From contig JAMOTW010000033.1 in assembly GCA_027062125.1 (NCBI GenBank), positions 28,095-52,094 of the forward strand: 24,000 nt of DNA, read 5' to 3'. Under the pieces are notes generated by a model. The model made no database searches. It was not told the origin of the DNA and worked only from the letters and a program-made list of their open reading frames with translations. Source of the DNA: Thermococcus sp. GTDB lineage: Archaea; Methanobacteriota_B; Thermococci; Thermococcales; Thermococcaceae. The position numbers were made by a program, and so were the translations under genes. How positions within the stretch are numbered: position 1 is the stretch's first letter; each line of letters begins with the position of its first letter. Below are positions 1 through 24,000 of this stretch, one piece after another.

Positions 1-2547
1 GAGGACGACGCTGAAAACACTAGAACATTTGAGTACAAGACGCCCTATATTAGACAATACGAGAACTTCGGGAGGCAATTATATGAGAAAGGAATAATCG
101 TTGGGACGCCGTATTACGTATGGTACAGAACCGATTTAAGTAATTGGCACGACTATGGACATAAATACACACCTCTGATGGGAACATATAAGTCAAACGA
201 CCCTATTGTAATTTCAAAACATATTGACTGGGCTACTGGGTATGGAATTAATCTTTTTTTAGTTTCTTGGAGTGGTTATGAGGAGGGTGATTTGAAATTT
301 TTCGATGAGAATCTTCAGTTAATGTTCAATATCAGTATCTCACAAGATATTTACATTGCAATTCTGTATGAATCAGTTGGTAGGTTAATTAGCAGACCCC
401 CGCCGGTTTACATATCTTTAGACGATGAACGTAATGTCGAGATTTTAACTAGCGATTTAAGATATCTTGCCAAGATGTATTTTTCTAAACAAAACTATTT
501 GCGAATAGAAGGTAAACCCATTGTCTATCTTTATGAGTCTAAAGGATATACCGGAAACCTTGAAAATGTAATTAGAAGGGTAAGAGAGACTATCATCAAT
601 GAATGTGGAATGGATATCTTCTTGATTTCTGATCATGCCCATCCTTTAGCAGATACGGATGACCCTGTATGGATTGATAGATTAAAACAATTTGATGGTG
701 TAACTGTCTGGTTGGGTGGGTATTTACCCGATGGAAAATATGTTGGAGGTAGCTATACTAAACAGTTAAAAATCAATTATTCTAAATGGTACAACCTAAC
801 GAGAAAACTTGGAATTCTCTTGATACCGTTTGGAACGCCAGAATTTGACAATCGGCTATCATGGGGATCCCCAAATTCAATACCTATACTTCGCGATAAA
901 AATAGTTCAAAGCAAAATTTACAGACGCTTTTGGAATATTCGAGTGAATTGCCAGATAGGCACAAAATGATCTTTTGGGGTACATTTAATGACTTCTTTG
1001 AAAGTACAACCTTAGAGCCCGCACAACAATACGAATTTTCTTCATTGGATGGACTTAGGGAAGTTCTTGAGGAGTATTTGGAGAATCTTACTTCGCCTAA
1101 ACCTCAAGTTCTGGGTTTTAACTGGACGCCTACCAAGATTGTTTGGGATAAGGTTTATGATTTGAAGGTTAGTTTCAAACTCTCTTACCCGCCTGATGAG
1201 ATTTCCAGCGTGAAGTTGATCTTCAAACCGGAGAATTACTCGTACTTTATAACCGAATACGGGATGAGACGAGAGGATTATTACAAAGTCTTCCCAAATG
1301 ATTCGAGGGTTTACGAGTTAAAGCCGGTTGATGGAACATTCGACGAGAATGAAGAGGAGTTCAAAGTCGAAGTGAAGAACATCACCGGGGGCGCCGAGTA
1401 CTGGATAATCATTCAAGTTCAAACAAAAAACGGGAGGACAGTAGAGTACAAGAGGAAAACACCATACATCAGACAGTACGAAAACTTTGGCAGGCAATTA
1501 TACGAGAAGGGGATAATCGTCGGAGCAAGTTACATGACATGGTTTGTTAAAGATAACTGGGGATGGCCAAATGATTATGACTTCAAGGGGGCTCCATTGA
1601 TTGGCGGTTACGACATAAATGATAAGCTGGTTCTGTTCAAGCAAATGGACTGGAGTACGGGTTTTGGCATAAACGTATGGTTTTTAGATTGGTCCAGAAA
1701 GAGTGATAATTTTCACACAGACTCCAACATCCGAAAAATATTTCAAATTTCCCATGAGTTTAGTGGTTCGCCAAAGCTCGCCATATTGTGGGATCCAACT
1801 TTTGAAAATATGAAAAAGACAAAGTGTGGCATATGGACTTGTTATGATGTAAACGATAACTCCACGAGAGAATATATTATAGTCACCTTTATGTATCTAG
1901 GCCATACATTTATGGGGGATAGCAACTACTTCAGATTAAACGGCGATCCTGTCATTCACATCTACTCTTCAGCTTCTCTTCGCGGGGATATTGAGAGTCT
2001 ATTCCGGGAAATTAAACGCAAAATGACATCTAAATACGGTTTCAAGCCATCTATTATAGGCCACGAGATAGCATGGATATTTCAATACCCTCCAGATTGG
2101 TTCTCAGTTACTGGAAATGACGCTAAGAGACTTCATGCTTTTGATGGATTCAGTGATTGGGCTGGATCATGCGGAGATAGGAGCCATGAAGAGTACATCA
2201 AGAACTATGAAGAGAATGTGAAAAAATTGTATTCTGAATGGAGTAGTTTTCTAGAAAAAGAGGATGTACTTTTTGTCCCTAGCGTCGTTCCAGGATTCGA
2301 TGAAATATGGATCTATGCAACTACTGACTGGCCACCTATCCCAAGATCACCAGAACTGTTTGAAGAAAGACTGAGAATATCCTTGAATAGCATAAGAAAT
2401 CAAAAGTTTAAAATGATTAGAATTGACACTTGGAATGAGTGGGGTGAATGGACTCAAATAGAACCTACCCATGAGGAAGGTTTCGCTTACCTTAAGGTTC
2501 TCAAGCAAGGTCTAAAGGAGTACATGGAAAAACAAGAAAAAGACTGA
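1..2547 (+). CDS. 5'-truncated (window edge) multi-module glycoside-hydrolase-like protein: two GH99 (endo-alpha-mannosidase)/WbsX-like domains separated by a ~110-aa beta-sandwich-like spacer
   Basis: Frame 1 is open from nt 1, with no stop before the track ATG at 178. The upstream residues (..TPYIRQYENFGRQLYEKGIIVGTPYYVWY..) continue the domain, so the true start lies outside the window. PLMGTYKSNDPIVISKHIDWATGYGINLFLVSWSG and PLIGGYDINDKLVLFKQMDWSTGFGINVWFLDWS fit the N-terminal pattern I recall for GH99/WbsX-like proteins. The C-terminal TWNEWGEWTQIEP resembles the GH99 NEWHEGTQIE block. Family assignment is from memory, not from a search. Confidence 0.75.
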   Translation, partial: EDDAENTRTFEYKTPYIRQYENFGRQLYEKGIIVGTPYYVWYRTDLSNWHDYGHKYTPLMGTYKSNDPIVISKHIDWATGYGINLFLVSWSGYEEGDLKFFDENLQLMFNISISQDIYIAILYESVGRLISRPPPVYISLDDERNVEILTSDLRYLAKMYFSKQNYLRIEGKPIVYLYESKGYTGNLENVIRRVRETIINECGMDIFLISDHAHPLADTDDPVWIDRLKQFDGVTVWLGGYLPDGKYVGGSYTKQLKINYSKWYNLTRKLGILLIPFGTPEFDNRLSWGSPNSIPILRDKNSSKQNLQTLLEYSSELPDRHKMIFWGTFNDFFESTTLEPAQQYEFSSLDGLREVLEEYLENLTSPKPQVLGFNWTPTKIVWDKVYDLKVSFKLSYPPDEISSVKLIFKPENYSYFITEYGMRREDYYKVFPNDSRVYELKPVDGTFDENEEEFKVEVKNITGGAEYWIIIQVQTKNGRTVEYKRKTPYIRQYENFGRQLYEKGIIVGASYMTWFVKDNWGWPNDYDFKGAPLIGGYDINDKLVLFKQMDWSTGFGINVWFLDWSRKSDNFHTDSNIRKIFQISHEFSGSPKLAILWDPTFENMKKTKCGIWTCYDVNDNSTREYIIVTFMYLGHTFMGDSNYFRLNGDPVIHIYSSASLRGDIESLFREIKRKMTSKYGFKPSIIGHEIAWIFQYPPDWFSVTGNDAKRLHAFDGFSDWAGSCGDRSHEEYIKNYEENVKKLYSEWSSFLEKEDVLFVPSVVPGFDEIWIYATTDWPPIPRSPELFEERLRISLNSIRNQKFKMIRIDTWNEWGEWTQIEPTHEEGFAYLKVLKQGLKEYMEKQEKD
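40..105 (+). repeat. Copy 1 of the intragenic module-junction repeat (encodes TPYIRQYENFGRQLYEKGIIVG)
   Basis: The same 22 aa are encoded at 1459-1524. A codon-by-codon comparison shows 13 synonymous and 0 non-synonymous differences. Confidence 0.9.
1459..1524 (+). repeat. Copy 2 of the intragenic module-junction repeat (encodes TPYIRQYENFGRQLYEKGIIVG)
   Basis: Direct repeat of 40-105 with a period of about 1.42 kb. The flanking catalytic-type domains are far more diverged. Confidence 0.9.
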
Positions 2548-2554
2548 CGCCCCT

Positions 2555-2842
2555 TTATTCCTGGGTAAGAGTCCTCACGAGTTCATCAAGGGCCTTGTAA
2601 ACGTCGCTTGTGCCATAGAGCTTCTCCATAGTTTTCATGATCCGATAGCGGGCATCGACGTTGTATGGACTGATCTCCTTCTGAACCCCTTCAGAACCCA
2701 CCAGGACTTCGCTCACGAGACCGAGCCACTCACTGTACACGGACATAAGCTCCTCGAGGAGCATTATCTTCGAGGCCAACCCCATCTCCTTAAGCGCCTC
2801 TCCAATGGGCTTATCCCCCGTCCTCTCAAGGACAATTGGCAT
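2555..2842 (-). CDS. Small hypothetical protein (95 aa, predicted helical)
   Basis: The track ORF 2555..3133 overlaps rplP1 in another frame, so I trimmed it to the ATG at 2842 (a GTG at 2851 is also possible). Codon usage matches the GC-rich host genes. A TATA-like CTTAAATA lies about 25-30 nt upstream (plus 2873-2884), which suggests a leaderless mRNA. I recognise no family. Confidence 0.55.
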   Translation of the reverse strand: MPIVLERTGDKPIGEALKEMGLASKIMLLEELMSVYSEWLGLVSEVLVGSEGVQKEISPYNVDARYRIMKTMEKLYGTSDVYKALDELVRTLTQE

Positions 2843-2902
2843 GAAAACCACCAGAGAATCTACGAAACCATCGTATTTAAGGGCCTCGAAGAAGTTCGAA
2901 AT

Positions 2903-2922
2903 GAAAACCGAAGTAAAAGAGA
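2903..2922 (-). terminator. Oligo-T terminator candidate after rplP1
   Basis: The minus strand reads CCTTCTCTTTTACTTCGGTTTTCAT immediately after the rplP1 stop. Archaeal RNAP terminates at T-runs. Confidence 0.45.
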
Positions 2923-2936
2923 AGGGAGGAAGGAGT

Positions 2937-3257
2937 TCAACCGAAGAGGGCGCCGAGTCCAGCGAGGGCCTCCTCCTCGCTGGCCTCCTCTTCCTCTTCC
3001 TCCTCTTCCTCAGCGGCGGCCTCAGCGGCGCCACCCTCAGCGGCCGGAGCGGCGGCAACGGCAACCGGGGCGGCAACCGGCATGGCGGCCTTCTCGATGA
3101 CCTCGTCGATGTTAACGCCCTCAAGGGCGGCAACGAGGGCCTTTATCCTGGCCTCGTCCGGGCTAACACCAGCGGCCTCAAGCACAGCCTTGAGGTTCTC
3201 CTCGGTTATCTCCTTACCAGCGGCGTGGAGCAGCAGAGCGGCATACACGTACTCCAT
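2937..3257 (-). CDS. rpl12: 50S ribosomal stalk protein P1 (L12)
   Basis: [30 protein letters not shown]... followed by an Ala/Glu-rich tail ending [19 protein letters not shown] lies 7 nt upstream of the ATG at 3257. The track start at 3272 was rejected. Confidence 0.95.
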
Positions 3258-3334
3258 TTTTCGCACCTCCAATCATCTTCATTTTTCATTCATTTCACAC
3301 GGATTTGTTCAGGGATACGAGGGAAATGGAAAGT

Positions 3335-4357
3335 TCAGCCGAAGAGCGCGCCCAGTCCTGCGAGCGCGTCCTCCTCGGATGCCTCCTCCTCTTCCTCTTC
3401 TTCCTCAGCCTCCTCAACCTTCTCTTCAGCCGGCTGAGGGGCGACTGCAACTGCCATTTGTGCCTGTTGGTTTAAAAGCTCTTTGGTCTTCTCGTCAAGC
3501 AGGTCCTCAGGCAACTCCTGGGCTATGAGCAGGACTGCGCGAAGGGCCCTGCCAAAGATGTCCTCGACGGTCTCCGGGGTGACGTAGCCAGCCTCGACAG
3601 CGACGTTCTTCGCGCCGAGGAAGGCCTTCTGGATGATGGCCTCGATGGTCTGGCTGGTTGGGTAGGCGGTGTTGACCGACAGGTTGAACGCGTGCATGTA
3701 GGCCTGCTGGAGCATGTTGATGTACTCGTTCTCGTCGATGGCAAGGACGTCCGGGGTGTAAACTATGCCGTCCTCGTAGGCCGCGAGGAGGTTGAGACCG
3801 ACCTCGAGCGGCTCGATGCCGAGGGCGTTGAGTATCCTGGCGAGCTGGTCGGTTATGACCTCGCCGGCCTTGAGGACGGTGTAGTCTTTCTGTATGCTGA
3901 CCTTGCCCTTCTCGATCCTCGCCGGGATTCCAAGGGCCTGCATCTCACCGACGAGCGGACCCGGAGCGAGTGGGGTCGGTCCGGCCGGGATGACGACGTC
4001 GTGCGGGACGACGGCGCCTGGCTTAGCTGGAGCCGGGGTCTTGCTCTCCTCAAGGAGCTTGTAAAGCTTGAACGGGTTCATCTCGGTGGCGAGGATTCCG
4101 GCTCCGCCCTGGATGTGGTCGATGAGCTTCTCGAGCTCCGGGTTGTTGAGCTCCTGAGCGGCCCTCTTTATGGCGAGCTCGATGAGGGTGTTCCTGCTCA
4201 CGCGGAGGAGTGCCTTACCGCGGAGCTTCTCACGCATCTTGCTGAGCGGGTAGGCTGGGACGCCGGCCACATCGACGAGCGCTATCACTGGGTAGCTCTT
4301 GATGATCTTGGTGAGCTCTTCAACTTCCTTCTTCTTCCACTCGGCTACGTGGGCCAT
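3335..4357 (-). CDS. rplP0: 50S ribosomal stalk protein P0 (L10)
   Basis: [15 protein letters not shown]... with the same acidic C-terminal peptide ([13 protein letters not shown]). It follows rpl1 in the conserved L1-L10-L12 order. I chose the ATG at 4357 over the GTG at 4366; the GTG overlaps the rpl1 stop codon. Confidence 0.95.
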
Positions 4358-4362
4358 CTCCC

Positions 4363-5013
4363 TCACCTCTCCACCTTAACGGCCGGTCCCATGGTGGTCT
4401 TGACGTACACTGACTTCACTTGGTTCTCGCCGCGCTCAAGCTTGTTGAGTATCGCGTTGAGAACCGCCTCGGCGTTCTCGGCGAGCTTCTCGTCCTCCAT
4501 GTTCTCGGTGCCTATCGGAGCGTGGACAACCGGGTTGTTCTTGAGCTGTATCCTCACTGTCCTCTTGAGCCTGGCGACTATCGGTTCGAGGTTGGTCATG
4601 GTCGGTGGAACGACCTGCGGCATCTTGTTCCTCGGACCGAGGTACCTACCGAGGTACCTACCGATCTTTGGCATCAGCGGAGCCGCGGCAATGAAGAAGT
4701 CGTAGTTCTTCGCGAGCTTCCTGGCTTCCCTTGGGTTCTTTGCGAGCTCCTCAAGCTGCTCTCCACTAATCACATCAAGCCCGAGCTTTTTAGCCGCCTC
4801 GGCAACGGCACCATCAGCGATGACCGCGATTTTGGGCTCCTTCCCACGACCGTGGGGCAGCACAACCTCAAGCTTGAACCTGTTCTCAGGCTTCTTCAGG
4901 TCGATATCCTTGAGGTTGACTGCCATCTCGACGGTCTGTGTGAAGTTGCGCGGCTTAGCCCGGGCCTTCGCCTCCTTCACCGCTTCCACGATTTTCTGCC
5001 TGTCAAAGGCCAT
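4363..5013 (-). CDS. rpl1: 50S ribosomal protein L1
   Basis: [46 protein letters not shown]... is typical archaeal L1. AGGAGGG lies upstream of the ATG. Confidence 0.95.
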
Positions 5014-5076
5014 TTACAGCCCTCCTTTCGGTTTTGATTTAAGCCCGAAAAAGTCAAAGATGCGTAAAAAGAGGGA

Positions 5077-5090
5077 TTTTTAAACTTTTC
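5077..5090 (-). promoter_or_regulatory. BRE/TATA promoter of the rpl1-rplP0-rplP1 operon
   Basis: The minus strand reads GAAAAGTTTAAAAATCC directly after the rpl11 stop, about 64 nt upstream of the rpl1 ATG. Confidence 0.6.
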
Positions 5091-5092
5091 CC

Positions 5093-5584
5093 TCACTCCT
5101 CGGCGTTGGCGAAAATCTCGTCGTAAACGCCTTCGTCAATCTCCTTCTGGACTTCCCTGGGGTCCTTGCCCTCAACGGTGACGCCCATGCTGAGGGCGGT
5201 GCCTATGACCTCCTTGGCCGCGGCCTTAAGGTCCGCTGCGAGCATCTGCTCCTGCTTGGCCTTCGCTATCCTGATGACCTGCTCCATGGTCAGGTTCCCG
5301 ACCGGGCTGTGGCCGGGCTCGCTTGAGCCCTTCGGCGCACCTATCTCCTTCTTGATGAGCTGGCTGACCGGCGGGACACCGACCTCGATCTCGAAGGTCT
5401 TCTTCTTGGGGTCGGTAACGATGATCTTGACGGGAACCTGCATTCCCTCGAAGTCCTTGGTGGCCTTGTTGATCTCGTCAACGACCTGCTTGACGTTGAG
5501 TCCGAGAGGACCGATAGCGGGACCGAGCGGCGGTCCGGGTGAAGCCTTTCCTCCCTCAACGAGCACCTCAACAACCTGTGCCAT
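5093..5584 (-). CDS. rpl11: 50S ribosomal protein L11
   Basis: [35 protein letters not shown]... GAGGTGA lies 5 nt upstream of the ATG at 5584. The track start at 5614 overlaps spt5. Confidence 0.95.
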
Positions 5585-5610
5585 TTTTCTCACCTCTGTC
5601 TGTTGACCGT

Positions 5611-6069
5611 TCACTCCTTCTGGCGTTTGCTTATAAGTCTAACGTATTCGCCCCTCACCGTGACCGGAATCGGGACGATTGAGCCTATGAGCTCGACGAC
5701 TATCTCATCCTTGGCTTCGTCGACCCTGACGACCTTCGCCTTCTCGCCCTTGAACGGGCCGGCGATGAGCTCGACGATGTCACCGGGCTCGAAGCCGCTC
5801 ACAGCGGGCTTCTCCTCGAGGAAGTGCTCGATCTCCTCGAACTTGACCTCCCCGGGGAGGGTGCCCTTGGCGTGGCGTATGCCCTTTATGGCCTCGTCGA
5901 CGGCGCTCTTGCTCGGCGCCTCGACGAAGATGTAGCCCTTGACCTTTGAGGGCGCCAGTATGGCATAAACTGGAAGGTTGTACGTCTTAATCTTGCTGTA
6001 TATTAGCTTGGCGGTGGTCTCTTCCTGACCCACCGTGACGCGCACTGTGAATATCTTGCCGTCGCTCAT
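5611..6069 (-). CDS. spt5: Transcription elongation factor Spt5 (archaeal NusG)
   Basis: An NGN domain plus the KOW motif [22 protein letters not shown]. It sits in the conserved secE-nusG-rpl11 position. Confidence 0.93.
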
Positions 6070-6092
6070 CTTATATCACCCGGGTTGCTGGC

Positions 6093-6278
6093 TTATGAGC
6101 CGGTGATCAGGTAGCCAAACAGGCGGATTATGAGGCCTATAGAGCCGATGAGTATCATTCCGATGCCGGTAATCTTGGCGGCCATCTTAAACTCCTTTGA
6201 ACCCGGCTTCTTCGTGACCATTAAAACCCTCCGCGACTCCGCGAAGAAATTTTTAAGCTTTTCCGTGTTGGTTGCCAC
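6093..6278 (-). CDS. secE: Preprotein translocase subunit SecE
   Basis: (M)ATNTEKLKNFFAESRRVLMVTKKPGSKEFKMAAKITGIGMILIGSIGLIIRLFGYLI is a single-TM SecE. I chose the GTG at 6278 because GAGGTGA lies 5 nt upstream; the longer track start has no RBS. Confidence 0.85.
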   Translation of the reverse strand: MATNTEKLKNFFAESRRVLMVTKKPGSKEFKMAAKITGIGMILIGSIGLIIRLFGYLITGS

Positions 6279-6316
6279 CGTCGTCACCTCGCTAAATTTT
6301 GAAAATGAAAGGTTTG

Positions 6317-7438
6317 TCAAAGCTCCTCGAGGTCGAGTTTAATAACTTTTCTCTCCTGCTCCTCACCGTAGTAGCTCGGCTCCTCCTCAGCCACCGCGTA
6401 GGGTGAGCTGACCCCGGTGACGACTATGAGTATCCTGATCATCTTGCCGAGCTCCTCGTCGAGCTGGATTCCCCAGATGACCTGCGCCTCCGGGTCGAGC
6501 TTGCTCGTGACGAGCTCGATGATCTGCTGGGCCTCCTCGAGCTTGACGTCGCTTCCGCTGATGCTTATCAAAGCTCCCTTGGCACCGCTGATGTCAACGT
6601 CGAGGAGCGGGCTGTTGAGGGCCTGCTGGGCGGCCTCCAAAGCCCTCTTTTCGCTGTCGCTCTCGCCGATACCGATCATGGCGACGCCGCCGTCCTTCAT
6701 GACGGCCCTAACGTCGTTGAAGTCAAGGTTGACGAGACCGGGCTTGGTAATGAGCTCGGTGATGCCCTTGACGGCCTGGACGAGTATCTCGTCGGCGACC
6801 TTGAAGGCCATGTGTATCGGCAGGTTCGGAGCCACTTCCATGAGCTTGTCGTTCGGGATGACTATGACGGTGTCGCTGGCCTTCCTGAGCCTCTCGAGGC
6901 CGTATTCGGCGTTCTTTATCCTTCTTATGCCCTCGACAGTGAACGGGAGGGTGACCACTGAGACCGTGAGGGCCCCCATCTTCTTGGCCATTTCGGCAAC
7001 GACCGGAGCGGCACCGGTTCCGGTTCCGCCTCCGAGACCGCAGGTGATGAAGACCATGTCGGCTCCTTCGAGGGCCTCCCTTATGTCCCTCTCGCTCTCC
7101 TTGGCTGCCTCCTCACCCATCTTGGGGTTGTTTCCTGCTCCGAGGCCACGGGTGAGCTCCTTACCGATGAGTATCTTCTTGTGAGCGCGAACCTTGAGGA
7201 GGTCCTGGGCATCAGTGTTGACGGCGATGACCTTCGCTCCCTGGATGCCGACCTGCATCATCCTGTTAATGGTGTTACAGCCGGCACCGCCGACACCAAC
7301 GACATATATCTTGGCCTGAATCTGCTCAAGAATCCTCTTGAGCTCCTCATCGATGTCAGTCTGGGGGGCCTGGGCCTCCGGAACCTTGTTAGGGCCGACG
7401 GAGGTTCTTTCAATGGCGTCTTCAATCAGCTTCAGCAT
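6317..7438 (-). CDS. ftsZ: Cell division GTPase FtsZ
   Basis: The tubulin signature [19 protein letters not shown], plus NTDAQDL and VIPNDKL. GGAGGGTGA lies upstream of the ATG at 7438. Confidence 0.95.
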
Positions 7439-7489
7439 CTTTTCACCCTCCGGGCAATTTAACATCTGTTCCACTTTGTATGCATGTAG

Positions 7490-7503
7490 TATATAAATTT
7501 AGC
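7490..7503 (-). promoter_or_regulatory. BRE/TATA promoter of ftsZ
   Basis: The minus strand reads GCTAAATTTATATAC, about 52 nt upstream of the ftsZ ATG. Confidence 0.65.
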
Positions 7504-7559
7504 TAAGGGCGGGTGCTGATTTTAAAATCCCGCTCAACATCTTTAAAGATTTCGCCCGT

Positions 7560-8378
7560 TCAGTCTCTTATAAACTCCAAGCCCAGCTCTTCAGCCAGGG
7601 CTCTGGCCATCTGCCGCGTCTCCCCCTTACTGCCCTTCCAGTCGACGTAAATGGCATCGACCTTGCCCCACGTCCTCTCCATTGCCTTCAGGATGAGCTC
7701 CCTGTCAAGTGGGTGGGTGTACTTCGGGGCTATGTGGCTGAAGGCGAGATTCGTCTCAAGGGCCCTCTTGGTCTGCTTCGGCGCGTAGTGGCCTCCTCCG
7801 ATTCCAATCGCAACCGGGAACTCGGCCTTCTCGTAGTTTTCAAGGACGTGAACTATGGTTTCCACTATTATCTCCCCCGCCCTGTCGTTGACCCACTCCT
7901 CCTCACTTGATCCTATCTCTATGAAGAGGCTCGGAACCTCGAGCTCGCTCGGCCCGTGGTGGGTCGCCTCGTAGCAGACTGTCCAGCCGAGATCGTTCAG
8001 CTCGTTCATCTTCATGAGGGCAAGCTTCATGGCGGCTGGATGAGCAATTGCCAGGCTCCTATCCTTTCCGCCGTACATCGCCTTTCCCCAGTTGCCGGTT
8101 ACGTGGGTGGTTAAAGCTGGGAGCTTCTGCTTGCTCGAGTGCCTTGAAGCGAAGACTATTATCTCCGGCCTCTCCCCGAGCTGCCTCTCTATCTCAGCGT
8201 CGAGGTTGTCGTAATAGATCATCTCATCGTTGGTGGTCAGAATCAGGGCCTCCCCTCTGGAGTAGACGGGATTACCGTCAAAGACATCATCGAGTTCCTT
8301 GAACCCAAAATTCTCCACCAGTTTCTCCCTTATGTTCATCGAGGCGAGGTCAATTTTCGTCGTCATGATAACCTTCAT
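7560..8378 (-). CDS. dtdA: D-aminoacyl-tRNA deacylase, archaeal type (DtdA/DTD2)
   Basis: [20 protein letters not shown]...[22 protein letters not shown]...YEATHHGPS...GGGHYAPK matches the archaeal DtdA family as I recall it, at about 272 aa. AGGTGA lies upstream of the ATG at 8378. Confidence 0.8.
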
Positions 8379-8631
8379 TTCTCTCACCTGAGAGGAGGAC
8401 TCAAACCCTGCATTATAACGCTTTTGCCGGCCCCAGAGAAAGCCCCCGCCCAAAGATCATGCTTCTTGTCAAACATAAAGTGAACTTTTGGGTTTGTAAA
8501 CCAAGCCTCTCCCATTGGACATAAGTTAAGCTGAATTTTAGCAATTTTTCAAGATTTTCGGTAGAAAATGTGCAAATTTTTCACGTTTTTGGTACTAAAA
8601 CTTGAATTTTGTCATGTTTTATGGGCGAGTA

Positions 8632-8648
8632 AAAGTAAAGTATATATA
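8632..8648 (+). promoter_or_regulatory. BRE/TATA promoter candidate for the KamA-like gene
   Basis: AAAGTAAAGTATATATAC. It implies a leader of about 80 nt before the ATG at 8756. Confidence 0.55.
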
Positions 8649-8755
8649 CTCCGTCAAGTCCACTAAGAGCAGAAACACGACCCCCATGAAGGGAAAAGAA
8701 CATTGATGTCCCTGAGGGGAATGCATGTCCATAAATGGACATGGAGGGCGTAAAT

Positions 8756-10669
8756 ATGGAGAAGCAGATGGAAAGCGCCATTTCCACCTTTAACGTTGAG
8801 GAGTCCCCCTGGGGCCTCAAACAGGGTATAGACCACGAGAAGTTTTTGGAGGTTTTCGAACCCCTCCCCGAAATCAAGAAAATCCTGCTCACCAGCGAAA
8901 GCCTCGAAGAGGCTAGGGAAAGACTCGCAAAGTTCGCTGAAGACCTGCTCTGGAAATACAAGAACGGTGAGATTCAGATTGACGCCATCGACAGATGGCT
9001 CGCCATTGAATCGATAAACGTCTTTCTCAACATGATATCCGAATACGGGGAAAGGGCCGCCGGTTTCAGCACTCTGGAGTACCTGTGGAAAGCCGCCAAT
9101 GGCGACAAGCACGTTCTCAGCATCATAACCGAGGGCTTCGTAGAGGAGTTCAGACACCTGTTCAAGGCCATGGCAGCAGTTAGCGGCTACTCAAAGGGCT
9201 GGCTCGGGCCCAAGCTTGAAGCTGCAGGAATAAAGTTCGTGGACTTCAGCAAGATAAAGGGCAGAAAAGCGGCCCTGGCCCGCTCCGAGTACCTCGACAA
9301 GGAGTGGAACTACATAAGGGGCTACCTCAGGAAGTATCCGAGCGGTCTCGACAAGGAGATCATCGAGAAGAGGAAGAAACAGAGAGAGCAGCTCATGGAG
9401 TACTTCGGAATCACTGAGGACGAATGGTTCGACTACAAGTGGCAGTTCTCCCACGTCCTCAAGAGGGAGAAGGGCCTTGAAACTCTCCGTGAACTCAACG
9501 AGCTCGGTATCGTCAAGGTTCCGGAGGACGACCTTAAGCAGGTTGAGCTGGCCGTCAAATACCACATCCCATGGGGAATTACGCCGTACTACCTGCACCT
9601 CTGGGACTTCCAGGAGCCGTACAAGCACGACAGGCAGGTAAGAAGGCAGGTGATGCCCCCTGACTGGTACATGAGGAACATGATAATCCACCGCGAGGAC
9701 AGGGAGTACTACTTCGACTTCATGGGCGAGCACGATACCTCTCCAATAGACCTCGTCACGAGGAGGTACGTCACCATCGCCATCCTTAAGGCCTACGACA
9801 CCTGCCCGCAGATATGTGTATACTGCCAGAGGAACTGGGAAGTCCTCGAGCCCTTCATGGCAGGTTCGTTCCCGGGATGGGACAAGATCGAGGAAGCACT
9901 CGACTGGTTCGCCGAGCACGACTCGATGATGGACGTCCTCATAACCGGTGGTGACCCCCTCGCGTTGAGCGACAAGATCATTGACAAGATAATGGCACGC
10001 TTCGCGGAGATGGACCACGTCGTAAACATCCGCTGGGGCAGCAGGATATTCGTGACGGTTCCGATGAGGATAACCGACAGCCTTGCCGAGATACTCGGCT
10101 CGTACATAGAGCCCGGCAAGAGGAACGTCTCGATCTCAACCCACGTTGAGAGCGCCTACGAGGTCACCCCCGAGATGGGAGAGGCCGCTTACAAGATAAG
10201 GCGCCAGGGCATCTACATCTACAACCAGCTGGTCTACCAGAGGAACGTTAGCAGGCGCTTCGAGAACGTGGCGCTGAGGATAGCCCTTAAAAAAGTTGGC
10301 ATTGACCCCTACTACACCTTCTACCCGAAGGGCAAGATAGAGCAGAAGGACTACCTCGTACCCATAGCGAGGGTCGTTCAGGAGAGGAAGGAGGAGGCAA
10401 GGCTCCTGCCCGGTCAGTTCAGGCCGGATGAACCGGTTTTCAACGTGCCGAGGATGGGCAAGAACCACCTCCGCGCTTGGCAGGATAGGGAGCTCGTAGG
10501 GATACGCCCTGATGGGAGCAGGATCTACCTGATGCACCCATGGGAGAAGGGCATCAGCGAGACCAAGCTCTACACGTACCCTGACGTCCCGATCAAGGAA
10601 TACCTCGAATACCTTGAGAGCATCGGCGAAGACCCGAACGACTATTGGACAATCTGGTATTACTACTGA
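8756..10669 (+). CDS. KamA-family radical-SAM aminomutase-like protein with an N-terminal extension of about 200 aa
   Basis: The CPQICVYC (CxxxCxxC) cluster begins at nt 9803, GITPYYLHLWDF (the KamA ITPYY motif) is present, and GGDPL follows the cluster. I chose the start at 8756 because GGAGG lies 7 nt upstream. The track ATGs at 8735 and 8741 sit inside a hairpin. Confidence 0.8.
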   Translation: MEKQMESAISTFNVEESPWGLKQGIDHEKFLEVFEPLPEIKKILLTSESLEEARERLAKFAEDLLWKYKNGEIQIDAIDRWLAIESINVFLNMISEYGERAAGFSTLEYLWKAANGDKHVLSIITEGFVEEFRHLFKAMAAVSGYSKGWLGPKLEAAGIKFVDFSKIKGRKAALARSEYLDKEWNYIRGYLRKYPSGLDKEIIEKRKKQREQLMEYFGITEDEWFDYKWQFSHVLKREKGLETLRELNELGIVKVPEDDLKQVELAVKYHIPWGITPYYLHLWDFQEPYKHDRQVRRQVMPPDWYMRNMIIHREDREYYFDFMGEHDTSPIDLVTRRYVTIAILKAYDTCPQICVYCQRNWEVLEPFMAGSFPGWDKIEEALDWFAEHDSMMDVLITGGDPLALSDKIIDKIMARFAEMDHVVNIRWGSRIFVTVPMRITDSLAEILGSYIEPGKRNVSISTHVESAYEVTPEMGEAAYKIRRQGIYIYNQLVYQRNVSRRFENVALRIALKKVGIDPYYTFYPKGKIEQKDYLVPIARVVQERKEEARLLPGQFRPDEPVFNVPRMGKNHLRAWQDRELVGIRPDGSRIYLMHPWEKGISETKLYTYPDVPIKEYLEYLESIGEDPNDYWTIWYYY

Positions 10670-10690
10670 AACATTTTCGCCCTTCCAACC

Positions 10691-10703
10691 TTTATTTTTG
10701 TTT
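10691..10703 (+). terminator. Oligo-T terminator after the KamA-like gene
   Basis: TTTATTTTTGTTT lies 22 nt after the stop codon. Confidence 0.6.
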
Positions 10704-10728
10704 AAACGCTTGTAAAACTCCCAACCGG

Positions 10729-10745
10729 CCAAAAAATATATAATA
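10729..10745 (+). promoter_or_regulatory. BRE/TATA promoter of the TAXI-TRAP operon
   Basis: CCAAAAAATATATAATAGG. The predicted TSS (about 10768-10772) falls on the 12-bp palindrome at 10769-10780. Confidence 0.6.
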
Positions 10746-10831
10746 GGATAATGCACATATACTTCGATGTATGTACATACTTAGACGCCCGCGCATATGT
10801 GGGCGTCAATCCTCAAACGAGGTGAAGGGAA

Positions 10832-11872
10832 ATGAAGAAGTGGACTGCCCTTGGGTTGGTGTTTGTTTTGTTCTTGGCCGTTGTGGCAGCCGGTTGTACC
10901 GGTGGAGGCGGCGGTGGAACCCAGACCGGAACCGAGAGCAAGCCCCCTGTTGAGAAGAACGACGAGGGGAAGTATGAGATAACCATCTACACGGGCTCTG
11001 GCCCTGGTAGTGTCTACTTTGCCATAGGTTCGATGCTTGCGAAGGTTGCCAACAAGAAGAGCGACCTGATAGCGGCAAAGGCCGTTACCAGTGGAGCAAG
11101 CGTTGCCAACTGTAAAGCTATTGGAAAGGGTGAAGCTCACGTTGCCATAGCCCAGAACGACGTTACTTGGTATGCCTGGGAGGGTAAGTACCAGTTCGAA
11201 GGCAAGCCAATAAAGGTCCTCAGGGCCATAGGAACCCTCTATCCAGAGCCGGTTCAGATAGTCGTTAGGGCCGACAGCGACATAAAGACCATCTACGACC
11301 TCAAGGGTAAGAAGGTCGTTGTTGGTGCCGCTGGAAGCGGTGTAGCCGCTACCGCTGAGAGGGTTCTCAAGGCCGCTGGAGTATGGGACGAGATCGAGCC
11401 CGTTTACCAGACCTTTGAGGAGGCCGCCCAGAGTCTCGTCCTTGGTCAGGTTGACGCTGAGTTCACCGTCATAGCTTATCCAGCTCCAGCAATCAACCAG
11501 ATAGCGGTTAAGGTTCCGGTTAGGATCCTCGACGTTCCGGACGAGGTCGTCCAGAAGCTCCACGACCAGGGTTACCCGTTCTACGTCAAGGTTATCATCC
11601 CGAAAGGAACCTACAACGGGATGGATGAGGATGCTCAGACCATAGCCGTCAAGGCCACCCTTGTCGTTCACAAGGATCTTCCGGATGACCTTGTCTACGA
11701 GCTCACCAAGATACTCTACGAGAACATTGATGATCTCGCCAAGGCCCACCAGGTAGCCAAGCAGATCAAGATGGAGGAAGCCTTCGAGGGACTCATGGTT
11801 CCGCTCCACCCGGGAGCCATCAAGTATTACGAAGAGCACGGAATAACCGTCCCCGACAAGTACAAGGGCTGA
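10832..11872 (+). CDS. TRAP transporter solute receptor, TAXI family (lipoprotein)
   Basis: The signal/lipobox MKKWTALGLVFVLFLAVVAAGC is followed by a Gly/Thr linker. YTGSGPGSVYFAIGSMLAKV fits the TAXI signature. GAGGTGA lies 6 nt upstream of the ATG. Confidence 0.88.
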   Translation: MKKWTALGLVFVLFLAVVAAGCTGGGGGGTQTGTESKPPVEKNDEGKYEITIYTGSGPGSVYFAIGSMLAKVANKKSDLIAAKAVTSGASVANCKAIGKGEAHVAIAQNDVTWYAWEGKYQFEGKPIKVLRAIGTLYPEPVQIVVRADSDIKTIYDLKGKKVVVGAAGSGVAATAERVLKAAGVWDEIEPVYQTFEEAAQSLVLGQVDAEFTVIAYPAPAINQIAVKVPVRILDVPDEVVQKLHDQGYPFYVKVIIPKGTYNGMDEDAQTIAVKATLVVHKDLPDDLVYELTKILYENIDDLAKAHQVAKQIKMEEAFEGLMVPLHPGAIKYYEEHGITVPDKYKG

Positions 11873-11885
11873 AGGGGGGGAGTTT

Positions 11886-12332
11886 TTGAAGAAACTTTTT
11901 CTTTTTTTCCTGCCTTTCATTGTGCTCCTTTTACCTGTTTCCGTCATTGGGGTAGAATTCGGTGGGAATGAGTGTTACTATCATCTGGAATCTAACTCGA
12001 CCCTTGAGATACACTACACCCACAGCGTTTCCCTTACCAAGGTTGTTGATGTCTACAGGATATCCCCGGGTGGGATTTACTTCGTCCAAGAAAGATGGCA
12101 GGAGTTCCTCGCCGGCCAACCAGTGGACTTTGACTACCGGTCCGGGAAGTTTTACGTAAAGAACTCCCACGAGTTCTTGGGTAAGTCCTGGCGCTACTGG
12201 TTTATTCCAGTTAACAACGCCACAATACTCATCGATGGGAAGGTCTCTTTCGTACAGCCTCCCGAAGAGGGGATACTTGAGATTAGGGTCGAGAAAATCC
12301 CCTTCCTTCTCTCAATAGCTCGGAGGTGTTGA
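11886..12332 (+). CDS. DUF1850-like small membrane-anchored protein of TAXI-TRAP operons
   Basis: Its position between a TAXI receptor and a fused permease is where DUF1850 genes usually sit. It has an N-terminal hydrophobic segment, MKKLFLFFLPFIVLLLPVSVIG. The start is a TTG preceded by GGGGGGGAG. The family name is from memory. Confidence 0.6.
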   Translation: MKKLFLFFLPFIVLLLPVSVIGVEFGGNECYYHLESNSTLEIHYTHSVSLTKVVDVYRISPGGIYFVQERWQEFLAGQPVDFDYRSGKFYVKNSHEFLGKSWRYWFIPVNNATILIDGKVSFVQPPEEGILEIRVEKIPFLLSIARRC

Positions 12333-12334
12333 TA

Positions 12335-14641
12335 ATGGGGGAGAATTTGGAGGCCATAGAGAAGAAGATAAAGCTCGAAGCAGTTCGAACGTTACCGCCA
12401 AAGCTCGATAAAGTGGTTAGTGTGGCAGCGATACTCATCGGTATCTTCGAGATACTGTTTATATTCAACTTTACCTTCCTGCTGTACTCAATCTTCGATA
12501 AGCTCGGCATAACACTGGGGTTCCTCAAGCTGGACTTCCAGGACCAGCAGGTCATGGCCTTTGTGCTTGGCATGATATTCATAATAACGTTCCTTCGATA
12601 TCCAGTGATGAAGAAGCAGAAGTATCTTGATAAAGTCATGATACTCGACTACGTGCTAATCCTCCTCGGTCTGATCGCCGCGTTCTACAAGTTCTGGCGC
12701 TGGCCCACTTACATGGTCTACTATGACGTCAATCAGACCGACGTCATCTTTGGATTCATGGCAATAATCCTTGTCCTTGAAGCGACGAGGAGAGCGATAG
12801 GCTGGATCCTGCCCACTATAGTTACGGTTTTTCTGATATATGGAATCAGGGACGCTGGCTACAACTGGACCCGTATAGCTCAGTACCTCTATCTTGACCA
12901 GGGTATCTTTGGAATTCCGTTCTACGTCATGACAATCTACGTATTCGCCTTCGTCTTCTTTGGAGCATTCCTGCTCAAGATCGGCGTCAGCGACTACATC
13001 ACTGAGTTCATGATCAGCCTATTTGGAACAAGGTCTGGGGGACCCGCCAAGGCGGCGGTCATTTCAAGTGGTCTTATGGGAACCGTTAGCGGTTCAAGCG
13101 TTGCCAACGTTCTCACAACGGGAACCTTCACTATACCGCTGATGAAAAAGGCCGGTTATCCACCGGAGATAGCCGGTGCGGTAGAGCCCGTCGCCTCAAC
13201 TGGTGGTCAGCTGATGCCCCCGGTTATGGGCGCCGCGGCATTTATCATGGCCCAGTTCCTTGGGATTCCATATAACAAGCTCATCATAGCGGCGGTTCTT
13301 CCCGCTCTGATATACTACTCCGGCGTCTATCTCTTCATAGACCTTGAAACCAAGAGGCTCGGCCTCAAGGGAATGCCAAGGGAGCAATTCCAGCCGATAA
13401 GCTACTTCCTGAGGAAGATCTACATCTTAGTTCCGATAATCGTCATCACAGTGGCCCTTGTATGGGGTATAGCACCGCACATAGCGGCCGTATCTTCCTT
13501 GGGTATAGCAATCTGGGTGGCGTGGATCTCCAAGGACAACATACCCGGTCACGAGCACTTCTACGTGGCTCTAGCCCTCATTACAACGTTGCTCATGTTC
13601 ACGGGAAGGGAGTATGCCACCCCTGTCGGTGCAGTGCTCCTGATACTCGCTGCAATCCTCATCGGAGCGGCCTTTGCAACGGACAAGGTTGAGATCAACG
13701 AGAAGTTTTACATAAGCCTGCTGTTCATACTCATGGTGGCCCTTGGAAAGTTCCTGTACATGAGGAAGGAGGAAATCCTCCTCATGAGCGGCACTTTTGG
13801 TATAATATTCTCTCTCATAGTCGGCTACAAGTCCAAGACAGAGGACGGAAGAAAAATGTACAGCGCTACCTACGAGTCGATGATAGACGCGGGCAAGACC
13901 AGTACAACTGTTATGCTTGCAGCAGCTTCAGCCGGTCTTATCCAGGGTGTTCTCACCATGACGGGCCTCGTCACTGCCCTTGGCTACAAGCTCGTTGACC
14001 TCGCCGGAGGGAACCTGCTCCTCCTTCTCATCATGGCCATGATATTCAGCCTGATACTCGGTATGGGTGTTCCAACGACGGCCAACTACGTTATAACTTC
14101 GCTGGTTGCCGCACCCGCGGTTTACACAGCCGTCGCCGGAAACCCGATCTACGATGCTCCTGTTCCTGGATACGGTACAGCGATAGCACTTCTGGCCGCC
14201 CACTTCTTCGTGTTCTACTTCGGAATACTCGCAGATTTGACACCGCCAGTTGCTTTGGCAGCGTATGCGGGTTCTGCATTGGCGGGTGGAGACTTCTGGA
14301 AGACGGCAATCAACTCGGTCAAGTACGCCCTGGCAGGTTACATCGGCCCCTATATATACTTCACCCATCCAGAAATGTTCCTCATAACGGTTCAGGAGTG
14401 GACACCCGCGGTTGCACTCAGGGTTCTCTATTACCTGCTTGCCACGATACTAACAATGTACATAATGGCAATAGCGATAACGGGATACTTCAAGAACGTG
14501 AAGGTGCCGATGGTACTCAGGGCAGTCCTTATCGGGGTTGCTCTTATCGCGGCCAGCCTCCACATAATACCCGTTGGCATAGAGCTCGCGATGCTGATAG
14601 GCCTCGTTCTGTACAGCAGGAAACTGGAAGCGTCTGCCTGA
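12335..14641 (+). CDS. TRAP transporter fused (small+large) permease, TAXI-associated
   Basis: A 768-aa polytopic membrane protein that immediately follows the receptor and DUF1850 genes. GGAGGTG lies 6 nt upstream of the ATG at 12335. The stop of the upstream gene lies 2 nt before this start. Confidence 0.88.
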   Translation: MGENLEAIEKKIKLEAVRTLPPKLDKVVSVAAILIGIFEILFIFNFTFLLYSIFDKLGITLGFLKLDFQDQQVMAFVLGMIFIITFLRYPVMKKQKYLDKVMILDYVLILLGLIAAFYKFWRWPTYMVYYDVNQTDVIFGFMAIILVLEATRRAIGWILPTIVTVFLIYGIRDAGYNWTRIAQYLYLDQGIFGIPFYVMTIYVFAFVFFGAFLLKIGVSDYITEFMISLFGTRSGGPAKAAVISSGLMGTVSGSSVANVLTTGTFTIPLMKKAGYPPEIAGAVEPVASTGGQLMPPVMGAAAFIMAQFLGIPYNKLIIAAVLPALIYYSGVYLFIDLETKRLGLKGMPREQFQPISYFLRKIYILVPIIVITVALVWGIAPHIAAVSSLGIAIWVAWISKDNIPGHEHFYVALALITTLLMFTGREYATPVGAVLLILAAILIGAAFATDKVEINEKFYISLLFILMVALGKFLYMRKEEILLMSGTFGIIFSLIVGYKSKTEDGRKMYSATYESMIDAGKTSTTVMLAAASAGLIQGVLTMTGLVTALGYKLVDLAGGNLLLLLIMAMIFSLILGMGVPTTANYVITSLVAAPAVYTAVAGNPIYDAPVPGYGTAIALLAAHFFVFYFGILADLTPPVALAAYAGSALAGGDFWKTAINSVKYALAGYIGPYIYFTHPEMFLITVQEWTPAVALRVLYYLLATILTMYIMAIAITGYFKNVKVPMVLRAVLIGVALIAASLHIIPVGIELAMLIGLVLYSRKLEASA

Positions 14642-14648
14642 GGACACC

Positions 14649-14666
14649 TCTCTTTTTTCGATTTTC
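14649..14666 (+). terminator. Oligo-T terminator after the TRAP permease
   Basis: TCTCTTTTTTCGATTTTC. The adjacent A-runs at 14697-14711 would serve the convergent minus-strand gene. Confidence 0.55.
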
Positions 14667-14711
14667 TCATACGGCCAGCCTTTCTAAAAGGGGTGTAAAA
14701 ATTAAGAAAAG

Positions 14712-15920
14712 TCAGTAGAGCATGACCTCAAAGCCCAGCTCGCTGAGCAGGTCCGCGAGCTCCTCGCTGTCCACGTAAACCAGCAGGTGGTGGTTTCCGA
14801 GCGTTCCATCGATGAAGTCCATCGCGTCCTCTATGCGGAGCTTCATCTGGGTTCTGCATCTGGAGTTGCTGTGCTCCTGACCCACAACCTCGACGCCAGC
14901 GACGACCGCTTTCCTCCCGCGTATCTTGAAGAGGCTCGCCCTTCCCCTCGGCAGCTGGACGTCGACGCCAACTCCGATTCCGCTCTCGAAGTGGGAGCGT
15001 ATGACGTACTTCCCGATGAGCGGCGCGGTGCAGTGGGCGAGGATGAGGTAATCGTCGCCGTGGTCCGCTATGTTGCCCATGAAGGCGGGCTTGTCAAAGA
15101 AGCGCCTCGCTATCATCATGCCGACCAGCGAGTTGAGCTCCCCCTCGCACGCCGCCGGGATTCCCCGGGCGTTGAACATGGCAAGGGCGAGACATGGGGT
15201 CGAGCCTATCTTCCCTATTAGGTCGAAGCAGCCGATGGTAAAGCCGTCGAGCCTGTAGTCCTCGAGTATTCTCTCTATGGCCACGTATATCCTGCCCGCC
15301 TTCACGAGGTCCTCCCTGCCGGGCTCCTTTATCTCGAGGGCCTTTCCAACTATCTCCTCAACGGCCTCCCAGCCTTCCTTCTCCGTCGTCGCGTCGTAGT
15401 ACTCGTAGAACTTCTTGAGGCTTATGCTGGTGTAGGGGAGCTCGAACTTCTCGTTTATGAGCCACGGTGAAACGCGGCCGATCAAGCCTATGCGCATCCT
15501 GAGGAACTTATCCAGGGTTTCTTTCATGTCCTCGTAGCCGAGCAGTGCGGCTTTGAGCTCGTTGAAATCCTTGACGAGGGTCGAGGGCACGAGCCTGTCG
15601 CGGAAGTACTCCCTGAGCTCTATACCTGCCGCGAGGGAGTTGTTGAAGGGGTCGCCGTAGATGACGACGGGCCTCCTGTAGACGAAGAACTCCTTCAGCG
15701 GGCCTTCTGTGCCGCCGGTGAGGGGGTAGAGAACTATGGCATCAACCTCGTTGAAGTTGACCTCCCCCTTAGCCTCCTTGAAGTCCTTCTTCGTCGAGAT
15801 GAAGAAGCCCCCAACGACTTCAAAATCCTTCGCGAGGTTCGTTATGAATTCCGACGCCTTCTTTTCAAAGGCTTTCGGATTCGCCAGTTCGCTAACTCCA
15901 AAAACGACTCCAACCTTCAT
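14712..15920 (-). CDS. L-fucose/L-arabinose isomerase-like protein
   Basis: MKVGVVFGVSELANP... together with ..TPCLALAMFNARGIPAACEGELNSLVGMMIA.. resembles the FucI/AraA C-terminal core. GGGTGA lies upstream of the ATG at 15920. The 98-aa track extension is antisense to the HARP gene and was rejected. Confidence 0.6.
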   Translation of the reverse strand: MKVGVVFGVSELANPKAFEKKASEFITNLAKDFEVVGGFFISTKKDFKEAKGEVNFNEVDAIVLYPLTGGTEGPLKEFFVYRRPVVIYGDPFNNSLAAGIELREYFRDRLVPSTLVKDFNELKAALLGYEDMKETLDKFLRMRIGLIGRVSPWLINEKFELPYTSISLKKFYEYYDATTEKEGWEAVEEIVGKALEIKEPGREDLVKAGRIYVAIERILEDYRLDGFTIGCFDLIGKIGSTPCLALAMFNARGIPAACEGELNSLVGMMIARRFFDKPAFMGNIADHGDDYLILAHCTAPLIGKYVIRSHFESGIGVGVDVQLPRGRASLFKIRGRKAVVAGVEVVGQEHSNSRCRTQMKLRIEDAMDFIDGTLGNHHLLVYVDSEELADLLSELGFEVMLY

Positions 15921-15980
15921 GCTTTCACCCAACCGTTTTAAACTCCCCGCCCTAAATAAGCTTGTGGTGGTAGCGTGGCG

Positions 15981-16580
15981 ATGAGGTTCGTCCTCGACAC
16001 GAGCATCTTTGTCAACCCCGAGATACGGGGGAAGTTCGGAGACAACCCGACCGAGGCGATGAGAACGTTCCTCGGTTACGCCGAGGGGCTCTTCGGCAGG
16101 GTGGAGTTCTACATGCCCCCTGGCATATACCGTGAGGTCATGCACTTCGTCGACGAGGAGGAGCTCCTGCCTGACATCGAGCTCTACATAATCAAGAAGC
16201 CGCCAAACGTCCACGACATCAAGATTCCAGCTTTCGTGGTCTACGAGCTCATCGAAGACATAAGGCGGAGGATAGACAAGGGGCTCCGCGTTGCCGAGAA
16301 GGCCGTTCGCGAGAGCGTCATCGAGACGGACAACGTTGACAGGATAATCCAGAAGCTCAGGAGGAACTACCGGAAGGCACTCCGCGAGGGGATAGTTGAC
16401 AGCAAGGAGGACTTTGAGCTCATACTCCTGGCCAAAGAGCTCGATGCGACCATAGTCTCCGCCGACGTCGGCATACTCACGTGGGCCCAGAAGATGGGCA
16501 TCAAGTGGATAGATGCCGCGAACTTCAGGGAGGTCCTCGAGGGCCTGTCCGAGAGGTTCACCGAAGGGAAAAATTTATAA
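15981..16580 (+). CDS. RNA-free (protein-only) RNase P homologue, HARP / former UPF0278, PIN-like
   Basis: MRFVLDTSIFVNPE..., RRRIDKGLRVAEKA, YRKALREGIVDSKEDFELILLAKELDATIVSADVGILTWAQKMGIKWID match the Aquifex Aq_880-type family as I recall it, at about 199 aa. Confidence 0.72.
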   Translation: MRFVLDTSIFVNPEIRGKFGDNPTEAMRTFLGYAEGLFGRVEFYMPPGIYREVMHFVDEEELLPDIELYIIKKPPNVHDIKIPAFVVYELIEDIRRRIDKGLRVAEKAVRESVIETDNVDRIIQKLRRNYRKALREGIVDSKEDFELILLAKELDATIVSADVGILTWAQKMGIKWIDAANFREVLEGLSERFTEGKNL

Positions 16581-16581
16581 A
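16566..16581 (+). promoter_or_regulatory. BRE/TATA promoter of tRNA-Thr, embedded in the 3' end of the HARP CDS
   Basis: GGGAAAAATTTATAAA ends 25 nt before tRNA position +1 (16607). It contains the HARP stop codon TAA (16578-16580). Confidence 0.7.
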
Positions 16582-16606
16582 GCCTCTCCTGCACCGTATA
16601 ATCGAC

Positions 16607-16683
16607 GCCCCGGTGGCTCAGCCTGGCGGAGCGGCCGCTTGGTAAGCGGCAGGTCGCGGGTTCAAACCCCGCCCGGGGCTCCA
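16607..16683 (+). tRNA. tRNA-Thr (anticodon GGU), CCA encoded, no intron
   Basis: Manual cloverleaf. Acceptor GCCCCGG/CCGGGGC. D arm GCTC..GAGC. Anticodon stem GCCGC/GCGGC with loop TTGGTAA. T arm GCGGG-TTCAAAC-CCCGC. Discriminator T followed by CCA. Confidence 0.93.
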
Positions 16684-16688
16684 TTCTA

Positions 16689-16734
16689 CAAACTTCGCCT
16701 TCGCGAAGTTTGATCAAGGTCCGTGATTCCTTTT
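16689..16734 (+). repeat. Hairpin module M1 (+)
   Basis: CAAACTTCGC-cttc-GCGAAGTTTG (10-bp stem, 16689-16712), then ATCAAGGTCC, then GTGATTCCTTTT. It starts 5 nt after the tRNA-Thr CCA. Confidence 0.85.
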
Positions 16735-16829
16735 GAAAAGCGCGTTCTGGAGTGGATTTCTTTGAGAACCACTTCTTGGGCAGAAAGGAGATTTGCCCCA
16801 AAGAGGCGTATTCTGAGGGGGTTCAAGCG

Positions 16830-16858
16830 TTTTTGGCGCTCCTTTGGAGCGCTAAAAA
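16830..16858 (+). repeat. Central T5/GC-hairpin/A5 element of unit U1
   Basis: TTTTTGGCGCTCC-ttt-GGAGCGCTAAAAA forms a 13-bp stem including one G-T(U) pair. It is followed by GCCGAACC. The counterpart in U2 is at 17488-17537. Confidence 0.8.
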
Positions 16859-16949
16859 GCCGAACCCTTCTCAAACGAACTACAGGAAACGAAATCCATG
16901 TTGACCAAGTGAGAGCAATATCTGAAGAAATCCTCCAAACAAGCCACTT

Positions 16950-16995
16950 AAAAGGAATCACGACCTTTGCCCAGCAACTTTGCGCAGGCAAAGTT
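16950..16995 (-). repeat. Hairpin module M2 (-)
   Basis: The minus strand reads AACTTTGC-ctgc-GCAAAGTT, then GCTGGGCAAAGGTC, then GTGATTCCTTTT. Confidence 0.85.
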
Positions 16996-17039
16996 TTCTG
17001 TACTCTCAAACCCCCGTAGTGGGGCTTCGCCCACGTTAA

Positions 17040-17084
17040 GAAACTTTTCTGGGGAAAAGTTTCATCAAAACTGGCAGCCTTTTA
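17040..17084 (+). repeat. Hairpin module M3 (+), degenerate tail
   Basis: GAAACTTTTC-tggg-GAAAAGTTTC (10 bp), then ATCAAAACTGGCAGCCTTTTA. Compare M6: GATCAAAAGCTGGTGATTCTTTTT. Confidence 0.65.
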
Positions 17085-17149
17085 GGGTTGCTAACCTAGT
17101 TAGAGGTTTACTCTCAACTTGCTCGTTTTAGTTGGGGTTTCTTCTCCCT

Positions 17150-17172
17150 AGCGCCCTTCGGGCGCTGTTTTT
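17150..17172 (+). terminator. GC hairpin with TTCG tetraloop followed by T5 (intrinsic-terminator-like), near the symmetry axis
   Basis: AGCGCCC-ttcg-GGGCGCT then GTTTTT. It is oriented for + strand transcription. Confidence 0.4.
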
Positions 17173-17266
17173 AGACAACCCCTCACCAACAAGCTTTCAT
17201 GAAAATAAACCCCTAAACAAGAATGCCCACTTGACGAGGCATGCAACTACCCACATACTCTCTTAA

Positions 17267-17309
17267 CTACTCAAACTCCTTTGGTCAAGCTTTGCGCAAG
17301 CAAAGCTTG
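17267..17309 (-). repeat. Hairpin module M4 (-), tail partly deleted
   Basis: CAAGCTTTGC-gcaa-GCAAAGCTTG (10 bp, 17286-17309). The minus-strand tail ACCAAAGGAGTTTGAGTAG aligns to the M6 tail ATCAAAAG..TTTGAGTGG if the GTGATTC block has been lost. The orientation call is tentative. Confidence 0.45.
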
Positions 17310-17339
17310 CTGGGGGGCTAACGCCCCCACACCCCCCAG

Positions 17340-17395
17340 AACTTTGCCTGCGTAAAGTTTCTGGACAAAGTTTCGTCAAAGTTCGTGATTCCTTA
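17340..17395 (+). repeat. Hairpin module M5 (+)
   Basis: AACTTTGC-ctgc-GTAAAGTT (one G-U pair), then a spacer with a duplicated CAAAGTT, then GTGATTCCTTA. The hairpin is nearly identical to M2 read on the minus strand. Confidence 0.8.
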
Positions 17396-17487
17396 CTTAG
17401 AATTCGCTAGGCAACGGGGGGTTTTAGTTGAAATCTGCAATTTTGGCCGGATTCATTCCAAAAAAGGTAACCCTTGATAGGTTCGGC

Positions 17488-17537
17488 TTTTTTAGCGCTC
17501 CGGAGGAGCGCGGGTTGAAGTTGAACCCGCTAAAAAA
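17488..17537 (+). repeat. Central T6/GC-hairpin/A6 element of unit U2, with an extra inserted hairpin (three-way-junction-like)
   Basis: TTTTTTA + GCGCTCC-gga-GGAGCGC + CGGGTT-gaagttg-AACCCG + (c) TAAAAAA. It is preceded by GGTTCGGC, the reverse complement of the GCCGAACC that follows the U1 element. Confidence 0.8.
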
Positions 17538-17605
17538 CGCCCTTTCGACATGAATCCAACGTACAATCTAACCAATAAAACAAACCCCACCAAAACTGAC
17601 CACTC

Positions 17606-17653
17606 AAAAAGAATCACCAGCTTTTGATCAAACTTTTGCCCTGCAAAAGTTTG
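17606..17653 (-). repeat. Hairpin module M6 (-)
   Basis: The minus strand reads CAAACTTTTGC-agg-GCAAAAGTTTG (11 bp), then ATCAAAAGCTG, then GTGATTCTTTTT. It starts 5 nt after the tRNA-Pro CCA, mirroring M1. Confidence 0.85.
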
Positions 17654-17658
17654 TTTCC

Positions 17659-17736
17659 TGGTGGGGCCGCCGGGATTCGAACCCGGGTCACGGGCTCCCA
17701 AAGCCCGCAGGATGGACCAGGCTACCCTACGGCCCC
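17659..17736 (-). tRNA. tRNA-Pro (anticodon UGG), CCA encoded, no intron
   Basis: Manual cloverleaf on the minus strand. Acceptor GGGGCCG/CGGCCCC. Anticodon stem CGGGC/GCCCG with loop TTTGGGA (G37). T arm CCGGG-TTCGAAT-CCCGG. Discriminator A followed by CCA. Confidence 0.92.
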
Positions 17737-17764
17737 GCCCGCGGTAGGTGCATCGGGGGGTTCC

Positions 17765-17777
17765 TTATTAAGCTTTT
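17765..17777 (-). promoter_or_regulatory. BRE/TATA promoter of tRNA-Pro
   Basis: The minus strand reads AAAAGCTTAATAA and ends 28 nt upstream of the tRNA 5' end. Confidence 0.6.
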
Positions 17778-17813
17778 CGCTGGAAGCTTTTGGAAAAGCT
17801 TGCTCCGCAGGAT

Positions 17814-17821
17814 TTTTATAA
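17814..17821 (+). promoter_or_regulatory. TATA box candidate for topA
   Basis: TTTTATAA lies 30 nt upstream of the ATG at 17851, so the leader is short or absent. Confidence 0.5.
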
Positions 17822-17850
17822 CCCCCGGACTACCTTTTCAAGGTGTCGCC

Positions 17851-20031
17851 ATGGTCACGCTCATCATCGCCGAGAAGCCGAACGTCGCGAGAAAGATCGC
17901 CTACGCCTTAGCAGAGGGCAAGCCCGTGAGGAAGACGATAGGGAAGGTCTCCTACTATGAGTTCACCCGCGACGGCAAGAAGGTGATAGTCGCCCCCGCG
18001 GTCGGCCACCTGTTCTCCCTCGCCCCGAAGGTTAAAACCTACGGCTATCCCGTCTTCGACATCGAGTGGGTTCCCGTCTACGTCGCCGAGAAGGGGAAGG
18101 GCTACGCCAAGGACTACATCAAGGCGTTAGCCACGCTTGCCAAGCGTGCCGACGAGTTCGTGGTTGCCTGCGACTACGACACGGAGGGCGAGGTGATAGG
18201 TTACACGGCCCTCAAATACGCCTGCGGCGTCGATCCGTCAAAGGCAAAGCGCATGAAGTTCTCCGCACTCACGAAGAAAGACCTCCTCAAGGCCTGGTAC
18301 AACCTCGAGCCGACGATAAACTTCGGGATGGCCGATGCCGGAATAGCACGCCACGTCCTCGACTGGTACTGGGGCGTGAACCTTTCGAGGGCCCTAACCT
18401 CGGCGATAAAGCGTGCGAGCGGCAAATGGATGGTCCTCTCCACCGGCCGCGTCCAGGGGCCGACGCTTAAGTTCCTCGTCGACAGGGAGAGGGAGATAGC
18501 CAATTTCAAGCCCACCCCGTACTGGGTCATAAAGATGCTACTCGAGAAAAACGGGGAGCAGTACACGGCGGTCTACGAAAAGGAGCGCATCCTCGATGAG
18601 AACGAGGCGAAGCGCATCGTCGAGGAGGCTAAGAAGGGCCCGGCCTTCGTCGAGAAGGTCGAGGTCAAGCAGCAGAGGAGGAATCCGCCGGTGCCCTTCG
18701 ACCTCGGAACCCTGCAGAGGGAGGCCTATTCTGCCTTTGGATACAGCCCGAAGAAGACTTTGGAGCTCGCACAGAAGCTGTATGAACGGGGATTAACGAG
18801 CTATCCCCGCACCTCATCCCAAAAGCTCCCCAAGAACCTCAACTTCCGCTCCATACTCCAGAACCTGGCAAAGCTACCCGAGTACAAGCCCTTCGCCCAC
18901 GAGCTTCTTGGTAAGGAGAGGCTCAAGCCCGTCGAGGGCAAGAAGGACGACCCGGCGCACCCGGCAATCTACCCCACCGGGGAGCTTCCAAAGCCCGGCG
19001 AGCTTACCAAGGACGAGGCCAACCTCTACGACCTCATCGTCAGACGCTTCCTAGCCCTCTTCATGGAGCCAGCCGTCAGGGAGATAATGAAGGTCGTAAT
19101 AAACTCCAACTCCCACCGCTTCATCCTGAGCGGCGCGCGAACGGTTAAGGAGGGCTGGCTGAAGGTATACGGCAAGTACGTCAAGTTCGACGAGGTGATC
19201 CTTCCAGCCTTCAGGGAGGGCGAGCCGGTCAAGGTCATTCAGATAAAGCGCGAGAAGAAGAAGACGAAGCCCCCGGCAAGGTACTCTCCAGCGGCGGTTA
19301 TTAAAAAGATGGAGGACCTCGGCATAGGAACCAAAGCCACCCGCGCCCAGATTCTGGAGACCCTCTACAGCAGGGGCTACATCGAGGGCAAGAGAAAGAT
19401 AAAGGTCACGCCCCTTGGAATGCGCGTCGTTGAGGCTTTGGAGAAGAACGTGCCCGACATAGTCAGCGTCGAGCTCACGAGGGCCTTCGAGGAGAAGATG
19501 GAGGAGATAATGGCCGGGAAGGCTGAGAAGGAGCAGGTCATCGAGGAGAGCAAGAACCAGCTGATCAAAATACTCAAGGTCTTCAAGGAGAAAGAGATGG
19601 ACATCGGCAGGATACTCCTCGAGACGACCGGCACGGGGGTAACCAAGTCAAAGGCCCCCGGAGGGAAAGCGGGCGCGGTTAAAGAGCTCAGCGAGGAGGA
19701 AGAGCGCGAGGTTCAGAGGGCCGTTGATGGGAAGGCCGGTAATGAAAAGGCCCGGAAGCCCGAGAGGAAAGCCCTCATCATAGGCAAGTGCCCCAAGTGC
19801 GGCGGCGACCTGGTCGTCCGCTACAACAGGAAAACCGGTAAGAGGTTCGTCGGCTGCTCCAACTGGCCGAAGTGCAACGTAACCTACCCCCTCCTCCAGC
19901 GCGGCGAGATAATCCCGACGGACAAAACCTGCTGTGGCGGTGCACCCGTCGTTAAAATCCGCGAGAAGGGCCGCGAGTACGAGATATGCGTCGACATGAA
20001 CTGCAGGGACTGGAAGAAGGGAAAGAAGTGA
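17851..20031 (+). CDS. topA: DNA topoisomerase, type IA (archaeal Topo I/III) with C-terminal zinc ribbons
   Basis: The Toprim start [17 protein letters not shown], the active-site region [13 protein letters not shown], and the C-terminal [16 protein letters not shown] zinc ribbon. The track start at 17800 was rejected in favour of the ATG after AGGTG. Confidence 0.93.
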
Positions 20032-21222
20032 TCAGAGGAGCTGCCTGAGCAGGTTTATCCTCCTCGGGCTGAGGATGACCTTCGGGTGCTTGAGGAGGGC
20101 CTTTATTACCTCCCCGTAGTCGCCGCCCGCTATCTTCTCCGTATCTGCACCGCTGAGAACCTGGATGAAGATATCGAGGTCTTCATCCGTGAGCTTCTCG
20201 GTGACCTTCCTGACCTTGAGAACCTTCTCGAGCCTCTTTCCGTCGATCTCCCACCACTCCCTGGTGTAGTTCTGGAGAAGTGAGAGGTTCTCCTCCTCGA
20301 GGGCCTTGGTTATCCACTTGCTCGCTATCGTTCCGGCCTCCATTGCCTCCGCCATTCCACCGCCGTGCATCGGGTTGACCTGTCTTGCCGCGTCGCCGAC
20401 GACGAGGACGTTGTCCTTGGCGAGCTCCTTCACGAAGCCGCCGACCGGGACAACTCCGACGTTCACCTCGAGAATCTTCTTGGCTGGTATGTTGTTCTCC
20501 TTCAGCCACTTGTCGAGGTAGTACTTAGCTGTCTGCGGGTTGTCGGAGTTTATTCCTATGCCGACGTTGGCCCTGTCCTCATCCTTCGGGAAGACCCAGA
20601 CGTAACCGCGAGGCGCTATCTCGTTGCCGAACCAGAGGTGTATCAAATCGGGGTCGTAGCCCTCGATGAGCATCTCGTACTCGTAGCTGGAATCGAACTC
20701 GTGGGGGGGAGCGTAGGTGTTTATGCCGGCTTTCCTGGCTATCATGCTCTCGACGCCGTCGGCGGCTACGATTATGTCCGCGTATATCTCGACGGGCTCG
20801 TCCTCGTGCTTGGCCTTGATTCCAACGACCTTCCCGTCCTTCCTTATGACGTCCTCGGCCTCGGTTCTGGCGAGAACATCGGCACCGGCCTTTGCTGCAT
20901 AATAGGCGAGCATCTTGTCGAAGACCTTCCTCTCGAGGATTACACCGCTTGCCTCGTTATAGCGGAGCTCAAGCTCATAGCCGCTCGGTGAGTAGAGCTT
21001 GGCCCCGTAAATCTCGCGGTTGATGAAGCGCTTGTCGTAGGGGATGTCGTACTTCTCGAAGACCTTGATGCCTATGCCCTCGGCACACTGCTTCGGCGTT
21101 CCTATCGCCCACTTCTTGTCAATTAGCAGAACCGAGAAACCGGCCCTGGCAACGTTTCTGGCAACGATCGGGCCGGCGATACCGGCGCCGACGACGACCA
21201 CATCGTATTTCATCTGCTTCAT
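20032..21222 (-). CDS. Geranylgeranyl reductase family flavoprotein (digeranylgeranylglycerophospholipid reductase-like)
   Basis: The FAD motif [13 protein letters not shown], plus QCAEGIG and [10 protein letters not shown]. The ATG at 21222 overlaps the ferredoxin stop codon (ATGA). Confidence 0.88.
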
Positions 21223-21422
21223 TCGCTCACCTCCAGGGGTTCGGCGCTGAGCGCTCCAACGGGGCACGCGTTGATGCATATCCTGCACGAGATGCACTTG
21301 TCCTGGAAGAACTCCCAGCCGCTTGAGTGGACTTCTATTGCCAGGGTCGGACAGACACCAGCGCAGCCACCGCAGAGGTAACAGCGGTCCTCGTTGACCA
21401 CGACTTTAATCTTCTCCGGCAT
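21219..21422 (-). CDS. 2x[4Fe-4S] ferredoxin-like protein
   Basis: [12 protein letters not shown] and [12 protein letters not shown] are two CxxCxxCxxxCP motifs. The ATG at 21422 is preceded by GGTGAAGGTG. Confidence 0.88.
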
Positions 21423-22116
21423 CACCTTCACCGCCGATTCTTTGTTTTAGCCTTTCTTCGTCGATTTTAATGACCCCGTCTTTTATTCTTAACGGTACGA
21501 ACCTGTCCAGTTCCTGGGCCTTAACCAAAACCTCCCTCTCCTTGAGGTTGAGCCTGTCGCTGAGCTCGTCAACGGTGGCCTCGCCTACGAGGAGGATGTA
21601 GTGGAGAATGGCCAGCTGGGTCATGTCTCCAATCTCGGTGAGGTACCTCTCCTTTATCTCCTTCATGAGCCTGTCGCGCCTGCTCTCGACGGCCTGAAGG
21701 GCCTGAAGGATCTTCTCAAGCTCCCTGGTGAGTTCGAGGAATGAGCTCACCATCTCGTTGAGGCTCTCGTGCTCGACGGGAACGCGGGAGATGTCGATTT
21801 CGACCCTCTCCACGGGGGATTCGCCCAGGTCGAGACCGCGATACCAGAAGATGTTGGGCGTTATGGTGGTAACGTAGGACTTGGATATCGAGATGTCGTA
21901 GTACTTCCTCGCGGGCCCGATGAAGGGTCCCTCCCTCTCGTAGGACTTTAGAATGCCCTCCCTCTCCATAATTTTAAGGTGCTTGGCTACAGCGGTCGAG
22001 GACACGCTGACCTTGCTGCTCAGAAAGCTGAAGTAGCACTCGGTGCAGGTGAGGTGGCTGAGCAGATCGCGCCTCACCTTGTTCCCCAGGATGTAAAAGA
22101 TGTCCGGTTCAGTCAT
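21406..22116 (-). CDS. surR: Sulfur-response redox-switch transcription regulator SurR (ArsR-type wHTH)
   Basis: MTEPDIFYILGNKVRRDLLSHLTCTECYF.. carries the N-terminal CxxC. The gene is divergent from pdo, as in P. furiosus (PF0095/PF0094). The extended SurR box is present in the shared intergenic region. Confidence 0.85.
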   Translation of the reverse strand: MTEPDIFYILGNKVRRDLLSHLTCTECYFSFLSSKVSVSSTAVAKHLKIMEREGILKSYEREGPFIGPARKYYDISISKSYVTTITPNIFWYRGLDLGESPVERVEIDISRVPVEHESLNEMVSSFLELTRELEKILQALQAVESRRDRLMKEIKERYLTEIGDMTQLAILHYILLVGEATVDELSDRLNLKEREVLVKAQELDRFVPLRIKDGVIKIDEERLKQRIGGEGDAGED

Positions 22117-22147
22117 GACCCACACCACCCAAATCTGTGACGCAAAG

Positions 22148-22156
22148 CTTATATAG
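22148..22156 (-). promoter_or_regulatory. TATA box candidate for surR
   Basis: The minus strand reads CTATATAAG, about 32 nt upstream of the ATG at 22116. Confidence 0.5.
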
Positions 22157-22165
22157 TGAACATTC

Positions 22166-22182
22166 AACCTTAGGTTGCAAAC
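22166..22182. promoter_or_regulatory. Extended SurR recognition motif (GTTn3AACn5GTT, read on the minus strand)
   Basis: The plus strand reads AAC-cttag-GTT-gca-AAC, the exact reverse complement of GTTn3AACn5GTT. It lies between the surR and pdo TATA boxes. Confidence 0.7.
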
Positions 22183-22219
22183 CTGGAGATTAAACTCCAC
22201 GTGGTATTGTGCTCAAAAC

Positions 22220-22228
22220 GTTATAAAC
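22220..22228 (+). promoter_or_regulatory. pdo TATA box overlapping a core SurR motif (GTTn3AAC)
   Basis: GTTATAAAC ends 26 nt upstream of the pdo ATG at 22254. Confidence 0.6.
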
Positions 22229-22253
22229 CTTTAGATGTGGGAGGTGTTGGAAA

Positions 22254-22934
22254 ATGGGACTGATTAGCGACGCTGATAAGAAGGTCATCAGGGAGGAGTT
22301 CTTCTCCAAGCTGGCGAACCCCGTTAAGATTATCGGCTTCATAGGCAAGGACCACTGCCAGTACTGCGACCAGCTCAAGCAGCTGGTCCAGGAGCTCAGC
22401 GAGCTCACCGACAAGCTCACCTACGAGTTCCACGACTTTGACAGTGAGGAGGGCAGGAAGATAGCCGAGCAGTACAGAATCGACCGCGCCCCGGCGGTTA
22501 CCATAACCCAGGACGGCAAGGACATGGGCGTCCGCTTCTTCGGCCTTCCGGCCGGCCACGAGTTCGGTGCCTTCCTCGAGGACATCGTCGACGTCAGCAA
22601 CGCGACCACCGACCTCATGGGCGAGAGCAAGGAGGAGCTTGCCAAGATTGACAGGGACGTCAGGATACTCGTCTTCGTCACCCCGACCTGCCCGTACTGC
22701 CCGCTCGCCGTCAGGATGGCCCACAAGTTCGCCATCGAGAACACCAACGCCGGCAAGGGCAAGATACTCGGCGACATGGTCGAGGCCATCGAGTACCCCG
22801 AGTGGGCCGACCAGTACAGCGTCATGGCCGTCCCGAAGATAGTCATCCAGGTGGATGGCGAGGACAAGGTCCAGTTCGAGGGTGCCTATCCGGAGAAGAT
22901 GTTCATGGAGAAGCTTCTCGCCGCCCTCGAGTGA
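22254..22934 (+). CDS. pdo: Protein disulfide oxidoreductase (glutaredoxin-like, two thioredoxin folds)
   Basis: MGLISDADKKVIREEFFSKL.. with CQYC and CPYC active sites. It is near-identical in pattern to P. furiosus PDO as I remember it. Confidence 0.95.
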   Translation: MGLISDADKKVIREEFFSKLANPVKIIGFIGKDHCQYCDQLKQLVQELSELTDKLTYEFHDFDSEEGRKIAEQYRIDRAPAVTITQDGKDMGVRFFGLPAGHEFGAFLEDIVDVSNATTDLMGESKEELAKIDRDVRILVFVTPTCPYCPLAVRMAHKFAIENTNAGKGKILGDMVEAIEYPEWADQYSVMAVPKIVIQVDGEDKVQFEGAYPEKMFMEKLLAALE

Positions 22935-23022
22935 GGGCCCCTCTTCTTTCCCCTGCCTTTCTGAATTCCCGTATGCTCATTCGTGTGTCAATATCTCACT
23001 TCTACGGCCCCCGACTTTCCAC

Positions 23023-23037
23023 GGAAAAGTTATAAAT
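23023..23037 (+). promoter_or_regulatory. BRE/TATA promoter of the HprK-like gene
   Basis: GGAAAAGTTATAAAT ends 31 nt upstream of the ATG at 23068. Confidence 0.55.
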
Positions 23038-23067
23038 CCCGCCGACCAGTCCATAGCGGGGGAGCCA

Positions 23068-24000
23068 ATGAGCACGAGAATCGGTGGCGTGAACGTTGAA
23101 TTCACTGGGGAACTCGATGACGGTTTTGAGGAGGCTTTCAAGGGACTTTTTGCGAGGCGCTATCTTCCGGACGTTGAGGATGGTTCTGGAGAACCCCAAG
23201 TTGTCGTGGAGCGCTTCAAGGGCGGTGACTTCAGAGTCTTCAGCGCGGTCTACGACCACATGGGGATGGACGAGTACAAGATAGAGTCGAGGGTTCCTTC
23301 AGCGTATGGCAACGAGGCGCCGATATTCTTCATCCTCCAGGCCGCCGCGAGGGCGGGTGCAAAGGCTGGCAGGATGTTCATAACGGACTCCGTTGGAGTC
23401 CTCACTCCCAGCGGGAAGGCTGTTCTCTTCGTCGGCTATCCCCACACTGGGAAGAGCACGATGTCGGTTCTGGCCCTCGCCAGCGGTATGCCAGTTCTGA
23501 GCACCGAGAACACGATAGTTGAGGTCAGGGACGGGAAGCTCTACATAGTCGGTGGCACGGAGGTTCTAGTCTACGACCCGAGGATAGAGGGCATATACGA
23601 CATAAAGGTTCCCTACGACGAGCAGACGAGAAGCGGCTACAGGATAAAGGACCTCAGGAACGACTCCGAGAGGAAAAAGCTCCTCAGGAAAGGCGTCGAG
23701 ATAGACATGCTCGTCGTCCTCCACGCGGCCTTCAACTGCATGGAGGCCAGCTTCTCGAGGATAAAGGGCAGGAAGGTCAAGAAGACGCTGTGGTACTTCT
23801 CAACCGCGCTCATGAAGGGCCTCGACTACTACGAGCCGGCCCCGCTCCACGTCCCTGTGAGCGACGAGATCGCCCGGAACCTCCGCCACTTCCTCGAGAC
23901 GGCCGCTGGGAGCTACTCGGACAGGATGTTCGAGGCCTTCGGAAACCACAGGGCGGTCTTCGAGAGGATAGTCGAGATGGAGCTCGCGCAGAGGGAGTAG
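23068..24000 (+). CDS. Hypothetical P-loop protein with an HPr-kinase-C-terminal-like ATP-binding core
   Basis: AVLFVGYPHTGKSTMSVLALASGMPVLSTENTIVEV follows the HprK/P pattern G-x-S/x-G-x-GKS-x3-L-x-L-x3-G-x2-L-x-[AS]-[DE]-[DN]. I chose the ATG at 23068 after GGGGGAG. The track extension from 22855 overlaps the pdo 3' end and the promoter. The stop codon TAG is at 23998-24000. Confidence 0.6.
   Translation: MSTRIGGVNVEFTGELDDGFEEAFKGLFARRYLPDVEDGSGEPQVVVERFKGGDFRVFSAVYDHMGMDEYKIESRVPSAYGNEAPIFFILQAAARAGAKAGRMFITDSVGVLTPSGKAVLFVGYPHTGKSTMSVLALASGMPVLSTENTIVEVRDGKLYIVGGTEVLVYDPRIEGIYDIKVPYDEQTRSGYRIKDLRNDSERKKLLRKGVEIDMLVVLHAAFNCMEASFSRIKGRKVKKTLWYFSTALMKGLDYYEPAPLHVPVSDEIARNLRHFLETAAGSYSDRMFEAFGNHRAVFERIVEMELAQRE

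Follow-up and report, generated by a model that had tools for sequence, protein, structure and literature searches.

Non-coding palindromic repeat cassettes form a tandem array between two facing tRNA genes in Thermococcus

Content and architecture of the island

The 24-kb stretch of Thermococcus DNA analyzed here (the window) contains two facing tRNA genes, each with an encoded CCA: tRNA-Thr(GGT) at 16607–16683 on the plus strand and tRNA-Pro(TGG) at 17659–17736 on the minus strand. Both were identified by ARAGORN and by the Rfam tRNA model (61.5 bits for tRNA-Thr). The 975-bp gap that separates them (16684–17658), which we call the island, is non-coding. Its overlapping ORFs of 98 and 107 aa have no Pfam match, and stop-free stretches across 39 members of the family described below span 40–104 aa; thus, as the initial annotation had proposed, the island contains no credible ORF. 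An Rfam covariance-model scan returned only the two tRNAs, at gathering as well as permissive thresholds, the next-best hit (E above 0.1) lying far below threshold. No match to the island was found in plasmid and phage collections using blastn, and a scan of IMG/VR with the module pattern gave a single chance match that lacks the hairpin. Compared by eye, C/D-box, H/ACA, TGM, SurR, Phr and ORB motifs do not fit the island. The neighboring genes encode HARP (PIN_5), a topoisomerase, DctM and others.

The island had been described as six copies of one ~45-nt module in strictly alternating orientation. A search of the window with a profile of the six modules gives exactly six matches, all within the island (E-values 8e-14 to 7e-9), at 16688 (+), 16999–16941 (−), 17038 (+), 17311–17265 (−), 17338 (+) and 17654–17596 (−), which bears out both the count and the alternation. 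The modules are less uniform than described: M3 and M4 lack the GTGATTC motif, and the spacers of M2 and M5 are modified. The two-fold symmetry reported for the interval is real. In a global alignment, the left half (16684–17170) and the reverse complement of the right half (17171–17658) share 322 identities over 432 aligned columns, with a score of 357. Shuffling the right arm (200 mononucleotide shuffles) gives a mean of 214 ± 9 (z = 15), and the same arms in direct orientation score only 242. The similarity is concentrated in conserved blocks with unconserved sequence between them, as had been noted.

Three cassettes can be delineated. Cassette 1, a long form of 315 bp (16686–17000), starts 5 nt past tRNA-Thr with its type-1 end towards that gene; it is bounded by the module pair 16688+/16999− and was aligned with 17 other long cassettes. 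Its terminal hairpin M1, CAAACTTCGC-CTTC-GCGAAGTTTG (16689–16712, plus strand), is followed by ATCAAGGTCC and then by GTGATTC at 16723–16729. The center (16830–16858) consists of T5, the hairpin GCGCTCC-TTT-GGAGCGC (16836–16852) and A5. On the minus strand, M2 (16954–16995) contains GGAATCAC at 16954–16961 and the hairpin AACTTTGC-GCAG-GCAAAGTT at 16976–16995. Linker 1 (17001–17036), with the GC hairpin GTGGGGCTTCGCCCAC at 17019–17034, leads into cassette 2, a short form of 276 bp (17037–17312) that lacks GTGATTC; M3 lies at 17040–17063, the central hairpin AGCGCCC-TTC-GGGCGCT at 17150–17166 and M4 at 17286–17309. The nearest relatives of cassette 2 are 277–279-bp cassettes at four other loci (L112, L047, L100 and L061). 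Linker 2 (17312–17334) carries the GC hairpin GGGGGGCTAACGCCCCC at 17312–17328. Cassette 3, again a long form (321 bp, 17335–17655), has its type-1 end towards tRNA-Pro. It comprises M5 (17340–17359), GTGATTC (17385–17391), the central hairpin GCGCTCC-GGA-GGAGCGC (17495–17511), GAATCAC (17611–17617) and M6 (17629–17653), and its terminal hairpin is 5 nt from the 3′ end of tRNA-Pro. The three GCGCYC hairpins and two GC hairpins listed in the initial annotation are therefore all present, as the centers and linkers of this arrangement. We conclude that three cassettes, in the order long-short-long and joined by GC-hairpin linkers, make up the island as a tandem array, and that the natural unit is a ~280–315-bp cassette bounded by two inverted modules, not the 45-nt module or the 490-bp arm.

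A dispersed family at gene 3′ ends

This locus is not the only one to carry the element. Scanning genomes with the module pattern returned 112 stretches; about 60 of these are Thermococcus or Thermococcaceae DNA and represent about 60 further loci with the same cassettes. These family loci, selected by the module pattern, come from about 17 Thermococcus/Thermococcaceae MAGs; isolate genomes, T. cleftensis and KOD1 included, are absent from the matches, even though KOD1 matches the pattern exactly. Matches to the module profile are confined to Thermococcus/Thermococcaceae stretches, KOD1, CL1 and the window, apart from three marginal ones (19–20 bits) at the bacterial loci L015, L019 and L068. 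Cassettes are also found in T. cleftensis and in T. kodakarensis, in the latter between TKt21 and TKt22 (genome positions 1249484–1250286). In total, 103 distinct modules with stems of 10–11 bp were collected at about 60 loci, and a single MAG (JAMOQU01) carries at least 35 modules in 15 sampled 8-kb loci. No Rfam family explains the interval, and we found no description of the cassette when the literature on Thermococcus and Thermococcales was searched for MITEs, REPs, palindromes and repeats flanking tRNAs, in agreement with the novelty claimed for it.

The lengths of 39 complete cassettes cluster at 300–315 bp (long, chiefly about 305–313 bp) and 276–279 bp (short). All follow one plan: two inverted hairpins of 10–11 bp form the ends, GTGATTC usually occupies a subterminal position, and inner blocks lie on either side of a GC hairpin of 7 bp at the center. 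Two module types are distinguished by their consensus, CAAACTTCGC..GCGAAGTTTG ATCAAGG..GTGATTC for type 1 and GAAACTTTGC..GCAAAGTTTC ATCAAAG..GTGATTC for type 2. Rare subterminal variants (GTGGTTC, GTAGCTC) are common to both ends of the same cassette. In the stems of the terminal hairpins, 98% of cells pair, compared with 85.7% in shuffles, and none of 500 shuffles reaches the observed value. Five of the ten stem pairs show changes on both sides. The hairpin stems are thus preserved by compensatory substitutions. G·T and A·C mismatches (13 versus 8) carry no strand signal. The terminal hairpins are AT-rich, with a calculated ΔG of 0 to −1.4 kcal/mol at 85°C as free RNA, suggesting that they would need a protein, cruciform or single-stranded-DNA context to form.

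The family is strongly associated with tRNA genes. The outer hairpin begins 0–7 nt past the encoded CCA, always on the 3′ side, at tRNA genes with 22 anticodons. Because the loci were chosen by the module pattern, the frequencies of this association are biased upward: 39 of the 76 tRNAs in family loci have a module 0–7 nt after CCA, 13 more have the related hairpin B, and 40 of 106 module outer flanks are tRNA 3′ ends. Array flanks point towards a tRNA 3′ end in 50 cases and towards a 5′ end in two. The end abutting the tRNA is type 1 in about 25 cases and type 2 in 13; type-1 hairpins are often preceded by a short (T)TAC and followed by TCAA. A cassette also lies behind an H/ACA sRNA gene (Pab160), past the stop codon of cbf5, and past the stop of a gene whose putative product, as read by eye, has a C-terminus resembling acidic ribosomal protein P1. 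In type-B flanks, a T5 run is found at +43 to +46 in seven of ten cases. For type A, the common module type, the position of T5 is variable, and 11 of 36 flanks have no T5 within 330 nt. Beyond the cassettes lies a distal motif, CAGCGCTGGCGGAA...T-run, and the distal side faces ORF 5′ ends as often as 3′ ends. Linker 1 also joins cassettes in other genomes; 12 module flanks belong to its class.

Similarity between loci and turnover at the orthologous locus

The most similar cassette pairs are mostly pairs within a single genome, and copies within a genome are closer than copies between genomes. In one MAG, the cassettes behind tRNA-Asp and tRNA-Arg(GCG) share 99.7% identity over the stretch that runs from the 3′ end of the tRNA to ...TGGCGGAAAG, and three tRNA loci of the same MAG have more than 500 bp of homologous flank in common. 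By comparison, cassettes 1 and 3 of the island are 68% identical to each other, and with family members from other genomes they average 69% and 66% identity, respectively. We searched for target-site duplications by comparing the flanks of each cassette; the longest flank repeat averages 2.6 nt, versus 2.2 nt in shuffled pairings, with no common length. Among 135 neighboring ORFs, the 25 most-matched Pfam families are housekeeping families only and include no transposase or integrase, and no RAYT (HUH Y1) protein.

Comparison of the orthologous interval in relatives reveals cassettes in T. cleftensis and T. kodakarensis and none in T. gammatolerans. The locus holds three cassettes in this window and one hybrid cassette in T. 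cleftensis, whose HARP is 94% identical. In T. kodakarensis, tRNA-Pro is inverted relative to the window with the island still attached. HARP orthologues are only partly useful as locus markers, as the neighborhood is not conserved; no tRNA lies beside HARP in Pyrococcus, Palaeococcus or T. argininiproducens.

Interpretation of the cassette family

We consider it somewhat probable that the island is an array from a dispersed Thermococcus family of non-coding palindromic repeat cassettes, best compared with REP/BIME repeats, that is located at gene ends and spreads by recombination. Within tRNA transcription units, the cassettes would occupy the zone of the 3′ trailer or terminator, with single ones usually lying between CCA and a conserved CAGCGCTGGCGGAAR...T4–6 motif. 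Copying and homogenization among tRNA loci would occur through recombination, by gene conversion or by trans-acting recognition of the hairpin ends, in which one anchor is the 3′ end that tRNA genes share. There the cassettes may be tolerated, or selected for, as elements that end or insulate genes regardless of orientation. One side effect would be that different tRNA loci come to share similar sequence over as much as a few hundred bp, near-identical in one case, and such tracts could support inversions between tRNA genes. The window would then represent the outcome of two cassette-bearing tRNA genes converging.

The cassettes resemble bacterial REP/BIME elements in several respects. Both consist of conserved short palindromes that lie in extragenic DNA immediately beyond the 3′ ends of genes, form strictly alternating clusters with a small set of conserved spacer motifs, and are non-coding, present in many copies per genome, free of target duplications and subject to concerted evolution. 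The spacers here are a long inner one with a central hairpin and the short GC-hairpin linker. The cassettes differ in being archaeal and hyperthermophilic, in unit size (~300 bp versus ~40–150 bp), in their unrelated sequences, in their strong tie to tRNA 3′ ends and in showing no RAYT-type HUH transposase among the 25 most-matched neighboring Pfam families. If the hairpins are recognized by a protein, this would be, to our knowledge, the first REP/BIME-like system described in archaea. MITEs have also been reported in archaea, in Sulfolobus. Like MITEs, the cassettes are small, non-coding and multi-copy, have inverted terminal sequences and fall into subfamilies with matching ends; unlike MITEs, they have no target-site duplication, no parent IS or transposase in the collections and neighboring gene families searched, end in hairpins rather than plain TIRs, and keep a fixed place at the 3′ ends of genes. 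Among elements known to home to tRNA genes, tyrosine-integrase elements, Tn7-like/type V-K CAST, Dictyostelium TRE and yeast Ty3 likewise occupy a fixed position at many kinds of tRNA gene; they are large and protein-coding with defined machinery, whereas the cassette measures 300 bp, is palindromic and non-coding, and has no known machinery.

What could account for the symmetry of the island? The initial annotation ascribed it to a single locus-specific duplication, an ancient inverted copy of a ~490-bp arm that has since degenerated. The alignment of the left half with the reverse-complemented right half (z = 15) is what such an event would leave, but cassettes 1 and 3 resemble each other no more than they resemble copies from elsewhere, taken from other genomes, the cassettes and the linker recur at unrelated loci, and the close relative T. 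cleftensis has one cassette only. The symmetry therefore has an origin other than local duplication: each cassette is quasi-palindromic, and two cassette-bearing tRNA genes face each other across a short-form cassette. With a dispersed family refuting it, the duplication is very improbable. Equally improbable is that the island is the remnant of tRNA-targeting integrated elements (att sites, split integrase) or a replication origin with ORB-like boxes. Integrated elements do abut tRNA 3′ ends and are numerous in Thermococcales (PMC5495485, PMC8371274), and a few blocks look loosely ORB-like by eye. Yet no coding remnant is present, the junctions inspected by eye show no tRNA 3′ part in direct repeat, and there is no similarity to Thermococcales plasmids or viruses; the sole tRNA-end-like string, CTTTCCGCCA, is inverted and AT-rich, and the architecture is palindromic. 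For an origin, ten large window ORFs were scanned and contain no Orc1/Cdc6 domain, and the cassette occurs at many loci per genome. It is also rather improbable, although less so, that the cassettes encode structured non-coding RNAs as their product, released when a tRNA co-transcript is processed at its 3′ side, or transcribed from internal promoters. RNAalifold predicts the terminal hairpins as well as long-range pairing of GTGATTC with GAATCAC and of GGGTTY with RAACCC, in which both sides show changes, dicistronic tRNA-sRNA units are known in T. kodakarensis (PMC4247193), and antisense 5′ ends lie 26–88 nt past the 3′ ends of four KOD1 tRNAs. Against this reading, the complementarity of the arms within a cassette barely exceeds that to the arms of other cassettes (0.65 versus 0.64), and the covariation may reflect only two lineages. 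A tRNA can be abutted by either orientation, the AT-rich stems are unlike the stable RNAs of hyperthermophiles, Rfam has no match, and the KOD1 island has no reported TSS except 1250217. If the cassettes did act as RNA, they would bear on how hyperthermophiles end or process tRNA transcripts that already carry CCA.

Two further explanations are unlikely as they stand but deserve more weight. One regards the cassette as a selfish non-autonomous transposon, MITE-like with hairpin ends, mobilized in trans by a hairpin-recognizing enzyme whose specific targets would be the 3′ ends of genes for tRNAs and other stable RNAs. The fixed length, the inverted terminal modules, the subterminal variants that match at both ends, the 99.7% identical copy at two different tRNA loci, and the difference in copy number between close relatives all fit a mobile element, as do the (T)TAC and TCAA bordering type-1 hairpins; conserved stem sequence with compensated pairing is expected of a protein-recognized hairpin. 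This explanation is weakened by the lack of a target-site duplication, of a transposase or integrase among the 25 most-matched neighboring Pfam families, and of any longer autonomous relative, plasmid or virus copy in plasmid, phage and viral-contig collections. Furthermore, the identity block of the best pair ends within older homologous sequence, giving it the look of gene conversion, and the orthologous tRNA loci in four genomes all carry the element in one form or another, a pattern suggestive of a long stay and not of sporadic insertions. The other explanation, to which we give a similarly modest chance, is that the host has selected the cassette as a gene-end device (bidirectional terminator, insulator or 3′-trailer processing element) for strongly transcribed tRNA and sRNA genes, and that dispersal is secondary. 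The module is always at the 3′ end, in an orientation fixed relative to the upstream gene (tRNA, H/ACA sRNA, cbf5 or P1-like), and is absent from tRNAs followed by another tRNA or a co-directional ORF. T5 is fixed at +45 in type-B flanks, and some centers are T5-hairpin-A5, so that a T run precedes the hairpin on either strand. The KOD1 dRNA-seq tables searched list only one TSS in the island, at 1250217, so that transcription, if any, would be by read-through. However, type-A modules have no consistent oligo-T, which makes a terminator a weak idea for the common type. The terminal hairpins are marginal at growth temperature, a terminator has no need of 250 bp of extra cassette and a distal inverted module, the distal side faces ORF 5′ and 3′ ends equally often, and T. 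gammatolerans does without the island at the orthologous locus.

Thermococcales chromosomes undergo frequent inversions with breakpoints at tRNA genes. In the published model, inversion involves an integrase that acts on tRNA genes and on paralogous segments identical over at least 104 bp. Such segments cannot come from different tRNA genes, which are too dissimilar; cassettes at tRNA genes of many isotypes would place similar sequence at many tRNA loci. The REP-like, recombining family that we favor may thus supply the repeated DNA behind these inversions. A bolder possibility, offered tentatively, is that Thermococcus has a hairpin-recognizing system, either a REP/RAYT counterpart or one without precedent, that places the ~300-bp cassette at stable-RNA 3′ ends, and that the resulting tracts rather than the tRNA genes are the inversion substrate. 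The presence of the family in the genetic model T. kodakarensis (TKt21/TKt22 interval) makes it experimentally tractable. Two tRNA-Gly genes of T. nautili have 176 identical bp in common and recombined there (PMC5495485). These 176 bp comprise the tRNA 3′ half and the sequences right behind it, which are strictly conserved (Cossu et al. 2017, PMC5495485). This Int-pTN3 inversion substrate, treated as a paralogous pair and not as a repeat family (PMC5495485), resembles the cassette loci in that identity runs from the tRNA 3′ half into the downstream flank of different tRNA genes, and we infer that the T. nautili flank may be a cassette. Both tRNA-Gly(CCC) and tRNA-Gly(TCC) carry a module in the MAGs studied.

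The tRNA-Thr/tRNA-Pro island

The island (16684–17658) fills a 975-bp gap on which tRNA-Thr(GGT) (16607–16683, + strand) and tRNA-Pro(TGG) (17659–17736, − strand) converge. Its neighbors are HARP (PIN_5), the gene for a protein-only RNase P, and a topoisomerase gene; HARP is 94–95% identical to the HARP of T. cleftensis CL1 and of Thermococcus sp. LS1, two close relatives of the Thermococcus that the window belongs to. The initial annotation had described six ~45-nt hairpin modules of strictly alternating orientation, arranged as a degenerate palindrome. A profile built from these modules matches exactly the same six in the 24 kb, none elsewhere, and confirms the alternation. Three GCGCYC hairpins and two GC hairpins lie where they had been placed. 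An alignment of the left half to the reverse-complemented right half bears out the two-fold symmetry: identities fill 322 of 432 aligned columns, and the score is 357, compared with 242 in the direct orientation and 214 ± 9 when the right arm is shuffled (z = 15). The island ORFs have no Pfam match and their open frame is not conserved among family members, in agreement with a non-coding interval, and no Rfam family matches the island.

Two inverted modules mark out the natural unit, a cassette. The island contains two long cassettes (16686–17000, 315 bp; 17335–17655, 321 bp) flanking a short one (17037–17312, 276 bp), connected through two short linkers that each hold a GC hairpin. At the start of a long cassette is a type-1 hairpin, CAAACTTCGC-loop-GCGAAGTTTG; after it come ATCAAGGTTY, GTGATTC, a T-rich stretch, a GAATTC-containing block, GGGTTY and the central hairpin GCGCTCC-TTC-GGAGCGC. 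Beyond the center, the mirrored blocks RAACCC, GAATTC and GAATCAC lead to a closing type-2 hairpin, GAAACTTTGC-loop-GCAAAGTTTC. Most complete cassettes have one type-1 and one type-2 end, indicating that the cassette has polarity. The two long cassettes of the window share 68% identity, as they do with copies in other genomes. Thus, the symmetry of the island does not stem from a local duplication, as had been proposed.

Outside the island, an AAGCTT-type hairpin, GAAGCTTTTGGAAAAGCTTGC, is found at 17782–17803, between the divergent promoters of tRNA-Pro and topoisomerase. In other genomes it occurs ahead of type-2 modules at 10 of 106 module flanks and therefore belongs to the same repeat vocabulary. 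The listed start of the topoisomerase ORF (17800–20031) is a TTG at 17800, upstream of the TATA-like TTTTTATAA (~17813–17821); the true start probably lies ~50 nt farther downstream, in line with T. cleftensis, where the annotated protein has 716 residues, compared with 743 in the window.

A dispersed cassette family at gene 3' ends

The cassettes constitute a dispersed, concertedly evolving family with hairpin ends, fixed to the 3' ends of genes, tRNA genes foremost. A module-pattern scan of one genome per species yielded 112 stretches, ~60 of them from ~17 Thermococcus or Thermococcaceae MAGs. The remainder are bacterial chance matches, in which the profile finds only three marginal modules (19–20 bits). 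Modules are also present in T. kodakarensis KOD1 and T. cleftensis CL1, genomes reached via HARP. The scan returned MAGs only and neither of these isolates, despite an exact pattern match in KOD1 (6168–6192 of its locus, L003). The isolate records seem to be lacking or masked in the scanned collection, making the family counts lower bounds: across the module-bearing loci there are 39 complete cassettes, with lengths tightly clustered at 300–315 bp and a second class of 276–279 bp that matches the middle cassette of the window. Pattern matches occur on 15 separate 8-kb loci in one MAG, and another has three consecutive cassettes. A nearly unaltered copy of the first linker of the window joins cassettes at unrelated loci.

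The outer hairpin starts 0–7 nt past the encoded CCA in 39 of the 76 tRNAs at module-bearing loci, representing 22 anticodons and 13 amino acids; because loci were picked by module pattern, such percentages are upper estimates. Arrays are flanked by a tRNA 3' end 50 times and by a 5' end twice. Thirteen further tRNAs carry a related hairpin B, and those with neither are mostly followed by another tRNA or a co-directional ORF. In the hairpin B (type-B) flank, CCA is followed by 2–5 nt, CAGCCCTTGC-loop-GCAAGCGCTG, GCGGAAAGTT, ~8 nt and T5, the last at +43 to +46 in 7 of 10 cases (L075, L040, L070, L052, L071, L003 6650–6718, L113, L109, L110 and L001 5960–6024, in locus-internal coordinates). 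Hairpin B has a covarying inner stem with a conserved C.C mismatch, and a ~45-nt insertion in T. cleftensis. One of these loci, L075 (JALUKO010000235.1), is binned as Helicobacteraceae and combines a Thermococcus-type module with a type-B tRNA-Arg flank; the contig is likely a Thermococcus binning contaminant.

Modules also adjoin the 3' end of the H/ACA sRNA Pab160, the stop codon of cbf5 in three genomes and, judged by eye from the C-terminal residues, that of a putative acidic ribosomal protein P1 gene in two. At three further loci (L105 ~4680–4748, L063 ~7700–7771 and L036 ~3135–3204), they adjoin tRNA-like 3' ends (GGTTCAAAxCC...CACCA) that ARAGORN does not call; these have GC-rich segments in front of them and probably represent tRNA genes with introns. 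Past the far end of single cassettes usually come CAGCGCTGGCGGAAR, 8–10 nt and a T run. The same motif lies beyond hairpin B; cassettes thus resemble insertions that separate the tRNA from a conserved motif downstream. In MAGs, tRNA-Gly(CCC) and tRNA-Gly(TCC) both bear modules. In T. nautili, two tRNA-Gly genes that share 176 identical bp, comprising the tRNA 3' half and downstream flank, have recombined there (Cossu et al., PMC5495485); this flank may be the same cassette.

Pairing of the terminal hairpins

In 103 distinct modules, 1000 of 1035 stem pairs are Watson-Crick. Loop sequence is free to vary, and some loops are reverse complements of one another, such as CTGC and GCAG. Among 25 distinct hairpins with 4-nt loops, 98% of cells are paired, compared with 85.7% in column shuffles, and 5 of 10 stem pairs show changes on both sides; none of 500 shuffles reached the observed values. 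The outer stem AAACTT/AAGTTT is conserved in sequence as well. Rare subterminal variants (GTGGTTC, GTAGCTC) tend to recur at both ends of one cassette, and RNAalifold predicts GTGATTC/GAATCAC and GGGTTY/RAACCC pairings in which both sides have changed.

A reading in which the product is a cassette-encoded RNA is weakened by three observations: arm complementarity is 0.65 with a cassette's own partner and 0.64 with the arms of other cassettes, mismatch types in module stems carry no strand signal, and the calculated ΔG of the terminal hairpins at 85 °C is 0 to −1.4 kcal/mol. In the T. kodakarensis dRNA-seq tables searched (PMC4247193), the KOD1 island has a single TSS (1250217), antisense to tRNA-Leu; at four tRNAs, antisense 5' ends lie 26–88 nt past the tRNA 3' end. 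Hairpin B, with T5 at a fixed +45, is compatible with a role purely as an oligo-T terminator; the common module is not. Rather than an RNA hairpin sufficient in itself, the terminal module looks like a palindrome whose ability to pair is required, probably for recognition by a protein.

Proposed copying, turnover and junctions

The most similar cassettes are mostly from the same genome. The tRNA-Asp and tRNA-Arg(GCG) genes of one MAG are followed by cassettes that are 99.7% identical from the tRNA 3' end to ...TGGCGGAAAG, beyond which the sequence is homologous but diverged, a pattern that fits segment conversion between pre-existing copies; three tRNA loci of this MAG share >500 bp of homologous flank. 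At the locus orthologous to the island, cassette content changes fast. In place of the three cassettes of the window, T. cleftensis carries a single hybrid one and T. gammatolerans none; in T. kodakarensis, tRNA-Pro is oppositely oriented, with an ~800-bp island still attached and bounded by tRNA-Leu.

Recombination between tRNA loci, anchored by the common tRNA 3' end and the downstream motif, would spread and homogenize the copies. Their persistence may be due to tolerance at gene ends, or to use there as end or insulator elements that work in either orientation. A serious rival is a hairpin-end transposon mobilized in trans, a stronger contender than the RNA product. No target-site duplication is present at the cassettes, the 25 Pfam families with the most matches among 135 neighboring ORFs include no transposase or integrase, and neither integrase fragments nor direct repeats of tRNA parts were seen at the junctions examined. 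We found no relatives in plasmids, phages or viral contigs, and no Orc1/Cdc6 domain among ten large window ORFs. For want of a target duplication, and of a parent element in these searches, the cassettes do not qualify as MITEs.

The closest known kind is the bacterial REP/BIME, which likewise consists of palindromic units at gene ends in alternating orientation, with a small spacer vocabulary, no target duplication and concerted evolution. The cassettes differ in domain of life, unit size, tight association with tRNA 3' ends and lack of a known RAYT. We found no published description of the family in a full-text literature of incomplete coverage, which is absence of evidence. A genetic model organism is among its carriers, and the family is relevant to what causes genome scrambling in Thermococcales.

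A ~34-nt insert, TCCGTCAGGACGCTTGAACGAGGGTGAAAGCGGC, splits the motif TTCCGCCA|GCGCTG just past 'CCA' at several loci (L083 3792–3840, L021, L099, L110, L085 and L090), suggesting that 'CCA|' is a recurrent junction even without a tRNA. In the orthologous tRNA-Val(GAC) flank (L059 2740–2810 and L050 6530–6600), one genome is missing exactly the hairpin and spacer (~34 nt, CAA|A to GTG|GTTC) and keeps the rest of the cassette, indicating that the module hairpin can be deleted cleanly.

Follow-up and report, generated by a model that had tools for sequence, protein, structure and literature searches.

The window, a 24,000-nt stretch of DNA, lies on contig C33 of a Thermococcus-like assembly (1.49 Mb, 74% complete, 56% GC). 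The region studied runs from tRNA-Thr(GGT) (16607-16683, plus strand; ARAGORN and Rfam) to tRNA-Pro(TGG) (17659-17736, minus strand), with a HARP-family gene (TIGR03875, 15975-16606) 5' of tRNA-Thr and topA beyond tRNA-Pro. The 3' end of the HARP-family gene lies within the TATA region of tRNA-Thr, and the link between this gene and the tRNA is conserved in most of the genus. Behind tRNA-Thr, TTCTA is followed by a proximal end on the plus strand (16689-16734), made up of a hairpin (16689-16712; 10-bp stem, 4-nt loop), ATCAA, and GTGATTC-C-TTTT (GTGATTC at 16723-16729, T-run at 16731-16734). Behind tRNA-Pro, GGAAA is followed by its counterpart on the minus strand (17606-17653), with a hairpin at 17653-17629 (11-bp stem, 3-nt loop), ATCAA, and GTGATTC-TTTTT at 17617-17606. 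The original prediction that both genes carry one shared trailer is confirmed above chance: with a module HMM, matches reach 57 bits in the genome but never exceed 8.9 bits once the genome is reversed. The spacing, described there as identical, is near-identical (10 vs 11 nt between hairpin and GTGATTC), and of the proposed TGATCAA block only ATCAA stands apart, TG being the end of the stem. As a unit, the trailer was drawn too small, since four further copies lie between the two tRNA genes in alternating orientation.

The trailer is one end of a dyad-symmetric, non-coding mobile element of 240-300 bp located behind stable-RNA genes. Each unit consists of a terminal palindrome, three to five blocks of 30 bp, a central 7-3-7 palindrome, a mirror arm, and a second terminal palindrome. 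Three units, each with its central palindrome, fill the Thr-Pro gap and are joined by two linker hairpins. Unit 1 (16689-16998; 4+4 blocks), anchored at tRNA-Thr, has its dyad palindrome at 16836-16852 and its inverted end at 16955-16998, with mirrored words near 16723/16955, 16754/16927, 16788/16891, and 16819/16862. The linker hairpin module that follows (16999-17038) recurs between the units of many clusters. Unit 2 (17039-17310; 3+4 blocks, arms of 100 and 133 nt, dyad palindrome at 17150-17166) is separated by a second, G/C-rich linker module (17311-17339) from unit 3 (17340-17653; 4+4 blocks, dyad palindrome at 17495-17511), which is anchored at tRNA-Pro and whose proximal end is the second trailer.

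The 30-bp quantised, 10-bp-phased anatomy of the element is new here. Measured from the inner end anchor to the dyad in 135 units, arms are 102.8±2.3 bp (51 arms), 133.0±2.6 bp (215 arms), or 163 bp (one arm) long, a step of 30.2 bp with only two outliers, although the units behind these and the following statistics are related copies and hence not independent samples. The number of blocks per arm varies freely (3+3, 3+4, 4+4). Left and right arms match only at words of 6-7 nt situated 21.8, 51.5, 82.9, and 113.3 bp from the dyad (i.e., every ~30.5 bp): at least 6 nt are shared at these words in 63-80% of comparisons within units vs 17-36% between units, and the gaps between words show no excess match (1-4%). 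Rare variants of a word are also matched on both arms. Within a single arm, each of the four words is different. A/T and G/C dinucleotides alternate with a period peaking at 10.3 bp; the power at 10.2 bp is 2.26, compared with 0.89 in shuffled sequences and 1.15 in AT-matched genome windows, is 1.47 when the motif words are shuffled, and the helical phase is continuous across the dyad. Arm quantisation and phasing were repeated on held-out units of T. kodakarensis KOD1. An array of Lrp/FFRP sites (~31-bp spacing) was rejected, no position having the 5-3-5 palindromic site in more than 6% of arms; so was an extruded central cruciform, as the helical phase fits best when either no sequence or a multiple of 10 bp is taken out.

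Genome-wide, the module HMM yields dozens of significant matches, and nearly every proximal end is accompanied by an inverted copy ~300 nt (295-315 nt) downstream, which bears out one of the roles suggested earlier for the trailer, the end of a mobile element that exploits the 3' flanks of tRNA genes. The proposed check of all tRNA 3' flanks found the module again behind 17 of the 32 tRNA genes (the main end type behind 15, a variant end behind two more); three of the tRNA genes with no element end are inner genes of tRNA operons. The pattern is present in 72 of 97 genomes of the family (reversed control 0), among them 56 of 61 congeneric genomes and members of other Thermococcaceae genera, but in none of the nine Pyrococcus-like genomes (group g3); outside the family it was found in one of 37 genomes, the reversed control never matching. 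KOD1 carries 69 terminal palindromes in about 21 clusters. The plasmids gave no match, and for the sampled viral contigs each of the 120 stretches listed was a weak or chance match. One contig, L235 (AT-rich, collagen-repeat-encoding, and virus-like), has a perfect 36-nt inverted repeat (111-146, 2932-2967) with a similar hairpin, which was judged convergent and unrelated.

Presence and size of the element vary between species. The Thr-Pro gap of relatives spans 322-976 nt (one to three units) or is free of the element, tRNA-Thr has no element behind it in some relatives, and tRNA-Ser(CGA) is followed by nothing of the kind in most species and by a solo 45-nt end in three. Since one and the same tRNA may be followed by different element subfamilies, and identity between copies from separate loci is as high as 85% here and 91% in KOD1, units move or convert between loci; with within-genome medians of 55-57%, there has been no recent burst. 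Some ends (L006, L023, L051, L072) contain extra multi-hairpin modules inside the terminal palindrome, suggestive of nested smaller repeats.

In all 107 tRNA-anchored ends the palindrome starts 1-7 nt past CCA, and in tRNA operons the element sits behind the last tRNA. It also starts ~5 nt past the C/D RNA sR47, lies behind the H/ACA RNA Pab160 and an unnamed C/D-like RNA, and has left decayed ends behind the SRP RNA of KOD1. Of the distal ends, eight run right up to a stop codon, and further ones border directly on promoter boxes. The anchors share no sequence; all are stable-RNA 3' ends. The anchoring could reflect a process tied to such ends; alternatively, selection may have trimmed back deletions bounded by an end as far as the first essential base. 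A rule of landing 1-7 nt behind any stable RNA implies a mechanism of targeting or trimming.

Several candidate RNAs were noticed beside elements. The unnamed C/D-box-like sRNA is convergent with sR36 and has the element directly behind it (L071:790-868, L288, L303, L306). In four genomes, a conserved two-hairpin RNA-like sequence that is negative in Rfam, with a K-turn-like GATGA motif and an ACA end, lies directly 5' of the element (L092, i.e., C203:6510-6586 of the source genome, L060, L090, and L304). In several species the element starts just behind a short hairpin near the promoter region of the ribosomal-protein L3 operon (L091, i.e., C99:2677-2760 of the source genome, L052, and L321); this hairpin may be an unannotated small RNA.

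The original prediction also listed 3'-processing or protection among the candidate roles of the trailer. A signal acting at the RNA level (processing, protection, or termination), or a long structured RNA, would agree with a hairpin that invariably starts 1-7 nt past CCA and follows the final tRNA in operons, with the good folding of the Thr hairpin (z -3.0), and with the biased orientation of the terminal loops (135:13). The same module, however, leaves nearly half of the tRNA genes of the genome unserved, orthologues of a filled tRNA are empty in other species, and the end also occurs on the other strand and away from tRNA genes, following C/D, H/ACA, and SRP RNAs and stop codons. Its pairing is that of DNA: mismatches at the words are G.T in 47 and A.C in 49 cases, the central stem is Watson-Crick in 412 of 413 pairs with loops in both orientations, and 13 of 148 copies (9%) have the terminal loop in flipped orientation. 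The symmetry is strand-neutral, and the lack of G.U bias marks the object as duplex DNA. No Rfam family matches the element, and a long RNA rod was rejected, the arms showing no excess complementarity between the motif words and no G.U bias. In KOD1, 14 of the 53 unnamed orphan sRNA starts (Jaeger 2014, PMC4247193, Table S6) fall within the 11.9 kb of element clusters, four of them ~25 nt behind a TATA-like terminal palindrome. These starts, for which the elements account, could speak for a structured RNA; they are read here as candidate cryptic promoters. Altogether, an RNA-level role is largely refuted and must be regarded as very improbable.

The family is real and genus-wide, and apparently undescribed: no description was found in the searchable literature, outside which many subscription papers lie, and the passages found in Jaeger 2014 and Phok 2011 are silent on it. 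Its behaviour is that of a REPIN or a MITE, but it lacks defining properties of both, and of a tRNA signal as well. REPINs and BIMEs, which are mobilised by RAYT (Bertels and Rainey 2011, PMC3116915), resemble it in inverted palindromic ends around a spacer, lack of coding, extragenic location, and mosaic stacking. Unlike REPINs, the element has no GTAG/GGAG foot (its foot is ACA/AGA/GCA before AAACTT, and GTAG was seen only as a variant of an inner word), no linked Y1/RAYT, and no random placement; its arms do not pair throughout, the whole unit does not fold into the single-strand hairpin characteristic of REPINs, and at 240-300 bp it possesses a central palindrome and arms quantised by 30 bp. 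Among prokaryotic MITEs are the Sulfolobus SM elements and Correia. MITEs (census in PMC11602168) are likewise short, non-coding, bounded by terminal inverted repeats, and polymorphic between genomes; in contrast to them, the element shows no near-identical burst, no cognate IS was found, a target duplication of fixed length is not apparent, and the interior keeps geometry rather than sequence. Tn7-TnsD and casposons are comparison systems of the tRNA-targeting type. So are the integrative elements with pTN3/TKV integrases (Cossu 2017, PMC5495485), which share the tRNA 3' location and the link to inversions, whereas the present element lacks a duplicated tRNA half, an enzyme gene, and TG..CA ends, and also uses non-tRNA stable RNAs.

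Searches for a mobilising enzyme were negative. PF01797 (Y1/RAYT) was not found in the source genome (74% complete) or in the complete, element-rich genomes G014, G025, and G072, and no module lies within 1.5 kb of 20 Y1 loci. The IS200/IS605 transposase TnpA, TnpB, and extra tyrosine recombinases were rejected as mobilisers, none being linked to the element; the sole PF00589 gene of the source genome encodes a 285-aa protein, probably XerA. No autonomous copy with the same ends was found in ~250 Thermococcaceae loci, the plasmids, or the sampled viral contigs. No consistent target duplication was found. The linker is 1-7 nt long; one solo end, that of Ser(CGA), is flanked by a direct repeat, CAAACT, and is the sole such case. 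At the distal flanks inspected, no duplicated tRNA 3' half (the att scar of an integrase) was seen. At L051 of G014 (2301-4210), gene pairs that are toxin-antitoxin-like as judged from their translations (a PemK/MazF-like protein with an RHH partner and a PIN-domain protein with its partner) lie between the cluster behind tRNA-Ile and a distant inverted end; these genes are possibly cargo bounded by element ends.

A purely selfish, MITE- or REPIN-like DNA is the first alternative to be weighed. Its 30-bp blocks would be binding arrays for a transposase or recombinase of its own, as at the ends of Mu or Tn7, with no special part for histones. The directional words, which are matched left to right and vary by subfamily, speak for such arrays, as do the inverted ends, tandem mosaics, and polymorphic presence, and a 10-bp phase fits any wrapped synaptic complex. 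The lack of a linked enzyme or autonomous copy and of a near-identical burst stands against this explanation, as do the difference between the four words of one arm and the free number of blocks, and it is considered unlikely, though the strongest of the alternatives.

Elements also lie at the breakpoints of rearrangements. The tRNA-Pro cassette occurs in either orientation between tRNA-Thr and topA, being inverted here relative to some relatives, with terminal palindromes at both breakpoints; one of them is the solo palindrome at 17784-17801, between the promoters of tRNA-Pro and topA. The sR47 and tRNA-Arg behave likewise. For larger inversions, two genomes were compared that we take to be those of T. 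onnurineus and T. sp. 4557. Two inversions between these organisms were mapped to unlike tRNA genes, which IntpTN3 would not recombine in vitro (Cossu 2017, PMC5495485). At inversion 1, element ends or decayed units are present at each of the four junctions. Inversion 2 is given in the paper as Leu and Gly (PMC5495485); the one junction pair inspected there (tRNA-Trp of 4557 and tRNA-Gly of T. onnurineus) has decayed units too. The elements may offer the missing homology for inversions between unlike tRNA genes; the support is mild, because about half of the tRNAs carry elements anyway. A single inversion was examined at the level of its sequence; the units there, truncated or decayed, give no support to a crossover precisely at the dyad. 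No element lies at boundary 2 of the KOD1 3C map (1561-1562 kb, PMC11840125).

We favour, with a probability of roughly 55%, the reading that these are mobile, non-coding elements of duplex DNA, a non-autonomous family of the Thermococcaceae, whose arms would be a bent platform for a protein repeating every 30 bp, most likely histones. The genome encodes two histone genes. Chromatin of T. kodakarensis protects 60+30n bp up to ~300 bp, or ~10 dimers (Sanders 2021, PMC8155482), and archaeal histone positioning sequences show 10-bp dinucleotide phasing (Nalabothula 2013, PMC3691661). The 30-bp step, the 10-bp bend phase, and the ~300-bp upper size of the element match the geometry of archaeal histone polymers. 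The arms would be kept as a bent duplex platform, putatively wrapped by about 8-10 histone dimers per unit, and at the palindromes a trans-acting recombinase, or recombination by the host, could copy, swap, or trim units. That units remain behind strongly transcribed RNA genes might be due to their doing no damage to the RNA and supplying a T-run terminator of their own, with a mirror copy for a convergent gene; a T-run lies at +44 to +50 past many filled tRNAs, and this putative terminator may replace that of the tRNA. A histone array could add a roadblock to read-through, and ectopic recombination between units would join unlike tRNA genes and flip cassettes.

Known histone positioning sequences and hypernucleosomes (PMC3691661, PMC8155482, and Clone20 in PMC10151503) resemble the element in the 10-bp A/T-G/C alternation, the 30-bp unit, and the ~300-bp limit. 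They are, however, diffuse genomic preferences or SELEX products, whereas the element, a putative histone site, is a discrete, dispersed, dyad-symmetric repeat in intergenic DNA, for which a low histone content is reported. Histones by themselves do not account for the directional mirrored words; these suggest an additional sequence-reading protein or a contact between the two arms as duplexes. Histones are not known to require directional, left-right-matched words of 6-7 nt. Pyrococcus has histones, and the absence of the element from the Pyrococcus-like genomes therefore counts against the histone model. So does the failure of a high-affinity histone site to nucleate hypernucleosomes in vitro (PMC10151503).

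It is possible, though still tentative, that the element is a mobile, self-contained chromatin module selected to assemble a positioned hypernucleosome of 8-10 histone dimers directly behind stable-RNA genes, where it would serve as a roadblock or insulator and as the common substrate of the tRNA-linked inversions that reshuffle Thermococcus chromosomes. A host-selected chromatin terminator or insulator, in which a positioned protein array behind the most heavily transcribed RNA genes stops read-through or serves as a buffer for supercoils, with ectopic gene conversion as its sole means of spread, appears distinctly improbable. It would explain geometry kept at a divergence to ~55% identity, the restriction of the anchors to stable-RNA 3' ends with no common sequence, and the T-runs; yet about half of the tRNA genes and whole species do without the element, the tandem stacks, the nesting of linker modules, and the scars left by rearrangement are suggestive of selfish DNA, and the KOD1 units yield cryptic transcripts. 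Should histones be the ligand of the favoured bent platform, the family would provide natural, discrete hypernucleosome-positioning elements, and KOD1, which is genetically tractable and has ~21 clusters, could show whether chromatin ends or insulates transcription. A conserved hairpin motif, GCCGAGCCC, lies 3' of tRNA-Ser(CGA) throughout the genus (L103-L132), whether or not a solo element end precedes it.

Follow-up and report, generated by a model that had tools for sequence, protein, structure and literature searches.

RESULTS

Organization of the tRNA-Thr/tRNA-Pro island

The window, a 24,000-nucleotide stretch of a Thermococcus sp. contig, carries a tRNA-Thr(GGU) gene and a tRNA-Pro(UGG) gene separated by a 975-bp island. 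Four perfect hairpins of at least 10 bp with a loop of 3 to 5 nt were found in the window, all of them inside the island, and the other 23 kb contained none; a first-order Markov simulation gave a mean of 0.027 (~0.03) such hairpins for the island. The features of the locus are the following.

16607..16683, plus strand: tRNA-Thr(GGU), detected by ARAGORN and Rfam; the island begins 5 nt past its CCA end
16689..16996, plus strand: U1, type-A foldback unit of ~308 bp with inverted repeats I5
16689-16712, plus strand: M1, CAAACTTCGC cttc GCGAAGTTTG, 10 bp, CGC subtype with CTTC loop
16830..16858, unstranded: central hairpin of U1, TTTTTGGCGCTCC ttt GGAGCGCTAAAAA, including the G·T pair 16835/16853
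16975-16996, minus strand: M2, AACTTTGC gcag GCAAAGTT, 8 bp perfect, TGC subtype, right end of U1
17000..17036, unstranded: GC-rich module GTACTCTCAAACCCCCGTAGTGGGGCTTCGCCCACG, with self-matches in the window's genome and recurring in islands of relatives
17040..17309, plus strand: third unit of ~270 bp, bordered by M3 and M4 and also present at locus L036
17040-17063: M3, 10 bp, TTC subtype with TGGG loop
17150-17166: central hairpin of the third unit, AGCGCCC ttcg GGCGCT
17286-17309: M4, AAGCTT variant, 10 bp, AAGCTTTGC subtype
17310..17339, unstranded: GC hairpin CTGGGGGGCTAACGCCCCCACACCCCCCAG, a recurring module
17338..17653, minus strand: U2, second type-A unit in opposite orientation to U1, which folds and contains inverted repeats I1, I2 and I6 and direct repeat D3
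17338-17362: M5, AACTTTGC ctgc GTAAAGTT, far end of U2, with a G·T pair at 17346/17353
17494-17510: central hairpin of U2, GCGCTCC gga GGAGCGC
17629-17653: M6, 11 bp with a 3-nt loop, TTGC subtype, tRNA-proximal end of U2
17659..17736, minus strand: tRNA-Pro(UGG); M6 begins 5 nt past its CCA end on the tRNA-Pro strand
17763..17801, unstranded feature: tRNA-Pro promoter GCGAAAAGCTTAATAAGG (minus-strand sequence), 15.0 bits with the tRNA-promoter matrix

Unit U1 is ordered as hairpin, TGATCAAGG linker, GTGATTCC inverted-repeat core, central hairpin, GGAATCAC core, and M2. It was alignable with 33 other type-A units (227-239 bp core to core) and folded far better than shuffled sequences (z = -9.0 and -7.0, one value per strand). 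Its left end M1, which is at the same time the trailer of tRNA-Thr, scored 52 bits with model R1, and conservation of its central hairpin in the family was limited to the GCGCTCC/GGAGCGC core. The loop of M2 reads CTGC from outside to inside. AAGCTTTT/AAAAGCTT palindromes belonging to the same family of sequences lie across the tRNA-Pro promoter.

The six module hairpins described in the sequence-only reading were all recovered at their positions, as were its two G-T pairs, 17346 G with 17353 T in M5 and 16835 G with 16853 T in the central hairpin of U1. The outer stem, which had been called constant, is AAACTT/AAGTTT in M1, M3, and M6, and departs from it in M2 and M5 (AACTT/AAGTT) and in M4 (AAGCTT). 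Some of the loops had been quoted from the minus strand; the plus strand gives GCAG for M2 and CCT for M6.

A family of foldback units in Thermococcaceae

The six hairpins are terminal modules of ~300-bp non-coding foldback units that gather immediately 3' of tRNA genes in Thermococcus and related organisms. Each unit end has a hairpin of 10-11 bp, whose outer stem (AARCTT/AAGYTT) is A/T rich, whose 2-4 inner pairs are G/C rich, and whose loop is fixed in orientation; a TGAYCA-like linker comes next, and then an inverted-repeat core that does not vary (GTGATTCC or GTAGCTC). Within a unit the cores are paired as GTGATTCC/GGAATCAC or GTAGCTC/GAGCTAC with the central GC hairpin between them. Hairpin to hairpin, the complete type-A units (n = 23) spanned 293-328 bp, and all but one (328 bp) fell within 293-310 bp. 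The unit interiors were divergent and the ends conserved, and the same end modules were common to different unit types. Units were arranged in arrays of 2-4, which implies accretion beside existing copies.

The window's genome contained more than 20 loci, and the closed genome G008 had 40 end modules. A covariance model detected the end module in 81 of 97 Thermococcaceae genomes (~1,500 matches), with no match in nine genomes of one genus. The 32-nt end module scored ~54 bits in four genera, which suggests active constraint. An exact-pattern scan of public genomes matched only two Thermococcus MAG contigs, and no published description of this repeat family was found in the literature. Rfam searches at gathering score and by E value returned only the two tRNAs, the E-value search of 16500-17900 giving chance-level matches, and a second island had no Rfam match either.

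Several known identities were rejected. A continuous covarying RNA rod of ~300 nt was not supported by RNAalifold, which on 16 type-A units gave conserved inverted blocks only (covariation term, -0.88). An intrinsic (hairpin plus T-run) or oligo-T terminator was dismissed since TTTGATCAA or TTTCATCAA comes after the hairpins and the nearest T4 is ~27 nt further on. As a C/D box, the TGATGA linker is one variant among TGATCA, TGGTCA, and TGGTGA, and no D box comes after it. The ORB-like origin repeat GAGTGGATTTC has only a 6-nt core in common with the Pyrococcus ORB.

Association with tRNA genes and turnover of the locus

A hairpin in the tRNA sense was found 3-10 nt past the CCA end at ~25 of the 46 tRNA genes of the closed relative and at 13 of the 30 tRNAs identified in the genome of the window. 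In tandem tRNA pairs it was present on the last gene only, and the islands lay frequently between convergent tRNA genes. The tRNA-adjacent hairpins were perfect in 47/54 cases versus 70/93 for the internal ones (P = 0.095).

Among relatives with tRNA-Pro(UGG) beside tRNA-Thr, the orthologous gap varied from 26 to 975 nt, and it was 9 nt where tRNA-Pro(CGG) comes after tRNA-Thr. The unit content of the gap was species dependent, several species lacking any repeat there, which speaks for rapid turnover, and the orientation of the tRNA-Pro cassette was flipped between species. Apart from the islands, the contig was collinear with the closest closed genome.

Covariation and strand symmetry of the hairpins

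Covariation was analyzed in the window's genome, one closed relative, and ~60 loci from other species, with sites anchored by the outer arms only. This gave 182 sites versus 4.2 expected by chance, and the inner stem was fully Watson-Crick at 138 of them, compared to 87.6 ± 4.0 with shuffled 3' arms. The closing pair, left out of the anchoring, was C-G in 77 cases and G-C in 58, with 12 mismatches. In an alignment of 54 distinct hairpins with a tetraloop, pairing was kept in 98.1% of cells and 4 of 10 pairs varied on both sides, and none of 500 shuffles attained the covariation score. A four-way-junction variant of the hairpin covaried, too.

Covariation of the kind suggested from the sequence alone thus holds family-wide, as a constraint on the stems to pair. 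Compensation in place is a different matter, as the six window variants are pre-existing, widely common end subtypes (CGC, TGC, TTGC, TTC, and AAGCTT) that sit on different unit ends and are not six locally compensating descendants of one hairpin. Nor do all loops simply differ: they are typical of the subtype and bound to its orientation, with CTKC on the CGC stem at 29:1 and GGA on the AAGCTTTT stem at 18:0; their sequences conform to the mirror-symmetric arrangement of the ends.

The claim that the G-T pairs reveal the polarity of the folded strand found no support. The ratio of G·T to A·C mismatches was 10:9 when all hairpins were oriented from outside to inside, 6:6 for the tRNA-adjacent ones in the tRNA sense, and 10:5 in a model-based census of the closed genome. 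None of these ratios was significant, and the absence of a G·T excess on either strand is what is expected if neither strand is privileged. The T5/A5 extension around the G-T pair of U1 was not conserved in other copies. The lesson is one of method: covariation at the level of the family is real, but two G-T pairs among six copies are uninformative on the folding strand.

About seven complementary stem types made up the 138 sites, and the non-complementary types were nearly all singletons. The mismatch spectrum comprised 19 transitions and 12 transversions without strand bias. Loop flips between near-identical orthologues were rare (TCT at L028 versus AGA at L031, and GAAG versus CTTC). A C·C mismatch persists across species in a related trailer hairpin, where all 8 members of its subtype have it and 5 members of a close variant as well, so perfect pairing is no automatic by-product of palindrome repair.

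DISCUSSION

Unit ends as proposed folded single-strand signals

The explanation that we favor, and to which we give an even chance, is that the hairpins are the end structures of ~300-bp non-coding foldback units that build up directly behind the tRNA genes of Thermococcaceae and are exchanged and lost there. The data show that several sequences are tolerated in the inner stem and at the closing pair provided that they are complementary, with a signal alike on both strands, so that the actor on these ends reads a folded single strand and not the duplex sequence. The hairpin may act as an end signal on folded single-stranded DNA during copying, insertion, or recombination of the unit, possibly next to tRNA ends or to existing units. 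Its reading mode could be akin to that of REP, attC, or IS200-type ends, and the acting enzyme would be host encoded or one yet to be named. The six subtypes in the window may have been assembled by accretion and local inversion of the tRNA-Pro cassette. The tRNA-proximal hairpin is probably bound to be transcribed within the tRNA trailer, and this is not taken as the primary constraint.

Some of the evidence counts against the favored reading. The flanks of the 23 complete units contained no consistent direct repeat of the target-site duplication kind, and extrusion of hairpins or cruciforms from duplex DNA is expected to be disfavored in hyperthermophiles with reverse gyrase. In G008, the one closed genome examined, no autonomous-size copy with these ends was found at 0.6-3 kb spacing, paired ends being 239-267 bp or else >39 kb apart. 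The Y1/HUH transposase domain PF01797 was absent from the window's genome, from G000, G001, G008, G012, and G013, and from most carriers; just 28 of the 97 genomes in the family had it, irrespective of repeat load. We observed neither an enzyme nor an insertion event, nor any empty-versus-filled site whose boundaries were exact.

Alternative explanations

A tRNA-trailer RNA element, in which the transcribed hairpin sets or protects the tRNA 3' end by endonucleolytic release, exonuclease block, or termination, or insulates convergent tRNA genes from each other, and the units are co-opted or duplicated trailers, is possible but seems to us rather unlikely. The frequency of tRNA-sense hairpins just past the CCA in both genomes speaks for it, as do their restriction to the last gene of tandem pairs, the convergent tRNA genes around many islands, and the expectation of transcription in the absence of a T-run between tRNA and hairpin. 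The slightly more intact state of tRNA-adjacent copies is likewise a hint of a role in the tRNA transcript, at the expense of the favored reading. Nevertheless, the even count of G·U and A·C in the tRNA sense shows no excess, end modules lie inside arrays in over half of all cases, in either orientation, and the hairpin at the same tRNA is present in some species and missing in others. Only TTT follows the hairpin, which is no archaeal oligo-T terminator, and no Rfam family matches.

It is quite improbable, in our estimate, that structural selection is lacking altogether and that template switching in quasi-palindromes, or gene conversion from arm to arm or copy to copy, keeps the palindromes perfect, a few founder variants copied many times imitating covariation. 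The small number of complementary types, the singleton status of nearly all others, and a mismatch spectrum resembling an unselected one would fit such a process, and the rare loop flips would then be DNA-level inversions inside the hairpin. The retained C·C mismatch, however, argues against automatic correction, frequent hairpin-mediated events would have randomized the fixed loop orientation, and a consensus at ~54 bits in at least four genera is not expected from drift and conversion.

Very unlikely is the view of the hairpins as duplex protein-binding palindromes (BRE/TATA-like decoys or dimer operator sites, possibly weak promoters at unit ends). In its favor, the AAACTTT and AAAGCTT arms equal the BRE/TATA junction found in tRNA promoters of Thermococcus (GAAAACTTTATAAA and GCAAAGCTTATAAA), and the true tRNA-Pro promoter is overlapped by AAGCTTTT palindromes. 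Against it, several different inner half-sites occur together in one genome and are always partner matched, which a dimer reading the sequence would not need. With the tRNA-promoter matrix, moreover, hairpin plus linker scored between -9.5 and +1.8 bits (best island match, 13.0), far below the 15-26 bits of true sites.

Comparison with known repeat systems

Like the REP/BIME elements of enterobacteria and pseudomonads, which are mobilized by RAYT (Y1/HUH), the favored end structures are short extragenic imperfect palindromes of 20-40 nt with covarying stems, clustered in mosaic arrays of alternating orientation with tens of copies or more and acting as rearrangement hot spots, and they may likewise be read as folded single strands. 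They differ in having no conserved GTAG-type 5' tetranucleotide and no RAYT/Y1 gene in the carrier genomes tested, in delimiting ~300-bp units that also contain distinct inverted-repeat cores and central hairpins, and in being archaeal with a strict preference for tRNA 3' flanks.

Resemblance to MITEs (Neisseria Correia elements and the Sulfolobus SM type) lies in a size below 600 bp, non-coding content, terminal inverted repeats and foldback, and in multicopy, intergenic occurrence with presence or absence differing between relatives. A classical MITE was nevertheless rejected, given no target-site duplication and, in G008, neither an autonomous-size copy nor a parent insertion sequence sharing the ends; the carrier genomes have few or no transposases, the ends are covarying hairpins, and insertion is tied to tRNA ends and other copies.

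Integron attC and CTX-phi-type sites share complementary conserved outer boxes, a variable complementary inner stem, and the precedence of structure over sequence. In attC the strand is chosen by extrahelical bases and the partner is the integron integrase, and no extrahelical bases, integrase, or cassette structure of this kind were seen here; the likeness would be functional only, and membership is not proposed. The ends of IS200/IS605 and PATEs also present subterminal hairpins as single-stranded DNA, without target-site duplication and with a short target motif adjoining. Those of IS200/IS605 are asymmetric, lack terminal inverted repeats, and depend on Y1 TnpA, whereas the present ends are mirror symmetric, and an IS200/IS605 or RAYT partner was rejected as PF01797 is missing from most carrier genomes.

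The repeats form a REP/MITE-like system, of a kind rare in archaea, that lacks a recognizable transposase, and this lack points to a new structure-specific enzyme or to an overlooked role at tRNA 3' ends at 80-90 °C.

Possible relation to tRNA-bounded inversions

Inversion breakpoints in Thermococcus lie at pairs of tRNA genes in opposite orientation, and tRNA-Leu and tRNA-Thr genes alone did not recombine in vitro (Cossu et al. 2017, PMC5495485). The present repeats sit at such tRNA sites, and the tRNA-Pro cassette is flipped between species at this locus; the paper contains no repeat family, and a link between its inversions and these repeats is suggested by us. That the units are folded-single-strand recombination sites for host or plasmid recombinases, and the true crossover substrates of the frequent tRNA-bounded inversions of Thermococcales, we consider unlikely. 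On this reading the same trailing sequence at unrelated tRNA loci would supply the crossover substrate, and, if true, it would explain the failure of the two tRNA genes alone in vitro. For the inversions that scramble Thermococcales chromosomes at tRNA genes, a structure-constrained family that trails more than half of the tRNA genes of the closed relative (~25/46) and is conserved in most Thermococcaceae genera is a concrete candidate for the source of the homology.

The island between tRNA-Thr and tRNA-Pro

The 975-bp gap at 16684-17658 contained no convincing gene, and the GC content of this repeat-filled island was ~46-48% compared with 56% in the genome. Position by position, the six end hairpins (M1 to M6) and both G-T pairs described in the sequence-only reading were present.

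16607-16683, + strand, tRNA-Thr(GGU), left border of the gap
16689-16712, M1, border of unit U1
16975-16996, M2, border of unit U1
17040-17063, M3, border of the third unit
17286-17309, M4, border of the third unit
17338-17362, M5, border of unit U2
17629-17653, M6, border of unit U2
17659-17736, - strand, tRNA-Pro(UGG), right border of the gap

Four of the six were perfect hairpins of at least 10 bp, with none of that quality in the remaining 23 kb of the window and 0.027 expected per island in Markov simulations of the island; the hairpin cluster is real and far from chance.

Repeat analysis delimited U1 as a ~308-bp unit and U2 as its second copy, inverted relative to U1, both in the order hairpin, TGAYCA-like linker, GTGATTCC core, central GCGCTCC-nnn-GGAGCGC hairpin, GGAATCAC core, linker, and hairpin. 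The third unit, of another type, had its own central hairpin (17150-17166). The genome that holds the window is a Thermococcus MAG, incomplete at 1.49 Mb, and the unit modules recurred in it at more than 20 loci. In units like U1 and U2 (type A), core-to-core length was 227-239 bp (33 units from several genomes), and hairpin-to-hairpin length was 293-310 bp in 22 of the 23 complete units and 328 bp in the remaining one; the ends were conserved and the interiors diverged except for a few nested inverted blocks.

Covariation of the stems

Sites were anchored by the outer arms alone (AA[AG]CTT ... AAG[CT]TT), which yielded 182 sites in 3.49 Mb where 4.2 were expected. Fully Watson-Crick inner stems were found in 138 of the 182, whereas shuffling of the 3' arms left 87.6 ± 4.0 (maximum 101); this and the following covariation figures count related copies, not independent events. 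The multi-copy stem types were complementary without exception (TGC/GCA, TT/AA, CGC/GCG, TTGC/GCAA, TTC/GAA, CAC/GTG, and TCGC/GCGA), and nearly all noncomplementary types were singletons. Among 54 distinct tetraloop hairpins, 98.1% of cells were paired, falling to 88.4% after shuffling and to at most 47% when partners were slid; both-sided changes occurred at 4 of 10 pairs, and none of 500 shuffles reached the covariation score. The closing pair, which lies outside the anchor, was C-G in 77, G-C in 58, and mismatched in 12 cases. The shuffle tests thus bear out the earlier proposal that the stems are kept complementary despite inner-stem changes.

In a four-way-junction variant, the long arm covaried as well (GTCGGGC/GCCCGAC, GTCGAGC/GCTCGAC, and GTTGAAGC/GCTTCAAC). 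This variant has a CAAACT/AGTTTG outer stem around three hairpins in a cloverleaf-like arrangement and a conserved GGGAC-GAYA-GTCCC arm; it was seen in the window's genome (contig C136:3030-3100), at the fetched loci L027, L046, L147, and L157, and in the trailers of tRNA-Leu(tag) and tRNA-Val(cac) in G008, the closest closed relative.

Strand polarity and loops

Hairpins were oriented outside to inside by the linker, which equals tRNA sense for tRNA-adjacent copies. The ratio of G·T to A·C was 10:9 in 147 oriented hairpins, 6:6 in the 64 tRNA-adjacent ones, and 10:5, not significant, in a model-based census of G008. The two G-T pairs, previously taken as a sign of a folded strand of defined polarity, look like ordinary transition mismatches; that of U1 lies within a T5/A5 stem extension missing from other copies. 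Nor do the differing loops represent free variation, since they follow the stem subtype: CGC stems carried CTKC (29:1), AAGCTTTT stems GGA (18:0), and TTC stems TGGN. With six distinct end subtypes present in two orientations, the window shows a correspondingly diverse set of loops. In rare cases, a loop was flipped between almost identical orthologues (TCT in L028, AGA in L031).

Association with tRNA genes

Such a hairpin was present 5-9 nt past the 3' end of 13 of the 30 tRNAs detected in the window's genome. In G008 (1,785,673 bp, retrieved complete), ~25 of ~46 tRNAs had a trailer hairpin belonging either to the family or to a related kind, CAGCCCTTGC...GCAAGCGCTG, and 25 of 29 pattern-found family hairpins lay 3' of a tRNA at a distance of no more than ~1 kb. 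One three-unit island sits among protein genes (G008:727450-728450, locus L091:7450-8450; contig C99:2200-2700 in the window's genome), away from any tRNA or Rfam RNA, which makes tRNA adjacency a strong preference and no rule.

The second trailer type consists of CAGCCCTTGC, a loop, and GCAAGCGCTG, followed by GCGGAAG, and stands behind at least nine tRNAs in G008 (for example, locus L097, G008:847155-847190); it was also seen in the window's genome (contig C213:3057). A C·C mismatch was identical in every copy, so this hairpin is no simple palindrome.

Distribution and turnover

When searched with a covariance model, 81 of 97 genomes of Thermococcaceae contained the 32-nt end module (per genus, 58/61, 3/3, 10/14, 8/8, and 1/1), in up to ~40 copies each; one genus lacked it in all nine genomes, which were closed or nearly so. 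BLAST gave no match in 16 genomes of other families in the class. Scores of ~54 bits recurred in different genera, which indicates that the module is actively constrained or spreading between lineages.

Among the window's own locus and orthologous loci from 29 relatives, the gap 3' of tRNA-Thr varied from 9 to 975 nt. In four species, tRNA-Pro followed 26-27 nt downstream in the orientation of tRNA-Thr without a repeat between; in most others, it was convergent with an island between. Other loci differed in unit type or carried deletion derivatives, and between L039 and L044 the hairpin subtype was exchanged ahead of almost the same unit body. The tRNA-Pro cassette flips while the flanking HARP-like and topoisomerase genes hold their orientation (window 16607-17850; loci L023-L052), which implies a local inversion with the repeats at its borders. 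Cossu et al. (2017, PMC5495485) located Thermococcus inversion breakpoints at tRNA pairs of opposite orientation. Trailing repeats common to tRNA loci would supply the missing homology.

The contig was collinear with G008 over 48 kb, with two islands as sole exceptions. Beside the tRNA-Arg(tcg) island, which lies immediately upstream of the window, ~3.4 kb had no counterpart in G008 (window 1-2928; contig C33:27600-31022) and may be an inserted element.

Candidate functions

No Rfam family matched the hairpins or units, and no published description of the repeat family was found in the literature. Terminators were rejected because only TTT follows the hairpin, a classical MITE because target duplication was absent from the 23 complete units and an autonomous copy from the closed genome G008, and REP/RAYT or IS200/IS605 derivation because most carriers have no Y1 transposase.

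The stems are most likely recognized in folded, single-stranded form by a factor accepting any complementary inner sequence. The mirror-symmetric ends, ends common to different unit bodies, arrays, fast turnover, and lack of strand bias favor an end signal that acts at the DNA level in copying or recombination, to which we give about an even chance. The main rival, a role as RNA within the tRNA trailer, is possible but rather doubtful; it agrees with the fixed spacing from CCA, a predicted unavoidable transcription with the tRNA, and slightly better integrity beside tRNAs (47/54 versus 70/93, P = 0.095). Purely mechanical maintenance of palindromes is unlikely; the C·C mismatch conserved in the related CAGCCCTTGC/GCAAGCGCTG hairpin type weakens it, and so does the fixed orientation of the loops. 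Duplex protein-binding sites, quite improbable, would leave the matching of the arms unexplained.

Promoter-like strings

The hairpin arms AAACTTT and AAAGCTT are identical in sequence to the BRE/TATA junction found in tRNA promoters of Thermococcus (16698-16730, 17763-17801), yet the modules are far below promoter grade (-9.5 to +1.8 bits versus 15-26 bits for true tRNA promoters), and a promoter was rejected. The best promoter-like match in the island, CAGAAAAGTTTCTTAACG (17034-17051, minus strand), scored 13.0 bits, with true sites at ≥15 bits; it is made from the M3 arm and directed leftwards. The real tRNA-Pro promoter is overlapped by AAGCTTTT palindromes, and the HARP-like ORF (15975-16580), a homologue of protein-only RNase P, ends within the tRNA-Thr promoter.
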